NCBI GenBank assembly: GCA_964354495.1
Contig: CAYHAA010000002.1
Location: 80,234-144,233 of the forward strand
DNA length: 64,000 nucleotides
Reading direction: 5' to 3'
Source of the DNA: an uncultured archaeon
GTDB lineage: Archaea > Asgardarchaeota > Thorarchaeia > Thorarchaeales > Thorarchaeaceae
The notes under the pieces were generated by a model, which searched no databases, was not told where the DNA came from, and saw nothing but the letters and a program-made list of their open reading frames with translations. Positions within the stretch are counted from its first letter, which is position 1. Each line of letters opens with the position of its first letter. Shown in pieces: positions 1-64,000 of this stretch. Both the position numbers and the translations under genes were made by a program.

Positions 1-156
1 ATCGAAGCTGTTTAGATTTAGTAAACGTTAATCCATTCGCCCAAACGTCGACCCATTTCTTGGATACATGGCCTCGTTTCTGTGCGAAGCTCAATCTTTA
101 AAACGGGGAGTTCTTGGCCCTTCTACCAATAACAGAGTGTCTTGGACTGAGGAAAT

Positions 157-1110
157 ATGATGCGAATCTTGGTGACCGGTTCATATGGGCAAATTGGAAC
201 AGAGCTAGTTGGCGCTCTACGCAACAAGTATGGTGGCGATAATGTCATTGCATCAGGCCGAAAGAAGCCACCAAAGATTCTCACCGAAGATGGACCGTAT
301 CTTCATCTCGATATTCTCGATACTAATCAGATTCATTCAATGCTTGTCGACAATGACATCAATGTCATAATTCACAATGCTTCTGTCCTATCCGGTGTTG
401 GCGAAAAAGACCCTCAACTTGCGTTCTCCACGAATGTCCAAGGGGCATACAACATACTTGAAGCAGCCAGAATCTTGGATCTCGACCAAGTCATAATACC
501 GAGTTCGATTGCTGCCTTCGGTCCAAGTACTCCTCGTGACAATACGCCCAACGACGTAATTATGCGGCCGACGAGCGCGTATGGTGTTACGAAGGTCTTC
601 ATAGAGCTATGGGGAGAATACTATGCGAAACGATATGGCCTTGACTTCCGTTCCCTGAGATACCCTGGCATCATCAGTGCTGAAGCGCTCCCAGGTGGAG
701 GAACAACAGACTACGCGGTGGAAATCTTCTACGAGGCAATAAAGAACAAGAAGTACACTTCGTTTCTGAATAAAGGCACGTATCTTCCAATGATGTACAT
801 GCCTGACTGCATCAAATGCACAATGAACCTCATGGAAGCAGATGCAAAGAAGCTGAAGCATAGAAGCTTCAATATTACGGCAATGTCATTTGCTCCTGAC
901 GAATTGGCTGCCGAAATCAAGAAACACATTCCAACGTTCAAAATAAGCTATGCACCTGACTTCCGACAAGCAATTGCAGAGTCATGGCCCGCATCGCTTG
1001 ATGATAGTGTGGCTCGGGAAGAATGGGGCTGGAAGCCAGAGTATGACCTAGCGGCGATGACAAAGGATATGCTTGAGAAACTATCCAAGAAACTCGGGAT
1101 ACGCTACTAG
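157..1110 (+). CDS. tdh: L-threonine 3-dehydrogenase of the NAD-dependent epimerase/dehydratase (extended SDR) type
   Basis: N-terminal Rossmann motif LVTGSYGQIGTELV. The blocks TTDYAVEIFY, RSLRYPGIIS and LPMMYMPD are characteristic of the UDP-galactose-4-epimerase-like TDH family at 317 aa. Confidence 0.7.
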   Translation: MMRILVTGSYGQIGTELVGALRNKYGGDNVIASGRKKPPKILTEDGPYLHLDILDTNQIHSMLVDNDINVIIHNASVLSGVGEKDPQLAFSTNVQGAYNILEAARILDLDQVIIPSSIAAFGPSTPRDNTPNDVIMRPTSAYGVTKVFIELWGEYYAKRYGLDFRSLRYPGIISAEALPGGGTTDYAVEIFYEAIKNKKYTSFLNKGTYLPMMYMPDCIKCTMNLMEADAKKLKHRSFNITAMSFAPDELAAEIKKHIPTFKISYAPDFRQAIAESWPASLDDSVAREEWGWKPEYDLAAMTKDMLEKLSKKLGIRY

Positions 1111-1219
1111 CAGCATCGCAGGGGCAGGAAAGGCATTTGTTGTCCTGTCTGCCTCATGGTTGAAGACAGCAAACGGCACATTTATGTCAATTGCGGTTTT
1201 TCAATAGACTATTCATACG

Positions 1220-2983
1220 GTGAGCCTGATGAATCGAGACCCACTCTATCTTTCCGTCTTCATCCTTTCCATTCTAATTGCATCTTCGTTCTACTTGTCT
1301 TGGAGCGTGGATAGAGGAATGGGAGAACTTACTGTCGAGAGATTGCGAATTGAACGGGCTCCAGGACGGCCTGTAGATTTCATAGTCTATTCACCGCGAG
1401 CCGGCATTCATGTTGACCCCATGCCTGTTGCCCTGACACTTCACGGTCTCGCGGGCTCAAAGGAAGGAATGTATGCATTCAACATAGAGCTGGCAAGACG
1501 CAATTTCACTGTCGTTTCTGTCGACCTTGCGGGACACGGGGATTCTAGTCTGCCCTTCATCCTCGAAGATTATGAAGGGATGGCGCAGGACGCGTACGCA
1601 GCTCTTCGTTACGTTCAGGAGAACTGGGCTGACGTCGATAATGAGAGCTATGGTATTCTGTCACATTCCCTGGGCTTTCGTGTAGCGATTGAGATGAAGG
1701 ACATGCCTGTTGCCCCGCTGGCATATGCGACTGTAGGTGATATCGGGCAGATGAGTCTCGGATCATATGTCGACTTTCCAGGCAATCTCCTAATAGCTAT
1801 TGGCGCGTACGATGAAATGATCTCAGAAGAAGATGCCGTTAATGCAATCAGGACTGCCACTGGAAACAGCAGTGCAGAGGCAGGGGTAACCTATGGGTCG
1901 CTTGAGAACCAGACCGCCTATCGTTTGGTGTTTGCACCGACAGACCACGTCTTTGAGGCCCTCGATGGTACAATCGTTCAAGAGTCTGCTTCCTGGCTTA
2001 TTCAGGGCGTTCAAGGCGAAGAACAGCTCTCCCAGACTCTTGACCCAAAAGACCAAATTTACTTCAGCAAGGTCATTGCTACTTTCTCGGGTGCCTTCTC
2101 GCTCCTTGTCAGTGTCGTCCCGGTCATGCTACTTGTCTACAGCTACCTTCCTGAAAGGATGAAACCACGGAAGATACCTCTTCAGACCAAAGAACTCAGC
2201 TACAAGAAGACATTCGCCATCAGCTCAATTCTAGGAGCAATAATGGTGACGATCTTCACTGCGACAACAGCAGGGGGATTCCATCTTGAGAACCTAGGGC
2301 TTGCCTGGCCGAACTCAATGTTTGCTACAGGTCTGATACTCTTCTACACAGTCTCGCTTTTCTGTTTGACTGCAGCAATGTGCGGCCTGATGGGGATATC
2401 GAATACAAAGTTGGCATTTGCATCAATTGGCATACAGAGAATTCCCGTCAAGGAGCATATCATTGATTTCCTCAAGTGCATCGCTGTCGCAGGAGTATGT
2501 ATAATTTGGCTTCTCTTCTGGCTGGCCATAAGCGGCTTGCCTGAACAAATGCAACCATGGATTCTCTTGGCACTGGTGAAGTGGCCCGTCAGCATTCGTG
2601 GTATCAATACGGTCATAGTGATCGCCTTTGCCATTCCCTATCTCGTAGTTGATGCAGCTTGGCTACGAGGACTTCTCTTGAGTGACCGAGAATGGAGCGG
2701 AAGTTGGAAAGAAGTCAAGACCATGATCTTTGCATTCGCGTCGAAGTTTGCGGTTTCAGGCGTGCTTGCCGTAGTAGTGGTGTCTGGCACCACTGCACTT
2801 GGATTCATCGGTGGCAAAATGGTACTGTTGGGTCTCTTGCTCCTATTGATGCTAGTTGTTTCGCTCTTGACGACAGTATTGACTGCATGGACTGCCCTCA
2901 AGTTCCAAAACACATGGCCTGCAATACTTGTTAGTGCGTTCATGCTGTCCATTGTTGCAGTATCAAGTATTCCGCTGATCTAG
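1220..2983 (+). CDS. Membrane-anchored alpha/beta-hydrolase: N-terminal hydrolase domain fused to a C-terminal polytopic membrane domain
   Basis: N-terminal TM helix, then HGLAGSKEG, a GHGDS-type block and a nucleophile-elbow SHSLGF (GxSxG). The last ~300 aa are highly hydrophobic with about 8-10 predicted TM helices. Confidence 0.55.
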   Translation: MSLMNRDPLYLSVFILSILIASSFYLSWSVDRGMGELTVERLRIERAPGRPVDFIVYSPRAGIHVDPMPVALTLHGLAGSKEGMYAFNIELARRNFTVVSVDLAGHGDSSLPFILEDYEGMAQDAYAALRYVQENWADVDNESYGILSHSLGFRVAIEMKDMPVAPLAYATVGDIGQMSLGSYVDFPGNLLIAIGAYDEMISEEDAVNAIRTATGNSSAEAGVTYGSLENQTAYRLVFAPTDHVFEALDGTIVQESASWLIQGVQGEEQLSQTLDPKDQIYFSKVIATFSGAFSLLVSVVPVMLLVYSYLPERMKPRKIPLQTKELSYKKTFAISSILGAIMVTIFTATTAGGFHLENLGLAWPNSMFATGLILFYTVSLFCLTAAMCGLMGISNTKLAFASIGIQRIPVKEHIIDFLKCIAVAGVCIIWLLFWLAISGLPEQMQPWILLALVKWPVSIRGINTVIVIAFAIPYLVVDAAWLRGLLLSDREWSGSWKEVKTMIFAFASKFAVSGVLAVVVVSGTTALGFIGGKMVLLGLLLLLMLVVSLLTTVLTAWTALKFQNTWPAILVSAFMLSIVAVSSIPLI

Positions 2984-3064
2984 AGAGAAAGTAGGGATGA
3001 AGGTATGCTCTCCGTGGTACACTATGTGCCATTAGAGGGACGTCCAGGGCTCACACGGACTCCA

Positions 3065-4315
3065 CTAATGCTCGCGAACTTCAAAGTCCAGCCCCTGTTT
3101 GGCCATTAGCTTTAGCATCTTCTGGAGTGCTCTCTCATCAGGCACTTCGAGAATCAGCTCAACCTCCGCTCTGTTAGGTGGTATCCCAGGGTCAAAACGG
3201 TCCTGGTTGATTTCAATCACACTCACACCGGATTCAGCAACCAAGCTAAGTACTCTGTTCATGCTTCCAACCTTATCCAGAATCGAGCCCCTTACTCTCA
3301 CCGAACGACCTAATCTGAACAGCTCTTTCTCAACAATCCTAGAGAGAAGTGACATGTCAATATTGCCCCCAGAGAGAACTGTAACTGCCTTCTTTCCTTT
3401 TATGGGGATTTTTCCATAGTAGTACGCAGCGAGCCCAACGCAGCCAGATGGCTCAACAACAAGCTTAGCTCTCTCAAGAAGCATGAAGATTGTACGAGTG
3501 ACCTCTAGCTCGTCAACAGTTGCCACTCCAGAAATGAGGTCTCTGGATATCTTGAATGTCAAATTGCCAGGCGTCTTAACTGCTATCCCGTCGCAGACAG
3601 TATCCAAGTTCTCAATGTGGATGATCTTTCCTGCCTCAAGAGAGGCCTTCATTGAGGGGGCACCAGCAGCTTCCACCCCATATATCTCAACCTCAGGGCG
3701 TTGCTCTTTGACTGCAATAGAGATGCCGGAGATCAGCCCTCCGCCGCCTATCGGAACGGAAATCACATCAACATCTGGGCACTCATCAAGTATTTCGAGT
3801 CCAATGGTTCCTTGGCCGGCAATTACATTCTCATCATTGAAGGGGTGCAGGAATGTGACACCACTTTTCTCAGAGGTTTCTTTTGCATAGGCAAGAGCAT
3901 CGTCGAACGTATCGCCATGTTGGATGACCGTGGCTCCATAGGTCTCAGTCGCTTGGATTTTCGCAACAGAAGCATATGTAGGCATGATAATAGTCGAACT
4001 AATACCCAGCCTTGACGCTGCGTAGGCTACCCCCTGTGCGTGGTTGCCCGCTGAGGCTGCAATGACTCCAGCTTTCTTTTCAGAATCCGAGAATTGTGAC
4101 ATTGCGTACGTTGCACCACGGACCTTGAATGAACCGGTTTTCTGCAGATTCTCGAGCTTGAAGTATATCTCTCCCTGCGTTGCATTGCTGAAAGTTGTTG
4201 AGTATTCCATGCGGGTTCTATGCGCGATGCCCTTGATTATCTCGCGAGCATCCAGCATCTTCGAGTATATCGAACTATACTTGCTCATGATAGGCCACGA
4301 TTCCCCATAGAGCAC
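3065..4315 (-). CDS. ilvA: Threonine ammonia-lyase (threonine dehydratase), PLP-dependent, with a single C-terminal ACT-like regulatory domain
   Basis: PLP-lysine motif FKLENLQKTGSFKVRGA and a Gly-rich GGGGLISG loop. The 416 aa length fits a short-form IlvA with one regulatory domain. Confidence 0.75.
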   Translation of the reverse strand: MLYGESWPIMSKYSSIYSKMLDAREIIKGIAHRTRMEYSTTFSNATQGEIYFKLENLQKTGSFKVRGATYAMSQFSDSEKKAGVIAASAGNHAQGVAYAASRLGISSTIIMPTYASVAKIQATETYGATVIQHGDTFDDALAYAKETSEKSGVTFLHPFNDENVIAGQGTIGLEILDECPDVDVISVPIGGGGLISGISIAVKEQRPEVEIYGVEAAGAPSMKASLEAGKIIHIENLDTVCDGIAVKTPGNLTFKISRDLISGVATVDELEVTRTIFMLLERAKLVVEPSGCVGLAAYYYGKIPIKGKKAVTVLSGGNIDMSLLSRIVEKELFRLGRSVRVRGSILDKVGSMNRVLSLVAESGVSVIEINQDRFDPGIPPNRAEVELILEVPDERALQKMLKLMAKQGLDFEVREH

Positions 4316-4411
4316 ACAACCAGATTAAGGATTCCTAGGCAATCAAGAAGATAGTAGGGAGGAGTCACTCCAAGAAAAGGGGTTGACTCTCCCCTTTGAA
4401 TGCGAAACGGT

Positions 4412-4945
4412 TTAGACTGCAAGAATCAGAGAGACAAGGATACTATTTGCAATTAGTGGGAATAGCATCCATGCAATGTAGTTGCCTGGCGGGGCAGTGA
4501 ATCTGTTGTATTTGGCTGGTATGAAGGCGAAGTATCCTTTCCTCACGGATGTCCATCGCCATAGCTCCATGTTTCGGCTCAAGAGAGGTTCAAGCAGCAA
4601 GAAGTCTGTCAAACAAGCAATCACACCAGACATTGTAGCAGCCTGAATCCCAGTGAAACCAAGTGAGAGCGAGAAGAGGAGACTGCTTTGTATGAAGAAG
4701 ATCCAAAGGAAGACAATCCAAATGGGGACGTTCTTCACAAATGGACCATTCCTCTCCTGTTTTGTGTAGTGATAATAGCCTTGGGACGAAACGAAACTCT
4801 CACCAGCTGAAGCGATTGTGAATATCAGTAGTACTTGGAGAAGCATCAACCACCCGAAAATGCTCCACATCAATTGAGACGTGATACTTGCAAGTCCTCC
4901 GAATATTACTAGAAGTACGAAACTCTCTAGCCTCGAGATCATCAA
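4412..4945 (-). CDS. Hypothetical integral membrane protein (about 5 TM)
   Basis: Hydrophobic segments throughout. It starts 6 bp downstream of the small HTH gene on the same strand. Confidence 0.4.
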   Translation of the reverse strand: MMISRLESFVLLVIFGGLASITSQLMWSIFGWLMLLQVLLIFTIASAGESFVSSQGYYHYTKQERNGPFVKNVPIWIVFLWIFFIQSSLLFSLSLGFTGIQAATMSGVIACLTDFLLLEPLLSRNMELWRWTSVRKGYFAFIPAKYNRFTAPPGNYIAWMLFPLIANSILVSLILAV

Positions 4946-4951
4946 AACACC

Positions 4952-5236
4952 TCACCGACGCATTTTCGTCTTCGCACTATCAATCAGTTTAGATGTCTTC
5001 CTAGCGATCGAGATAGTCCAAGTCTTTCCCACTTTCTCCCTCCGCAGCTTCTGAGCAGTCAGACTATCTTGCACCTTCAGAATAAGGTCAACAGCCTTCT
5101 TGACAGTACGACGATCAATGCCTGTGGCCTTTGAAAGGCCAGCAATTGACATCGACGGAGACTCCTTCAGCACCTGCAGTACCGCAGCCATTGCCTGTCC
5201 AAGGTCAACACGCGGAGTGGATAGAGGAAGCATCAT
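4952..5236 (-). CDS. Small helix-turn-helix / winged-helix DNA-binding protein
   Basis: The segment SIAGLSKATGIDRRTVKKAVDLIL is HTH-like. It is basic at 94 aa and sits immediately upstream of a co-oriented membrane protein. Confidence 0.35.
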   Translation of the reverse strand: MMLPLSTPRVDLGQAMAAVLQVLKESPSMSIAGLSKATGIDRRTVKKAVDLILKVQDSLTAQKLRREKVGKTWTISIARKTSKLIDSAKTKMRR

Positions 5237-5425
5237 ATTGAATCATTGTTCATTTGGGCATGTCTGCTTATATACATTATTATGTACACGTTACTATGTC
5301 CACTTAATAATGTACACATTTGATAATCATCAGTCGCTGTGGACCTCTATCCAGGCGTGGGTCAATCAGTTTGCATGAATTGCAGGGATTGAGCATGTAT
5401 CGACATCGGCTGACCTAATCAACGA

Positions 5426-6568
5426 TTAGAAGATCCTATGTTTGATATCAATGCCACGGGACCGTAGCTCTTTTATGAAGAGCTCAGGAGGAATGCATCT
5501 TTCAGGGGTCAATACGCCCCGCTCACTTATGCGGCCATCAGCCATCATCATTGCAGTCACTGCAGCAGGGAAAGAGGTCGTTCGCATCATGGAAGTGAGA
5601 CCAGTAGTCTCATCGAAGTAGTCTATGACCTCGTATTCGATATTTCGTGATTCAGTACCCTTCCAACCTTCAACCATTATTCGGATGAGTGTGACATCCT
5701 TTCCGGCAGGCGGCAGATTCTTTTCCAGTAGGGTTTCAAGCATTTTTCGTGGGCGCACTTTCTTTCCTTCAACCTCTATTGGATCACTACTCATGAGTCC
5801 AAGCTTCATCAAGCACCAGACCTTATGACCATGTCCGGGATAGCGTATCGTCTTGTAGTCCATCTCACCGACTCTTCCTTGATAGGTATATGGAAGTGTT
5901 GACGTACCTCCGCTCGTATTGAACGCCTCTAGTTTTCCAAAGGGCTCAGGGAAGTATATCTCTTCGAATCCGACCAACGGGTCCTCGAGAACTACTTTGC
6001 CATCTCTCAGAGCAACACAAGGTTCCACATATTCGTTGATCAGTCCTTCAACGGAAAAGATTAGAGAGTAGTTCAACGGGGGACGAGGCTCTTGTTGGAG
6101 ACCTCCGACTCGAATCTTCACACTATCAACGCGGTCCAGATACTCGATTCCATGCCTTGCAAGAACACTGACCATTCCGGGTGCAAGCCCGCAATCTGGC
6201 ACAACGGTGATGCCGGCATCTCTCGCCCGATCACTCATCTCAATCTGCTTCTGCACAATCGTCCAGCCTCCTCCTAAGTCGCACATATGCGTGCCAGTCT
6301 CTATCGCGACCTCGGTATGAAGCACATTGACTGTGTAACTCACCGCACTGATGACTGTGTCCACAGTTCCAAAGAAGCCATTGAGCTGCTCTCGATTCCT
6401 AGCATCGACCTTCACCGCTTTTGCCTTTGAGCCCGTTTCTTTGGCTAGTGACTCTGCACATTTCAGATTGATATCGGCTAGCAGAAGTTGTTCAACTGCA
6501 TCTTGTCGAGCTAGGTCAAATGCTGCACCTCTGCCCATCTGACCGCTTCCGAGAATACCTATCTTCAT
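5426..6568 (-). CDS. Saccharopine dehydrogenase-like NAD(P)-binding oxidoreductase
   Basis: N-terminal MKIGILGSGQMGRGAAFDLA Rossmann motif. The 380 aa length and overall layout fit the Sacchrp_dh family. Confidence 0.55.
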   Translation of the reverse strand: MKIGILGSGQMGRGAAFDLARQDAVEQLLLADINLKCAESLAKETGSKAKAVKVDARNREQLNGFFGTVDTVISAVSYTVNVLHTEVAIETGTHMCDLGGGWTIVQKQIEMSDRARDAGITVVPDCGLAPGMVSVLARHGIEYLDRVDSVKIRVGGLQQEPRPPLNYSLIFSVEGLINEYVEPCVALRDGKVVLEDPLVGFEEIYFPEPFGKLEAFNTSGGTSTLPYTYQGRVGEMDYKTIRYPGHGHKVWCLMKLGLMSSDPIEVEGKKVRPRKMLETLLEKNLPPAGKDVTLIRIMVEGWKGTESRNIEYEVIDYFDETTGLTSMMRTTSFPAAVTAMMMADGRISERGVLTPERCIPPELFIKELRSRGIDIKHRIF

Positions 6569-6840
6569 CTCATGCGTTCCTCAAATAGGTGACAACGTCG
6601 ATTAGAGGCATGGTAGGTAAAAACAGTATCGACTCAGGATGTATTGAGTCAAAATGCGATAGCATCCTCTGATTGCCTCTAGTTCATTGGCTCAAAGAAA
6701 GTATGAGGAATCACTCACGACTGGTATCAAGCTGAGTAGTCACAATAATATCCCAAGAAACGGACTAAGTCCTCAAATCAACAGCTAGTCCTGGATTGTC
6801 GGGATCCGGTATATCATTGCAAGATGATCTCAGTCTCTTC

Positions 6841-8775
6841 TCACACTTCTCGTGAGAAAATCGGTTGTTTGGAAACGAGAAACGGCATCATGAGTCTCTG
6901 TTTGGGAGCGAACTTAGTCTTCTCTGAGACTTGCATAGCCAGCTCCTCAGTTGTCATAGTAACTTGGTCTTTGAGTTCTCGTCGTCTTACAGATAACTGG
7001 TGGCTTTCTCTCTCCTTATCGCCGACTACGCAGATGAAGGGTATCCAGAGCTTTTCAGCAGACCGAATCTTCTTGTTCAGAGTTTGCTGACGATCGTCGA
7101 CTTCGTAACGAATACCGTATTTCCCGAGGACCTTGCCGACATCTAGGCAATAGTCTAGCATATTCTCATTCAAGGGGACCAATCTTACCTGAACCGGCGT
7201 CATCCACAGAGGCAAATGGGGTGCCTTGCCAGCTTTCATGTCCTTGCTTGCCTGCTCCAAGACACCATACACAATTCTCTCAATTGATCCTGAGGGAGAA
7301 GTATGCAGAATCAAAGGATAGTGTTCCTTGCCTTCCTCATCCACATATCTGATGTTGAAGCGCTCACCGTTTTCTACGTCTATCTGAATAGTTGCAAGAC
7401 ACGCGGCTTTGAGTTGTTCGTCAACGACATTCCATTCACCCTTGAAAATGAAGTAAGCATAGCGTTCTTCGAACAGCTCGACCATGACAGGCTTGCCGAC
7501 TCCAGCAATGACACCGAGGACAAAGTCCTTGTTCTCTTCGAAGAATGATCTGAGCACCCGGAATGAGACCTCATAGGAGACCTCTAGCTCATTCATTAGT
7601 TTCTCAACAAATATCAGTTGACTCTTGACAGAAGTCTTTGCCATTTCAATATCAGCAACTATCTCATGGATATCCGGCATGGTGAATGCCCTGGGCCGTC
7701 GCATTCCAGCAAGCTCTCCACTCTGTTCCCGTCTGTAGGAAGGGGCGATCTCGAAGAGCTTCAGAGGCAGCTGCTTGTATGACACTTGTGCCTGAGAGAT
7801 CAGTAGGAATTGTCCAAAACACGCTGAGAAGCGGGCAAAGTAATCGCGGTCTCCGGAGCGCACAACATACTGTCGCGACGGAAATCTCTGCAGATACGAC
7901 TTCAATGAAGGATGAGCATAGTCGTAGATCAGAGGAGTCTGCACCACGTTAGCTCCATACTCAATCATTTCGGCAGTGACCCGTTCCTCAACGGTCCTCT
8001 TCAGAGTGAGGCCTCTTGGAGGCCATCTGAAGTTGCCCGCATCTGAACCAGGTTCATAGTCAACTAGCTCAAGGTTCTTCATTATCTCGATATGCGGAGG
8101 TGGTTCTTGGACAGTGCGATCCTTCGCAGTCTCATAGTTGATGTAGATCTCTAGTTCTTTGTACTTTGCATAATTGAACTTCTTCACATCCGTCATCTTA
8201 CCGTTCGGTTCGATGACAAAGAATTGTGAACTCGCTTTTTCCTCAGCCTGAAGAGCAGTGAGGTCCTCGCCCTCAGCTACCTCGACTTCAGCGGTCTTTG
8301 CCAGTTCCTTGGAAATGTCAAGGACCTTCGAACGCTCAGAAAGCGGATGGCCCTTACAATGGATTGAGAATGCCTTGTACCATCCGAACGGCGCACGTAC
8401 AACATGATAACCGCGTTTCTCAAGATTGGATGCTACGGCTTTGAGGAATTGCAGTCCAGCACTAGGTCTTGAAGGGTTCTCTGAGAGATGCACCCAAGGA
8501 TAGACTACAACGTTGGTTTCTTTGACTTCATCAGCAGCAGATGCAATCATGTCTGCAGTTTGCTTGGCAGAGCCCGATACATTACTCTCATCGCTCTTCT
8601 CGACAGCAATGAAATTCACTAAGCAAGAGTCTTCGGTTGCATATACTTTCTCTTTGATATCTTCGGCAGTCTTGAGAGCCTTCCTCTTAGCCTCGTAGCT
8701 GAATCCGTCGGTGTGTATCTGAAGCATTCTCATTCTAAGGACCTCAGTAATGGTATAGAGAAACCTATTTGCCAC
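6841..8775 (-). CDS. thrS: Threonyl-tRNA synthetase, archaeal type with N-terminal archaeal editing domain
   Basis: Class II aaRS motifs and a C-terminal anticodon-binding domain. The N-terminus MRMLQIHTDGFSYEA resembles the archaeal ThrRS editing domain. The track ORF starts at a GTG; an in-frame ATG at 8733 (MRMLQIH) is the more likely start. Confidence 0.85.
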   Translation of the reverse strand: MANRFLYTITEVLRMRMLQIHTDGFSYEAKRKALKTAEDIKEKVYATEDSCLVNFIAVEKSDESNVSGSAKQTADMIASAADEVKETNVVVYPWVHLSENPSRPSAGLQFLKAVASNLEKRGYHVVRAPFGWYKAFSIHCKGHPLSERSKVLDISKELAKTAEVEVAEGEDLTALQAEEKASSQFFVIEPNGKMTDVKKFNYAKYKELEIYINYETAKDRTVQEPPPHIEIMKNLELVDYEPGSDAGNFRWPPRGLTLKRTVEERVTAEMIEYGANVVQTPLIYDYAHPSLKSYLQRFPSRQYVVRSGDRDYFARFSACFGQFLLISQAQVSYKQLPLKLFEIAPSYRREQSGELAGMRRPRAFTMPDIHEIVADIEMAKTSVKSQLIFVEKLMNELEVSYEVSFRVLRSFFEENKDFVLGVIAGVGKPVMVELFEERYAYFIFKGEWNVVDEQLKAACLATIQIDVENGERFNIRYVDEEGKEHYPLILHTSPSGSIERIVYGVLEQASKDMKAGKAPHLPLWMTPVQVRLVPLNENMLDYCLDVGKVLGKYGIRYEVDDRQQTLNKKIRSAEKLWIPFICVVGDKERESHQLSVRRRELKDQVTMTTEELAMQVSEKTKFAPKQRLMMPFLVSKQPIFSREV

Positions 8776-9102
8776 TTAAGCTTGGTGACATGGGTCACTT
8801 TCAAATCAGGTGTCAGGGCAGGCCAAAGAAGAACCTCTAATTGCCTGCCCCTAGTCAGGTTTCTAATCGCGCTTTGTGGGTCCTATCAGGGTGATAAAAT
8901 CACGAAGTCCTGAAACGATATAGATCAACAGTAGTTCCAGTTTCCTGGTGTAGTTCGGAACCAATACCTGACCTGACGCCATACTCACCCCCGTATCTGA
9001 TATTAAATCGACTTGTAGTTCTTGATACACATTGAATTCTGAGATGATCGGACCATTCCTAGAACCAAGCTCAATATAAGGAACAGATGTCGATGAACGG
9101 CT

Positions 9103-10314
9103 ATGAAAGAGATAGTTGTTATATCAGCATGCCGGAGCCCTATTGGCACCTTTGGAGGTTCACTGAAAGAGCTTCAAGCGCCAGAACTGGCTGCGCAGGT
9201 TATCAGGGCGGCGGTGAAGCGAGCTGGCATAGAGCCATCAAGCATTGGCGACGTAAGGCTTGGCAATTGCTTTGAACCACCAAAAGCACTCAATATTGCT
9301 AGAATCTCAGCGCTCTTGGCTGGAATCCCCTATACAGTTCCAGCAGTCACAATCAATCGAGTATGCACATCTGCAATGGAAGCCATTGTCAGTGGAGCGA
9401 TGCAAATTCAGACAGGGTTTTCTGACATTGTTCTTGCTGGAGGTGTTGAATCAATGTCTAATGTTCCATACTGTGTCGAGAATGCGAGGTGGGGAGTGCG
9501 GCTCTTCGATGGCGTCTTCATGGATGCACTTACAACAGGGCTCCATGCCGGGAGTCATTTCTATCCTCACCCCGAAACAGGCAAGCAGTACATCATGGGT
9601 GAAACGGCTGAGTTTCTGAATGCAAAGTATGGATTTACACGGGAGGAGCAAGACGTTGTTGCACTAAAGTCCCATAACAACGCGGAACGTGCAACAAGAG
9701 AGGGCGATTTCAAAGAAGAAATAGTCCCCATTGAGACCAAGGGAAAGAAAGGTACGACACTTGTCGAGAGAGATGAGCACTTCAGGCCGAATCTAACTAT
9801 GGAAGGTCTGGCACAACTACGGCCCGCCTTCAAAAGCGACGGTACGGTCACTGCAGGCAACTCCAGTGGAATCAATGATGGAGCAGCCGCGATGGTCATT
9901 ATGTCAAAGAAAAAAGCAGGTGAGCTAGGACTCAAGCCATTGGCGAAGTTGACGGGATACGGGATGGGTTGCAGTGAACCACATCTCATGGGAGAGTCAC
10001 CAATTGCAGCCGTCCAGGATCTCATCAGGAGAACAGGACAGGGATTCTCTGATTGGGACCTCGTGGAACTGAACGAAGCTTTTGCAAGTCAGTTTCTTGC
10101 TGTCGAGAAGGGTCTCAAACCTCTGGGCTTTGACAGGGATAGGGTCAATGTGAATGGATCCGGAATTGGATTGGGTCACCCAGTAGGATGCGCGGGAGCA
10201 CGGATTGTCATTACGCTCATACATGCCCTGAGAAGAAGAGGGCTCACCAAGGGCATGGCTACTCTCTGCGGCGGCGGAGGTGTCAGTATGGCAACTTCTT
10301 GGGAAATCGTTTAG
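9103..10314 (+). CDS. Acetyl-CoA C-acetyltransferase (thiolase II)
   Basis: N-terminal VVISACRSPIGTFGGSL, active-site Cys region NRVCTSAMEA and C-terminal GxGxG/CGGGG thiolase signature, at 403 aa. Confidence 0.8.
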   Translation: MKEIVVISACRSPIGTFGGSLKELQAPELAAQVIRAAVKRAGIEPSSIGDVRLGNCFEPPKALNIARISALLAGIPYTVPAVTINRVCTSAMEAIVSGAMQIQTGFSDIVLAGGVESMSNVPYCVENARWGVRLFDGVFMDALTTGLHAGSHFYPHPETGKQYIMGETAEFLNAKYGFTREEQDVVALKSHNNAERATREGDFKEEIVPIETKGKKGTTLVERDEHFRPNLTMEGLAQLRPAFKSDGTVTAGNSSGINDGAAAMVIMSKKKAGELGLKPLAKLTGYGMGCSEPHLMGESPIAAVQDLIRRTGQGFSDWDLVELNEAFASQFLAVEKGLKPLGFDRDRVNVNGSGIGLGHPVGCAGARIVITLIHALRRRGLTKGMATLCGGGGVSMATSWEIV

Positions 10315-10402
10315 CCAATACGTTTTGAGTCGCTACTTCGAAATACACAGCACGTGAAACTCCAGCAGTACCTTTATTACGTAGTTCACTATTGTTAATA
10401 AT

Positions 10403-11824
10403 ATGGAAAGATATGACCTGATCGTCATTGGCTCGGGAGCTGGAATGAACGTCGCCTCTGCGGCTTATGAAAAAGGCTTACGCGTTGCAATAGTTGAGAA
10501 TGGGCCGATGGGAGGAACCTGTCTTAATCGAGGATGCATACCTACAAAGATCCTCACGTATGTTACAGATGTCATTACGGAGGCGAAGCACCTCGAGTCA
10601 CTTGGCGTCAAGCTTCAGGTTGAAAATATTGATTATTCCTGGATCATGAAACGGATGAGAGAAGAGGTCGACACTTCCAGCCATCAGCAGGGACAATCTG
10701 TTGACGAAGCAGAGGGAATTGATTGGTACAAAGGCATAGGGCAATTCACAGACGACTACACGATGGAAATCAATGGTAAGAGAATAAGGTCCCCCAATAT
10801 CGTCATTGCTGCCGGTGCGAGACCGGACATTCCTAAAATCAAAGGTCTCGACGAGGTGGAGTACCTCGTGGAAGATGATGCACTTCATCTCATGGAAAAG
10901 CCAAAGTCCATGATTATCATCGGTGGAGGGTACATAGCTGCTGAATTCGGGCACTTCTTTTCCGCCGTTGGAGTAGCTGTAACAATCATAGGCAGAAATT
11001 CCCACCTGGTCAGGAATGAAGATAATGATGTATCTGAGGTCCTGCGAGAAGAGCTCTCAAAGAGGATGAACATCCTTGTGAATCACGAGGTCATAGAAGT
11101 CAAGCAAGATGGACAACAAAAGATGGCCTGGGCACGCGATTGTGACACCGGCGAGGTCAAAGAGTTTAGGGGAGGGGCACTCCTAATTGCTGCAGGCAGA
11201 CGCTCCAATGCAGACGTGTTCAAACCGGAGAAAACAGGAGTGAAGGTGGACGAGCAGGAGTGGGTCATTGTTGATGACTATTTCAGGACAAGCAAGAAGG
11301 GAATCTGGGCGTTTGGGGACGCCATCGGACGCTATCAGTTCCGACACGTCGCAAATGCCGAGTCAGACATTGTATGGTCCAATCTGTCAGAAGTCATGAG
11401 CAATGGCAAAGACGCCGAACTTCTTACAATGGACTATCATGCTGTTCCGAGAGCTGTGTTCTCATATCCTCCAATTGCGACCGTGGGCATGACACTAAGA
11501 GAGGCAAAAGAGTCGGGGCATCAATTATTGGTTGGACAGGGGGACTACTCTATAGCAGCAAAGGGATTCGCCATGGGGAATCCACCAAGTCTGGTCAGGG
11601 TCATTGTGGATGCTGAGAGTAGGAGAATCCTTGGAGCAAGCATCGTCGGGCCTGATGCGCCAGTGTTGATCCAAGAGATTGCGAACCTCATGTACACTCA
11701 AGATGGCAGCTTCTACCCAATGCTTCAGGCAATGCATATTCACCCGTCACTCAGTGAGGTCGTTCAGAGAACCTTCGGAAGATTGGCGCCGCCGGACCAT
11801 GTACACGGACATCATCATCAATAG
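10403..11824 (+). CDS. Class I FAD-dependent pyridine nucleotide-disulfide oxidoreductase (dihydrolipoyl dehydrogenase-like)
   Basis: FAD motif LIVIGSGAGM, redox-active disulfide GGTCLNRGCIPTK, an NAD-binding GGGYIA motif and a C-terminal HIHPSLSE His-Glu dyad. The tail is an unusual His-rich HVHGHHHQ. Confidence 0.65.
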   Translation: MERYDLIVIGSGAGMNVASAAYEKGLRVAIVENGPMGGTCLNRGCIPTKILTYVTDVITEAKHLESLGVKLQVENIDYSWIMKRMREEVDTSSHQQGQSVDEAEGIDWYKGIGQFTDDYTMEINGKRIRSPNIVIAAGARPDIPKIKGLDEVEYLVEDDALHLMEKPKSMIIIGGGYIAAEFGHFFSAVGVAVTIIGRNSHLVRNEDNDVSEVLREELSKRMNILVNHEVIEVKQDGQQKMAWARDCDTGEVKEFRGGALLIAAGRRSNADVFKPEKTGVKVDEQEWVIVDDYFRTSKKGIWAFGDAIGRYQFRHVANAESDIVWSNLSEVMSNGKDAELLTMDYHAVPRAVFSYPPIATVGMTLREAKESGHQLLVGQGDYSIAAKGFAMGNPPSLVRVIVDAESRRILGASIVGPDAPVLIQEIANLMYTQDGSFYPMLQAMHIHPSLSEVVQRTFGRLAPPDHVHGHHHQ

Positions 11825-11994
11825 TCTCGATGGTATGGCGGGTCATTCTACATAGGAGAATGACACTCTCTGAAGAGATTCGTACTCACGAAGTGAATCC
11901 TGCATCATTTACTGTCTGATTTAGAGTCGAAAGACAATATAGTCTGTTTGCTTAACAAGAACGCTGTAGTAGCTACTCTGGACGGAATTAGAAA

Positions 11995-12858
11995 ATGTGC
12001 GAGTGGTGTTTCAAGCACGGAGCTGGAAAAAGATGGTACCTTAACTCCAAGAATTACCTGGAGCAGACAGCACGGGAAACAAATGCTCACGAATATATTT
12101 TCGAGCTCTGGAAGCAATTCGAGAAGATCTATCTCCAGAAGATCTATGGCATCTCAATGAAAGGACCGGGATACAAGTTCAGCACGCCCATTGTTGGCAG
12201 AGCATTGAAAGGCTATGTGAATTCATGGTTCCGCAAGGAGAAGGGAATACGCAACCCCCGGCGTGGCGAAGGGCATCCCGGTCAAGTTGTGACTCTAGAA
12301 GATGCCAAGAAGATACTTGAAATTGCCAGTCCAGTCTTGAAGGTCAATTGTGCGTGTCGACAGATGAGCCGTGGAATCCAGGATCCATGCTGTCTCACAT
12401 TTGGAGCCCTTGCCGAGGAGGTTCCGAAGCTGCCAAGATTCATTCCTGAACGGGGGGCGGAGTGGCTTCATGTGGATGAGGCTCAAGACTTCGTTGAAAC
12501 TATGAACAGATCCGGTCGTGTAAACACGGTCTGGTTTGGACCTATTCCATACATCGCGGCTCTCTGCAGCTGCGAGAGACCGGAGTGCGCTGCAGCTAGG
12601 ATCAGAATGGAGTATGGCCTCAAGTTCTTGTACAAGGGCGAATACGTCGCCCAAGTCAATTTCGAGAAATGCAACGGGTGCGCAGTCTGTAATTCTCGTT
12701 GTCAATTTGGTGCTCTGACATTTAACAGCTTGATGAATGCGCCATATATTGATGCTAGGCGGTGCTTCGGATGCAGTCTGTGTGCTACTGCGTGTCCTGA
12801 GAACGCCATTCAGATGGTGGACAGAAATGAGAATCCTGTCCTGAAGGATGTGTGGTAG
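11995..12858 (+). CDS. Fe-S protein: uncharacterised Cys-rich N-terminal domain plus C-terminal 2x[4Fe-4S] ferredoxin domain
   Basis: Two CxxCxxCxxxCP-type motifs (CNGCAVCNSRC, CFGCSLCATACPEN) at the C-terminus. The N-terminal domain carries a CEWC pair, CACRQ, CC and CSCERPEC motifs; I do not recognise its family. Confidence 0.5.
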   Translation: MCEWCFKHGAGKRWYLNSKNYLEQTARETNAHEYIFELWKQFEKIYLQKIYGISMKGPGYKFSTPIVGRALKGYVNSWFRKEKGIRNPRRGEGHPGQVVTLEDAKKILEIASPVLKVNCACRQMSRGIQDPCCLTFGALAEEVPKLPRFIPERGAEWLHVDEAQDFVETMNRSGRVNTVWFGPIPYIAALCSCERPECAAARIRMEYGLKFLYKGEYVAQVNFEKCNGCAVCNSRCQFGALTFNSLMNAPYIDARRCFGCSLCATACPENAIQMVDRNENPVLKDVW

Positions 12859-13080
12859 ATGAAGACGAAGATTGTAGTTGACTACGACAAATGCAAGGAC
12901 CCCCGAGTGTGCAAGAAGTGCCTCCAAATCTGTCCTCCAGCCATCTTCATCCTGTACTCTCCAGACTACATCAACAATGATCCTACTGATTGGAGGGTAG
13001 ACGTGGCATTCACAGATCTCTGCACGAGATGCAATCAATGTGTTAATGTCTGCCCCTTAGATGCTATCACAATCAAGTAA
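12859..13080 (+). CDS. Small dicluster 4Fe-4S ferredoxin
   Basis: CKKCLQICP and CTRCNQCVNVCP motifs at 73 aa. Its ATG immediately follows the stop of the upstream Fe-S gene. Confidence 0.55.
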   Translation: MKTKIVVDYDKCKDPRVCKKCLQICPPAIFILYSPDYINNDPTDWRVDVAFTDLCTRCNQCVNVCPLDAITIK

Positions 13081-13220
13081 TGCGCTGACGTTCAGCTAGA
13101 CTGTTTTGGCAGAAAAAGCGAATCTATTTCAGTGAGTTTTACGTACAGATTTCCTGAATCTTAGGATTCATATGAACGGAGGTAAAAAAACTGGCCGAAT
13201 CAGGCGGAAAAACCGTAATA

Positions 13221-13979
13221 ATGGCAGCAATGCTGATAGTTGGTATAATTGTCGGCTTTGGGATTGGATACTTCGCACCGTCATTGGTTGCATCTGATGA
13301 TTACGATGTGATCATGGCGCGAGGTTCAATCATTGTAGGAACTAACTCAGGATGGCCACCATTTGAGATGGTCAATACAACTACTGACCAATTAGAAGGA
13401 TTCGATATAGATCTAGGAGAAATGGTCGGTGACTATCTTGGAGTAAATGTAACATGGATTGATATGGACTTTGACTCGCTCGTAGCTGCATGTCAAGGAG
13501 GAACAATCGATATGATTGCCTCTGCGACATTCATAACTCCAGAACGTTGTGCAGTCCTTCAACCAGTGACATGGTATATCAGAACAAATGAGGTCATCGT
13601 TGTCAAGAGCAGTTCGAACTTTACAATGGATAATCTCACGGACCTCGTCGGAATGGACGTTGGTGTTCAGACAGGAACAGTCGAAGATGAAGAGCTATCA
13701 GACATAGCTGGTATCGTTCTACACAGGTATCAATATGTCGAAACAATGTTTGCAGACATGGACGCAGGTGCTCTAGATGCTGTATACGTAGACGAGCCAA
13801 TTGTCGGTATCTATGGAGGTCTCTATAGCATCAAGATAATCTTCACAGTGACTGCTCCACCGACTGCATTCTACATCAGATATGGCAGTGACAGGCTTTC
13901 GGCTGCAATCAACAGTGCTATTGCTGAAGGATTTGCAGATGGCACTGTAGATGCACTCATTGCCAAGTGGTTCGGTTGA
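13221..13979 (+). CDS. ABC transporter substrate-binding protein, polar amino-acid (family 3) type
   Basis: N-terminal signal anchor. The blocks GFDIDL, TIDMIASATFITPER and a VDA/YVDEP segment match the SBP_bac_3 fold. It is first in a 4-gene ABC operon. Confidence 0.65.
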   Translation: MAAMLIVGIIVGFGIGYFAPSLVASDDYDVIMARGSIIVGTNSGWPPFEMVNTTTDQLEGFDIDLGEMVGDYLGVNVTWIDMDFDSLVAACQGGTIDMIASATFITPERCAVLQPVTWYIRTNEVIVVKSSSNFTMDNLTDLVGMDVGVQTGTVEDEELSDIAGIVLHRYQYVETMFADMDAGALDAVYVDEPIVGIYGGLYSIKIIFTVTAPPTAFYIRYGSDRLSAAINSAIAEGFADGTVDALIAKWFG

Positions 13980-14688
13980 AAGGTGGCAACGAATGCAAGA
14001 GTCACAGGGTCTTTTTGACATACTTGTATTGATCATGATACGAGGGCTCCCGATGACTCTTGCTCTCACTCTTTTTGCGCTGGCTATTGGTTTCGTGATT
14101 GGAATCGTACTAGCTGTAGTACGCGTATACGCCCCGAGAGAGTTACAATGGATCGCTCAAGGGTACGAAAAGACGCTTAGAGGGATTCCACTTTTGGTCC
14201 TTCTGATGATTTTTGGAATTGGATTGTCAAGGCTATTCATGTGGGCAGGACCCGGAGAAGGCGCATTGTTCGTTGGTGCAGTGGTTGCGCTTGCACTGAG
14301 AAGTGGTGCCTATCAATCAGAGATTTTCCGTGGAGCAATTATGTCTGTCGATCTCGGGCAGATGATGGCTGCCCAGTCATTAGGGATGACAAGCACTCAA
14401 TCTACACTGCACATAGTTCTTCCACAAGCAATTCGATTGTCTTTGCCAGGATGGGCAAACGAATATGCCGTAATTATCAAAGACTCATCGCTAGCTGTAG
14501 CGATTGGTGTACAAGAGATAATCTATCAGAGTGATGCCTTTCGATGGGTATACCCGGAGCTATTCTTTGGAATCATTTTGGTGGTCGCGTTGATTTACTT
14601 TATGTTTACATATCCAGTCACGAAGTATATGGGAGAGGCTATGACAAAGAAACTTAGACGGCTTGGTCTTGGCGGAGGCAAACAATGA
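13951..14688 (+). CDS. ABC amino-acid permease (His/Gln/Glu family)
   Basis: Polytopic protein with an EAA-like loop [32 protein letters not shown]. The likely start is the internal ATG at 13993. Confidence 0.7.
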
Positions 14689-15455
14689 CAGTAGTTCTTA
14701 AAATTCGAGATGTCTGGAAAGCTTATGACAAACAGGAGGTGCTCAAGGGAATCTCATTCGAAGTTGCGGAAAGAGAGGTGAAGGTTGTCTTTGGCCCAAG
14801 TGGATCCGGAAAGAGCACTCTGCTCAGAGTCATCAATATGCTCACACCCCCTGATGAGGGAGAAGTGCTGCTCCGCGGAAAGAGTCTGATGGATCCAAAA
14901 GCTAATCTTTGCGAGATGCGCTCACACATTGGCTTTGTTTTCCAGAACTTCAACCTATTCGCTCATCTTCGAGCACTAGATAATGTCAGCATTGGGCCTC
15001 GTCTTGTTCTCGGAATGACGAAGGAGGAAGCTCAGGAAGTCGCGAACAAAGCATTGGCGAAGGTGAAGATGGAAGATTGTTGTAGCCATTACCCTGCAGA
15101 ACTAAGTGGAGGTCAGCAACAGCGGGTTGGCATCGCACGCTCGCTGGCCATGAATCCTGATGTGATTCTATTTGATGAGCCAACTAGCGCACTGGACCCA
15201 GAGCTGATAGGCGAGGTATTGCAGGTCATGCTAGATCTCGCAAAGGAAGGCACAACAATGATTGTTGTGACTCATGAAATGGGCTTTGCGCGTGCTGTTT
15301 CAGATGAAATGCTCTTCATGGACGGAGGAGTCATTGCAGAAAGGGGAACCCCGCAACACTTCTTCACGAACCCGGAAACAGACCGAGCAAAGCGGTTCCT
15401 GCATAGACTTGAGGTGCTTTATGGACAAGCCGAGTCTGGAAAGGACTCTGAATGA
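14685..15455 (+). CDS. ABC transporter ATP-binding protein (polar amino-acid importer, GlnQ-like)
   Basis: Walker [13 protein letters not shown] signature LSGGQQQRV, Walker [12 protein letters not shown] and an H-loop THEMGFA. An ATGA start/stop overlap with the upstream permease indicates translational coupling. Confidence 0.85.
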
Positions 15456-16234
15456 TTGGAGGAATCTTGCTGACGACAAGCATGTCATCTACATTCTTCA
15501 TGGCTCTTCAACTAGAGCCGTATTATGATGACCTATTCGCTGGATTCCTCATGTCCATGGGTCTGTATATTTTCGGCATTCTCCTAGGTCTCGGTCTCGG
15601 CATCTTCTTTGCTGTTGTTCGGCATTTTGGCGGTCCACTCACCTCTAGAATTGCTACGGTCTATATCGAGTTTTTTAGAGGCACCCCGCTAATCGCCCAG
15701 ATATTGCTTGTTGTCTATATGCCACCAGCACTAAATGCATGGTTGGAAGCAATGGGCTGGCAGACAATCGATTTCAACTGGCAAGTGGTCATTCCTGATT
15801 TAGGGGGCACATTGAGAATTGTCTTCTCTGCCAGAATTCTCTTATGTGCAATTGTATTGGGTTTGAACAGCGCAGCATATCAAGCTGAGTTCATCCGTAG
15901 TTCGATGGCGTCCATATCAGCCGGACAGTCGCTGGCTGCCATCTCCATTGGGATGACAAGAAGACAAGAAATCAGATATATTATGCTCCCGCAGAGTCTC
16001 AGGCGCGCAATCCCAGCATGGTCGAATGAAGCAGTGTATCTCCCACAGTATACAACTGTTTGTTTCATTGTCGGAGTGGAGGAATTCTTCGCAATGGCAA
16101 GATTAGTCTCTACACGTACTTACCTGGTTCTTCCTGTTTACGCGCTGACTGCTGTTATATTCCTCATTCTAGTGAGTGCAATATCCTTCCTATTGAACCG
16201 CTTCTATGACCGAGTAAAGATTCCAGGAATCTAG
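15452..16234 (+). CDS. ABC amino-acid permease (second transmembrane subunit)
   Basis: Polytopic protein with an EAA-like loop [30 protein letters not shown]. An ATGA overlap with the ATPase gene indicates translational coupling. Confidence 0.7.
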
Positions 16235-16269
16235 TCAGTGAGGACCAATCGCTCGTTTATCCTTCATAT

Positions 16270-17415
16270 TCATGTCAGTCTATCGACTAATTCACTAAGA
16301 TCCAGAATCTCCAAGGAATCGTCAGACTGAGCATCACTAAGTCCTCGTTTACAGAATGGGCATCCGGACACCAGAACACTAGCTCCAGTGCTTTTTGCAT
16401 GGTTCATGCGAATCTTTGCAGTCTCGAGGCTCCAATCAGGGTATGCAGACTTGCAGCCACCTCCTGCTCCGCAACACCAAGCATTCTCGCGTATTCCATC
16501 TTCAGCACTGATTTCCCTGAATGTAATAGGGAGTTGTCCTAAGACATCTCTTGGAGCATCATACTCGTTCATATGCCTTCCAAGGTGACACGGATCATGA
16601 TATGTCACTTGTAAGGGGTTAGGAATTGAGTGAGTTGCCAATCGACCACTCCGAAGAAGTTCCCTGATATACTGCGAGATGTGCATGATTTCCGCATTCA
16701 ATTTAATGCCCATCTTGGGATAATCCCGGGCAAGTGTTCTATAGCATCCCGAACAGGATGTGACAACCCTTTGAGCGCCCGTCGCTTCGATTACTTCTTG
16801 GTTGTGTTCAGCCAGCGCACTGGTCAACGAGAGCTGCCCAGTCCGGAGTAAGGGCGACCCACAGCAATACTCGTCTACGATCGTAAAATCGACTCCGGCC
16901 TTTTTGAGAAGAGAGATTGTTGAGTCACGTATTTCTTCTTCACGATAATTGGATGTGCAGCCAACGAAATAGACCACCGATGCGCTCAGAGGAAGATTGT
17001 GAGCCCTTGTCAATGCTCTTGAATGGTGAGGTGCACCGTAGGGATTGTGATTCTCACTAATTCGCTCGGCAAATTTCCTGTGCTCAGGAAGTGGACCCAG
17101 TTCCTTCACAGCAAGAGCTCTTAGTTCCTCAATGACATCTAAGATATTCTGTCGCTGGGGTGCCAAACACTGTACTTCACAAGCGCCGCATGTCGTACAG
17201 GCAAAGATGGGATCCAGCAGCGATGCATCCCACTCTAGCTCGCCTTTCTGAATTCCATGTGCTATCCACAACCTACCGGATGCAAAGTAGGTTTCAAAAC
17301 TGAATGACTCGCCTGAGGGACATGAAGGACTGTATTCCTTGAAGGTATACTTGCAGTTTCCACAGCGGATGCAACTATGGAGCCACTCCTCAATTGCAGT
17401 TGGCAGAGTGGTCAT
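16270..17415 (-). CDS. (Fe-S)-binding oxidoreductase subunit with two 4Fe-4S motifs and two CCG domains (GlcF / heterodisulfide-reductase-like)
   Basis: CIRCGNCKYTF...CP and CTTCGACEVQC cluster motifs. There are two CCG-type Cys-rich domains (VGCTSN...CCGSP and CCGAGGGC). The start overlaps the stop of the FAD oxidase gene. Confidence 0.65.
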   Translation of the reverse strand: MTTLPTAIEEWLHSCIRCGNCKYTFKEYSPSCPSGESFSFETYFASGRLWIAHGIQKGELEWDASLLDPIFACTTCGACEVQCLAPQRQNILDVIEELRALAVKELGPLPEHRKFAERISENHNPYGAPHHSRALTRAHNLPLSASVVYFVGCTSNYREEEIRDSTISLLKKAGVDFTIVDEYCCGSPLLRTGQLSLTSALAEHNQEVIEATGAQRVVTSCSGCYRTLARDYPKMGIKLNAEIMHISQYIRELLRSGRLATHSIPNPLQVTYHDPCHLGRHMNEYDAPRDVLGQLPITFREISAEDGIRENAWCCGAGGGCKSAYPDWSLETAKIRMNHAKSTGASVLVSGCPFCKRGLSDAQSDDSLEILDLSELVDRLT

Positions 17416-18836
17416 AGGCCAAGCCTCCCGGGATTCATGATATTGTTCGGGTCTAATAGCTTCTTCAGGTCTCTCAGAAGTTTGAAGAAGGCGGGATCAG
17501 CGAACTGCCGTAGTCTTCTTGCTGACCATACGGGAGTCTTGTAGGGAATCGCCTTGAGCTCCAAGGCAAGGTCAAGAAGTTCCTCGTTACATCGACGTAC
17601 ACGTTCAAGAGTTGCAGGATCCTTTGGAAACCTGATGATGAATTTTAACTCTGCAAAATGAAGCATGTGCATGGGTTTGAGAAAGGACATCAACTCGAAA
17701 CCATACTTCTCAACAATCTTTCTCCCGCCCTCCAGAGCAGCTCCCCAGTTTTTGGGATGGATATATGTTCCTACCCAGGTAAGCCCATCATGTTGGGCGA
17801 GCACTTTGAACGCATCGGAAGGAAAATCAATCCAGGCATTCGCCTGTTCACCCATCAGTTTTGTGACCGTTCCCCAATCGATGAGGAGATTTCGTGGTTC
17901 GTCCTTCTTGGAGAGCTCAACAAGATGCTCTAGCTGTCTATACTTCTCATTCAATTCGATTTCCGAATTCGCAGATAGAATGAGGACAGTACCGTAGTCT
18001 GGTTCTCCTCGGTGGGGTTTCACTGGTGGTGCGACGCCCATTAGCATCTTTACAATAGAGAGCGACTGGCAATCAGCATCTTCAATGATACCCTCCCGGA
18101 CAATCCTCTTGAGCAGATCTGTTGTCTGATGTTCTCCAAAGGTGAATAGAGCTGCATAGGCAATTGCCTTCTTCTTCGGCCAGAGCTTGAGTGAAATCTT
18201 CGTTACAATGCCAGTCATTCCTTGCCAGCCAGAAAAGAGACCAACCAAATCTGGAAGAGGATATCTTCCAAACCAATTCCCTTCTCCCATGATTCCAGAA
18301 CCAACACGGACTATGTCGCCATTTGGCAGTACTGCCTCAAGTCCATTGATGAAATCGGACATCGCGCCATGCGTTGTCGAGAGATCACAGAGTCCTTGGA
18401 GTAGCGCGTTCGCCATGACCGAAGTGAAGGGTGGTGCGAGTGGGTACGTGTATCGTAGTGTTGGATAGTGCTTGCTTAGATGTTTCTTGACATCGCCAAA
18501 GGTCACGCCTGGCTCCACGAGCATGTACATCGCTTCCTCATCCACTTCCAGAATTCTATCCATGCGCTTGAGATCTACAATGACTGCTCCTTCGACCTGT
18601 GGTATCGTCAGACCTCCAACACTCTGTCCTGTGACAAAGGGAACCAGAGGCGTTCGGGTCTCATTGGCGAGCCTGATTATTTTCTGAACTTCCTCAACAG
18701 TCGAAGGCATCACAACCATCAGGGGTTCTTTAGAGAGATTCTCTGTCATGTCAAATGAATAGACGTACCGTTCCCCAGCTCCATCAGCAACGTGTTGTTC
18801 CCCAACGATCTGTTGAAACTGCGATTTCAGGTTCAT
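17412..18836 (-). CDS. FAD-linked oxidase (GlcD / D-lactate dehydrogenase family)
   Basis: FAD_binding_4-type N-terminal half with PFVTGQSVGGLTIP and a C-terminal FAD-oxidase_C-like half. It is co-transcribed with the Fe-S subunit. Confidence 0.7.
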   Translation of the reverse strand: MNLKSQFQQIVGEQHVADGAGERYVYSFDMTENLSKEPLMVVMPSTVEEVQKIIRLANETRTPLVPFVTGQSVGGLTIPQVEGAVIVDLKRMDRILEVDEEAMYMLVEPGVTFGDVKKHLSKHYPTLRYTYPLAPPFTSVMANALLQGLCDLSTTHGAMSDFINGLEAVLPNGDIVRVGSGIMGEGNWFGRYPLPDLVGLFSGWQGMTGIVTKISLKLWPKKKAIAYAALFTFGEHQTTDLLKRIVREGIIEDADCQSLSIVKMLMGVAPPVKPHRGEPDYGTVLILSANSEIELNEKYRQLEHLVELSKKDEPRNLLIDWGTVTKLMGEQANAWIDFPSDAFKVLAQHDGLTWVGTYIHPKNWGAALEGGRKIVEKYGFELMSFLKPMHMLHFAELKFIIRFPKDPATLERVRRCNEELLDLALELKAIPYKTPVWSARRLRQFADPAFFKLLRDLKKLLDPNNIMNPGRLGL

Positions 18837-18840
18837 TGGA

Positions 18841-19236
18841 CTATTCTCCCAACATCGAAACCATCAATCGGTAAAACCTGAGCATCGAGAGTGGGTGTCT
18901 TAGCAGACCACGAGTTTTGATTGTCCGCCCGAGAACAGCTCTTATCATTGAGGTTTCACCCCTAAAGAGACCAATGATTGTATTGAACTTCATAGAGAGT
19001 ACGATAGTCGGGTCATCAATATAATCAGCCACAATCTCAATCTGGTCACTGAAGACTATTGAGATGGGGTAGTAGTCAGTGTCCAAAACAACCGACATCC
19101 TCCAGCTTCCCACCTTGCGTCGCACCGATTCATTTTCTAACTGGCGATTTAGGAGCTTTCCGAGAAGGTTGCCAATGAAATCACTTGGCTCATGGAGCAT
19201 TGGAATCGACCTCAACTCGGAGTGACCACAAACCAC
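18841..19236 (-). CDS. SCP2 sterol-carrier-like small protein
   Basis: 131 aa with an alpha/beta pattern and an IIGLFRGE..MIRAVLGRTIKTRG segment reminiscent of SCP2. It sits 4 bp downstream of the FAD oxidase on the same strand. Confidence 0.35.
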   Translation of the reverse strand: MVCGHSELRSIPMLHEPSDFIGNLLGKLLNRQLENESVRRKVGSWRMSVVLDTDYYPISIVFSDQIEIVADYIDDPTIVLSMKFNTIIGLFRGETSMIRAVLGRTIKTRGLLRHPLSMLRFYRLMVSMLGE

Positions 19237-19361
19237 CTCTTGAAGTTGCTCATTCTCTAGAGTCCAGAATAGCAGCTACGAGAGTGTATCAGTGGTTCTA
19301 GAGCATTCTTGAAGAGAGCTCGTCAAAAGCACGATACCCGCAAGTGGTATAAAGAGATACT

Positions 19362-21632
19362 ATGGGATGTATCGTGAGAACAATGCTAGGGCGCAGTTCC
19401 AATTCGCCACTAAGGCTTTCAAGATTGTTGACAATCATAGTAGGCGCACTACTTGCCACATGCCTTGGATTCTTCCTGCTTCTCAATACCTGGAGCTCTT
19501 CACAGACAATCATTGCATATGATTCTATGCTCGCGTTTCTGGCTATCACTTGCTCAGCAGCTATCCTTGTTCAATATCGAGTACGAGAACATGCGGAACA
19601 GACAGTCTTCCATGCCGCCCTTTTTTTTGCCGCAATAATAAGCATGGGACGAGCAATCATGGCCATCTACGAAAACAACCCGCTATATGAATACAGCAGG
19701 ATTCATCTCTTGATTGATCTAGTCTTCCTTGCGATTTTCTCGTCGCTTGTATTCATTGGAATGGTCATGAAGAAGAGGGGCTGGTTGGAGAACAGAAGAC
19801 AGAGTTCCGTGATACTCATAGTTTCAGCAGTTCTGACTCACATTTTTCTATCTTCTGTCATCATTCCAGAGCTTTCTGAAGACAGCTTCATCATTATGGG
19901 GACAATACTGGGGATTTATAGCGGAATTGTCTTGCCCATGTGTGGGTTCATGTGGTCCGCGACTCCCGGAGGCTCCACTACATACGAAGCCAACCTGCTC
20001 GTTGGGGGTTTTGCTATCTATGGCCTTTCGTTTATTCCTTTTATCGTGACATTATACTTTCCATCTAATGCGTGGACTATATCGTACATACTCTGGTCCA
20101 TGGGCCTGGTCATAATGGGGCTAGCACCCTCTGTTGCTTTTCAGGTCCGGATAGGTATGAAATCATCTCGCGCCTATCTGTTACCGTTAGCCCTTTCTCT
20201 TCTGGTCATCATACCAACAGGTACTACCTTAACCGTTGAAACGTACGTGCCAATTCCGCCAACGGCAAACGTTGCCCTGTTCATTGCGCTCCATCTTGGA
20301 GCATCACTAATTGCCCTCTCAATGGCATTCTTGCTGAACCTCTACAATACTCACCGACCAGCTCCGAGGAGACGTCCTGTAATTTTGCTCTTTATCATAT
20401 GGGCGACAGTCGAATCATATCAGGTGATCAAGGCGGCCCTTATTCATCCCGATGCACTAGAACTCTCCATAATCCCATATCTTGTCGGTTCAATTCTTTT
20501 GCTCGTGCAGCTGCCAAATGCCATCAAATGGACAACCAGCACACCGGAAGTGCAACGAGCTATTTCAAGAAGGGATGTCCTTACCGTGCCGGGCGTTTTC
20601 GCAGCCATCCTGTTCTCAGAATACACTCAGATTCTCATGTATGGCTCTGGAAGTTACTGGGGATTTCAACCACTTTGTCGGACATTACTGTTAGCGACAA
20701 CTCTGCTGAATATGTTCGCCTTTTTCTACTACACATCAGTTCAGATACAGGATGGAAAAGGAAGAATCACTGTAGACTTGTTGGCCACAGGCTTCCTTGC
20801 ACTGTGGATCGTCCCTTCGGTGATCAAAGCCAATTTCCAAGAATGGACACTAGGCTGGTGGTCATCGGAGCTCATTCTGCTATTAGCTATCTTGATGGGG
20901 CCATCCTTTCTTGGACTGATGTATCTCAAAGAGATGAGCCGCGCAGAGGCATCTCAGAAACGTGCAACACTCTTCGCGGATCTCTTGGTTCATGACATAT
21001 CCAATTATCATCAGGCACTCGCATTCAGCATTGGCCTGCTTGAAATGGAGGATGCGGGACCTGTAGTGAAAGAGCAGGCAATCAGAGACTCGAAGAACGA
21101 ACTTCAGCGAGCGGATCATCTAATCAGGAATGTTCGTCAGTTGGGAATGGCAGATCAACTTACTCCAGACCGGCTATCCGCAGTGGATCTGATTCCAATC
21201 CTCCAAGAGGCGTTCCAACTTACATCCAGGAAGAGCCCCAGTCAGGAAGTCAGATTTAAGATCGATTATGAGTATGAAACCTGTCCGGTCTTGGCAAACA
21301 GCCTCTTGATTGATGTCTTCCTGAACATCTTCGATAACGCAATAAAGTACTCCAAAGGTACACCTGAGATAGAGGTGGCAATTACAGAAACTGCTCTGAA
21401 TCACGAGCCATGGTGGAGCATTCGTGTAAGCGACCATGGGGAGGGTATCGACCCCGAACGAAGAACTAGAATGTTCGAGCGATACATGAAGGATGCATCA
21501 GGAACAGGGTTGGGAATGAGCGTGGCAGGGACAATCATACATGCATTCGGAGGTTCAATCAAAGTGGAAGAACGGGTCCCCGGCAACTATCATGAGGGCA
21601 CAGTCTTTACTATACTTGTAAGAAGAGCCTAG
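19362..21632 (+). CDS. Membrane sensor histidine kinase with a large (about 14 TM) N-terminal integral-membrane sensor domain
   Basis: H-box LLVHDISNYHQ, N-box DNAIKYS, G1 DHGEGID and G2 GTGLGMS. The first ~520 aa are almost entirely hydrophobic helices. Confidence 0.7.
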   Translation: MGCIVRTMLGRSSNSPLRLSRLLTIIVGALLATCLGFFLLLNTWSSSQTIIAYDSMLAFLAITCSAAILVQYRVREHAEQTVFHAALFFAAIISMGRAIMAIYENNPLYEYSRIHLLIDLVFLAIFSSLVFIGMVMKKRGWLENRRQSSVILIVSAVLTHIFLSSVIIPELSEDSFIIMGTILGIYSGIVLPMCGFMWSATPGGSTTYEANLLVGGFAIYGLSFIPFIVTLYFPSNAWTISYILWSMGLVIMGLAPSVAFQVRIGMKSSRAYLLPLALSLLVIIPTGTTLTVETYVPIPPTANVALFIALHLGASLIALSMAFLLNLYNTHRPAPRRRPVILLFIIWATVESYQVIKAALIHPDALELSIIPYLVGSILLLVQLPNAIKWTTSTPEVQRAISRRDVLTVPGVFAAILFSEYTQILMYGSGSYWGFQPLCRTLLLATTLLNMFAFFYYTSVQIQDGKGRITVDLLATGFLALWIVPSVIKANFQEWTLGWWSSELILLLAILMGPSFLGLMYLKEMSRAEASQKRATLFADLLVHDISNYHQALAFSIGLLEMEDAGPVVKEQAIRDSKNELQRADHLIRNVRQLGMADQLTPDRLSAVDLIPILQEAFQLTSRKSPSQEVRFKIDYEYETCPVLANSLLIDVFLNIFDNAIKYSKGTPEIEVAITETALNHEPWWSIRVSDHGEGIDPERRTRMFERYMKDASGTGLGMSVAGTIIHAFGGSIKVEERVPGNYHEGTVFTILVRRA

Positions 21633-21708
21633 CATCTACTTCTTGGTCATTTTTTGTCACACCCTTGCGGGATATTGTCTGATGCGTGTCTACGTTGATG
21701 GGTGGATA

Positions 21709-24700
21709 CTAGTCGCGTTTTGGAAGCAATGAACCTAGCAGCCTTCGTATGACTTCGAGAGTCGCCATATCGGGTGGGTCGACAAATAAACAGGATGTCA
21801 TAACGCGCTCCTTCCCAGGCATGATTGCTGAGAACTCATCGACTGCATTCAGAATCACCATATCGCCCAAGCAGACTGAGAGCATATTAACTTCAGTTCC
21901 ATTGACCATGTAACAGAGACCTTTTGTCTTCTTTCTGTTCTTCTCGGGTGCTATCCATATGAGATTGTCAGAAGGCGATACAGCCATGGGAACGTGTCCT
22001 CCTCGAATATCATACATTCTTCCAGACCATTTTGCATGTACTCTTCCACCTGATAGCTCTTTGTCAACTTTGGGGTCGATGAGAATCGATGGGAAGAAGC
22101 GAACAGGCGCAGTTGTGCGATTGAGAATCTGCCACTCGATTACGACAATGGGACAAGCAGGAGCTGTCAAGTACCTCAAGTTAAATTGAATCCCTCTTGT
22201 AATCTGTTGGATTTTTCCCTTCCAGCTAATCTCTACTCCTGACCAAATTCCGCGACTGTAGTTCTTTGCTGACATCTTCTCACTATTTGTACGGGCCTTT
22301 CCCAAAGACTCGCCCATTTCGTCATCAAAGACGACAGGTTGCACTCCGCCATGATAGTTGTCAAAGAATGCCCCAGGGCGTGGAGTTGCCTTCGGGAAGG
22401 AACTTGTCAGAAACTCGACACCTCTCTTATTCTTCAATGAGAACAGACAGCCGCCGTAGTCTTTAGAAACTGCAAACTCAATGCATGCATTTCGCACTCG
22501 GTGAACAATGCATCCCTGTTCTTCTGTTTTTGACACTTCAACGGATTTGCCAGAGCTTCCAAGTTGGACCATGGATATCGGGTCTGAAGTATCGTACTCC
22601 ATTCTTAGATTGCATTGTCCATTATAAACCCCAAATTCATCCTTGATTCTAGGACCCGGAGTGAGGACCAAATCGAGTGATGAATCCTCAGCGAAGTTGA
22701 TTTCTGTCTTGAGTCCATCCAGTTCATGAGAATGGGACTTCAAGACAGCTCTCCATCCTCTTGGCGGCGTCACTTCGAGAACACCCCCATGGGGCGTGTG
22801 CAATGGGCTGTGGATGTGTACCTTTGTATGTGCTTCACCGACATGTGGAAGTATAACAGGATCAGTTGAGATTGTTAGTAGATGTTGGGCAGTTTGCTTC
22901 TTTGAAGCTGACAGTCTCTCTTCATAGTAGTGTGCGACTCGGGACCTCCAAAGTCGCTGAATATCTCTCCAGCTTCGCTTGCCAAAGACCAACCATGAAT
23001 CAGTAATCTTGCGCTTTTCTTGAGGTTCAAGAGTCACGACAGGAAATCCGAGCGCACTCAACTGACCTAGAATGATGTGTATCTCTTCTACTTTATCCAG
23101 ACACCACATCTGAGCCTGCACAGAGTCCTCGTTTTCTACGGCAATCCATCCTTCACTATATGCTTTGGGTTCACTGGGAATAGCTGGAAAGGAAAAGAGG
23201 GTGTTGCCTAGGGGTTCACTAACAACGCCAGACGAGAATGGCACATAAACTTGACCTGCCGCAAAACTGACTCCTCCACCTCTGCCCACTAGACGACCTT
23301 GAAATGTCTGGCTCTCACTACTCGAATTCTCTACCCATTGCTCGTGTTTTATGACTCCTGTGCCGAACTCGAATATTGCCCTATCTTCCACAATGAGGGG
23401 CTTGTCTAGGTGTCTGGCCTGCATAGAAACAACCATTGCAGAATCCGAAGGACTCACAGTCAATTTACGTTCTGCAAATCGAAAAGGACTGAGACCAAAT
23501 GGTGGACCTATCTGAGAACTCTGTGTTATGCTTTGAGATGTTTCTGAATTCACGTCTTGCACTGTGAGAATAGCTCCTTCTCTGGCAAATCGTGCAGTAT
23601 AATGCGGTGAAACAATCACTGCCTCGAGTCTGCGATCATCCTCGCCCACTGCAACGTCCTTCTTTCCGAGGCAGAAGATCGGGATACGAAAATCTCGAGT
23701 TGCTACCTTGATGTCTTTCTCAATATCGAGGGTCAGAGTCAACCAGATATCGTGGGTTCCATCCGCAAGGTCTGCGGATGAGGATACTTCAAGCATAGTG
23801 CCTCCTTGTCCCTTTGCTTTCAGCATGACCTCATCAGGCATCACTTTGATTTGCACGGAACTGGAACTGCTTCGTGCGTCAATATGAGCCAGTGACTCCT
23901 GGTTCAGATTGCTGATGACTGTAATAGGAATTGTACTACTGCCGCCTGCAGCTATACGGCACTCTCCCCAGCGCGTCATAATCTCAGCAGGAGATTGCAC
24001 TTTCAATCCTGTATGCAACATTGAAACCTCGCCATTCATCTCGATTTCTGCGGAAATGGATGGAGCCTTAATGTTGTCCCTAAAGAGAGGCGCCGAGGAA
24101 GTCAAATGAAACGGCACATTCCATACTGATTTTTCGCCGGGTTCGATGACTGCTCTTCTACTTGCATCTGCATCGAACTGCAAACCGGAAAACTCTCTCA
24201 GATTGATGCGCGTCGTCAACTGCTTACCGGAGATGTTGTCGATCTCAAGAGAATAGACATAGGGCAGACCGCAGACAACCTCCTGGGAGTCTACGAGAGC
24301 TGCAATACTAATCTTCTCGCCATTCGATGTGCGTTCTATAGCACTGATGCCTCGAGCGTATCTGTCCACTGTAACAGAAAGAGCCGAATCGCCCATTCGG
24401 AACTCATACGGGTAGATGGCCATTCCATGCTTTTTGAAATCATCCGGAGCCTGGGTTGGATTTCTAATATGCACGTCGTACCATTCGTGAACTCCGTGAA
24501 GTAGATCGAAGAAGGGAGCGCAAAGCGGGTGCTTGAGAATTCCAGGAATATAGTCATACATGCTCAGGCCCTGACCTTCTGGATCCCACATCATACCAAC
24601 TTTCTTGTACAGAGGAACTGCACGTATATTGCCTGGCCACGTGTTGAGATCCACACGCGTGTAGCCACCTGCAGATGCTATTCGGATTGACTCTAGGAGG

Positions 24701-25014
24701 AGTTGTTTGCCGACCTTCTTGCTGAGGGCTTCGGGAGACACTCCAAGTGTACCAACATAGGCAGCTTCGTCATCTCTCCAATGACGATGGACGGTGCATG
24801 AGCCCACGGGCTTGTTGGTTTTCTTGTCAATTGCAACTAAGAGAGCAAGTGCACTGATCTTACCGTATTGTTTCTTGACACGATCAGCAGTATAGGGAAC
24901 TCCCTGAGTGAAACCTCCCGGCCATAGGTCGTCCCAGGTGTTCCACATGTGCGCTATGGCTTCGGCTAAAGACTCATCATACTTCCGTATTTCTATCTGC
25001 ATCGTATCGGACAT
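21709..25014 (-). CDS. Giant (1101 aa) protein with an N-terminal GNAT acetyltransferase domain and a C-terminal region of about 950 aa with no recognisable family
   Basis: The first ~150 aa have GNAT motif A: VGTLGVSPEALSKKVGKQLL. The remainder is soluble with no TM helices and no motifs I recognise. Confidence 0.5.
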   Translation of the reverse strand: MSDTMQIEIRKYDESLAEAIAHMWNTWDDLWPGGFTQGVPYTADRVKKQYGKISALALLVAIDKKTNKPVGSCTVHRHWRDDEAAYVGTLGVSPEALSKKVGKQLLLESIRIASAGGYTRVDLNTWPGNIRAVPLYKKVGMMWDPEGQGLSMYDYIPGILKHPLCAPFFDLLHGVHEWYDVHIRNPTQAPDDFKKHGMAIYPYEFRMGDSALSVTVDRYARGISAIERTSNGEKISIAALVDSQEVVCGLPYVYSLEIDNISGKQLTTRINLREFSGLQFDADASRRAVIEPGEKSVWNVPFHLTSSAPLFRDNIKAPSISAEIEMNGEVSMLHTGLKVQSPAEIMTRWGECRIAAGGSSTIPITVISNLNQESLAHIDARSSSSSVQIKVMPDEVMLKAKGQGGTMLEVSSSADLADGTHDIWLTLTLDIEKDIKVATRDFRIPIFCLGKKDVAVGEDDRRLEAVIVSPHYTARFAREGAILTVQDVNSETSQSITQSSQIGPPFGLSPFRFAERKLTVSPSDSAMVVSMQARHLDKPLIVEDRAIFEFGTGVIKHEQWVENSSSESQTFQGRLVGRGGGVSFAAGQVYVPFSSGVVSEPLGNTLFSFPAIPSEPKAYSEGWIAVENEDSVQAQMWCLDKVEEIHIILGQLSALGFPVVTLEPQEKRKITDSWLVFGKRSWRDIQRLWRSRVAHYYEERLSASKKQTAQHLLTISTDPVILPHVGEAHTKVHIHSPLHTPHGGVLEVTPPRGWRAVLKSHSHELDGLKTEINFAEDSSLDLVLTPGPRIKDEFGVYNGQCNLRMEYDTSDPISMVQLGSSGKSVEVSKTEEQGCIVHRVRNACIEFAVSKDYGGCLFSLKNKRGVEFLTSSFPKATPRPGAFFDNYHGGVQPVVFDDEMGESLGKARTNSEKMSAKNYSRGIWSGVEISWKGKIQQITRGIQFNLRYLTAPACPIVVIEWQILNRTTAPVRFFPSILIDPKVDKELSGGRVHAKWSGRMYDIRGGHVPMAVSPSDNLIWIAPEKNRKKTKGLCYMVNGTEVNMLSVCLGDMVILNAVDEFSAIMPGKERVMTSCLFVDPPDMATLEVIRRLLGSLLPKRD

Positions 25015-25163
25015 GTCACATCAACCCAAGAGATGCTTGTTAAGAAGGAATACGGATTGATTAGTATATTCCTCGGAGCATGGAACGCCAACATGCCTAG
25101 TGCGACTTGTTTCTGCGGCTGTCTGCAGCCAAGAAGGTAGAATCACTAAACTATTCAGAACGT

Positions 25164-25643
25164 CTATTTGTACGCTGGAGGCGGCCAGAATCCTAGAGCC
25201 TGACGCGTGGCCACAATTTCACCAATGTGGTAGGTGTTGTGTTGAGCAATGGACATGATTGCAGCAAAACGCGGAACCTTTGGCCATGCAGGAAGATCTT
25301 CCATTGATTCTATTCTGCTAGCCTGCGTATCTGCTTCGATAAGACCTTGCTCAAACTTCTGAACAAGCTTCAACCAGTCATCGGCATTCTTTGAGATGGT
25401 GTCAGATAGCCAGCTCTTCTCGTTGTTATTAGGCCAGTCGACAGCCTCGCCCCTCAGTGCTTTTAGCATCAATTCCTGCCAATACACGATGTGATGAAGG
25501 ATACTCCAACATGAATGAGTTCCCGGTTTGGGAACCCTGCGGGCTGTGTCCGCAGTCAGACCTCCAATCGCTTTCATTGGGTCGATATGGATGTATTTTC
25601 CTCTGAGTCCTCTCTTGAGAACACCTTCCAGTATCTCGAACAT
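25164..25643 (-). CDS. DinB/YfiT-like (DinB_2) four-helix-bundle protein
   Basis: 159 aa with conserved His residues (HxxxYW...QHNTYHIGE pattern) typical of DinB_2 metal-binding bundles. Confidence 0.45.
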   Translation of the reverse strand: MFEILEGVLKRGLRGKYIHIDPMKAIGGLTADTARRVPKPGTHSCWSILHHIVYWQELMLKALRGEAVDWPNNNEKSWLSDTISKNADDWLKLVQKFEQGLIEADTQASRIESMEDLPAWPKVPRFAAIMSIAQHNTYHIGEIVATRQALGFWPPPAYK

Positions 25644-25791
25644 GCAAATACCATGGTATAGCTTCCTGATGAACCTTGCTGATTGAGTAGTTCAAGTAGA
25701 GCGCCTGATTTCGCAGGAGATAGTCCATCCGAGAGAAACCTATAACTCATCCCATGAAATAGAAGTTCCATCATAAAACGGTTGATGAATC

Positions 25792-26202
25792 ATGAAAGAA
25801 AGCTCTAGTGGAAAAAGAATAGCCACCATGGTAGTAGGCATGATTGTCATAGTCGGTGGTTTCTTTGGAGGATTCATGCAATTCTTTTGGACGGATACCC
25901 ATGATGTGGGAACGATTTTGCTCTATGTTCTAGTTGTCCCAATGATCAGTGCCCTTGTCGGTACTGGCATCATCCTCTATGGGATCCGAGACTCTCTAGG
26001 GCATTTCGGATTGGCAGGGCTGGCTGCAACTCGTCAAGTGGGAAACGTTGCGACGGAGAAATCATACGTTCATGAACCTCCTCGGTTCTGCAAAGACTGC
26101 GGCGCAACTCTTACTGCTAAGGATGTCGAATGGGTGGGGCCACTCACTGTAAAATGTCCATACTGCGGGGCTACTCATCCAACTGAGAAACGCGAAGTCT
26201 AG
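25792..26202 (+). CDS. Small membrane protein (2-3 TM) with a C-terminal Zn-ribbon
   Basis: Hydrophobic N-terminal two thirds. C-terminal CKDCGA...(17 aa)...CPYCGA forms a four-Cys zinc ribbon. Confidence 0.4.
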   Translation: MKESSSGKRIATMVVGMIVIVGGFFGGFMQFFWTDTHDVGTILLYVLVVPMISALVGTGIILYGIRDSLGHFGLAGLAATRQVGNVATEKSYVHEPPRFCKDCGATLTAKDVEWVGPLTVKCPYCGATHPTEKREV

Positions 26203-26212
26203 GCTTCTCATA

Positions 26213-27364
26213 ATGCGCAAGCAAGGTACTGCGAGCGCAATCCACAATCTATATGAAATGAATCACATTTCCAGAATCAGAGGTATCGATATGGATCCCA
26301 GAATCGAAGAGCATGCAAGAATACTCGTTGAATGGAGTACTGAAGTGAAACCAGGAGACATGGTCGTCATCAATGCAACACCAGATGCCCATGAACTCGT
26401 TGTCGCGCTTCACAAGGAGATTGCCAAAGCTGGCGGGAGAGTCGTCACCCTGATGAGCAGTGAGGAGGCTCTTCGAGCGTACTTTGATGGTGCTTCAGAG
26501 GAAACACTGCGCCTAGTCCCGAAACATCTCAAGGCAATAACTGAGAACTGTGATGTCTACATTGCACTACGCTCGCCGGTGAACACGAAAGCACTGGCAA
26601 GTGTCGACCCGAAACGAGTTCTGCTAGATAATAAATCACAGCAGGAAATTCAAGACATACGTCTCGGAAAACGATGGACTCTGTCAGTTCATCCATGTCA
26701 GACATTGGCACAGCAGGCGAATATGAGCCTCGAGGAGTATCGTAACTTTGTTTATGGAGCGACACTTGTCAACTGGGCAGAAGAGAGCAAGATGATGTAT
26801 GTAATGAAAGAGCACCTTGAGAAGCACAATGATATCAGATACATCGGGCCGAAGACTGACCTCTTCGCCTCCACTGAAGGAAGAATCTGGGTAGCGAGCA
26901 TCGGAAAGCACAACATGCCCAGCGGCGAGGTGTTTACTGCTCCGGTCGAGGATAGCGTCGAGGGAAAGATCTACTTTGATATTCCTTTCCTCCAACAGGG
27001 CAAGGTGATAGAGGGAGTCAAGCTTTCCTTTGTGGAGGGTCAGGTCACGGACTTCTCGGCCGAAAAAGAAGAAGCCACGCTCAAGCAAATCATAGAGACT
27101 GATGAAGGTTCCCGCAGACTGGGTGAGATGGCAATTGGTACAAACCGGGGAATCAAACAGTATACGCTTAACATGCTGTTTGATGAAAAGATCGGGGATA
27201 CAGTTCATTGCGCTCTGGGAAGGGCTTACGAAGAATGCAAGGGCATAAACAAGTCCGCCGTTCATGTGGATATGATTAAGTCAATGCATAAAGGCGAGAT
27301 TTATGCCGGCGATGAACTGATCTACAGCAAGGGCAAGTACTTCTACGAAAAAGCAAACAAGTGA
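26213..27364 (+). CDS. Aminopeptidase, M29 family (AmpS / aminopeptidase T-like)
   Basis: Blocks EHARILVEWSTEVKPGDMVVI, a conserved central region and the C-terminal HVDMI typical of Peptidase_M29. The true start is probably an internal ATG near 26279-26291. Confidence 0.6.
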   Translation: MRKQGTASAIHNLYEMNHISRIRGIDMDPRIEEHARILVEWSTEVKPGDMVVINATPDAHELVVALHKEIAKAGGRVVTLMSSEEALRAYFDGASEETLRLVPKHLKAITENCDVYIALRSPVNTKALASVDPKRVLLDNKSQQEIQDIRLGKRWTLSVHPCQTLAQQANMSLEEYRNFVYGATLVNWAEESKMMYVMKEHLEKHNDIRYIGPKTDLFASTEGRIWVASIGKHNMPSGEVFTAPVEDSVEGKIYFDIPFLQQGKVIEGVKLSFVEGQVTDFSAEKEEATLKQIIETDEGSRRLGEMAIGTNRGIKQYTLNMLFDEKIGDTVHCALGRAYEECKGINKSAVHVDMIKSMHKGEIYAGDELIYSKGKYFYEKANK

Positions 27365-27471
27365 ACTGAGAAACTCATGGCCCTGCCTTCGAAGTAGTTC
27401 ACAGCGGCGTTGCCCGGTCAGCTCTAGTGTGGCTTGTCCACCATGGACCAAGGCGATGAAAGAATACTCGA

Positions 27472-28977
27472 TCATTCCGCGATGGTTTCAACAATGTACT
27501 CAATCTCCTCGCTAGGGGCCTCAGAGCTCAATTCATTGGGAAGTTCTTGTTTGGGTAGCACGACAGTTTCTTCAACCCTCTCAGCAATAGGTTTCTCTAA
27601 TGTCAGGGCATATCTGATTATCAGAACGCCACAGAGAGACACGGCTGCACATATGAGAAGTGTCACAGGAAAACCAAAGAGAGGAATCACCCACCCGAGA
27701 ATGGCTATCTGAGGCGTTGACAGAAGCAGCAGAATGGTTGGCTGCAGCGAGTATATGGAGTTTCGATTTCTGTTCGGGATGGCATCAAGTAAGACTCTCT
27801 GTGTCAGGATTTCTGCGAAGCCACCAAAAAACATAGTCACCGTAAATAGACAGAAGAGGACAATAATAGGAATCACATGTTGAATAGGAATCTTGATTAT
27901 TACTAGGCTCGTAAATGGCCACATGAGAGTGAGCATCTGATTAGTGTCAGTCACTGGAGGGAATACAAACATCATGATTGCCAGCAACAAGAAGAAGACG
28001 AAACCGCAAGTCTGCAGTAGTCTGAAACGTGGAATCCATTTCCTTGGCTCGAACTTCTGCGACCACACTCCCGATCTCTCGTTTGCAGCAACGCCCGGAA
28101 TGAATACGATAGTCCGATATGAAGCCACAGCTACATCAGTAATCAAGTAACTGAAGTAGAGAGGGAAGAGAATCAACTGGCCCCAGACTGAGATTGCACT
28201 TGCAGCCAGCATGGTGCCCAGAACGAGGTACTTCACAAAAGGCGTGTGCCACAGGTAGCTGACTCCTTCACGAAGTAGAGAAGTGTATTCGTGCATTGAT
28301 GGGCGCTTCTCCCGCATTGCCTCTACTTCGGGGAAGTCTCTGATGTACCTCAGGACGAGCAAGGCAAAGAAGAAGGCTCCGACAGCCTCAATCTGGAAGA
28401 CAAAGGTACGTTGGAAGACGACGGCAAGGATACTGCCTGGGATAAGAGCAGCAGTTGCAGCTATTTGTGATATCATACCCATCCTACCCCAAAATACGCC
28501 ATACTGTTTCCTCTCTTTGTCTTGTGGCATAGCGACCCTGTAGTTGTTATCGAACCATGCGTTCCAAGCTCCACTGATCTGGGACTGCGCCAAGCCCTGA
28601 ACCACAAAGATTACGACTAGATAGAGAAATGGGGTTGTTGAAGTCACGAACGAAACCAGCAAGAAAGCGACACCGTACAAGGAGTTCCCTATGGCGATTA
28701 CCCACCTCTGCCCAATTGCGTCTCCGAGCGCGCCGCTTGGATAATCAAGAATGGTCTGAGTCACCATTTCTACTGCAACGAGCACTCCCAAGAGACCCAA
28801 GCCTGCAATATATCCTCCAGATCCTCCTAGAGCCTCTGCAATATAGATGGTATAGAATGTGGTGCTCATTGTGAAGATTATGCTGGCTGTCGGCAAGAGG
28901 ATCATCAGGACCCGACCAAGGTGGATTGCTTTATCGTCAGCCTCTGAGAAACCCATGAAACTCGAAGTTCTACTCAT
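27472..28977 (-). CDS. MFS transporter with an acidic C-terminal cytoplasmic tail
   Basis: About 12 TM helices and MFS-like loop motifs. The last ~60 aa are soluble and acidic (EEIEYIVETIAE). Confidence 0.6.
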   Translation of the reverse strand: MSRTSSFMGFSEADDKAIHLGRVLMILLPTASIIFTMSTTFYTIYIAEALGGSGGYIAGLGLLGVLVAVEMVTQTILDYPSGALGDAIGQRWVIAIGNSLYGVAFLLVSFVTSTTPFLYLVVIFVVQGLAQSQISGAWNAWFDNNYRVAMPQDKERKQYGVFWGRMGMISQIAATAALIPGSILAVVFQRTFVFQIEAVGAFFFALLVLRYIRDFPEVEAMREKRPSMHEYTSLLREGVSYLWHTPFVKYLVLGTMLAASAISVWGQLILFPLYFSYLITDVAVASYRTIVFIPGVAANERSGVWSQKFEPRKWIPRFRLLQTCGFVFFLLLAIMMFVFPPVTDTNQMLTLMWPFTSLVIIKIPIQHVIPIIVLFCLFTVTMFFGGFAEILTQRVLLDAIPNRNRNSIYSLQPTILLLLSTPQIAILGWVIPLFGFPVTLLICAAVSLCGVLIIRYALTLEKPIAERVEETVVLPKQELPNELSSEAPSEEIEYIVETIAE

Positions 28978-29189
28978 CTCTTCTATCTCCCCAAGAAGAC
29001 TTCACATTACTGGAAATCACGAGTATATAATGAAAAGGCACTACAGGGGGACACATCGTGGGGACACGTGCTGTGACCCATACTCTATGCCCATGGTAGA
29101 GTCAAGAATGGAAGCAACTTGTCCTAGAGTCAATAGCAAACTTCATCTGCTTAATACGTACAATCTGCATCGGAAGGGGATAGTCACAA

Positions 29190-29519
29190 TTGAAGACAGA
29201 AGGAGAGAGTGCATGTTCATCAGGACTGCTCATTCTCGTAATGCTTGTCACAGTGACTGGAGCGATTGTCAATTGGCCAAATCCCAATCCCACTGTTGAT
29301 ATTGTCTATGGACCAGAGATTGAAACCTCTGCAGGCTCAGAGATTATCTCGACTCCCATTATTCCCAAGACACTGATTACTATTGCTAACATCACATCCT
29401 TCGATTACTGGCGCAAGTATGAGTTTTCTGCGGGCACTTATTCTATTCAGTCTGAGATCAATATCCCTCTATTGAAAGTGACTGAAATACGAATGGGATT
29501 TTTCTTTTTCTATCATTAA
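29190..29519 (+). CDS. Signal-peptide-bearing N-terminal fragment, probably the 5' part of the downstream glycoprotein gene (see findings)
   Basis: N-terminal hydrophobic signal or anchor LLILVMLVTVTGAIV. The ORF ends inside a TTTTTCTTTTTC run 14 bp before the next ORF, which is in another frame. Confidence 0.35.
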   Translation: MKTEGESACSSGLLILVMLVTVTGAIVNWPNPNPTVDIVYGPEIETSAGSEIISTPIIPKTLITIANITSFDYWRKYEFSAGTYSIQSEINIPLLKVTEIRMGFFFFYH

Positions 29520-29532
29520 CGATACAGCTACG

Positions 29533-30924
29533 GTGACAGCGGCAGCTGAAGATTGGAATTATGGTGAAGCCCATTACATAACCAATTCATCAGCCTTAGG
29601 AATAGGTGCCCATTCGCTCACCCTTGCATTTCCATGGAGTGGTTCTGGCAGTACCTATCATGGATGGGCAGACCAAGTATTTGTCCGGCTTTCAGTGAAA
29701 GATTGTCAAGAGGATTCCGTACAGCTAATCAGATACTGGCTCCAAGTGGCTGTTTCAGAGAGCGTGTGTCCACTCGTAGTGGACATCAGGAGGACAAATG
29801 GCGAGAGCCTTTACTCGAGTCCTTTCATCTATCAAATCTACCAGAGCGAATATGCTCCAAAGGTGGTTCTAGTCTATAATAATTCCTACACAGTGTTCAG
29901 TCCAACTCGTGTCAACGATACTCTCTTAGTCCCTGCTGGAAATCTGTCTGCTAGATTCCAATGGCCCTATCGGGATCTATTGATCCACAACTTCACCACT
30001 CAGACGAATCAATCCATGTTCCTTCGTTTCAGTGCTCAATTCGTGCGTCTCGATGTCGAGTGTAGCCAGCGCATGCCTGAACTCGAAATCAGAGTTGCGT
30101 ACTATTACGGCTCTTGTGAATACGAGCATATTCTCGCCTACTCCTCTCCCTTCTTCTACACTCCGTCTAATAGAACTCTCGTTATCGAAGTTGGATCATT
30201 TGATTCGTCTTTTGAGATTCTTGTTTCAACAGTTCGGGTTCGAACATTCTTGACTGCAGTCAACACGGGTTTCAATAGAAACATGACGCTAGTCATTCAT
30301 CCTAATTGGATTCAGATTGGTAACCTATTGATTCCTCCGGGGAAACTCATGTCACTTCTTTCGTTTGCAATGATAGTTCTGATAGCACCAGTTTACTACA
30401 AGTCAAAGATAGTGAAAAGCAGAGCTTTCATACCCTGGGGTTTTCTGAATCTTAGCCTCATTATCCCCTGGCTAAGCTCGTTTGATGAGTCGCCCTATGT
30501 GGAATCAACTCCAATTATGAACTATATTACCTATCGGACTGGCAGTCCAATCTTTAGTACGATAGTTTACAACAGTGATTCGAATGCCGTCCTCATGGCA
30601 CAATCAGAGAGAGATATTGGGATCGCCATTTTGCTGTGGATGATTATATTTTTGGTCTTCGTTGTGACCACTGGTCAGCTTGAAGGATTTGAATCAAAGA
30701 TGAAAGAAAAAGCTGCGGGATTAGGAATAGTCATTTGTTGTTGCATTGAGTTTCTCTATCTTGCATATCTCTTTCAGACCTACGGCTATATTGGTCTGAC
30801 GCTTGAGATGGGCCCCTTTTTCTCCATAGTGGCTGTCATCTTTTGGCTAATCCATCCTCTAATCATACCGAAGGTATATAGCTCTAAGCCTCAAGTTGAT
30901 TCAATTGAAACTGCCAATGCTTGA
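29533..30924 (+). CDS. Putative surface glycoprotein with C-terminal polytopic membrane region (hypothetical)
   Basis: Starts at GTG with no signal peptide of its own. It has many N-x-S/T sequons (NSS, NNSYT, NDTL, NLSA, NFTT, NQSM, NRTL, NRNMT, NLSL) and hydrophobic helices in the last ~170 aa. Confidence 0.4.
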   Translation: MTAAAEDWNYGEAHYITNSSALGIGAHSLTLAFPWSGSGSTYHGWADQVFVRLSVKDCQEDSVQLIRYWLQVAVSESVCPLVVDIRRTNGESLYSSPFIYQIYQSEYAPKVVLVYNNSYTVFSPTRVNDTLLVPAGNLSARFQWPYRDLLIHNFTTQTNQSMFLRFSAQFVRLDVECSQRMPELEIRVAYYYGSCEYEHILAYSSPFFYTPSNRTLVIEVGSFDSSFEILVSTVRVRTFLTAVNTGFNRNMTLVIHPNWIQIGNLLIPPGKLMSLLSFAMIVLIAPVYYKSKIVKSRAFIPWGFLNLSLIIPWLSSFDESPYVESTPIMNYITYRTGSPIFSTIVYNSDSNAVLMAQSERDIGIAILLWMIIFLVFVVTTGQLEGFESKMKEKAAGLGIVICCCIEFLYLAYLFQTYGYIGLTLEMGPFFSIVAVIFWLIHPLIIPKVYSSKPQVDSIETANA

Positions 30925-30945
30925 ATTGCCTAGAATTCGCAGATT

Positions 30946-31902
30946 GTGCAATGGAATAGCTTCAATAGTACCTTCCGAAGTTCCATCGTTGGTTTCTCTA
31001 TGCAGCTAACGCCCGAACTCACGATTGGAATCCTGATTGGACTTTTCACATCGCTCCTCTGGGCGATATCCACGAATGTATACAAGTCTCAGAGCAAGGA
31101 AGCCAAGCCGCTAGCAATCTCAGCTCTCAAGATGTGGGCCGCCTTAGCTGTTATGTCAGTCATTGTCATCCTGCCTTTTCGGACAACTCCATTCTACGTG
31201 CCTTTGGATTCACTCATCTTCCTTGTCCTATCTGTGACGATTGGACTGGTTATTGGAGATTCCATCTATCTCATCAGCCAAGAGAGGATTGGCGTCTCAT
31301 ATGCATACCCCATCGCAAATACGTATCCAATATTGACATACATAATAGCCATTTTCCTTGTTAACGAAACTGTTCTACTCAGCCGATTCGTGGGAATCAT
31401 CGTTGCAGTCATTGGCATCGCACTCATATCAAGAGCCCAGGCTGCGAATGGGGAGTCAAGCGGGGCCCGCAAGTTCGACGCTTTCGGAATCGGAGTTTCG
31501 TTCTCTGCTGCAATCTGTTGGGCGTCTGGAAGTGTACTGCTTCAAATGGGGGTCACCAACATTGATCCCATCGATGCCAATTTCGTGAGGATGTTCTTTG
31601 GCGGAGCGATATTCATCCCTGTCTTCCTCGGGTTGGTCAAGCGTGGAATGCCATTGCCAACTCGCAGAGCAACCAAGATTGTTCTAGCTGCCGGATTTCT
31701 CGGAATGACAATAGGCTCACTCTTGTACACTTTCACTGTAAAACTCATTGGCGCATCAATTGCCGCTCTTCTTGGTTCAATGTCGCCGCTATACGCAGTA
31801 CCAATCTCTGTGTTCTTCCTAAAAGAGAAGTTCAGTCCGAAATCCCTAGTCGGGGCGGTGCTCACCGTTCTAGGCGTAGTGCTGGTTGTGCTCGCGGTCT
31901 AG
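30946..31902 (+). CDS. EamA/DMT-family transporter
   Basis: 10-TM protein with the two-repeat EamA architecture. The likely start is the internal ATG at MQLTPEL (about 30997). Confidence 0.65.
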   Translation: MQWNSFNSTFRSSIVGFSMQLTPELTIGILIGLFTSLLWAISTNVYKSQSKEAKPLAISALKMWAALAVMSVIVILPFRTTPFYVPLDSLIFLVLSVTIGLVIGDSIYLISQERIGVSYAYPIANTYPILTYIIAIFLVNETVLLSRFVGIIVAVIGIALISRAQAANGESSGARKFDAFGIGVSFSAAICWASGSVLLQMGVTNIDPIDANFVRMFFGGAIFIPVFLGLVKRGMPLPTRRATKIVLAAGFLGMTIGSLLYTFTVKLIGASIAALLGSMSPLYAVPISVFFLKEKFSPKSLVGAVLTVLGVVLVVLAV

Positions 31903-32031
31903 TTCGGGACTGAGTCATCAAACGATAGTTAGCTAATAGACTGTTGGCGGATATCGGTGCGACTCCGTTGGCGTTGAACGTGTGAGTATTAAGCACTCAT
32001 TACTCTATGATATTGCATTAGGTGGCAGTCT

Positions 32032-32880
32032 GTGAAGGAACCTAGATCGGACTTAGTGAGAAGAATCCTCCTCACAATAGATCAGAATCCTTCTTCAGTC
32101 TATGACATCCAGTATTCATTACTTGAGGCTTCGGATCCGACAAGGAATAGGCTGCCCAAGTTACTCAAGGCGATGGAAGATGAGAATCTAGTTCGTAGTG
32201 CGCTGCAGCCGGGACCTCTTGGTCCATACAGACGGATGTATGAGCTTGGACCAAAAGCTCAGGATTATTTGAACGCGAATCTGAGGGATGGAATTCAGAC
32301 TCTACTCCATTTCTACAGAGTTTTCAGGCGTGAGAATCCCGGGAGGCTCTACAACCTCAATAAGAGACCTGAGCAAATGCAAGCATCAGGAGTGATCCTT
32401 TTCGCTTCTTTTCCAAATCTGGCTATCGATGATTTGAGAACGATACGGGAGCTGCTGACTACATCGGAGGGAGTATCAGTGGCAATAGTGGGCTCAGATG
32501 ATATCCTAACTAAGACAGGAATCCTCTATCAAAACATGGGAATGAGAATCACAAGTATCGACGCTCCGAATGAGTCTGTGTCTGAGATTCACCTACATGG
32601 CGTTCCTCCTCCGAACGAATTGTCGCCTGCCATAGAAGAGTGCAAGAGAGTCCTCACGCGAAATGGATTGCTGCAAATTACTGCTCCTTTCGTGTTCTTT
32701 AAAGAATCAAATAGCCCTGAACTTGAGAACTTCATCAAGAGAACTGCAGCCTCGCTATTCCCAGAGTTGGGCGTCATAGATGGCAATAGTGTCCGAGACA
32801 TTATAGAAACAGAATTCTCAACAAATGGAGCGTATGAAACGCAGCAGGGAGAAGTCGTATTTTGGGGTGTAAAACCCTAA
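32032..32880 (+). CDS. Hypothetical protein with N-terminal winged-helix-like domain and C-terminal alpha/beta domain
   Basis: N-terminal IDQNPSSVYDIQYSLLEASD...LLKAMEDENLVRS resembles a PadR/wH fold. The C-terminal half is Rossmann-like but lacks a clear SAM motif. Confidence 0.3.
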   Translation: MKEPRSDLVRRILLTIDQNPSSVYDIQYSLLEASDPTRNRLPKLLKAMEDENLVRSALQPGPLGPYRRMYELGPKAQDYLNANLRDGIQTLLHFYRVFRRENPGRLYNLNKRPEQMQASGVILFASFPNLAIDDLRTIRELLTTSEGVSVAIVGSDDILTKTGILYQNMGMRITSIDAPNESVSEIHLHGVPPPNELSPAIEECKRVLTRNGLLQITAPFVFFKESNSPELENFIKRTAASLFPELGVIDGNSVRDIIETEFSTNGAYETQQGEVVFWGVKP

Positions 32881-32890
32881 CTATGACTTC

Positions 32891-33550
32891 TTATGTTGGC
32901 TTTCTGGCGACTGCCCAGACATAGCCTCTAAGGTCATTGGGTTTGATGATTCGCTCTTCAGTACCAAATGCATGTAGTGTCCATCCTTTCAGTTCTTTCC
33001 GAAGTTCATTCGCCGTCACAAATCGGATTGGTGGATCGGTGTTGTAGTGAGGTAGGATATTGCCACTATAGACGAAGAATCCGCCAGATTTGACTGCCGC
33101 CATTGCCTCTCTCATTCGAGGAATCGTGCGGTCGAAGAGGTACTGGAGACACTGTATTGCTATAACGACATCATATGATTCGCGTTCTATTGGCCACCCA
33201 TCAATATCATCCAAACGGAACTCAACACGCTCACTTAAGTTGAGTATCCTGGCTTTCCTCTGAGCAACAGCTATCGCACTAGCAAGAGCGTCAACTGCAA
33301 CAATGCGGCATCCAAGCCTGGCTAGATAACATGCGACATTTCCATCTCCACTACCAAGTTCAAGAATCCTGAGACCATTGGTGTTTGTTCCGGTTATTGC
33401 AAGTGCATGTTCCAATTGCTGGGTTCGATGCCCAACGTCGATGCGGGCCAGTTCTTCATCGGTTGCAGAGAGCATTTGACTGTAGGTCTTATCCCATGCA
33501 TCCATCCACTTCTTTGGAGCTGCCACTTCGATATTGTCACACAATGTCAT
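32891..33550 (-). CDS. Class I SAM-dependent methyltransferase
   Basis: Motif I ILELGSGDGNVACYLARLGCRIVAVD, post-I acidic residue and motif II VVIAIQCLQY, at 219 aa. Confidence 0.7.
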   Translation of the reverse strand: MTLCDNIEVAAPKKWMDAWDKTYSQMLSATDEELARIDVGHRTQQLEHALAITGTNTNGLRILELGSGDGNVACYLARLGCRIVAVDALASAIAVAQRKARILNLSERVEFRLDDIDGWPIERESYDVVIAIQCLQYLFDRTIPRMREAMAAVKSGGFFVYSGNILPHYNTDPPIRFVTANELRKELKGWTLHAFGTEERIIKPNDLRGYVWAVARKPT

Positions 33551-33636
33551 TTCGAGTCGATGGCGAGGCCAACAAGGCGATGTATAAAGTGTGTGGTTTC
33601 AGCGTACCAAGACCTACTCATAGAGAAAGATAGATA

Positions 33637-34149
33637 TTGACTTGCAAAAGGGATTATTCCCAGAGAGGAGAACGGTTCAGCGCTGCATTGAGTTCAGCAT
33701 CCAACTGGGGAATGATAATGAAAGACAAAAGCGAACTGCTTGCAAAGCTCATTCTGGAGGAGAGCATCAGCGCGATTGCGGTCCTAAGTGAGAGGACCGG
33801 CCTGAAAACAGACGAAGTTGTTGAAATGATAGCCGAACTCAAGAGTAAGGGCAGACTGAACGGTTCATTGACAGAAGATGGCTCGCGTTTCTTCAAGAGT
33901 ACTGTAAAGGTCTCTGATGCACGAGTAATTCCCAGGGAAGAGAAGCTTCCAGAGTTTCTATCCTATAATACGAAACCTGGAAAAGTGACAGCCATTGTCG
34001 GTCTTCTGATCCTTGTTTCCGGAGCGGTAATCACTGTTCTCGCCTCGGATATAGAGGAACAGAACTTCGCAGCAGTCCTCATACTCATCGGACTGCTTGT
34101 GTTCTTACTCGGCCTCTATCTCATCGCTCGAAGGGGCTCGCCGAGCTGA
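33637..34149 (+). CDS. Membrane-anchored winged-helix protein (hypothetical)
   Basis: N-terminal HTH-like segment (ISAIAVLSERTGLKTDEVVEMIAELKSKGRL) and two C-terminal TM helices. Confidence 0.3.
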   Translation: MTCKRDYSQRGERFSAALSSASNWGMIMKDKSELLAKLILEESISAIAVLSERTGLKTDEVVEMIAELKSKGRLNGSLTEDGSRFFKSTVKVSDARVIPREEKLPEFLSYNTKPGKVTAIVGLLILVSGAVITVLASDIEEQNFAAVLILIGLLVFLLGLYLIARRGSPS

Positions 34150-34210
34150 ACAAAGCGGAATTCAGCAACCGCAACTAACTCCTTAAGTAGGGGACAACGC
34201 CGGTCCTTAG

Positions 34211-35203
34211 TTGAAAGAAGGTGCTTTTTTGCAGGAAATTCTTCTGCTTGACATTGTGTTCGTAGCCATATTCGCTGTAGGCGTGGGAACACTGTCATCT
34301 ATGATTGGCATGGGCGGAGGAGTCCTAAATACACCTTTGCTTCTCATTGTCTTCTATAGCGTATTCGATGAGCAATCAGCACCAGCAACAGCACTTGTTG
34401 GAGCACTCTTTGTGTCTCTGGCTGCAACAATCATATATTGGCGGCAGAGCCCACGACCAACGCTTGTCAAGGCTGGACTGATTATGGCCATGTTTTCGGT
34501 CCCAGGTTCTCTCGGTGGAGTCATACTTAGGACATTGATAACAGCACCATATGCACTGAGACTCATCTTCGGACTTTCACTTATGCCACTGGCGCTCAAG
34601 ATGCTCTTCGCCAAGAAAAAAGGAAAAGGAGACTTAGCCTCCGAATTGTCGAGCTGGAGCATCTCCCAGATAACGACCAAACGATGGATTATCTCATTGT
34701 TTGGAGCATTCATCGGAGGCGTTGCCGCAGGCCTGCTTGGGCTAGGTGGAGGGGCTGTTTTAGTGCCTGTGCTCTGCATGTTCATGGGCGTGCCCATGCA
34801 CGCAGCAGTCGCCACTTCAATGTTCATTATGATATTCACAACAACAGCAGGCACTGTGCTCAACTTCTACGTCGGGGATGTAAACATATACTTCGCGATT
34901 GCATTAGGTATTGGAATGCTTATCGGGGGTCAAATCGGATCTAGACTTTCTTGTCGGGTCAATGCTGTTCAATTGAAGCAAATCTTTGGCGTGCTCTTGG
35001 TCCTTCCTCTCATTACAATGATGAAGCTGGGACTAATATGGCTCGATCCCACGGGCACTAGAGGTTTCCTATCAACTCTTGGGGATGTGATCATCTGGCT
35101 AGCAATAGTTGTTCCAGTCGGTCTTCTAAGGCTCTACCAACTGCGCAGGGCGCGTGGCACTTCGGAAGCCTTAGAGCCATGCGATTTGCCTGCCCCTGAA
35201 TGA
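34211..35203 (+). CDS. TauE/SafE (TSUP) family anion exporter
   Basis: Two GxGGG-containing repeats (MIGMGGGVLNTPLL and LGLGGGAVLVPVL) in an 8-TM layout. The likely start is the internal ATG at 34301. Confidence 0.65.
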   Translation: MKEGAFLQEILLLDIVFVAIFAVGVGTLSSMIGMGGGVLNTPLLLIVFYSVFDEQSAPATALVGALFVSLAATIIYWRQSPRPTLVKAGLIMAMFSVPGSLGGVILRTLITAPYALRLIFGLSLMPLALKMLFAKKKGKGDLASELSSWSISQITTKRWIISLFGAFIGGVAAGLLGLGGGAVLVPVLCMFMGVPMHAAVATSMFIMIFTTTAGTVLNFYVGDVNIYFAIALGIGMLIGGQIGSRLSCRVNAVQLKQIFGVLLVLPLITMMKLGLIWLDPTGTRGFLSTLGDVIIWLAIVVPVGLLRLYQLRRARGTSEALEPCDLPAPE

Positions 35204-35269
35204 CATATCTATGCTGATTTCAGAACAGACAAATCCTCGACACGATGTGTGTCACTAGAGTGAAATAAC

Positions 35270-35728
35270 GTGGTCATGATTAGAAGAGCCGGTTCAGGTG
35301 ACATTCAGGTGATTCTTCATCATCGCGTTGAGATGCTCAAGTCCATGGGATATTCAGAGGAACAGCTGTCAGCAACGGGAAACGCGATGGAGAGGTTTCT
35401 TTCGGAACCTTGGGATCCAAGCATTGAGTTCTATCTGGCAATCGAAGATGAAAGGATCATCGGTGGGTGCGCAGTGAGCTTCTGCATTGCATTTCCATCT
35501 ACAAGAAATCCAAGCGGCAAGTTTGCATATCTCTACAATATGTTTGTTGAACCTGATTATCGTGGAAGAGGTGTCGCTACTTCTCTCGTCAGGCATATTG
35601 CTCTAGTCTGCAAAAAGAAGGGAGTCGAAAAAATGACACTTCATGACACAAAGATGAGTAGAGGCATCTATGAAAAAGAAGGCTTTGTACGTTCTGAGAA
35701 CTACTATACGAAAATCATCGAAAGCTGA
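35270..35728 (+). CDS. GNAT family N-acetyltransferase
   Basis: Motif A/B: VEPDYRGRGVATSLVRHI, at 152 aa. Confidence 0.7.
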   Translation: MVMIRRAGSGDIQVILHHRVEMLKSMGYSEEQLSATGNAMERFLSEPWDPSIEFYLAIEDERIIGGCAVSFCIAFPSTRNPSGKFAYLYNMFVEPDYRGRGVATSLVRHIALVCKKKGVEKMTLHDTKMSRGIYEKEGFVRSENYYTKIIES

Positions 35729-35790
35729 GAAGATATGATTGATTCCAGATGCCTGCTTTTATTAGGGGGTCTTTCTACTAGAGCCACATT

Positions 35791-36579
35791 TTGGTCAATC
35801 TGGAGAGAATTTCAATGAAATACAATCTTGATGGAAAAGTGGCAATTATCACTGGCGCTTCGGCTGGCCTTGGAGAGCAGTTCGCTAACGGATTCGCGGA
35901 ATCAGGTGCTCACGTGGTTCTTGCTGCAAGACGTATGGATCTTCTGACGAAAATCGCTGACGAGGTCTCTCACAAGCACGGAGTTACAGCGCTCCCACTC
36001 AAGATAGATGTAACAAAAGAGGCAGACATCATACGGCTAGTTGAGAAGACTGTCAAGGAACTCGGTACTGTAGATATACTGGTGAACAACGCAGGAATGT
36101 ATATCGTTAAGCCGCTCGTTGAACAGACCCTTGCTGACTGGAACTTGGTGATGAATGTCAATCTCACGTCAGCGTTTCTCGCAAGCAGAGAGGCTGCAAA
36201 AGTGATGATTCCCAAGAAGTCCGGTTCAATCATCAACATCTCATCGACTTTCGCATATGGAGGCACCGAGTTCACCGAATTAAGCTACTACACATCCAAG
36301 GGTGGGCTGGTGTCCATGACGAAGGCACTAGCGGTCGAGCTTGGAAAGAAGAACATTCGAGTGAACGCAATCGCGCCAGGTTTCTTCCCTACTGCGATGT
36401 CAAAGGGTGCAATTGAGGATGATGCAATAAGAAAGAGGCTAATCGAGCCAAGAACAGCACTTCCAATGCTTGCAAAGAATGAATGGATACGTGGTGCGGC
36501 GTGTTTCCTGGCTAGCGAAGACGCGAAATACATCACCGGTCACATCCTAGCAGTCGATGGCGGCTGGCTGGCATTCTAG
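35791..36579 (+). CDS. Short-chain dehydrogenase/reductase (FabG-like SDR)
   Basis: TGASAGLG cofactor motif, NNAG, catalytic S...YxxxK (YTSKGGLVSMTK) and PG motif. The probable start is MKYNLDGK at 35815. Confidence 0.8.
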   Translation: MVNLERISMKYNLDGKVAIITGASAGLGEQFANGFAESGAHVVLAARRMDLLTKIADEVSHKHGVTALPLKIDVTKEADIIRLVEKTVKELGTVDILVNNAGMYIVKPLVEQTLADWNLVMNVNLTSAFLASREAAKVMIPKKSGSIINISSTFAYGGTEFTELSYYTSKGGLVSMTKALAVELGKKNIRVNAIAPGFFPTAMSKGAIEDDAIRKRLIEPRTALPMLAKNEWIRGAACFLASEDAKYITGHILAVDGGWLAF

Positions 36580-36629
36580 AGAAAAAAGAGAGATGATGGT
36601 AGTTCCATAGCTACCATCACTCCTTGAAC

Positions 36630-37703
36630 CTAGTCTTTCCAATCCAGAGTTTCAAAATCCCGCAACTTCTTCCACTGAGCAGCCCCGGCAATGGCAGCAA
36701 TAATCAAGAGAGAAACCAGGAACACTGCGAAATTCTGATAGGCATTGAAGCTGTCAGCGAAGAACCAGAACCAGAGCGTCAGGACCACTAACCATGCGAA
36801 ACCTATGCCAATTGAGAACCAGCTCTCTGGGCCTTCGCCTCTCACTCGTGCCCATGGAAGCCACAGACCTAGAGCGAGCAATCCGAAGATCACGAAAGAG
36901 AGAAGGACTGTTCCAACATTCTGGTTTCCTGAGAACATCCCAGCAAAGAACCACATCCAGATGATGATGAACACAACCCATAGAATGAATCCAATGGCTG
37001 AGAGCTTCACTCTCTTTTCAGCACCCTCTCCTGCCTCAACTTCAATTCTCATTTCTTTGCGCCATGGCAAAGCAACTATTCCTACCATCACAAGAAAGGA
37101 TGTTAAGATCACTGCAACAGCGTGGTATGCGTCAAGTCCGAGGTCGTTCGCAAAAGGCAGGAACAGAACCATGAACATAAGCCACCCAATGCCTCCAATC
37201 GCACTCACACGTGCCCCCCAGGCGTCGCCATGGCTTGGGACCCACAGCAGCACATTGAAAGCTCCTACTGTCAGCAGCGATGCAAGAGCTATGCCAATGT
37301 TCTCATAGATGCCGAAGCCGCCAGAGAAGAAGATGATCCAAATGGCGAGAAACACTAACCAGATCAGTGCTCCAATTGCACTGGTCCTGGCTTTGATGCC
37401 TTCTCGATCTGATGGAATCCAGAGGATTGAGTTCAAAGCAACAACAACAAGTAGCGCCACAAATACAACTGCAATATTCTCAAAGATGCCATATGCGCCT
37501 GCGAAAAAGAACAGCCACAGAATGAGAAATGCCATCCACACAATGAAGCTGCCCAGAGAGGCGTATGCCTTAAGCGTAGGCATTCTATGGCCATGCTTCT
37601 TCTCTGCTTTCTTTCTTATTTCATCTTCGAGGTCGAATGGCTCCTTCTCAGCATCATCAGATGGCTTTTCAGAAGGAGCATCATCTTCATTATTGGACTT
37701 CAT
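36630..37703 (-). CDS. Integral membrane protein built from five tandem ~55-aa two-TM hairpin repeats, with an acidic N-terminal cytoplasmic tail
   Basis: Repeats share the pattern S(A)IG..W..F....W..FF.G.....N...........L......W.P: KAYASLGSFIVW..., KARTSAIGALIW..., ARVSAIGGIGW..., KLSAIGFILW..., SWFSIGIGFAW.... The start is set at the MKSNNEDD ATG (37703), not the upstream track start. Confidence 0.5.
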   Translation of the reverse strand: MKSNNEDDAPSEKPSDDAEKEPFDLEDEIRKKAEKKHGHRMPTLKAYASLGSFIVWMAFLILWLFFFAGAYGIFENIAVVFVALLVVVALNSILWIPSDREGIKARTSAIGALIWLVFLAIWIIFFSGGFGIYENIGIALASLLTVGAFNVLLWVPSHGDAWGARVSAIGGIGWLMFMVLFLPFANDLGLDAYHAVAVILTSFLVMVGIVALPWRKEMRIEVEAGEGAEKRVKLSAIGFILWVVFIIIWMWFFAGMFSGNQNVGTVLLSFVIFGLLALGLWLPWARVRGEGPESWFSIGIGFAWLVVLTLWFWFFADSFNAYQNFAVFLVSLLIIAAIAGAAQWKKLRDFETLDWKD

Positions 37704-37834
37704 AAGTTCAACTCTCCAACCAATCTGGAACCTCTGTACGCGCAAGCCCCTTAAATCGCTTTGGAATAGCACGGAGATTCCATTATCATGGCATATCCTA
37801 CATAACAATAGTTAAATGAAGTTCTCTTGGGATT

Positions 37835-38323
37835 ATGGGGATGATGGAGGAGCGAAACGTGTCAGAAGAAAAAATGACGATTGAAGAATTCCACAAGAGA
37901 ATGGCTATCAATACGAATAACGGCATCTGGCCTATCCTAGATAAATCAGCGCCCACGAAAGATGAGCTCGAAGAGGCACTTCATATGGCACACACGTCTC
38001 TCTATCATTGGAGTGAGGTGGGTCAGCCGATCAATATTGCGCGAGCAGAATACATGGTTTCACGAGTCTACTGTGCCTTCTCATGGGCAGAGCCTGCGCT
38101 CTATCACGCTCAGAGATGTCTCAAACTTACTGAGGAGATAGGAACTGGCGACTTCGACCTAGCTTTCGCATACGAAGTAATGACCCGGGCATATTCGGTG
38201 GCAGGAGAGAAAGCAAGGTGCAAGAAGTATCGAGCCCTCACGCAGAAGGCCACAGATGCAGTAAAGAATGAAGAGGACCGTAAGATCTGCCAAGCGGAGC
38301 TTGATAAGATCAAATGCAGCTAG
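37835..38323 (+). CDS. Hypothetical soluble alpha-helical protein
   Basis: 162 aa with no motifs recognised. Its 3' end overlaps the long-ORF version of the PhzF gene. Confidence 0.3.
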   Translation: MGMMEERNVSEEKMTIEEFHKRMAINTNNGIWPILDKSAPTKDELEEALHMAHTSLYHWSEVGQPINIARAEYMVSRVYCAFSWAEPALYHAQRCLKLTEEIGTGDFDLAFAYEVMTRAYSVAGEKARCKKYRALTQKATDAVKNEEDRKICQAELDKIKCS

Positions 38324-38378
38324 TCGCGCAACTTTCGCTTGCGGAGTTTTCATAAGGGCGCCTTGTACCAAATCCACC

Positions 38379-39308
38379 ATGCGAAATATCCCGTATGTTC
38401 AGACAAGTGTATTTGTGGACGACAAGTATCCCTTTGGTGGGAATCAACTTGCCACCTTCTGGGATGCTACTCTCAACAAGCGACTAACTCTTGAGATGAT
38501 GCAGGGGATTGCGCTTGAGCTCAATTTCTCGGAAACCACATTCCTAGAAGAACCGACAATCAAGGGGTGCGCTTCAAAGATTCGGATCTTCACTCCAGGC
38601 AGCGAACTTGAATTCGCAGGGCATCCAACTTTAGGCTCTTCTTTTGTAATGATGCACAAAGGAATCGTAGCAGCCTCGCAGAAGAGTGCAGTCGTGCAGC
38701 TTGGGATTGGCCCTATTCGTGTTGACTTTCAACCAGATAGTCATGTTAGGATGACACAACCGTCACCCACTTTCTTGGAGGAAGTAGAAGAAGCATCACC
38801 CATTACAAGCGCTCTTGGACTCGACCCCCTGGATGTTTCGGATGCTTTCCCCATACAGGTGGTTTCAACCGGATTTCCATTTCTCATCGTTCCGCTGAAG
38901 AAGCTCTCTGCTGTGCAGAAGGCAGCGCCGAATGCCCAAATGATAATGAATAATCTTAAGGGCTTGCCAAGCTCAGAGGTCCTCATCTTCTCGACTGAAA
39001 CTGTACATCCCAACAATGACGTGCACGCAAGAATGTTCGCGCCCGATGTTGGAGTTCTTGAGGACCCAGCAACAGGAAGTGCTGCAGGACCCTTGGGAGC
39101 ATACCTCGAGAAGTATAATGTTCTAGACAAACATACCTTTGGTGAGTCCATACAGATAGAGCAGGGTTACGAGGTCAGAAGACCCAGCAAATTGACAGTG
39201 AAGGTACCTAGTGAAAAAATGGAAGAGGTATTCGTCTCGGGAAAAGTCAGGCTAGTTGCAGAAGGGACATTGTTCCTTCCGCAAAAGATGTTGCCTCCCT
39301 CCGAATAA
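38379..39308 (+). CDS. PhzF-family isomerase (phenazine biosynthesis PhzF-like)
   Basis: N-terminal block YVQTSVFVDDKYPFGGNQLATF and overall DAP-epimerase-like two-domain length. The start is set at MRNIPYV; the track ORF begins earlier at 38268. Confidence 0.65.
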   Translation: MRNIPYVQTSVFVDDKYPFGGNQLATFWDATLNKRLTLEMMQGIALELNFSETTFLEEPTIKGCASKIRIFTPGSELEFAGHPTLGSSFVMMHKGIVAASQKSAVVQLGIGPIRVDFQPDSHVRMTQPSPTFLEEVEEASPITSALGLDPLDVSDAFPIQVVSTGFPFLIVPLKKLSAVQKAAPNAQMIMNNLKGLPSSEVLIFSTETVHPNNDVHARMFAPDVGVLEDPATGSAAGPLGAYLEKYNVLDKHTFGESIQIEQGYEVRRPSKLTVKVPSEKMEEVFVSGKVRLVAEGTLFLPQKMLPPSE

Positions 39309-39337
39309 CCTTCATATGCTGGTTCACGCTTTTCAAC

Positions 39338-39898
39338 TTGGAGCTGCAAGACTTGACTACACGCAATCCAATCTTTAAGGTAGCATTGATTGGAGAAGGT
39401 GGCGTCGGAAAGACAAGCCTAGCTGTACGTTACACTGAAGACCGATTCGACCAGCAGATGAAAATGACGATTGGTGTGAACTTCGCTACCAAGAGAGTCA
39501 ATGTCGCTGGTACTGACCTGACCCTCCTCATTTGGGACTTGGGCGGACAACCTAGATTCCAAGATGTGGTCATGGACTACTTCAAGGGTTCAAAACTAGG
39601 AATTGCGGTCTACGAGGTTAGCAGGTCTTTCACCATGTACAGGCTCGATAATTGGATTGCAAAGCTTCACAACAGTGTCCCCAACTGCGATATCTTTCTT
39701 GTAGGCAACAAGATCGATGAGCGTCTTCCGGGGATGGGAGTGACAAAAGAAGAGGCTCAGCAATTCGCGGATCAGTACCATGCTCAAGTCTTCGAAGTAT
39801 CAGCAAAGACAGGGGAGGGTGTAAGCCAGATGTTCGAGGCAGCAGGCAAAGTTCTCTCAGAGCGAAGCACTAAAACTAGTTCCGGAGTTGAACACTGA
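39338..39898 (+). CDS. Rab/Ras-like small GTPase
   Basis: G1 GEGGVGKTS, switch-I T in TIGVNF (a RabF1-like IGVxF), G3 WDLGGQ, G4 GNKID and G5 SAKTGEGV. There is no C-terminal Cys prenylation motif. Confidence 0.8.
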   Translation: MELQDLTTRNPIFKVALIGEGGVGKTSLAVRYTEDRFDQQMKMTIGVNFATKRVNVAGTDLTLLIWDLGGQPRFQDVVMDYFKGSKLGIAVYEVSRSFTMYRLDNWIAKLHNSVPNCDIFLVGNKIDERLPGMGVTKEEAQQFADQYHAQVFEVSAKTGEGVSQMFEAAGKVLSERSTKTSSGVEH

Positions 39899-39994
39899 GT
39901 CAATCCTGAATCGATTTGTACGCAGTATCATTAAATATCGCCTAGTATTCCTTAATCAAGGACCACTAGCAGATCGCAAGACGGAGACCTAGGC

Positions 39995-40255
39995 TTGGCA
40001 AAAGTGAAACTCAGACCGTTTGCTTGTCCCTCCTGTGGGCAAGGCAAACTGGTCTATGTGGAAGTCGATGAATTGACTATCACAAGAGCGAAACGGTTTC
40101 CAACCATCGTGCAAGCCAAGTGTGGAAAGGGCCATCCTTTGGTTGTCTTTGTCGATGCGAACTTTCAAGTTCGAGATGTCGAAGCTTCAGCTGTGGCGAC
40201 GGAAGAGGAAAAAGACGCAGTCGAGAAGACAAAGGGCTGGTTCGAGTCATTCTAG
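39995..40255 (+). CDS. Small Zn-ribbon protein
   Basis: CPSCGQ...(27 aa)...CGKGH four-ligand zinc ribbon and an acidic C-terminus, at 86 aa. Confidence 0.4.
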   Translation: MAKVKLRPFACPSCGQGKLVYVEVDELTITRAKRFPTIVQAKCGKGHPLVVFVDANFQVRDVEASAVATEEEKDAVEKTKGWFESF

Positions 40256-40420
40256 TCGTGAGATGCTACGAGGTTCAAGAGGCAGTGGAAAACGAATGGC
40301 ATGTGCCACTACGTGGGCATTTCGTTGCTTACGAATGGAAGTCTAGTGTTACGCTCGGACTCGAACACGAAGCTCCATGGTGCAGACGTGGATAGCACAT
40401 GGTAACGGGGACTAAACACG

Positions 40421-40855
40421 ATGTATGGAATCTTCGTCATCAATGATGCGGGTGAAACAATCGCTTCCGTAGGATGGGAGAACCTCGAAGGCGACACGGC
40501 ACTTATTGGTGGATTTGTCTCGGCACTACAGATGTTCATCAAGAAGATTTCCGGAAACGAGATGAACGAACTCCTTTTTGGCGAACTCAAGTTGCTTATC
40601 GGAAAAGCTGGAGACAACTATATTGTGACACTGCACTCGGTTGATGACAAAGAAGCCAAAGCCCACAATCGAGAGGTCATCAAATTCGTCACTGAACGGG
40701 GTGACGAGATCGATGACGGTGTTCTCATCTTGGTCAACGAGATGATATCCGGTGAAACTACTCCTGAGGAAGAAGAGAAGGTGCGTCGCGGCGTACGCGA
40801 ATGGACAAGCGGAGCAGGTACGGCTGCAAAAGAGTGGGGAAAGAAGGTGTTTTAG
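40421..40855 (+). CDS. Roadblock/LC7 (MglB-like) or longin-like domain protein
   Basis: The segment GIFVINDAGETIASVGWEN...DTALIGGFVSALQMF...GELKLLIGKAGDNYIVTLHSV matches the roadblock alpha-beta-alpha pattern. It is followed by an acidic or Lys-rich tail. Confidence 0.5.
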   Translation: MYGIFVINDAGETIASVGWENLEGDTALIGGFVSALQMFIKKISGNEMNELLFGELKLLIGKAGDNYIVTLHSVDDKEAKAHNREVIKFVTERGDEIDDGVLILVNEMISGETTPEEEEKVRRGVREWTSGAGTAAKEWGKKVF

Positions 40856-40867
40856 GAGGACAAGTTC

Positions 40868-42283
40868 ATGGAAGTATACGAGATAGCATATGTGTTTCTT
40901 GGACTGGCAACATTAGTGGCCGCTGGAACCATTATTAACTATAGTCACAAGAGATCCGTAGCATCTCCGGACCCTGAGATTAAGAAAGCCTTCAGACCGC
41001 TCTATATCTTCGCCATCGGTCTAATCGTTTTTGGAATTGGAGCTCTGCTTACATTCCTCGTGCGCAACAATCAGATTTTCCCATGGGATGATACTTCTTT
41101 CGTCAGATTGCATAATCCGTACCTGAGATATTACACGATATTCTATGTATTCACTCTTGTTGAGTTGTTCTTCCTGACTATCGCAGCTGCGATGATTCTG
41201 AAACAATGGTTGATTTCTGTATTCATGGCCATTATGATTCTTATTGCGTTTCTTCTAATCTTCAATGCTGTTCTAATCGTCGAAGACATGAGAACAAGCA
41301 ATGTGGCGGAATTCTATATCAATTTTGGTAACGTATTGAGTATAATTCTGCTATCTGCAAATGCTGCCCTTTTTTCATGGATAGCAAATGATACAAGAAG
41401 GAGCACTAGCATGGCATTGGGCTACGCTATGATTGTGCAAGTCCTAGCAGTTCCACGTTTCTATGCAATACTGCCAACAGAACTGATATTCGCAATTACT
41501 GTCTTCGCACTTATGGGTCCAGCAATGATTGCTTTTGCGTTTCTGCGGCCGGACCAGAAGATATCAGTTGAACTCCTTGGTTATGGCGCCAGCTTTGCTG
41601 GGCCGGTTGTCATCTTCGCCAGTCTCATTTCGGCAGAACTTATCTCTAATCCCTTTATTGTTATTATAGCAGTATTTGGAGCAATAGCTATTGCCTTGGC
41701 GACTGGAACAGCTTCATACGCCTATGGCAGGTGGAGAGAGACTCGTCAGCTGCCTACAGCATTACTGATGGTCATCTTCGCAGCTATAGCGGCAGGACAA
41801 ATGATTGGCATGTTGGGTACCTTTCAGGTACTGCCGAACCTATGGTCAATTTACTTTGATTTTGCCGTGACTTCCTTTGCACTGGCTGTTTTCACATCTG
41901 TGGGAATCATGGCAGCCGGATATCGCACCTTGGCGTCATTACCCCTACTAGTCTATCTGCCAACAGCGATACTCATTACTCAACGCTTTCCGAATTCAAT
42001 CAGCCAGGCGTTTCTTGATTACGCCTATCTCGCAATTCCGGCGATGCTGTTCTTCTTCGTACCAGTGTTCCTTTTTGCAGGAGCTTGGAGGAGAATGAAG
42101 AAAGCTGGAACTGCTGGGAGAATGAGACCACTGGGGATGTCGGTTGGATTATTGCTGTTCTTAATAATCAGAGTCGCTTCTCTTCTCGCCGACATTCAAT
42201 TTGGAGATCCTGGTTACGGATTGGTGGCAATTGCGCTTGCAGTCCTCTGGTTGTCAATCACTGGCAGACTCGATAGATACTAG
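40868..42283 (+). CDS. Large polytopic membrane protein (about 12-14 TM), hypothetical
   Basis: Hydrophobic throughout. It starts 12 bp after the roadblock-like gene stop on the same strand. Confidence 0.45.
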   Translation: MEVYEIAYVFLGLATLVAAGTIINYSHKRSVASPDPEIKKAFRPLYIFAIGLIVFGIGALLTFLVRNNQIFPWDDTSFVRLHNPYLRYYTIFYVFTLVELFFLTIAAAMILKQWLISVFMAIMILIAFLLIFNAVLIVEDMRTSNVAEFYINFGNVLSIILLSANAALFSWIANDTRRSTSMALGYAMIVQVLAVPRFYAILPTELIFAITVFALMGPAMIAFAFLRPDQKISVELLGYGASFAGPVVIFASLISAELISNPFIVIIAVFGAIAIALATGTASYAYGRWRETRQLPTALLMVIFAAIAAGQMIGMLGTFQVLPNLWSIYFDFAVTSFALAVFTSVGIMAAGYRTLASLPLLVYLPTAILITQRFPNSISQAFLDYAYLAIPAMLFFFVPVFLFAGAWRRMKKAGTAGRMRPLGMSVGLLLFLIIRVASLLADIQFGDPGYGLVAIALAVLWLSITGRLDRY

Positions 42284-42401
42284 TACGAAGCATAGTGCCG
42301 TTCTGTCTCTCATGACTTGGATGGCGTGATAGCCTGCACTCATCTTTCAGAGAACTCTAGAAACAAACGTATTTCTACTCTAATATGAGAGAAAGTATGC
42401 T

Positions 42402-43169
42402 ATGCAATTCGAGAGTATCGTCATCAGAGTCTTTGATGCTGATTTCATGTTCTTCGACCTTGCATTGACCGGGCTCTGGATTCTTCTACTCTACAAGAAG
42501 GGTCTCATAGTACCGTTACTATTCGGCTTCTTTGGAATCTTAGTGAATTTCATCGTTGACTATTTCTACTGGTACAGCATTCTTGGCATTCGAACAGTTG
42601 AGGGGTTGCCAAGTTGGATGTCGCCATTGGGTTTTTTCGTGTACTTCTCAATCACATATGGCATGATACAATACTCATATGTCCAGGTCATGTTCATACG
42701 TAGACCTGAGCAACCAAGGACTGAAAGGGAAAATCGAATAAAGTGGTCACTATTCCTCTTCACAGGTTGGCTTGCAATAGGTCTTCTATCGAACGTTATC
42801 CCAATCAACGATTCCGAAGTGACAGTAGCACGAGTCATGACGGAACAACGAATCACTGAGGTCTATGCTGTCATTGCTGAATACGCTCTATTGTTCCTAC
42901 TAGCAGTCAAGAAGAAATTCGAACTGAGTCCTAAGCGGATGTTGTATGTTTTTCTTGTCGGTATCTTTGTTCACTTCTCCATGGAGATTACTCTTGTACT
43001 GTCTGGAATGAGGGCATCAAGCGTCTTTGACATTCTCTTCAATAGCGTCTTTGAGTTCAACACCGGAACACCAATCCTCTATCTCATGATGTTTGCACTC
43101 ATCTCCTGCGTTGAGAAACTCAAAAAGAGGACTCCTCAGGGCTTACCGACAGAGTCTAGGAGACATTGA
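42402..43169 (+). CDS. Hypothetical integral membrane protein (about 7 TM)
   Basis: Multiple hydrophobic helices. It is co-oriented with the GTPase/roadblock genes. Confidence 0.4.
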   Translation: MQFESIVIRVFDADFMFFDLALTGLWILLLYKKGLIVPLLFGFFGILVNFIVDYFYWYSILGIRTVEGLPSWMSPLGFFVYFSITYGMIQYSYVQVMFIRRPEQPRTERENRIKWSLFLFTGWLAIGLLSNVIPINDSEVTVARVMTEQRITEVYAVIAEYALLFLLAVKKKFELSPKRMLYVFLVGIFVHFSMEITLVLSGMRASSVFDILFNSVFEFNTGTPILYLMMFALISCVEKLKKRTPQGLPTESRRH

Positions 43170-43266
43170 AATCTTTACTCATGAGCTGGGACTCACAATC
43201 AGCTGCAGAAGACACTCTAGACAGAGGAATAGGACAGATGACGACTGAGTGAAATCCATCTCGGTA

Positions 43267-45912
43267 TCAGTCCCTGAAATCTTGATTCTCATATTCATTG
43301 GGATCGGCATCAAAGGTTGTCTTGCAGTATGGGCTGCAGAAGTAGTACTTCTTCCCCTTGTACTCACTAGTCAGTGATGCGCTGGCAATCTCGACATCCA
43401 TCTTACATATTGGGTCTATCGCTACTTTGGGTACATTCGGCACAGTCTGTTTCTCTCCCGGAACATCAACTATGTCTTTTGGTTCAAAACGCCCAAGTAG
43501 TAGAGCATTAGATACAACGCTCACACTTGACAGTGCCATTGCGAGACCCGCGAACTCAGGTCGAAGCGCAAGTCCAGTGAATGGAAAGAAGACACCTGCT
43601 GCGACGGGCACCAAAATCATGTTGTAAATGAGGGCCCAGAAGAAACCTTGGCGGATCTTTGAAACAGTTCTTCGACCCAGCTCAATACCTGATACGACAT
43701 CGGTCAGTTCATTGCGAACCAGGACTATGTCACCAGTTTCGACTGAAACATCGGTCCCCGAACCAAGAGCTATTCCGACATCTGCCTGAGCAAGAGCAGG
43801 AGCGTCATTGACACCGTCTCCTACAAAGGCCACTGTCTTGCCCTCATCTTGAAGTCTTTTGACATTCTCAGCTTTCTCGCTTGGAAGAACCTCGAAGAGG
43901 ACGTTGGAAATACCAAGTCTCTCAGCAATTGCGTATGCTGTTCGCTTCTTGTCTCCTGTTATCATCCATATCTCTATGCCAAGTTGCTTCAACGCATCGA
44001 TGGCATACGTTGAGCTTGACTTTAACGGATCAGATATTGCAGCAAGAGCCAATGCACTCGAATCTGCCGCAGCAAAGACCGTTGTCTTGGCTTGTTTTTC
44101 TAGCTCCTCTGCGTGAGTTTCAAGCTGGCTGATATCCACTCCGTTTTCGTTCATGAAACGACTGCTGCCCACAAGAACTGTTATTCCATTGATTATCGAA
44201 GTCACACCCCGGCCAGAATGCGATTGAAATTCCATCGGTTTTGTAATATGAACATCCATCTCCTCTGCATAGCGCACAATTGCCTCAGCAAGGGGATGCT
44301 CACTTCCTTTCTCAACAGAAGCCATGAGCGCGAGCGCGTCCTCGCTCTTCACTTTCGGTGCCGTGATGAAGTCAGTCACAGCAGGTCGTCCAATGGTCAG
44401 AGTTCCTGTCTTATCGAAGACAATCGTATCAATGTTAGGAATTGTCTCTAGCCCTGCTCCATTCTTAATGAGAATACCATTCTGAGCCCCCTTCCCAAGG
44501 CCGACCATGATTGCAGTTGGTGTCGCAAGACCCAATGCACAAGGACATGCTGCGACAATGACAGCAGTTGTGAAATTGAGGGCAACGTCCCAAGTTACAC
44601 CGCCCAAGAATACCCATCCAAGAAATGTAGCCAACCCGATTATGAGAACAATTGGCACAAAGTACTCTGCTATAGCATCAGCTTTCCGTTGAATTGGAGG
44701 TTTTTGTGTTTGGGCCTCCTCGACTAAACGGACTATCTGTGAGAGTGCAGTGTCTTGTCCGACCTTCGTAGCTCTAATCCGGAGCAAGCCGTTCTTGTTA
44801 ATTGTAGCTCCGATCACCTGGTCGCCAATATTCTTCTCCACCGGAATTGATTCACCAGTGATCATCGACTCATCAACCGATGACTTGCCTTCAGAGACTT
44901 GACCATCAACAGGGATTTTGTCGCCAGGTTTGATGACCAATAGATCCCCGACTTCAACATCCTCTGCTGGGATGGTAACCTCCTCCCCATTCCTAATAAC
45001 CACAGCAACTGTGGCTTGAAGGTCCATTAGACTACGTATCGCTATTGAGGTTCTTCCTTTCGCATATGCCTCTAGCCACCTGCCAAGAAGAATGAAGGTG
45101 ATTAGCGCAGCTGATGTATCATAGAACGACATGTAGCCCGTGAGAAAGAATGTTGCAGCCACTGAATAGAAATATGCAACACTCGTTCCAAGCATGATGA
45201 GAGTATCCATGTTCGTCTTGCCATGAACTAGTGCTCTGAAACTGGACCGATAGAATGGATAACCTGCAATGAACTGAATCGGTGTCGCAAGAATGAACAT
45301 GATCAGGTCCAAAGGAAGTCCGGCGGGAAGGAGTGCACTTCCGAAAGTCATGAACATAATCGGAATAGTGAGAATGAGCGCGAAGACAAACCGGTATTTG
45401 AAATACTTAATCTCTTCTTCCCTTGCAAGGGTCTCCCTATCGACACCCGAAACTGTACTTTCTCCAATTTCGAATCCTAATGAATGCAATTGGCGGCGCA
45501 CAATCTTGGGAGTCAATAGGTCTTCATCATACTCTACAAGGACACGGCCTGACTCCGAGTATGTACTCACTGATATTGCACCAGTAAGAGCTTCTATCGA
45601 CTCAGCAATCCCATTCCATTGGCCATCTCTGGGAGCAGGCTCAAGCGTGAGAGTCATCACAGAGCGTTTTGCGCGGTAGCCGCTGGATTCGACAGCTCTC
45701 TCCAATGCGGATCTGTCAGTCTTCGCTGACTCGAACTCAACCACTGCCTTCTCATCCAAGAGGCTGACTGTTGCATGTATGACTCCATCCTGACTCATCA
45801 GCGATTTCTCAACGGTAGCTACACAAGATGCACAATGCATGCCTTCAATCTTCATGGATATGCGTTCTTTGCCATCACCGACTGTAGTCTGCGCGCTCAT
45901 GATATCGTCCAC
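43267..45912 (-). CDS. copA: Cu+-translocating P1B-type ATPase with an N-terminal HMA domain, a degenerate second HMA-like domain and a C-terminal TRASH/YHS-type metal-binding domain
   Basis: GMHCASC metal-binding site, CPC transmembrane motif [16 protein letters not shown] phosphorylation site and GDGVNDAP hinge. The C-terminus has CKMDVE...YYFCSPYC, a TRASH/YHS-like motif. Confidence 0.85.
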
Positions 45913-45953
45913 CTAAAGCACAGCAAATAAACAATAGTTAATACCATATGCGC

Positions 45954-45961
45954 TTTATAAA
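45954..45961 (-). promoter_or_regulatory. Palindromic TATA-box candidate (TTTATAAA) upstream of copA
   Basis: TTTATAAA lies about 42 bp upstream of the copA start codon in an AT-rich 80-bp intergenic region. Its position fits an archaeal TATA box with a short 5' UTR. Confidence 0.3.
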
Positions 45962-45991
45962 TCCTAGGATGCTGCCATGAAAACGCAGCCA

Positions 45992-46597
45992 TCATCCAAT
46001 GAAGAAGTCGCTCTCCTTCTTCCCCTCAGCCTCGTCCATCAAGCGCAATAGCTCTGTGAAAGCATCTTGGATCCCATCTCCGGTCTTGGCACTGGTTTCG
46101 CGAAAGATAGCGGGAACTCCAAGTTTGTTAATGAAGTACTTAGTGAAGTCCTTGCCCTCCTCAGTTGTCACATACTTGGACTTGTCAAGTGAATACCGCA
46201 GGTCTGTCTTGTTTCCAATAATGACAGTGGGTGGCAATGGACCCATATTCTTGAAAGCCTCAACTAGCCACTTGGAGGCATTCTCGAACGTTGACCGATT
46301 CACTACTGAGTATACCAACAGAATGCCATTGCAGCCCGAATAATAGTGGCCTCTGACTTTCTCGAATGTTGGCTGACCAGCAAGATCCCAAATGATGAAT
46401 TTTACGATATCCTGGTTAAACAAGACCCGCTTTGTCGCCAAGTCAACACCAATCGTAGCAATGTGACCTTCAATGAACTCCTCGCCAAGATAGTTGCGGC
46501 GGATACTAGTTTTGCCAACTGCGCCGTCCCCTATGAGAACTGCCTTCAAAATTATGCTGCCATCATCTTGGTCCTTCACTATACGGTACCCTCGCAT
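45992..46597 (-). CDS. Rab/Ras-like small GTPase (second copy)
   Basis: G1 GDGAVGKTS, switch-I TIGVDL, G3 WDLAGQ, G4 GNKTD and G5 SAKTGDGI, at 201 aa. Confidence 0.8.
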   Translation of the reverse strand: MRGYRIVKDQDDGSIILKAVLIGDGAVGKTSIRRNYLGEEFIEGHIATIGVDLATKRVLFNQDIVKFIIWDLAGQPTFEKVRGHYYSGCNGILLVYSVVNRSTFENASKWLVEAFKNMGPLPPTVIIGNKTDLRYSLDKSKYVTTEEGKDFTKYFINKLGVPAIFRETSAKTGDGIQDAFTELLRLMDEAEGKKESDFFIG

Positions 46598-46720
46598 TCA
46601 TAGAATCGTGGGCTTTCATTTGCATTGGGTTGGTAAGAACCTCCCAATTCCACGCGTTACAATACTTCATGGCCTCACGCAAATAAGGTTAGCGATATGA
46701 TAGGTTCGGATATGTCATTG

Positions 46721-47188
46721 TTACACCTGATCCACAGGATTCATCGAAGGATCTTGTTCATCTTCGGTAGTTTTCTTCGGATTCTTGGAATCAAGTCCTT
46801 CATACCTTCTATTGAATCGCCTTAATCCAATGTACAGAAGCCAGTAGACCCCCGCCATAAGCAGAATAGGCGGAAAATGCCAGAGGACAATGAAGCTGAA
46901 TGTCGAAATCGAGAGAGGAGTCCCTTCGTAAACATAAGTTGTTAGTCGCAGCTCATCTCCGCCAGTAAGTTTGACAAGGATGGAAAAACTGTAGAAAAAT
47001 GTGGCCACATACATATCCCATCCAGCATCATTCACGTCCTCTTTATCGATAACGAACTGAGCAACTACTCTTGCCTCATCACCTACTGCGGTCCATGGAT
47101 TGTTTATTGTCATTTCACCAGTATAATTTGTTTCTGTCATCACTGTTGCCTGGAATACCAGCTCCTGAAAATCAGCAACAGATCCCAC
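46721..47188 (-). CDS. Hypothetical small membrane protein (2-3 TM)
   Basis: Hydrophobic helices with an acidic C-terminus. It lies upstream of and co-oriented with the second GTPase gene. Confidence 0.3.
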   Translation of the reverse strand: MGSVADFQELVFQATVMTETNYTGEMTINNPWTAVGDEARVVAQFVIDKEDVNDAGWDMYVATFFYSFSILVKLTGGDELRLTTYVYEGTPLSISTFSFIVLWHFPPILLMAGVYWLLYIGLRRFNRRYEGLDSKNPKKTTEDEQDPSMNPVDQV

Positions 47189-47270
47189 TTCAAGAAGCCT
47201 TAGAACAAAGTATAATTCTGAAACGGAATCAGTTGTCCAAAAATCATAGTGAAATGAGGGCGGATCAAGA

Positions 47271-48299
47271 ATGAGAATGCTGCTATTCGTGGGTGTCTTG
47301 GTAGCGATATTGCTCTATTCGATTGGATTTGATGGGACGTACATGTCAGATGACATAGAATCAGTGAGCAATTCAAGGCCCAGTCAAACCTACACACCTC
47401 ATGCTCCGATGGTCATAGACTCCAACGATGATTTTGCCAGTGAAGGTTGGTCGGGGGGAGGAATTCAAGGCAATCCCTATACGATTGAGTGGCTCGAATT
47501 CACAAGCGCAATTGACGAAGCATGCATAAGTATAAGCATGACAACCGCTTGGTTCAGAATTCGGTACTGCTGTTTTGCTCCAACCGATTTTGCTTATGCT
47601 GTTACCCTATGGAATGTTTCAAATGGTGAAATCCTGCATTGCATTACAGCTGAACCTGCAGGGATTATCTCAGTCGGCCTGTCCTCAGACATTCAGCTAG
47701 GACAGCTAGAATTACATGGAACATGCATAATCATGGAGTACTCCTGGATGTGTAGTGTTTCAGAGTGTAATACCTATTACGCGCCTGGAGATGGCGTGTT
47801 TTTCAATGGTTGCAGTCAAATGACAGTTGAAGGATGCGAAATCTCGTTTTCCACAGCAGCTGGAATCTCTCTAGCAGATACAGGATATTCATCATTTCTT
47901 GACAACATCATCTATGAGAATTCTATGGAACCGATATTCATCACTGGGACCTCTTCCGAAAATCAAATTTACAATAATGAGATTCATTTAGTTTCTTACT
48001 GGGAAGCCAAGGATGACGGAGTCACTAACTACTGGGACAATGGTGTGTCTATAGGGAATATGTGGTCGGATTATGATGGGACTGGCTATTACTACGTCCC
48101 CGGTTCAGCCGGGTCCATTGACCATTATCCAAGAGTGATATCTTCGACTACAAATACAACGAATACTTCACCGGGACCTGCAGAGGTCTTGATAACAACT
48201 TGGGCACCAATGGATATGTCAGTGAGGGTCATACTGGCAGTGTCAATTGGAATGCTATATGGCGCTCTCGTTATCATAATCATCAAACGACTCAGGTAA
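47271..48299 (+). CDS. Secreted, C-terminally membrane-anchored protein with a right-handed parallel beta-helix (pectin-lyase-fold / NosD-like) domain
   Basis: N-terminal signal peptide. It has repeated G/N-rich beta-helix turns (ISLADTGYSSFLDNIIYEN, ITGTSSENQIYNNEIH), N-x-S/T sequons, a Thr-rich linker NTTNTS and a C-terminal TM helix with KRLR stop-transfer. Confidence 0.45.
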   Translation: MRMLLFVGVLVAILLYSIGFDGTYMSDDIESVSNSRPSQTYTPHAPMVIDSNDDFASEGWSGGGIQGNPYTIEWLEFTSAIDEACISISMTTAWFRIRYCCFAPTDFAYAVTLWNVSNGEILHCITAEPAGIISVGLSSDIQLGQLELHGTCIIMEYSWMCSVSECNTYYAPGDGVFFNGCSQMTVEGCEISFSTAAGISLADTGYSSFLDNIIYENSMEPIFITGTSSENQIYNNEIHLVSYWEAKDDGVTNYWDNGVSIGNMWSDYDGTGYYYVPGSAGSIDHYPRVISSTTNTTNTSPGPAEVLITTWAPMDMSVRVILAVSIGMLYGALVIIIIKRLR

Positions 48300-48402
48300 A
48301 GAAACAGCTGCATTCATTCTTCATTCATTGACATCAACAGGTCCTGAAGGAGCAGGGTCGTTTTCGCTGAAGTGACGGAAAGAAGAGATGTCCGTTGAAT
48401 GT

Positions 48403-49086
48403 TTAGATCTTCTTGGAACCTTCTCGAATTACAAGTTTGGTCATCCTATCTCGATGAGTTTCGAAGTATCTAGCGACTAACTCAGGTTCCCTCTTACTTA
48501 ACTCACGTAAAACCCACCCGGCAGCCTTTCCAACAAAGAACTCCTCGTCAGAGATGTGAGGCGTGACTCCATCAAGTATCCTCTTGCTATATTCCTGTCT
48601 GTATTGAGCCTTTAGTGATAGGTAGAGATAAGGCAACACTGAACAGCGGCGCCTCCAGAAGTTCTCAGACTTGCGCCATGACTTGATGACATTCTCTACC
48701 TCAGGGTCGCGAAGTAAGAGGATTCCAATTGTGGGAGAGCAGAGAGGGTCGGTGATCCCCCACGTATCAGCTTCGTCAATCCAAGAGTCAGCGATTCCTA
48801 AAGCCACAATAACATCGCCTTTCCGCGCGTATTCCCTCATAACATCGATTGCTGCAGCTCGAGTTTCAAAAGTCTTGGTATTCCACAGCATCTTCATGAG
48901 AACAGGCAAATCATCAATCAACAGGTTGTGGATATTCGCCTTCACAATCCGATGGATGCCCGGGAGCTCAACTCCTATGAAGGCAAGACTTGATGTCCTA
49001 AGATAGCTGGCCGACCTCGCTTTTCTTTCCGAATTGCCACTCGACTCAAGCTCTGAGTAAATACGTCCGCATACCTGTTCAATCAC
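48403..49086 (-). CDS. DNA alkylation repair protein, AlkD/AlkC-like HEAT-repeat glycosylase family
   Basis: 227 aa all-alpha protein with conserved Trp/Arg positions (FVGKAAGWVLRELSK, WRRRCSVLPY) typical of the DNA_alkylation family. Confidence 0.55.
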   Translation of the reverse strand: MIEQVCGRIYSELESSGNSERKARSASYLRTSSLAFIGVELPGIHRIVKANIHNLLIDDLPVLMKMLWNTKTFETRAAAIDVMREYARKGDVIVALGIADSWIDEADTWGITDPLCSPTIGILLLRDPEVENVIKSWRKSENFWRRRCSVLPYLYLSLKAQYRQEYSKRILDGVTPHISDEEFFVGKAAGWVLRELSKREPELVARYFETHRDRMTKLVIREGSKKI

Positions 49087-49170
49087 ATCTTAGAAAGTGT
49101 GTGACTCTGATATAACAATGCTTGGTCTTCAAATGCTTGTCGAAGACTCTCTAGCAAGTAACTGAACCAC

Positions 49171-50217
49171 TCAGGTGCCCTGGAGGAAGGACATATCCGC
49201 CTTCTTGAAAGCAGCGAACGCGCTCTTGCCTTTCTTTTCGTCGAGTGCTTTCGCATATGACTGGAGAGTCTTGAGAGATGTCATGCCGCCAAGAGCATCA
49301 TCAAATGAAATCTTCAGAGCCCAGACGGGCTCACCTGTGACCGGAATGCGCTCCCGCAACCAACCGGTGGGAGTCATGAGCTTGTTCCTCTCCCGAGTGA
49401 AAAACTCCATCTCAGAGAGAATGCCTATTCCAGACATTACGTCAAGCCATCGTTTCCAAGCATCTTCACTAGTGGGAAAACCTGATGTTCCTGTCTTATT
49501 CGCATTAATCGTTATCGAGTCAACTGAAACCTTTGTATCTTTCAATGTTCCATAACTCGCTATGATCCACAGAAGACGGAGCAGGACTTCGCGATGAACA
49601 ATGAGTAGCTCCTGACCTGCGATTGTATCGATATCGCTCAAGCCGAGGGAGGATGTGATGACTTTGGAGAGAGCATTATGGAGTGCCAGATACGCTGTGC
49701 TCTTCTTGTCCATCTTCACCTTGGGAAACGCCAGTGTCTTTGGCGTTTTCAGATCGACTCCTTCCACTTCACGAATTTGGTCAGGACCAAGACCAGCTCG
49801 TATTTCATCGAGGGCCTTCTTTCCTTCGTAGGGTCTTAGGTATACTTGATACTTGTCATTCGGGATAGGTTCGCCTAGACGTTCTTCTGCTTCTTGTACC
49901 CTATCAACACGATTCATCGCTTGGATTTTATCACACGGGTACCTTGAACAAAACGCACAATTCTCAAAATGATTATGAAAGGCACACTTACGGGAAGGGC
50001 AACCTCTGATGAAGTTGTGGACTCCTACATCCTTTGCTAGTTTCTCATTCGGCGTTTGACAGCCTTGACAGGGATTCTTCGCTGGCGTGAATCCCAAATA
50101 CCTCTTTGCATCCTCGACATATGACTCCCACTCTCCTGGGCTTTGATTCGTTCGAATCCAATGACCCCACGGGCATATTGAGCACAAATTCCCACACTTG
50201 CTGATTACTGGTTTCAT
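49171..50217 (-). CDS. Cys-rich (DUF3795-like zinc-binding) N-terminal domain fused to a ~240-aa domain with no recognisable family
   Basis: The N-terminal ~100 aa carry CGNLCSICPW, CQGCQTP, CPSRKCAFHNHFENCAFCSRYPC (10+ Cys). The C-terminal domain is soluble with no motifs I recognise. Confidence 0.4.
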   Translation of the reverse strand: MKPVISKCGNLCSICPWGHWIRTNQSPGEWESYVEDAKRYLGFTPAKNPCQGCQTPNEKLAKDVGVHNFIRGCPSRKCAFHNHFENCAFCSRYPCDKIQAMNRVDRVQEAEERLGEPIPNDKYQVYLRPYEGKKALDEIRAGLGPDQIREVEGVDLKTPKTLAFPKVKMDKKSTAYLALHNALSKVITSSLGLSDIDTIAGQELLIVHREVLLRLLWIIASYGTLKDTKVSVDSITINANKTGTSGFPTSEDAWKRWLDVMSGIGILSEMEFFTRERNKLMTPTGWLRERIPVTGEPVWALKISFDDALGGMTSLKTLQSYAKALDEKKGKSAFAAFKKADMSFLQGT

Positions 50218-50465
50218 GATCCCGACATCTCCGTTTTTCCAGCTCGTAAGAGCACAATAATCTCCCTCCTATTAATAAGCAACGCGTGGTTGTCAATTGC
50301 GACTAGTCGCACACAAAATGGGACTTTCCACTGATGGATCATGGAGAACAAAACGAAGAATCAGGTGACTGGGATTTTATGGTGGGATATTAGTTCCGCA
50401 CGATTCCGAAATCTTCTTCAACTGACTGACCAAATAGAACCGGGTTTGCCACCAAGCGCCATCAT

Positions 50466-51323
50466 ATGGAGACAACTGGGATGAGTGTTGAGCTACCTGA
50501 AGCAATGATTCTTGCTGAGCAAATGACAAAGACGTTACTCGGCAAACAAATCAAAGCATGTGAAATGTGGGACTATGAGAAACTGCAGAAAATCGGGTTC
50601 TTCAATAAAGACATCAAAGAATTCAATCGCCTCATAGGCTGTAAGATAGCGTCAATTCATCAGCGCGGAAACGTGATTCGCATTCAATTGAATAAAAAAC
50701 TGAATCTCGTGTTGAGTCCGGACTATGGGGCAGAAATCCTCTACCATTCATCCGAGGAGTCACTGCCAAAGAAGCATCATTTGAAAGTCGGCTTTGCAGA
50801 TGGCTCATATCTGACAATAAGGCAGACAGGCATGGGGATGATATACTGTGCAGCAGACAATGAGGTCAATAATCTATATGTTGTCAAACGGGATTTCTCA
50901 GAAACTCCGTCCCCTATTGGAGAGAATCAATTCACCTTCGACAAATTCACTGAGCTACTGGATAAAAGGGGTCAGAACATCAAGGCAGCTCTCGTCGGAA
51001 AGACTGCAGTTGTAGTAGGTCTAAGTAATGCTGCATTTCAAGAGATAATCTACAAAGCAGGAATCCATCCAAAGAGGAACACCTCCACATTATCAGAGAG
51101 TGAGAAACACGCCGTCTTCGAGGCTATGAAGGAGATTCTCAATGCACGCGTTTCTTCAGGTGGAAAGGAAAACTGGATTGACCTCTATGGAAAACCAGGG
51201 CGTCATACTCCAGTAATGGGTTCCAACATGAAGGACAAGAGCTGTCCTCAATGCGGGGCAAGAATTGAGATGATAGCTCATGGAGGCGGTCAGGTCTACT
51301 TCTGTCCAAGATGTCAGAAATGA
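50466..51323 (+). CDS. Fpg/Nei-family DNA glycosylase (H2TH + C-terminal zinc finger) with non-canonical N-terminus
   Basis: N-terminal SVELPEAMILAEQM aligns to Fpg PELPEVE with Val at the Pro2 position. H2TH motif LVGKTAVVVGLSNAAFQEIIYKAGIHP and zinc finger CPQCGARIEM...GQVYFCPRCQ are present. The probable start is the ATG at 50481 (MSVELPE). Confidence 0.7.
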   Translation: METTGMSVELPEAMILAEQMTKTLLGKQIKACEMWDYEKLQKIGFFNKDIKEFNRLIGCKIASIHQRGNVIRIQLNKKLNLVLSPDYGAEILYHSSEESLPKKHHLKVGFADGSYLTIRQTGMGMIYCAADNEVNNLYVVKRDFSETPSPIGENQFTFDKFTELLDKRGQNIKAALVGKTAVVVGLSNAAFQEIIYKAGIHPKRNTSTLSESEKHAVFEAMKEILNARVSSGGKENWIDLYGKPGRHTPVMGSNMKDKSCPQCGARIEMIAHGGGQVYFCPRCQK

Positions 51324-51408
51324 GGAGTCCTGATGACTTAGGAGAACAGAATGAGGCAGACTAGCAATAATGAAATAGTCCTCTACTTCTCCTTTTGACC
51401 GTCGTGAA

Positions 51409-52149
51409 ATGGTAGATCTATTCTTTGGAGACTTGACCCTTCCGGATGTCACAATGGCAGCTGCAACTGGAGTAGTTGCTTCACTGGTTTTGACAGTTGC
51501 ATACTACATGGCGTCGTCAGGGAGACCTAGATGGAAGGCAAGAAAACTCGTTCATGCTTCAATGGGTACTGTTGTGGGTCTTACTCTTGTGGGATACTCG
51601 AATTTGAGCGGGCCGACATTGGCGGCAGCAATCTTCTTGTTCATTCTCTTTTACGCCTGGGCTCACAAGAGCGAGCTCATCTGGGACTTGCTGCTCGCAG
51701 GCAGTCGTGAGGGCGAATCTCGCGCGAATACATTCATGGCAGGTCTAATGGGCATGATTTCCTTTGGCACCGTTTTCCTTTTGTTTTTCTCCAGACCAGA
51801 GATTTTCGTGGCGGCTATCCTCGCTGTTGCATGGGGAGATGCAGCCGGAGAGGTGATAGGGAGGCCTTATGGAGGCAGAGTCTTCAAACGTAGGTTCCGG
51901 AATAAAACAGTCGAGGGGAGCATTGGCGTATTCATATTCACCGTTCTCTCAATCTTGGCATCGTTGGTCGCTTATTCTCCGGACACATGCATTTCTTGTG
52001 TCTTTCCTCTAGTTCTCATAGTAGCGGCCTGTGCCACAATTGCTGAAGTTCTCAGTATTGGATGGACTGACAACTTCTTTATCCCTATGGTAACGGCCAT
52101 AGCTATGTGGTTGTTTATCTTTCCAGGAATAATCCTTCTTCCACTGTAG
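51409..52149 (+). CDS. Polyprenol/dolichol-kinase-like CTP-dependent membrane protein (CdsA/DolK/VTE5 family)
   Basis: 7-TM protein with the C-terminal signature WGDAAGEVIGRPYGG...NKTVEGSIGVF. Confidence 0.45.
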   Translation: MVDLFFGDLTLPDVTMAAATGVVASLVLTVAYYMASSGRPRWKARKLVHASMGTVVGLTLVGYSNLSGPTLAAAIFLFILFYAWAHKSELIWDLLLAGSREGESRANTFMAGLMGMISFGTVFLLFFSRPEIFVAAILAVAWGDAAGEVIGRPYGGRVFKRRFRNKTVEGSIGVFIFTVLSILASLVAYSPDTCISCVFPLVLIVAACATIAEVLSIGWTDNFFIPMVTAIAMWLFIFPGIILLPL

Positions 52150-52155
52150 ATTAGC

Positions 52156-53073
52156 TCAAATCTGACCCCAATCACTGATGCGTTCTATGCCTGACTCGCC
52201 AAGTTCACAGACAAGTTTGAGTTCTGCAAGTATGCCAGACCATCCAACATCATAGCCAATGACAGCAGAGGGTGACTTGAAACCGTGATGATGGACGGTG
52301 ACCAGGGTATGATCATTGACCTCTTCGAACCGAACATTCACGAGGGTCTCAGGCTCATCGCCATGTACCCACGAGAATTCCAGCTCCTTGTCAGGAATCA
52401 TTTTCTTGAATACTACAGGACCCTTTCCTTCAGCCCACCATGTGTATATTCCAGCGTACTGCCTATCCACAACCGGTCGGTCCGCCCTGATGAAGTGTTT
52501 CAGTTTTTCAGGATTCGTCCACACATCAAAGGGCAATGAAGGTGGCGTCTTACAGATGACACTAAGCCGGACATCCACAGGGTCATAACGCGTGACTCTG
52601 AGAGGATGATAATCTTCGTAGTCAAATCGCAAGGCGGGAGCGCCTAGTTCAACCGCACTCTTGAAATTGGCCAAAAGCAAGTTCCAGTGCTCAGGCAAAT
52701 GATAGTTTCTCGCTGAAACTGGTACTGCGCCATGGTTGACCTGTATCATTGTGCCAGGACCTATTGGATTGAATCGGATGACCAAGAGGGTATCGACCCC
52801 CATGATTCTCCAGCTCAGGAGGAGGATCTTCTTCTGTTTGACTTCCTTAATCTCCCACTGATTTGCTATCTCAGGAGTTGTGGGCGCATTTGGTCCAAGA
52901 AACCTGATTGCACCTCCAACGCGAATGTCAGCACTTATCTCATTCCCCAGCCAGAGAAGCATCATGATCGGGTCAAGGAATGCCGCCCAGACTTCGTCTA
53001 GGGGTCTGGAGATGCGTATCTGAAGGTGAATCACTGGAAGTATGTCTTCCTTTGGTTCGGCCATGGTATCCAC
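52156..53073 (-). CDS. Tandem SRPBCC (AHSA1/Aha1-like) domain protein
   Basis: Two ~140-aa halves each begin with an IxRxIxAPxxxVWxAFTDP-like block (IHLQIRISRPLDEVWAAFLDP; VRLSVICKTPPSLPFDVWTNPEKL). Confidence 0.5.
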   Translation of the reverse strand: MDTMAEPKEDILPVIHLQIRISRPLDEVWAAFLDPIMMLLWLGNEISADIRVGGAIRFLGPNAPTTPEIANQWEIKEVKQKKILLLSWRIMGVDTLLVIRFNPIGPGTMIQVNHGAVPVSARNYHLPEHWNLLLANFKSAVELGAPALRFDYEDYHPLRVTRYDPVDVRLSVICKTPPSLPFDVWTNPEKLKHFIRADRPVVDRQYAGIYTWWAEGKGPVVFKKMIPDKELEFSWVHGDEPETLVNVRFEEVNDHTLVTVHHHGFKSPSAVIGYDVGWSGILAELKLVCELGESGIERISDWGQI

Positions 53074-53254
53074 CTTGTAGCAATTTGATTGAGCAGTTCA
53101 CCCTTATCTCTGTGATGGTAGATAACCATTGTCATGAAATCTAAGGCAATTTCAATTCACCTCTTTCTGAGAAGACATCAATGACAAGGGTAATATCCAG
53201 TCTCCTGCATTTCAAGTAGTGAACAGCTTAGTCTAGGCTTGAGGTGGAGAGGCA

Positions 53255-54589
53255 TTGAAGATACGGGTCTTGGTAGTAGATGATGATGAGGACCTTCTCT
53301 TTCTTGCCACTAAGTTCTTTGAGAAAGAAGACCAGTCGTTTGAACTAGTTGGGGCCAATACTGACCAAGAGGCTCTTCAGAAGCTTGAGGAGGAGGAGTT
53401 TGACGCGATTGTTTGTGACCACTATCTCGGTCCCCACAGCATGACAGGTCTTGGTCTTCTCGAATGGGTGAGAGAGGGGAATCCCAATATTCCTTTCATC
53501 ATCTTCACTGGGCGAAGTCAAGAGGCTGTTGCCATACGAGCTCTCAATCTTGGAGCAGACTACTATCTGAAGAAAGGAACGGATGAGGTGCGTGAGCTCT
53601 TCAGCCAAATAGCTTTGCGAATCAAATCAGAAGTAGAACAGAGAAGGACTGGAGAGGCACTTGAAGCTGCATACACTGACCTTGAGAAACGTGTCGCAGA
53701 GCGCACAGCAGAACTTGAGGAGATGAATGAGCGCCTCATCCACGAAATAGACGAACGCCAAAAAGCGGAGAGCTCACTGTTGATACAACAGGAATTGGGA
53801 AACACTCTTTGTCGGGCTGGAAACCTAACAGATGCACTGGATGCAATTCTCAAGACTGCAGTGCAGCTTGAAGGTGTTGATAGCGGAGGTATCTATCTGC
53901 TAGATGGTCAGACAGGCAAATCCGGATTCTCCTCAAACCATGGTCTTTCGGCTCAGTTTCTTCGCAGCTTCTTCAAGGAGAACAAGAATCCGTCCATCGA
54001 TGGGCCAATCTATTTGTCGAAATCAGATATTCAATCATCCACTATCGTTGAAGGGAAAGACAAGAGTCTCACTGCAGCAGCCATCATACCAGTTCAGTCT
54101 GAGGACAAGACGGTCGCAATTCTGAATCTGGTATCGCACACCCATGATGAGATACCTGAGAGGGTTAGACGTGCGCTAGAGGCGATTTCGATTCAGATAG
54201 CAGCATACATGACGAGAATCAGTGCGGAGAACATAATCTCAGAATCAAAATCCGGGGTTGAAGCAGTCACAGAACTACTAGATGACATGTTTCTAATTGT
54301 CAGCAAGGACTTCAATGTTCTTTATGCGAATAGCGCAGTTCTTGAACGGTTTGGATTGTCCCTGAATGCCTTATCGAAGAAGCACTTTCAGGAACTTTAC
54401 GATAGCCAAAGGACGGAGGAAGTCGCATCGAGCCTGCGGCAAGCATTTAATGGCAAAAGCGTGACTCTGGATGCTCCTTTGGGCCTTGATGGCGGGGCTG
54501 ACTTGAGAGTCACCACTAGAATCGCCAAGGCAATGCATGATAACCAAGAAGTACTTTATGCAATCGTGCACGAAATCAAGTCCCAATAA
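53255..54589 (+). CDS. Response regulator: REC domain + coiled coil + GAF/PAS-like sensory domains, no DNA-binding output domain
   Basis: REC with the VLVVDDDEDLL acidic pocket, phospho-acceptor Asp in AIVCDHY and the conserved Lys in YYLKKG. It is followed by a coiled-coil and about 280 aa of GAF/PAS-like fold. Confidence 0.6.
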   Translation: MKIRVLVVDDDEDLLFLATKFFEKEDQSFELVGANTDQEALQKLEEEEFDAIVCDHYLGPHSMTGLGLLEWVREGNPNIPFIIFTGRSQEAVAIRALNLGADYYLKKGTDEVRELFSQIALRIKSEVEQRRTGEALEAAYTDLEKRVAERTAELEEMNERLIHEIDERQKAESSLLIQQELGNTLCRAGNLTDALDAILKTAVQLEGVDSGGIYLLDGQTGKSGFSSNHGLSAQFLRSFFKENKNPSIDGPIYLSKSDIQSSTIVEGKDKSLTAAAIIPVQSEDKTVAILNLVSHTHDEIPERVRRALEAISIQIAAYMTRISAENIISESKSGVEAVTELLDDMFLIVSKDFNVLYANSAVLERFGLSLNALSKKHFQELYDSQRTEEVASSLRQAFNGKSVTLDAPLGLDGGADLRVTTRIAKAMHDNQEVLYAIVHEIKSQ

Positions 54590-54675
54590 TCATAAATAGT
54601 CAGTTGGGAGTAAGAAGATGAATGCAAGCCAACTCTGGCACGCCGCATAATTCAACCCAAGGTTGTTAAGATGGT

Positions 54676-55158
54676 ATGGGTGAAACTAACGGTTTCATGA
54701 AGGGACCCGCGACGAGACTCTTTGAAAAGGTTGCTCGATGGATAGGGCTCTCATCGAATGCAGGACCAGTTCTTGCAGCGTTCTTCCTTGAACAATACGG
54801 CACAGCTAAGAAACTCAGCTCAGAAGATATCTGTCGGATCACCGGCTATTCCAGAGCTAATGCAGGTCTCATCATCTCCCAGCTGGAAGCCCTCGGGGTC
54901 ATTGAGGGAGCAAGAGACTACGACCAGACAGGTCGCGGTAGAAAGCGTGTTCTCTACTCAATCACTGGAAGTTTCACAGAAGTCTTCGAGATAGGAGTCA
55001 TTAGCATGCAGGATAGGCTTGATGGAATGATAAGAGACTTGGATACCATAGAGAACCTCGATTCATCCTTCAAGCAATCTCTGACTCATTTACTCAAGGA
55101 AGTAAGGACAGCAGTAGAGAACGGGCGAGAAGATCTGCAGATGACAGTCTCCCGGTAA
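54676..55158 (+). CDS. Winged-helix (MarR/TrmB-like) transcription-regulator candidate
   Basis: The segment LSSEDICRITGYSRANAGLIISQLEALGVIEG...GRGRKRVLYSI is HTH plus wing. It lies between the response regulator and the PAS kinase. Confidence 0.35.
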   Translation: MGETNGFMKGPATRLFEKVARWIGLSSNAGPVLAAFFLEQYGTAKKLSSEDICRITGYSRANAGLIISQLEALGVIEGARDYDQTGRGRKRVLYSITGSFTEVFEIGVISMQDRLDGMIRDLDTIENLDSSFKQSLTHLLKEVRTAVENGREDLQMTVSR

Positions 55159-55479
55159 TGCAATCTGTCTATTTCTGCAGATAATCTCTCATGACTTCGA
55201 CTAGTGGTCTGTCTGTAAGAATCGTTTCTACACACCAGTCAACGCAAGATGTCGGAAGTCGCACTATGCGTTTCTTGCAGTTCTTTTCGGCTTTCCCATG
55301 CTTCCTCACGTTGTTCCAACACCATGGCGGCGGAAGAAAAACACTCACTTGTCTGTGGCACTCTTTTGGTCGCGTTTCTGCAGTTACAGGCGACTCAAGA
55401 TGCCTAGGGTCTGCAATACATAAGGAGAAAAAGAACAAATGGCAATACCATTTAGTCTAATCAAAAGAGGCTCTAGCTG

Positions 55480-57306
55480 ATGGCTTCTGAACATCAAAAC
55501 GGAAACAGTATGGATTTCGATTCTCTCGAAGAGCTGCTCCGACACCGAGTTCTGCTAGAGTCTTTGAGTGAAGGCTTCGGAGTTGTTGACGAGAAGAACG
55601 CCTTCTCCTATGTTAATAGGAGATTTGGTGAATTGCTTGGCTACTCTACAGGGGAGATGATTGGTAAACCAATATCTGAGTTCCTCGACAAACACAATCG
55701 CGAGGCTCAGCGCGAACACATCTCCAAACGTGCGCAAGGGCTGACATCGAAATATGAACTACATTGGATATCTAAATCGCAACGCATAATTCCGACACTT
55801 GTTTCAGGTGTGCCAATAATTGATAAGAAGGGCCATTTCAGGGGTTCATTTGCAGTAATCACTGATCTATCCGGCTATAGAGCATCAGAGAAAAAGTACC
55901 GGATGTTGGCAGAGCAGTCACTACAAGGGCTGACAGTCATTCAGAACGAAAAATACGTGTATGTCAACCCAGCGTTTGGTAAGATAGTAGGGTATACTCC
56001 GGAAGAGATTGTTGCCATGCCATCTGACATCGCATGGGATTTGATCTATCCCGAAGATAAGGGACTCCTTCTGAAGATTGCTCAAAACAGAGATTCAGGC
56101 AAACCAGTGCCAATGCCTTACATGTACCGATTCGTCCACAGAGACGGAAGCGTCAGATGGGTTGAGGCATTCTCAGGGAGTATTGAGTACGAAGGTGCAT
56201 TAGCACTACAGGTCCTCATTATCGACATAACCGATGTTAAGGAGTTCGAGGAGAATCTCAAGAAGTCCGAGGCAAAGTACCGGAATTTGGCGGAGCAATC
56301 ACCGCAGGGCATCACTATCATGGCAGAGAACAGGTTCCTCTACTACAATCCAGCATTCAAGGAACTTGTCGGATATGACGATGACGAATTAAGGCGTATG
56401 TCTGTTGATGACACATGGAATCTGGTGCATCCGGATGACCGAGAGGATCTCACAAAAAGAATACGTGACAAAACTGCGGGGAGAGCAATTGCCCCAAGAT
56501 ACGAGTATCGATACGTGAGGAAGAATGGAGAGGTTCGATGGGTAGAGAGCTATTCCAGCCAAGTTGAATATGACGGACAGCCAGCAATTCAGACGGTCAT
56601 AGTCGACATCACTGGAAGACGGCAATCAGAGAGGGAGTTAAGGTCTGCAAAAGACAGAGCCCTCCTCTATCTGGATCTCATGGGGCACGACCTGACGCAG
56701 CAGCTACAAGTCATTCTCAATAGCGCAGCGCTCATGATGAATGCAACAGATGAAAGCGTCCAAAACTCATTCTACAAAGTCATAGGTGATGCAATAAAGC
56801 GTTGCTCAAGAATCATTCAAGAGGCAAATTCGACAGAGCAGCTCCTTTCAGTGCCGCTCATTGAGAGATCCTTGACACAGGCAGTCACAACTTGCGTAGA
56901 AGCCATGTCACATGCTGAGAACATCACCTTTGAAACACTGATCATGGGAGGAAACGCCAGAGTAATGGCGGATGAATATCTCGAGCTTATGGTCTCCAAT
57001 ATTCTGATGAACTCTGTGGAACACAATGTCAAGGAGCGGAAGAAGGTCTGGATTCGCCTTGAACCATCAGGTCCAGACTATCTCCTCTCCATCAGTGATG
57101 ACGGGCCGGGCATTCCGGATTCTACGAAGGCAGGACTATTCGATATGTCACGGAGATTCGGAGGATTGGGTCTCCACACTGTGAATCACCTTGTTGAGAA
57201 ATACGGCGGCAGAATCGAACTCCATGATAGAGTGCCAGAACATTATTCTCATGGGCTCGAAGTAAGAATATGGCTTCCAATGCTCATCAAACAGGAAGAG
57301 GAGTGA
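55480..57306 (+). CDS. Cytoplasmic multi-PAS sensor histidine kinase
   Basis: Three PAS-like repeats (conserved W..PDD, RYVRKNGEVRWVE), H-box LMGHDLTQQLQ, N-box NSVEHN, G1 DDGPGI and G2 GGLGLH. There are no TM helices. Confidence 0.7.
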   Translation: MASEHQNGNSMDFDSLEELLRHRVLLESLSEGFGVVDEKNAFSYVNRRFGELLGYSTGEMIGKPISEFLDKHNREAQREHISKRAQGLTSKYELHWISKSQRIIPTLVSGVPIIDKKGHFRGSFAVITDLSGYRASEKKYRMLAEQSLQGLTVIQNEKYVYVNPAFGKIVGYTPEEIVAMPSDIAWDLIYPEDKGLLLKIAQNRDSGKPVPMPYMYRFVHRDGSVRWVEAFSGSIEYEGALALQVLIIDITDVKEFEENLKKSEAKYRNLAEQSPQGITIMAENRFLYYNPAFKELVGYDDDELRRMSVDDTWNLVHPDDREDLTKRIRDKTAGRAIAPRYEYRYVRKNGEVRWVESYSSQVEYDGQPAIQTVIVDITGRRQSERELRSAKDRALLYLDLMGHDLTQQLQVILNSAALMMNATDESVQNSFYKVIGDAIKRCSRIIQEANSTEQLLSVPLIERSLTQAVTTCVEAMSHAENITFETLIMGGNARVMADEYLELMVSNILMNSVEHNVKERKKVWIRLEPSGPDYLLSISDDGPGIPDSTKAGLFDMSRRFGGLGLHTVNHLVEKYGGRIELHDRVPEHYSHGLEVRIWLPMLIKQEEE

Positions 57307-57394
57307 TTGCACTACACTGCAAATCAGGTCATTCCAACCTGTTGTATCATGTAGGTGCGTGAGAGAGTTTTTTGCAGCCGCGAAGTCATCTCTT

Positions 57395-58246
57395 TCATCC
57401 ATTGATTACTTTGATGTCATCATCACTTCTTGACCCGAAACCGATTTCCACTGCGCGTTTGATCTGAGGGATACTCCATGCATCCATCTTTAGTTTGTTA
57501 TCACCATTGCAGCATTGGATCGTACGGACCCCTTCAACATCTATGGCTACCATATCGCCGCTTGCCAGGATCAGATTCGGAGTAGAACATGTGCCTGACG
57601 CAGGACCACCAGTAATGAAGCAGGTTCTTGCATCCATCACAACCAAGTCAGGTTTGAAATACGATGCGATATCTGCAATCTTCGGCTCTAGGTCATGCAT
57701 GTGCATTTTAATCCGTTCTGAAGGCTTCAACCAACCCACGAATAGCTTCATGCTCCCTGTGTATCTAGCCAGGAAATGGGTCTTGAGGCAGGGCGCAAGA
57801 ACCGTCTTCCCACGGTCCAATAGAGGTCTTCCGATTGAACCACTCCTCATGTATTTCCCCTTCGGAAAATCCACCTTGACCCAATCATGCTCATCGAGGA
57901 AAATCAACTCTGCATCCAGTTCTTGGGCAATCTCTGTTAGACCCATCGATTCGGCTACTTCACGCGTGGAGAGCCGCATCATTGAACTATCGATGATCTT
58001 GACTTTTCCAGCTCCAGCCTCCAGAATCAGTTCGCCAAGTGCTTTTATGAATTGGGGGTCGCTTGAGGCAGGATAGGGGTCTGCTGTGTTAAGATTCGGT
58101 TTGATGGTTGCAGTATCATCCCTGCTAATGACCTTCTCAAATCCACCAATCAACCTCACAGCTTCTTCGATAGTGTGCTTTAGGTCTCCAGAGAATGGAA
58201 TCTTACTTACAAGATACCGGCCGTCAGCCATATACGGTGAATTCAC
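57395..58246 (-). CDS. DUF362-family protein
   Basis: The blocks TIKPNLNTADPYPASSDPQFIKAL and conserved C-terminal Cys/Asp positions match DUF362, at 283 aa. Confidence 0.55.
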   Translation of the reverse strand: MNSPYMADGRYLVSKIPFSGDLKHTIEEAVRLIGGFEKVISRDDTATIKPNLNTADPYPASSDPQFIKALGELILEAGAGKVKIIDSSMMRLSTREVAESMGLTEIAQELDAELIFLDEHDWVKVDFPKGKYMRSGSIGRPLLDRGKTVLAPCLKTHFLARYTGSMKLFVGWLKPSERIKMHMHDLEPKIADIASYFKPDLVVMDARTCFITGGPASGTCSTPNLILASGDMVAIDVEGVRTIQCCNGDNKLKMDAWSIPQIKRAVEIGFGSRSDDDIKVING

Positions 58247-58389
58247 TATGATTCCTCTTCTGCCATATAGATCTCGAGTATGAAATGCTTTACTGTAGAG
58301 CTCAGCGCTTCTCCGATTCTCCGCAATATCAATAAGGCTAGCAAGAAATCAGAATGGCAGCGTAGCAGAATCATTAGAGAGGGTTTCTC

Positions 58390-59103
58390 ATGGCCAAAGA
58401 AAGCGGCTACTCGTTTGGATTACTGATTCCGATTGCTGTCCTACTTATCGTAATGTTTGGAATTGGTGAAAGATGGCTACTGGTTCCGATTGCCATCCTA
58501 TTGCTCATCTTCATTGGGGATTTCTTCGAGACCAGCCAAATCAAGAAACGAGAAGAACAGGTCCACCACTGGAAAGTTCAGGAACCTGCTGCAGACACGT
58601 TAGGATACACGCCAGACCAATCCACCACTGAAGCAAAACCCATCTATGACCAGAAGAAACAGAAGGATCAAGGGGTGACATGCGGAACACTGGTTCCAAC
58701 CATTATTGTGGGATGGCTATACTGGGAGTCGCGGTCTTGGGTGTTCCTCATTCCGCTCCTCTTCCTAGTCATCGGGCTGATTGAGAGTCTATTGAGTAGT
58801 GTGAGGGGGAAATCAAGAATTAGAGAGGAAATAGAGAGAGAGAAGGTAGGGACAGTGTCGGATCTATCAGACAAGACTGGTCTGCCTGAGGAGAGGATAC
58901 GGCAGCATATAGTGACTGAAAAGAGAAGCGGCTCAACAGACATTTGGTTTGATCCATCATCCGGGGAAATCACTCATTCACCAGTTCGTGCAGCTGATGA
59001 GCGAGTCAGGTCGTCAGTTGGCTGCTCATATTGCGGATTTGCTCTGAGGCCTGAAGATAGGTACTGCCCCTTCTGTGGCGCGCCAATCAAGGTCACTGAA
59101 TGA
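58390..59103 (+). CDS. Membrane protein (about 4 TM) with cytoplasmic or extracytoplasmic linker and C-terminal Zn-ribbon
   Basis: Two pairs of TM helices and a charged linker. C-terminal CSYCGF...(11 aa)...CPFCGAP is a four-Cys zinc ribbon. Its 3' end overlaps the long-ORF form of the HtrA gene. Confidence 0.4.
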   Translation: MAKESGYSFGLLIPIAVLLIVMFGIGERWLLVPIAILLLIFIGDFFETSQIKKREEQVHHWKVQEPAADTLGYTPDQSTTEAKPIYDQKKQKDQGVTCGTLVPTIIVGWLYWESRSWVFLIPLLFLVIGLIESLLSSVRGKSRIREEIEREKVGTVSDLSDKTGLPEERIRQHIVTEKRSGSTDIWFDPSSGEITHSPVRAADERVRSSVGCSYCGFALRPEDRYCPFCGAPIKVTE

Positions 59104-59188
59104 GTCTTCCTTCTGCCATTCGATTGGATTCTTTGTCAAAGGAAGCACAAAAGAACAGGTTAATATCTTCTTAATTATTGTTAATAGT

Positions 59189-60118
59189 ATGTTTCTAGAA
59201 CTTGAAAAAAGATTAGTTGAAGTGGTCCAGCGAGTTGTTCCATGTGTCGTAAGTGTTTCAACAACACACCTGGCACGAACGCATCTTTCAAACATAGTCC
59301 CTGTTCAGGGTCAGGGCTCAGGTGTCATCCTGTCGAATAGGGGTTTTGTTGTTACCAACGCTCATGTTGTGGAAGGAGCCCGAGATGTGGAAGTGACTCT
59401 CCATCAGGGACAGACTTACAAGGCGGTCGTCGTTGGAGAATCTAAGACGAGAGACCTTGCCATCCTAAAGATTGATGCAGAAGGACTCGTTCCAATAGAG
59501 ATGGGAAACTCGAGTTCCCTCAAAGTCGGTCAATTTGCCATCGCCATTGGGAATCCGCTTGGTCTCGGTTCCTCTGTGACTCTAGGGCTGGTCAGTGCAG
59601 TAGATAGGACCATTCAGGGCGAGAGCTCATTCCTAGAGGGCCTGATTCAGACTTCAGCCCAGATCAATCCAGGCAACAGTGGCGGCGCCCTTGTGGACTC
59701 TGACGGAAAGCTCATCGGAGTTCCGACTGCTATGATTCCATGGAGCCAAGGTATAGGCTTTGCCATTGGAGTAGATGCCCTAAAGGATGTCTTCGACGAA
59801 CTCATAGAGACTGGCACCGTAAGAACTCCCTGGATGGGCATTGTTGGCGTCACATTGAACAAAGGGATAGCATCTCACTATGGACTAGCAATGGACAAAG
59901 GAGCACTATTACTAGAGGTACCGAAAGGGCCATCGCGTGCTGCAGGTCTTCGACCAGGCGACGTCATTATCGCTATCGATGAAGGAGAAATAAACGGCAT
60001 GGAAGACCTCAGAAAAAAAGTCCTGCGAGGCAAGCTTGGTCAGAAACTCCGAGTGAGATTGTCCAGGGAACATGACGTACTCGAAACATATGTTGAATTG
60101 ATATCAGCTCCCCAGTGA
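59189..60118 (+). CDS. HtrA/DegP-family trypsin-like serine protease with C-terminal PDZ domain
   Basis: Catalytic triad context TNAHVV (His), RDLAIL (Asp) and GNSGGAL (Ser), plus a PDZ segment GLRPGDVIIAIDEGEI. The start is set at the MFLELEK ATG; the track ORF begins at 59075. Confidence 0.7.
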   Translation: MFLELEKRLVEVVQRVVPCVVSVSTTHLARTHLSNIVPVQGQGSGVILSNRGFVVTNAHVVEGARDVEVTLHQGQTYKAVVVGESKTRDLAILKIDAEGLVPIEMGNSSSLKVGQFAIAIGNPLGLGSSVTLGLVSAVDRTIQGESSFLEGLIQTSAQINPGNSGGALVDSDGKLIGVPTAMIPWSQGIGFAIGVDALKDVFDELIETGTVRTPWMGIVGVTLNKGIASHYGLAMDKGALLLEVPKGPSRAAGLRPGDVIIAIDEGEINGMEDLRKKVLRGKLGQKLRVRLSREHDVLETYVELISAPQ

Positions 60119-60119
60119 A

Positions 60120-61025
60120 TCAGAAGCCAATCAAGACAAGTACGACTCCGAGAAGTGCTGCCGTGATTCCGATCACTGCGAGTGGAGTCAGGTTCTCTTT
60201 GAGGATTAGTACTGATACGGGTATTGCGAAGAGAGGAGCTGTTGACGAGATGACAGACATAATTGTAGCACCCACTGAAGCGACTGCGGTAACGAAGAGA
60301 AGCGAGCCTACACCCATTCCGAAGAAACCTGCAATACTGACCAAGGCGACAGCCTTGCTTGTTGGCTTTGTCATCCCCTGATGCTTGGCAACCGCAAACA
60401 AAGGGATGAATGCAATGGAGCCAAAGAGTACTCGTACAAGATTGCCGCCGATGGGATCAACGCCTTCAATACCAACCTGCAGAGCAATTATTCCTACTGC
60501 ATATAGGACTGATGTCAGTAAGGCACCAGCAATTCCCCACAGGTCGAACCTACGCGGTGCATCATCGTCCTTTCCTTTTCTATTCTGCTCATTCGACAGT
60601 AGAATAACACCGAGAACAGCAATGATTACTCCAGCAAGTCTTGAGAGGATCGGGGGCTCGCCAAGAAAAACGATGGTGAGAAAGTAAGTGATGATAGGAA
60701 AAGACATAGCAATAGGGAATGCATAAGAAACCCCAATTCGTTCTTGGCTCCAGAGATATACTGTGTCTCCAATCACCGCACCCAATATGGCAGAGGTGGC
60801 CAGAAGGGCTATTGCCACGAGCGGGAGGAATACAGAGTCAATACCAGGCAGGAGAATCACCATGAGAGCCATGAGGGGCAATGCAACCCACATCTTGATC
60901 GAACTTGCAGCAACCGGTCCAATCTCTCTGGCCTGAGAGCGATAGACAACCACTGACAATCCGTAGAGGGCTGTTCCTAGGAGACCTATCAAGCTGCCAA
61001 TAAGAAACTCTGGGGTGACCTGCAT
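60120..61025 (-). CDS. EamA/DMT-family transporter
   Basis: 10-TM protein with the two-repeat EamA architecture. It is paralogous in layout to the 30946-31902 gene. Confidence 0.65.
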   Translation of the reverse strand: MQVTPEFLIGSLIGLLGTALYGLSVVVYRSQAREIGPVAASSIKMWVALPLMALMVILLPGIDSVFLPLVAIALLATSAILGAVIGDTVYLWSQERIGVSYAFPIAMSFPIITYFLTIVFLGEPPILSRLAGVIIAVLGVILLSNEQNRKGKDDDAPRRFDLWGIAGALLTSVLYAVGIIALQVGIEGVDPIGGNLVRVLFGSIAFIPLFAVAKHQGMTKPTSKAVALVSIAGFFGMGVGSLLFVTAVASVGATIMSVISSTAPLFAIPVSVLILKENLTPLAVIGITAALLGVVLVLIGF

Positions 61026-61293
61026 GAAGACCCGCGGGAGGTATCCTACCCTAATATTCTATCGGAAGGACCCAGAGAAGCGGTTGCAGTCACTCTGTTT
61101 GGCGTATGTGATAAAGTACTTATAGAAACTCACAATCCCCGAGCAACAGGTGTTTACGCATGCTCACAGGACTTAAGCGGGACTAACACCCGAGCGCGGA
61201 CTCCTTCTCACTCGGGTCTGACCGAATCCGAGCGAATCTGCTGAGCTAGTCAAACACTAGCATTCTCACCCGCCATCGGGGGAGGTTATACCA

Positions 61294-62286
61294 TTGAATC
61301 AGAATGCTGTAGAGATACGAGACCTTTCGAAGACATTCATCAGCGTCAGAAGACGGGCGATAGTCATCCCCGTTGAAAAGACGAAAGCAGATGCATTAAG
61401 GTCAATCACAATGGACATTCCGAAAGGTCAGACCTACGGCCTCTTAGGGCCAAACGGGGCAGGGAAAACGACACTCATAAAATGCCTCGCGACTCTCGTG
61501 CTGCCAAGTTCAGGAACCGCCAGAGTGAACGGCTATGATGTTCTCAAGGAGTCCACATATGCCAGAGCATCAATGGGCGTATGCCAAGGTAATGAACGAT
61601 CAATCTATTGGAAACTGAGCGCGCGAGAGAATTTGATTTTCTTCGCCAAGCTGTATCGAATGTCACAAAGCGAGGCAAGGGAGAGAGCTGACGAGCTTCT
61701 GGGAAGAATGGGATTGCTTGATAGGGCTGACGAGAAGACTGAGAACTTGTCACATGGCATGCGGATGAAAATAGTATTCGCCAGAGCGCTATTGCATGAC
61801 CCTCCAATCTTGCTACTCGACGAACCGACTCAGGGGCTGGACCCGACTTTCGCTGCAGATCTTCGCAGGTTCATCAAGGAACAACTCAGGGATAGGACCA
61901 TACTGCTGACGACACACTATATGCACGAAGCAGATATGCTATGCGACAAGATTGCACTCATAGATGAGGGGGAACTCAAGAGCTTCGGTACTCCGAAAGA
62001 ACTCAAAGAAGAGGTAAGGGACTATGATAGTCTGCACATGAAGCTCGTGGGGACGCCTGATATCGAGACGATCAAAGGTATGGACACGGTGATGTCAGCC
62101 TCTTATAGTACCCGAAACGGACACTCAGAGCTCGTTGTGACTGCCCAGGACGGCTACGAGCTTGCCTACCAGCTTCTTTCACTCATGCACAACACACCAG
62201 GAGTCAGGGTCGAGCATTTCGAGGTCAAAGAACCAACACTAGATGACGTATTCATGAAACTAACCGGCAGGAGGATTGAGGATTGA
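61294..62286 (+). CDS. ABC transporter ATP-binding protein (ABC-2 / DrrA-like exporter type)
   Basis: Walker A GPNGAGKTT, signature LSHGMRMK, Walker B LLLDEPTQGLD and H-loop TTHYMHEA. The C-terminal ~100 aa extension is typical of ABC-2 ATPases. Confidence 0.8.
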   Translation: MNQNAVEIRDLSKTFISVRRRAIVIPVEKTKADALRSITMDIPKGQTYGLLGPNGAGKTTLIKCLATLVLPSSGTARVNGYDVLKESTYARASMGVCQGNERSIYWKLSARENLIFFAKLYRMSQSEARERADELLGRMGLLDRADEKTENLSHGMRMKIVFARALLHDPPILLLDEPTQGLDPTFAADLRRFIKEQLRDRTILLTTHYMHEADMLCDKIALIDEGELKSFGTPKELKEEVRDYDSLHMKLVGTPDIETIKGMDTVMSASYSTRNGHSELVVTAQDGYELAYQLLSLMHNTPGVRVEHFEVKEPTLDDVFMKLTGRRIED

Positions 62287-63182
62287 CGCTAGCCGAAGAC
62301 GCTACTCCTGAGGTTGAGAGAATCAAGACACCGTATCTCTCAACTTTCAAACCCAGATTGATGGATTGGAGCGCAGCTAAGGTCTTCGCTCTAAAGAACC
62401 TCAGGATTGCGATACGCTATCCGACCAATTTCCTGATATGGGGAATCCTCCCGCTGCTGTGGTATGCACCCTATATCCTCATGATGATAGCAATTGCAGG
62501 GCCAGGTACAAGTCAGTCATTCACAGAGCTGTCGGGCTTCGATGACTTCATCACATTCTCAATCATCGCAGTCTTCGTCTATCAGTATGTTGACAAGAGC
62601 ATCTGGTCAGTCGGAAACAACTTCCGCTGGGAGCAATTCTCAGGCACTCTTGAGCCACTCTTCGTGACTCCAGTGCCGCGAATCAGTATCCTAGTGGGAG
62701 CAGCGTTCTCAGACACCCTACAATGCACGTTCTCGGCAACGGTCCTACTGGTGATCTCCTCGTTGCTTTTCGGAGTGAGCTACGCAATCACAATGGTATC
62801 TCCCATAGTAGTGATGCTGACCATGATGGTCTTCGCCCTCTACGGATTCAGCTTCACGATTGCTGGTCTTATCCTCGTGTTTAAGGATCCAAGTGTGCTG
62901 ACGGAGTTGATATCGAACATCACGTATGTCCTTTCACCAATAACGTACCCATTACAGGCATTACCAGCCGCAGCCAGATATGCTGCAATACTTGTCCCAT
63001 CCACGATTGCCATCGTAACCATCCGTGAACTGGCAATCACAGGCCTCTTTCAACCCCTCTCATTCCTTCAAGCCTTTGTGTCTATGCTTGGCCTAGTGAT
63101 AGGTTTCTGGGTGCTAGGCGTGCTGGCGTTCAGGTGGGGAGAGAAATGGACAAAGGAGAAAGGAAGTATGGGAGGTTTCTGA
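62283..63182 (+). CDS. ABC-2 type permease
   Basis: 6-TM polytopic protein. A TTG start overlaps the ATPase stop (TTGA), indicating translational coupling. Confidence 0.55.
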   Translation: MTLAEDATPEVERIKTPYLSTFKPRLMDWSAAKVFALKNLRIAIRYPTNFLIWGILPLLWYAPYILMMIAIAGPGTSQSFTELSGFDDFITFSIIAVFVYQYVDKSIWSVGNNFRWEQFSGTLEPLFVTPVPRISILVGAAFSDTLQCTFSATVLLVISSLLFGVSYAITMVSPIVVMLTMMVFALYGFSFTIAGLILVFKDPSVLTELISNITYVLSPITYPLQALPAAARYAAILVPSTIAIVTIRELAITGLFQPLSFLQAFVSMLGLVIGFWVLGVLAFRWGEKWTKEKGSMGGF

Positions 63183-63183
63183 C

Positions 63184-64000
63184 ATGAAGCACGAGGAGAC
63201 CGAGTCGTTTCGAAGAATGTGGGCTCGTGCGGGCATTAGAGCTGAAGCCAAGGCTGCCTGGGCCATCTCGGTCAACATATGGAAGATAGAGCTGAGTTAC
63301 CCACTAAGCGTGCTCTGGTTCATTGTCATGCCCTTTCTATGGTTCATCCCTATGCTTATCACGGGATCCGCTGTCGCGGGAGGAACTGAGTCCGAAGTAC
63401 TCAACGACCTCGTAGGTACAAGGGACTGGGTGACCTACATCGCTGTAGGGACGTCCATCGTTGGTCTGACAATCAGCATCATGTGGGGGACTGGATTCTC
63501 GCTCAGGAGAGAGCAAAACTCTGGGACGCTGGAGACGCTCATGAGTACGCCCATGGGAAGAAGCACGCTCGTCTGGGGCTCGATGCTCCACAATCTGCAA
63601 CACGGTGGTCTCGGAGTCATTCTGCAACTCAGTGCGGCAGTCATATTTTTCGGAGTCACAATTAACGCGTGGGGCATATTTCCAGCGTTGGGCATCATTG
63701 CGCTCGCAGTCATCGGTCTACAGGGTGTTGCCTTTGCGGTTACGTGCATCGTCCTGCTGGCGAAACAGGGTTGGATGATTGTCGAGTTCATCTCAAGCGG
63801 GCTACTCCTTATAGCACCGATGTCGTATCCACTCTCCGTGCTGCCGCCAGTACTGCAGTATGTTGGGATGGCATCGCCCTTGACGTGGAGCGTTGAGGGA
63901 TTCAGAGGCTTCTTGATGAACGGCCTAGCATATCAGGGCGTTGTTCAAGCTGTAGTTACGCTAATCGTTCTCGACGTGATCTTCTTTGCCTTTGGTGCCT
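63184..64000 (+). CDS. Second ABC-2 type permease, 3' partial (runs off the window end)
   Basis: An ATG 1 bp after the upstream stop opens a reading frame of hydrophobic helices that continues to position 64000. It is not in the provided track because no stop is reached. Confidence 0.45.
   Translation, partial: MKHEETESFRRMWARAGIRAEAKAAWAISVNIWKIELSYPLSVLWFIVMPFLWFIPMLITGSAVAGGTESEVLNDLVGTRDWVTYIAVGTSIVGLTISIMWGTGFSLRREQNSGTLETLMSTPMGRSTLVWGSMLHNLQHGGLGVILQLSAAVIFFGVTINAWGIFPALGIIALAVIGLQGVAFAVTCIVLLAKQGWMIVEFISSGLLLIAPMSYPLSVLPPVLQYVGMASPLTWSVEGFRGFLMNGLAYQGVVQAVVTLIVLDVIFFAFGA

Follow-up and report, generated by a model that had tools for sequence, protein, structure and literature searches.

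A thorarchaeal protein of the Fpg/Nei fold without the N-terminal proline is one of a large and seemingly unstudied clade

The window analysed here, a 64,000-nucleotide stretch of thorarchaeal DNA, harbours a gene for a stand-alone protein, predicted to be 280 amino acids long and translated from the ATG at position 50481, which has the full Fpg/Nei fold (β-sandwich, H2TH domain and zinc finger). The residue at the site of the catalytic N-terminal proline (Pro1) is Val, and an additional Ser precedes it. The protein lies inside a clade of 116 Pro-less sequences and carries every feature by which that clade is defined; the clade is large and apparently unstudied. To judge from its sequence, the protein probably works unlike Fpg or NEIL3.

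The longest open reading frame at this locus (50466..51323, + strand) comprises 285 codons, and its translation opens METTGMSVELPEA. The upstream context indicates that the second ATG (50481) is the true start, and the Fpg-like coding sequence most likely translated (50481..51323, +; 280 amino acids and the stop codon) begins M-S-V-E-L-P-E. The five codons before it (METTG; 50466..50480, +) represent a spurious extension, inside which lies a ribosome-binding-site-like motif, ATGGAGA, whose GGAG (50468-50471) is separated from the true start by 9 nt. Of 20 Thorarchaeota loci, 18 carry a (G/A)TGGAGA motif 4–9 nt before the conserved start, and in other loci the frame 5' of the start either contains stops or is not conserved as coding sequence. 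Several orthologues have an in-frame stop immediately before the M-S-[V/I]-E start. ATG 50466 was ruled out as a start because it is situated within the conserved motif and because the extension lacks conservation. The nearest in-frame stop lies 8 codons 5' of this ATG, and no Pro codon usable as a start occurs in frame between the two. Both a conserved upstream start yielding Pro and a sequencing error within the first 30 nt were checked, and neither occurs: the motif at ATG 50466 and the orthologue stops exclude them, the former being ruled out also by the upstream stop and the missing Pro codon, the latter by the conservation of the N-terminus in more than 110 homologues.

Three Pfam domains were detected above their cut-offs, namely the N-terminal β-sandwich Fapy_DNA_glyco (PF01149; 50490..50819, +; residues 9–118 of the 285-aa ORF; 32.7 bits against a cut-off of 25.5), the H2TH DNA-binding domain (PF06831; 50922..51164, +; residues 153–233; 50.1 against 34.7) and the four-Cys zinc finger zf-FPG_IleRS (PF06827; 51243..51320, +; residues 260–285; 30.2 against 21.3), and no others exceeded the cut-off in the 285-aa ORF. 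A weak NFACT_N match over the H2TH region (E 1.2e-5) falls below the cut-off. The protein terminates one residue past the Fpg-type zinc finger, and β-sandwich, H2TH domain and β-hairpin zinc finger occur together within one chain, as expected of the superfamily, whose chains have ~270 residues. The AF2 model (pLDDT 92.8) displays the expected helix-plus-strands pattern in the N-terminal domain, and a Foldseek search with this model returned TM scores of 0.81–0.83 to MutM/Fpg. The initial annotation considered the H2TH and zinc-finger parts intact. At the domain level this holds: the zinc-finger cysteines C255, C258, C275 and C278 (280-aa numbering) are invariant, and the H2TH domain retains N183 (equivalent to the phosphate-contacting N171 of Lactococcus lactis Fpg, LlFpg), Lys168 (equivalent to K157) and an H-P-K-R motif. 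It does not hold for the zinc-finger Arg (LlFpg R260), which is replaced by an invariant Gly-Gly-Gly.

In a phmmer search against the PDB, E9-L-P-E of the query aligned with E2-L-P-E of L. lactis Fpg, so that V8 (285-aa numbering) coincides with Pro1 and S7 with the canonical initiator Met; the A1 profile gave the identical register, with query position 4 corresponding to Fpg position 2. The S-V-E-L-P-E motif (50484..50501, +) thus comprises Ser2, Val3 at the Pro1 site, Glu4 (Fpg Glu2) and Glu7 (Fpg Glu5). Hence two initial observations, that Val occupies the catalytic Pro position and that an extra Ser precedes it when translation starts at the second ATG, proved correct. Among the 120 closest homologues, 114 share the pattern [M/V/L]-S-[V/I]-E-[L/I]-[P/A/S]-E, the remaining six being truncated gene calls. 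The M-S-[V/I]-E start is common to more than 110 homologues from at least 50 genomes, and an alignment of 53 family sequences shows no variation at Ser2, Glu4 or Glu7. Sequence comparison indicates that the family is under strong purifying selection; 53 positions, many of them polar or charged, are invariant among sequences of 54–93% identity.

An exhaustive profile search yielded 3320 cluster representatives at E<=1e-10, and among the top 150 profile matches Pro1 is absent from ~105 of the 129 full-length proteins. In a neighbour-joining tree all 116 Pro-less sequences formed one clade with no canonical member within it. This clade was defined by a hydrophobic residue at the Pro1 site, one extra predicted residue before it, retention of Glu2 and Glu5, and the absence of the zinc-finger hairpin Arg. 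The hydrophobic residue, Val in the window protein, would be buried. Its members are hosted by Thorarchaeota, Bathyarchaeia, other Asgard archaea and many anaerobic bacteria, including the culturable Oscillibacter valericigenes Sjm18-20 and Bacteroides sp. 51. A full-text literature search, in which few subscription journals were covered, turned up neither a Pro-less Fpg clade nor any account of Fpg/Nei proteins in archaea. The window protein scores below the cut-offs of the NCBIfam models NF002211 (104.6 against 212 bits), TIGR00577 (104.0 against 203.3) and Nei (53.9 against 252), and the database name “formamidopyrimidine-DNA glycosylase” probably overstates what is known of the clade members.

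The N-termini of the Pro-less clade come in two types, M-[small]-Φ-E and M-[bulky]-E. The residue after Met is permissive for methionine aminopeptidase (MetAP) in 35 of 36 M-x-Φ-E representatives and in 5 of 66 M-x-E representatives (Fisher p = 9e-21), so that both forms are predicted to give rise to the same mature end, X-Φ-E-L-P-E, one residue longer than normal. In the window protein the mature chain would begin with Ser after Met excision, and in the bacterial M-I/L-E forms Met would be retained; excision in Thorarchaeota is assumed from general MetAP specificity, and the Ser may be N-acetylated. The residue at the extra position varies across the clade (S, A, G, T, P, M), and some distant Asgard relatives (L060, L062) encode M-V-E-L-P-E. 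The fixed predicted length argues that the cleft around the N-terminus is functional. A strict N-terminal length would be equally expected if the α-amine of the extra residue were the nucleophile.

The replacements extend well beyond the N-terminus. The Gly-Gly-Gly of the zinc-finger hairpin (51282..51290, +) stands in place of the canonical Fpg G-R-G/T with its phosphate-clamping Arg260 (Arg258 in Escherichia coli); in the family alignment G268 and G269 (280-aa numbering) are invariant and G270 is present in 52 of 53 sequences, and across the clade the LlFpg R260 position is Gly in 77% of members, compared with Arg in 8 of 11 Pro1-containing sequences. In the β-sandwich domain the Lys57 of the “RGK” motif is replaced as well: an Asn codon, AAC (50670..50672, +), turns “RRGK” into “QRGN” at the site of this catalytic or phosphate-binding Lys, and of the 53 family sequences 47 have Asn at this position and none has Lys. 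The void-filling and wedge residues of Fpg are more difficult to place, as the equivalents of Met75, Arg109 and Phe111 are Tyr, Thr and Met by MAFFT and Tyr, Arg and Thr by pairwise phmmer, the two being offset by 2 residues. The 129-sequence MAFFT alignment, anchored on an invariant Gly (LlFpg G112), assigns Met118 (280-aa numbering; 50832..50834, +), located in the hairpin loop Q-T-G-M-G before the invariant Gly119, as the putative equivalent of the Phe111 wedge. A Met at this position is probable, since the Gly-anchored alignment and the loop boundaries of the model favour it, although pairwise phmmer conflicts; by MAFFT the members of the clade have M, W, Y or F as the wedge residue. Missing from the sequences of the clade are thus Pro1, the Arg of the zinc finger, Arg109 (according to MAFFT only) and usually Lys57. 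Retained in the clade (LlFpg numbering) are E2 (93%), E5 (95%), K157 (96%), N171 (92%) and the four Cys (97–99%). The initial suggestion of a catalytically altered family member is therefore supported and can be extended, as the replacement of Pro1, Lys57, Arg109 and the Arg of the zinc finger marks a whole clade and is not a one-off case.

The set of retained residues (Glu2, Glu5, Asn171, Lys157, the hydrophobic wedge and the zinc-finger hairpin) would correspond to the parts required for DNA binding and cleavage of the glycosidic bond, and the set of lost ones (Pro1, Arg260, Arg109 and usually Lys57) to those of the Pro1 imine, β,δ-elimination and opposite-base recognition. Because the former are kept and the latter lost, the likeliest model, which we favour only tentatively, is that of a lesion-binding monofunctional DNA glycosylase. 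The conserved Glu4 would promote hydrolytic release of the base without an N-terminal-proline Schiff base or an AP-lyase (β,δ) step, and the substrate would probably be other than the oxidised purines of Fpg; Met excision, a DNA substrate, glycosylase chemistry and loss of the lyase are all steps that we infer. The separability of the two activities is known from Mycobacterium smegmatis Nei2, in which Pro2Ala abolishes the AP-lyase and preserves 5-hydroxyuracil glycosylase activity, and Glu3Ala abolishes the glycosylase and preserves the lyase (PMC11323726). One must bear in mind that the glycosylase activity of Nei2 also needs the Lys51 equivalent (PMC11323726), and since this Lys is Asn here, the case for a monofunctional glycosylase is weaker for the subfamily of Thorarchaeota and Bathyarchaeia.

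The N-terminus itself suggests another reading, to which we give a modest chance, that of a register-shifted bifunctional glycosylase/AP-lyase in which the α-amine of the extra residue (Ser, or the retained Met of the bacterial proteins) attacks C1'. By the MetAP statistics given above, exactly two residues would precede the catalytic Glu in the mature chain throughout the clade, the side chain at the extra position is variable, which fits a backbone amine that alone matters, and Ser2 is invariant in the subfamily of Thorarchaeota and Bathyarchaeia. Primary α-amines are capable of such chemistry, as NEIL3 uses Val once Met1 has been removed; the same requirement for Met1 removal shows, however, that an extra residue blocks at least NEIL3 (PMC11323726). 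The loss of Lys57 and of the zinc-finger Arg, which serve elimination and contact the flanking phosphates, along with Pro1 fits the loss of lyase activity better, and steric limits in the DNA cleft could also fix the N-terminal length. The N-terminal Thr of T4 endonuclease V acts as a nucleophile, which speaks for a register shift. On the other hand, Ser at the N-terminus of archaeal proteins is often acetylated, a modification that would block the amine.

The simultaneous replacement of Pro1, Lys57, Arg109 and Arg260, the score of 104 bits against NCBIfam Fpg equivalog cut-offs of 203–212 and the preservation of the DNA-binding elements would also suit a non-catalytic derivative, i.e. a binder of DNA or damage (a sensor, a scaffold or a protector of abasic or unusual sites) which uses the Fpg fold without catalysis. 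Such a role seems unlikely, as Glu2 and Glu5 are kept in 93–95% of the clade representatives and never vary within the thorarchaeal family, which is unexpected for a pure binder, other acidic and polar residues are conserved as well, and a strict N-terminal length would not be anticipated either. An RNA or other non-DNA substrate, envisaged by analogy with the NFACT-N/RqcH branch, appears improbable; the NFACT-N domains share the fold, have no conserved Pro and have the Lys replaced (PMC4075521), and the sub-threshold NFACT_N match over the H2TH region points in the same direction. An ordinary Fpg/NEIL3-type enzyme with a true N-terminal Pro or Val, produced by a wrongly assigned start, a sequencing error or atypical processing, is hardly credible: Val does occupy the Pro1 position and the distant Asgard L060 and L062 do encode M-V-E-L-P-E, but the M-S-[V/I]-E start is conserved as described above, stops lie directly upstream of it in several orthologues, the ribosome-binding-site motif is conserved, no in-frame upstream Pro codon exists, and to our knowledge there is no general mechanism for removing both Met and Ser. 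For the same reasons (the conserved start, the upstream stops and the motif), the original proposal that a different start or processing renders Val N-terminal is disfavoured.

The surroundings of the gene lend no support to any pathway. ORFs were called in 74 loci and clustered by all-vs-all BLAST; synteny (a 246-aa membrane protein, AHSA1, a nitroreductase-like protein and others) was restricted to Thorarchaeota, and no neighbour was shared across lineages in these 74 loci except DUF3795, found in 4 of them. A role in anti-phage defence was rejected, there being no PADLOC match, and a 2025 preprint on antiviral glycosylases did not report an H2TH defence family of this type. Within the 64,000-nt window tblastn detected no second copy of the gene, and scans for tRNAs and Rfam families gave no matches there.

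The proline imine counts as the hallmark of Fpg/Nei chemistry, with the Val of NEIL3 as the single exception, and the present clade departs from it while being strongly conserved. If its members are active, the fold would support a different mechanism or substrate class and archaeal base-excision repair would gain a missing piece; if they are inactive, they would make up a large family of DNA binders descended from glycosylases. A more far-reaching proposition, which we regard as rather doubtful, is that the clade embodies a new catalytic solution in the Fpg/Nei fold, employing either the α-amine of the residue one position before the Pro site (Ser after Met excision in archaea, the retained Met in bacteria) or no amine nucleophile at all, directed at non-oxidative lesions in strict anaerobes and making H2TH glycosylases native to Asgard archaea and Bathyarchaeia. 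Were it true, it would contradict the published absence of H2TH glycosylases from Archaea, and the NEIL3-style M-V-E starts of the Heimdall type would reopen the question of the origin of the eukaryotic NEIL enzymes. In two surveys the family is said to be missing from Archaea and to be dedicated to oxidative damage (PMC4075521, PMC8307549).

Among the known systems, Fpg/MutM (L. lactis 1PJI, Geobacillus stearothermophilus 1R2Y and Thermus thermophilus 1EE8) share ~23–25% identity with the window protein. It differs from them by Val at the Pro site with an extra Ser before it, by the changes of Lys57 to Asn, Arg260 to Gly, Met75 to Tyr and Arg109 to Thr (the last being alignment-dependent), and by its archaeal origin, the reviews calling the family absent there (PMC4075521, PMC8307549). 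The Pro following the initiator Met has been described as “absolutely conserved” in Fpg/Nei proteins (PMC4075521), where it supplies the N-terminal secondary-amine nucleophile (PMC11323726). The canonical β-sandwich Lys (Lys57 of Fpg, Lys52/53 of Nei, Lys51 of Nei2) is absent as well, the window protein having R-G-N.

With NEIL3, to which the initial annotation had likened it, the protein shares the superfamily, a non-Pro hydrophobic residue (Val) at the nucleophile position beside a conserved Glu, and probably the partial lack of void-filling residues. In NEIL3, however, Val directly follows Met1 and forms the mature end, whereas here an invariant Ser separates the two. NEIL3 has a C-terminal extension with additional zinc-finger domains, and the window protein lacks an extension of this type. 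A specific kinship was ruled out, given that the closest relationship in sequence and structure is not to NEIL3. For the Heimdall M-V-E relative L062 a specific kinship was likewise rejected, its NEIL3 match (E 2e-4) covering 55 amino acids.

M. smegmatis Nei2 (PDB 8TJG) possesses both Pro2 and Lys51, whereas the window protein has neither, and the Nei2 gene shares an operon with the Lhr helicase, whereas the gene described here is without a conserved partner. The NFACT-N domains (RqcH/NEMF/Tae2) resemble the protein in that they form a branch of its fold with no conserved N-terminal Pro and with the Lys replaced, but they differ from it in the Arg-Asp motif at the Lys position and in their multidomain architecture (PMC4075521). 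What the window protein has in common with the Fpg/Nei superfamily is an acidic residue adjoining the nucleophile position, its Glu4 aligning with Glu2 of Fpg.

The longest ORF at this locus, 50466..51323(+), encodes a product of 285 aa with the N-terminus METTGMSVELPEA, in which Pfam domains Fapy_DNA_glyco (aa 9-118), H2TH (aa 153-233) and zf-FPG_IleRS (aa 260-285) were all detected above the curated cut-offs. A phmmer search of all PDB chains gave L. lactis Fpg (LlFpg) as the best match (E 2e-21). In this alignment E9-L-P-E of the 285-aa query is paired with E2-L-P-E of LlFpg, which places Val8 at the position of Pro1 and Ser7 at that of the canonical initiator Met, bearing out the N-terminus described in the initial annotation. 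Two more replacements, absent from that annotation, are seen in the same alignment: Lys57 is replaced by Asn ('RRGK' reads 'QRGN') and Arg260 by Gly, the zinc-finger hairpin 'GRGTHFCP' reading 'GGGQVYFCP'.

An in-frame stop lies 8 codons 5' of ATG 50466, and translation of the upstream frame back to this stop revealed no Pro codon usable as a start. A search of 5.8 billion proteins yielded 422 relatives, and N-termini were compared in the best 120 of these, almost all from Thorarchaeota and other Asgard MAGs and mostly 280 aa long. The start [M/V/L]-S-[V/I]-E-L-P-E is present in 97 of the 120; another 17 have a longer gene call, yet M, V or L still precedes the Ser, and the remaining 6 are truncated gene calls. 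At the DNA level (74 genomes), the conserved start codon is ATG, GTG or TTG, with an in-frame stop directly 5' of it in several loci (L012, KWR-stop followed by VSVELPE; L014, SRE-stop followed by MSVELPE; L020; L066) and a (G/A)TGGAGA motif 4-9 nt 5' of it in 18/20 Thorarchaeota loci. The window version of the motif is ATGGAGA, the ATG of which doubles as codon 1 of the 285-aa ORF. Taken together, the conserved M-S-[V/I]-E start, the adjacent stops and the motif place the predicted translation start at ATG 50481, with a product beginning M-S-V-E-L-P-E. A conserved upstream Pro start is ruled out by the missing Pro codon and by the stops directly before the start in orthologues, and a sequencing error near the start by its conservation among the best 120 relatives.

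The AlphaFold2 model of the protein, for which a 53-sequence alignment was used as input, is confident (pLDDT 92.8, pTM 0.90). Foldseek placed bacterial MutM/Fpg at the top of the PDB matches (TM 0.81-0.83) and NEIL3 at rank 49, and the family profile matched Fpg/MutM over the full length (E 2e-27), Nei with E 4e-8 and NEIL3 with E 2e-4 over the C-terminal half only. The NCBIfam Fpg and Nei equivalog models scored about half of their cut-offs or below, which rules out an Fpg equivalog. On these comparisons, the protein truly belongs to the Fpg/Nei fold, being closest to bacterial Fpg, and the NEIL3-like label of the initial annotation has to be dropped; its suggestion that Val becomes N-terminal found no support either. 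A true NEIL3-style start, M-V-E-L-P-E, occurs in two distant Asgard relatives (L062:4998-5819, Heimdallarchaeota YT1_002, and L060:4998-5816), the Val of which could become N-terminal. The former retains the Lys57 equivalent and matches bacterial Fpg with 3e-24, versus 2e-4 across 55 residues only for NEIL3.

When 1.84 billion cluster representatives were searched exhaustively with the family profile, 8769 matched with E<=1e-3, 3320 of them with E<=1e-10. Three N-terminal classes were drawn from the top 150 matches: type A, M-[S/A/G/T]-Φ-E-L-P-E (Φ, hydrophobic), which includes the product studied here; type B, M-[I/L/M/F/Y]-E-L-P-E; and the canonical type C, M-P-E-L-P-E, scoring only ~120 bits against the family profile. 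In a neighbour-joining tree rooted with LlFpg, 116/116 type-A, type-B and unresolved-start sequences group into a single clade from which canonical sequences are absent. No description of this Pro-less clade was found in the full-text literature searched. A GTDB scan with one genome per species gave 190 relatives; among the best 80 of these, identity is 66-90% in Thorarchaeota, with MAG OWC2 of that group the nearest and identical in local gene order, and 45-54% in Bathyarchaeia. Further hosts among the 80 are Atabeyarchaeia, other Asgard lineages and a few bacterial MAGs with type A, and type B occurs in Heimdallarchaeota, Chloroflexota, Atribacteria, Clostridiales, Oscillospiraceae (including Oscillibacter valericigenes Sjm18-20), Bacteroides and Alistipes. 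We take the hosts of the clade (loci L005-L084) to be strict anaerobes nearly throughout, namely sediment archaea, Atribacteria, Clostridiales, Bacteroides and Alistipes, which is odd given the reviews tying the family to oxidative damage. Two surveys report the Fpg/Nei glycosylase family as absent from Archaea (PMC4075521, PMC8307549), and its N-terminal proline has been called 'absolutely conserved' (PMC4075521).

A small group (P0186, P0190, P0252, P0192, P0261) takes an intermediate branching position between the Pro-less clade and canonical Fpg, still having M-P-E-L-P-E (or M-A-E-L-P-E) and Lys57 but no longer the zinc-finger Arg (hairpin 'GTTSSY[IV]CP'). The relative P0173 starts M-P-I-E-L-P-E, its Pro being at the extra position and not the canonical one. 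Another, P0237 (741 aa), matches the Fpg-like N-terminal domain in its first ~126 residues only and is thus a fusion or mis-assembly. Judging by locus tags, single Thorarchaeota MAGs also harbour paralogue pairs (EU527_13785 and EU527_12830; E4H14_08030 and E4H14_15935; proteins P0003/P0087 and P0039/P0084), every one starting MSVELPE.

Across representatives of the Pro-less clade (LlFpg numbering), Glu2 (93%), Pro4 (89%), Glu5 (95%), Lys157 (96%), H2TH Asn171 (92%), hairpin Gly112 and the four zinc cysteines (97-99%) are kept. When anchored on the invariant Gly, the Phe111 wedge position is hydrophobic or aromatic (Met118 in the Thor-type family of close relatives, W/Y/F elsewhere); since the pairwise alignment is off by two residues, Met118 is only the probable wedge equivalent. 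Pro1 and Arg109 are lost, the Arg260 position is Gly in 77% of the clade (Gly-Gly is invariant in the Thor-type family), and Lys57 is gone from most members, being Asn in 47/53 Thor-type sequences. In the Thor-type family, with identities of 54-93%, 53 positions are invariant, and polar or charged residues occupy many of these, which points to strong constraint. The proposal of a catalytically altered family member is supported by the tree and the residue losses, and its scope widens to the clade as a whole.

Met-aminopeptidase cleaves off Met only when the second residue is G, A, S, T, C, P or V. Such a permissive residue follows Met in 35/36 type-A cluster representatives and in just 5/66 of type B (Fisher's exact test, p = 9e-21), so that one common mature N-terminus, X-Φ-E-L-P-E, is predicted for both, exactly one residue longer than canonical P-E-L-P-E. 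As the side chain of X varies (S, A, G, T, P, M), selection appears to act on the position of the chain end, not on its side chain. Such a fixed position agrees with a role for the alpha-amine or with narrow steric limits set by a functional DNA cleft, and is at odds with decay of the active site.

The neighbourhood of the gene suggests that it acts alone: clustering of neighbour genes from 74 loci found no partner conserved across lineages, synteny being confined to Thorarchaeota. A PADLOC scan for defence genes gave no match. The divergent gene at 49171-50217(-) codes for a Cys-rich DUF3795 protein (348 aa), homologues of which adjoin the Fpg-like gene in 4/74 loci (Thor, Bathy, another Asgard lineage and a bacterium), the only, and weak, cross-lineage recurrence. 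A multi-pass membrane protein without a Pfam match (246 aa; 51409-52149(+)) is encoded 85 nt 3' on the same strand and is possibly co-transcribed; its gene follows as the first to fourth gene in 11/18 Thorarchaeota loci. An AlkD/AlkC-type HEAT-repeat 'DNA alkylation repair enzyme' (48403-49086(-); PF08713, E 7.6e-44) lies 1.4 kb away on the opposite strand, and the pair is also close together in Thorarchaeota loci L003 and L005, not outside Thorarchaeota.

We infer the function of the Pro-less proteins, including this one, from sequence. The kept set (Glu beside the nucleophile site, H2TH contacts, wedge residue, zinc hairpin) would serve DNA binding, wedging and glycosidic-bond cleavage, and the lost set (Pro1, Lys57, Arg260, Arg109) imine formation with beta,delta-elimination and opposite-base recognition. 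As the favoured, though tentative, reading, the protein may be a lesion-binding DNA glycosylase in which Glu4 would drive hydrolytic base release, with neither a Schiff base at Pro1 nor a lyase step, on substrates probably different from the oxidised purines handled by Fpg. A register-shifted amine nucleophile on Ser1, with which the N-terminal length rule is also compatible, seems unlikely. Slightly less probable still is a non-catalytic DNA binder, against which the conserved Glu residues speak, and an NFACT-like, RNA-directed function is quite improbable, structural distances speaking against it. That the enzyme is canonical, its N-terminus having been mis-called, is scarcely credible.

The protein joins a known fold to an altered catalytic core and unexpected hosts (archaea, anaerobes), and its clear N-terminal sequence rule opens the mechanism to direct test. 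The main weakness of the glycosylase reading emerges from comparison with M. smegmatis Nei2, the glycosylase activity of which also depends on Lys51 (PMC11323726), whereas the equivalent position here is Asn. In the same enzyme, Pro2Ala abolished AP-lyase and kept 5-hydroxyuracil glycosylase activity, and Glu3Ala had the reverse effect, glycosylase being gone and AP-lyase kept (PMC11323726), which indicates that the Fpg/Nei fold is able to release bases without the proline amine.
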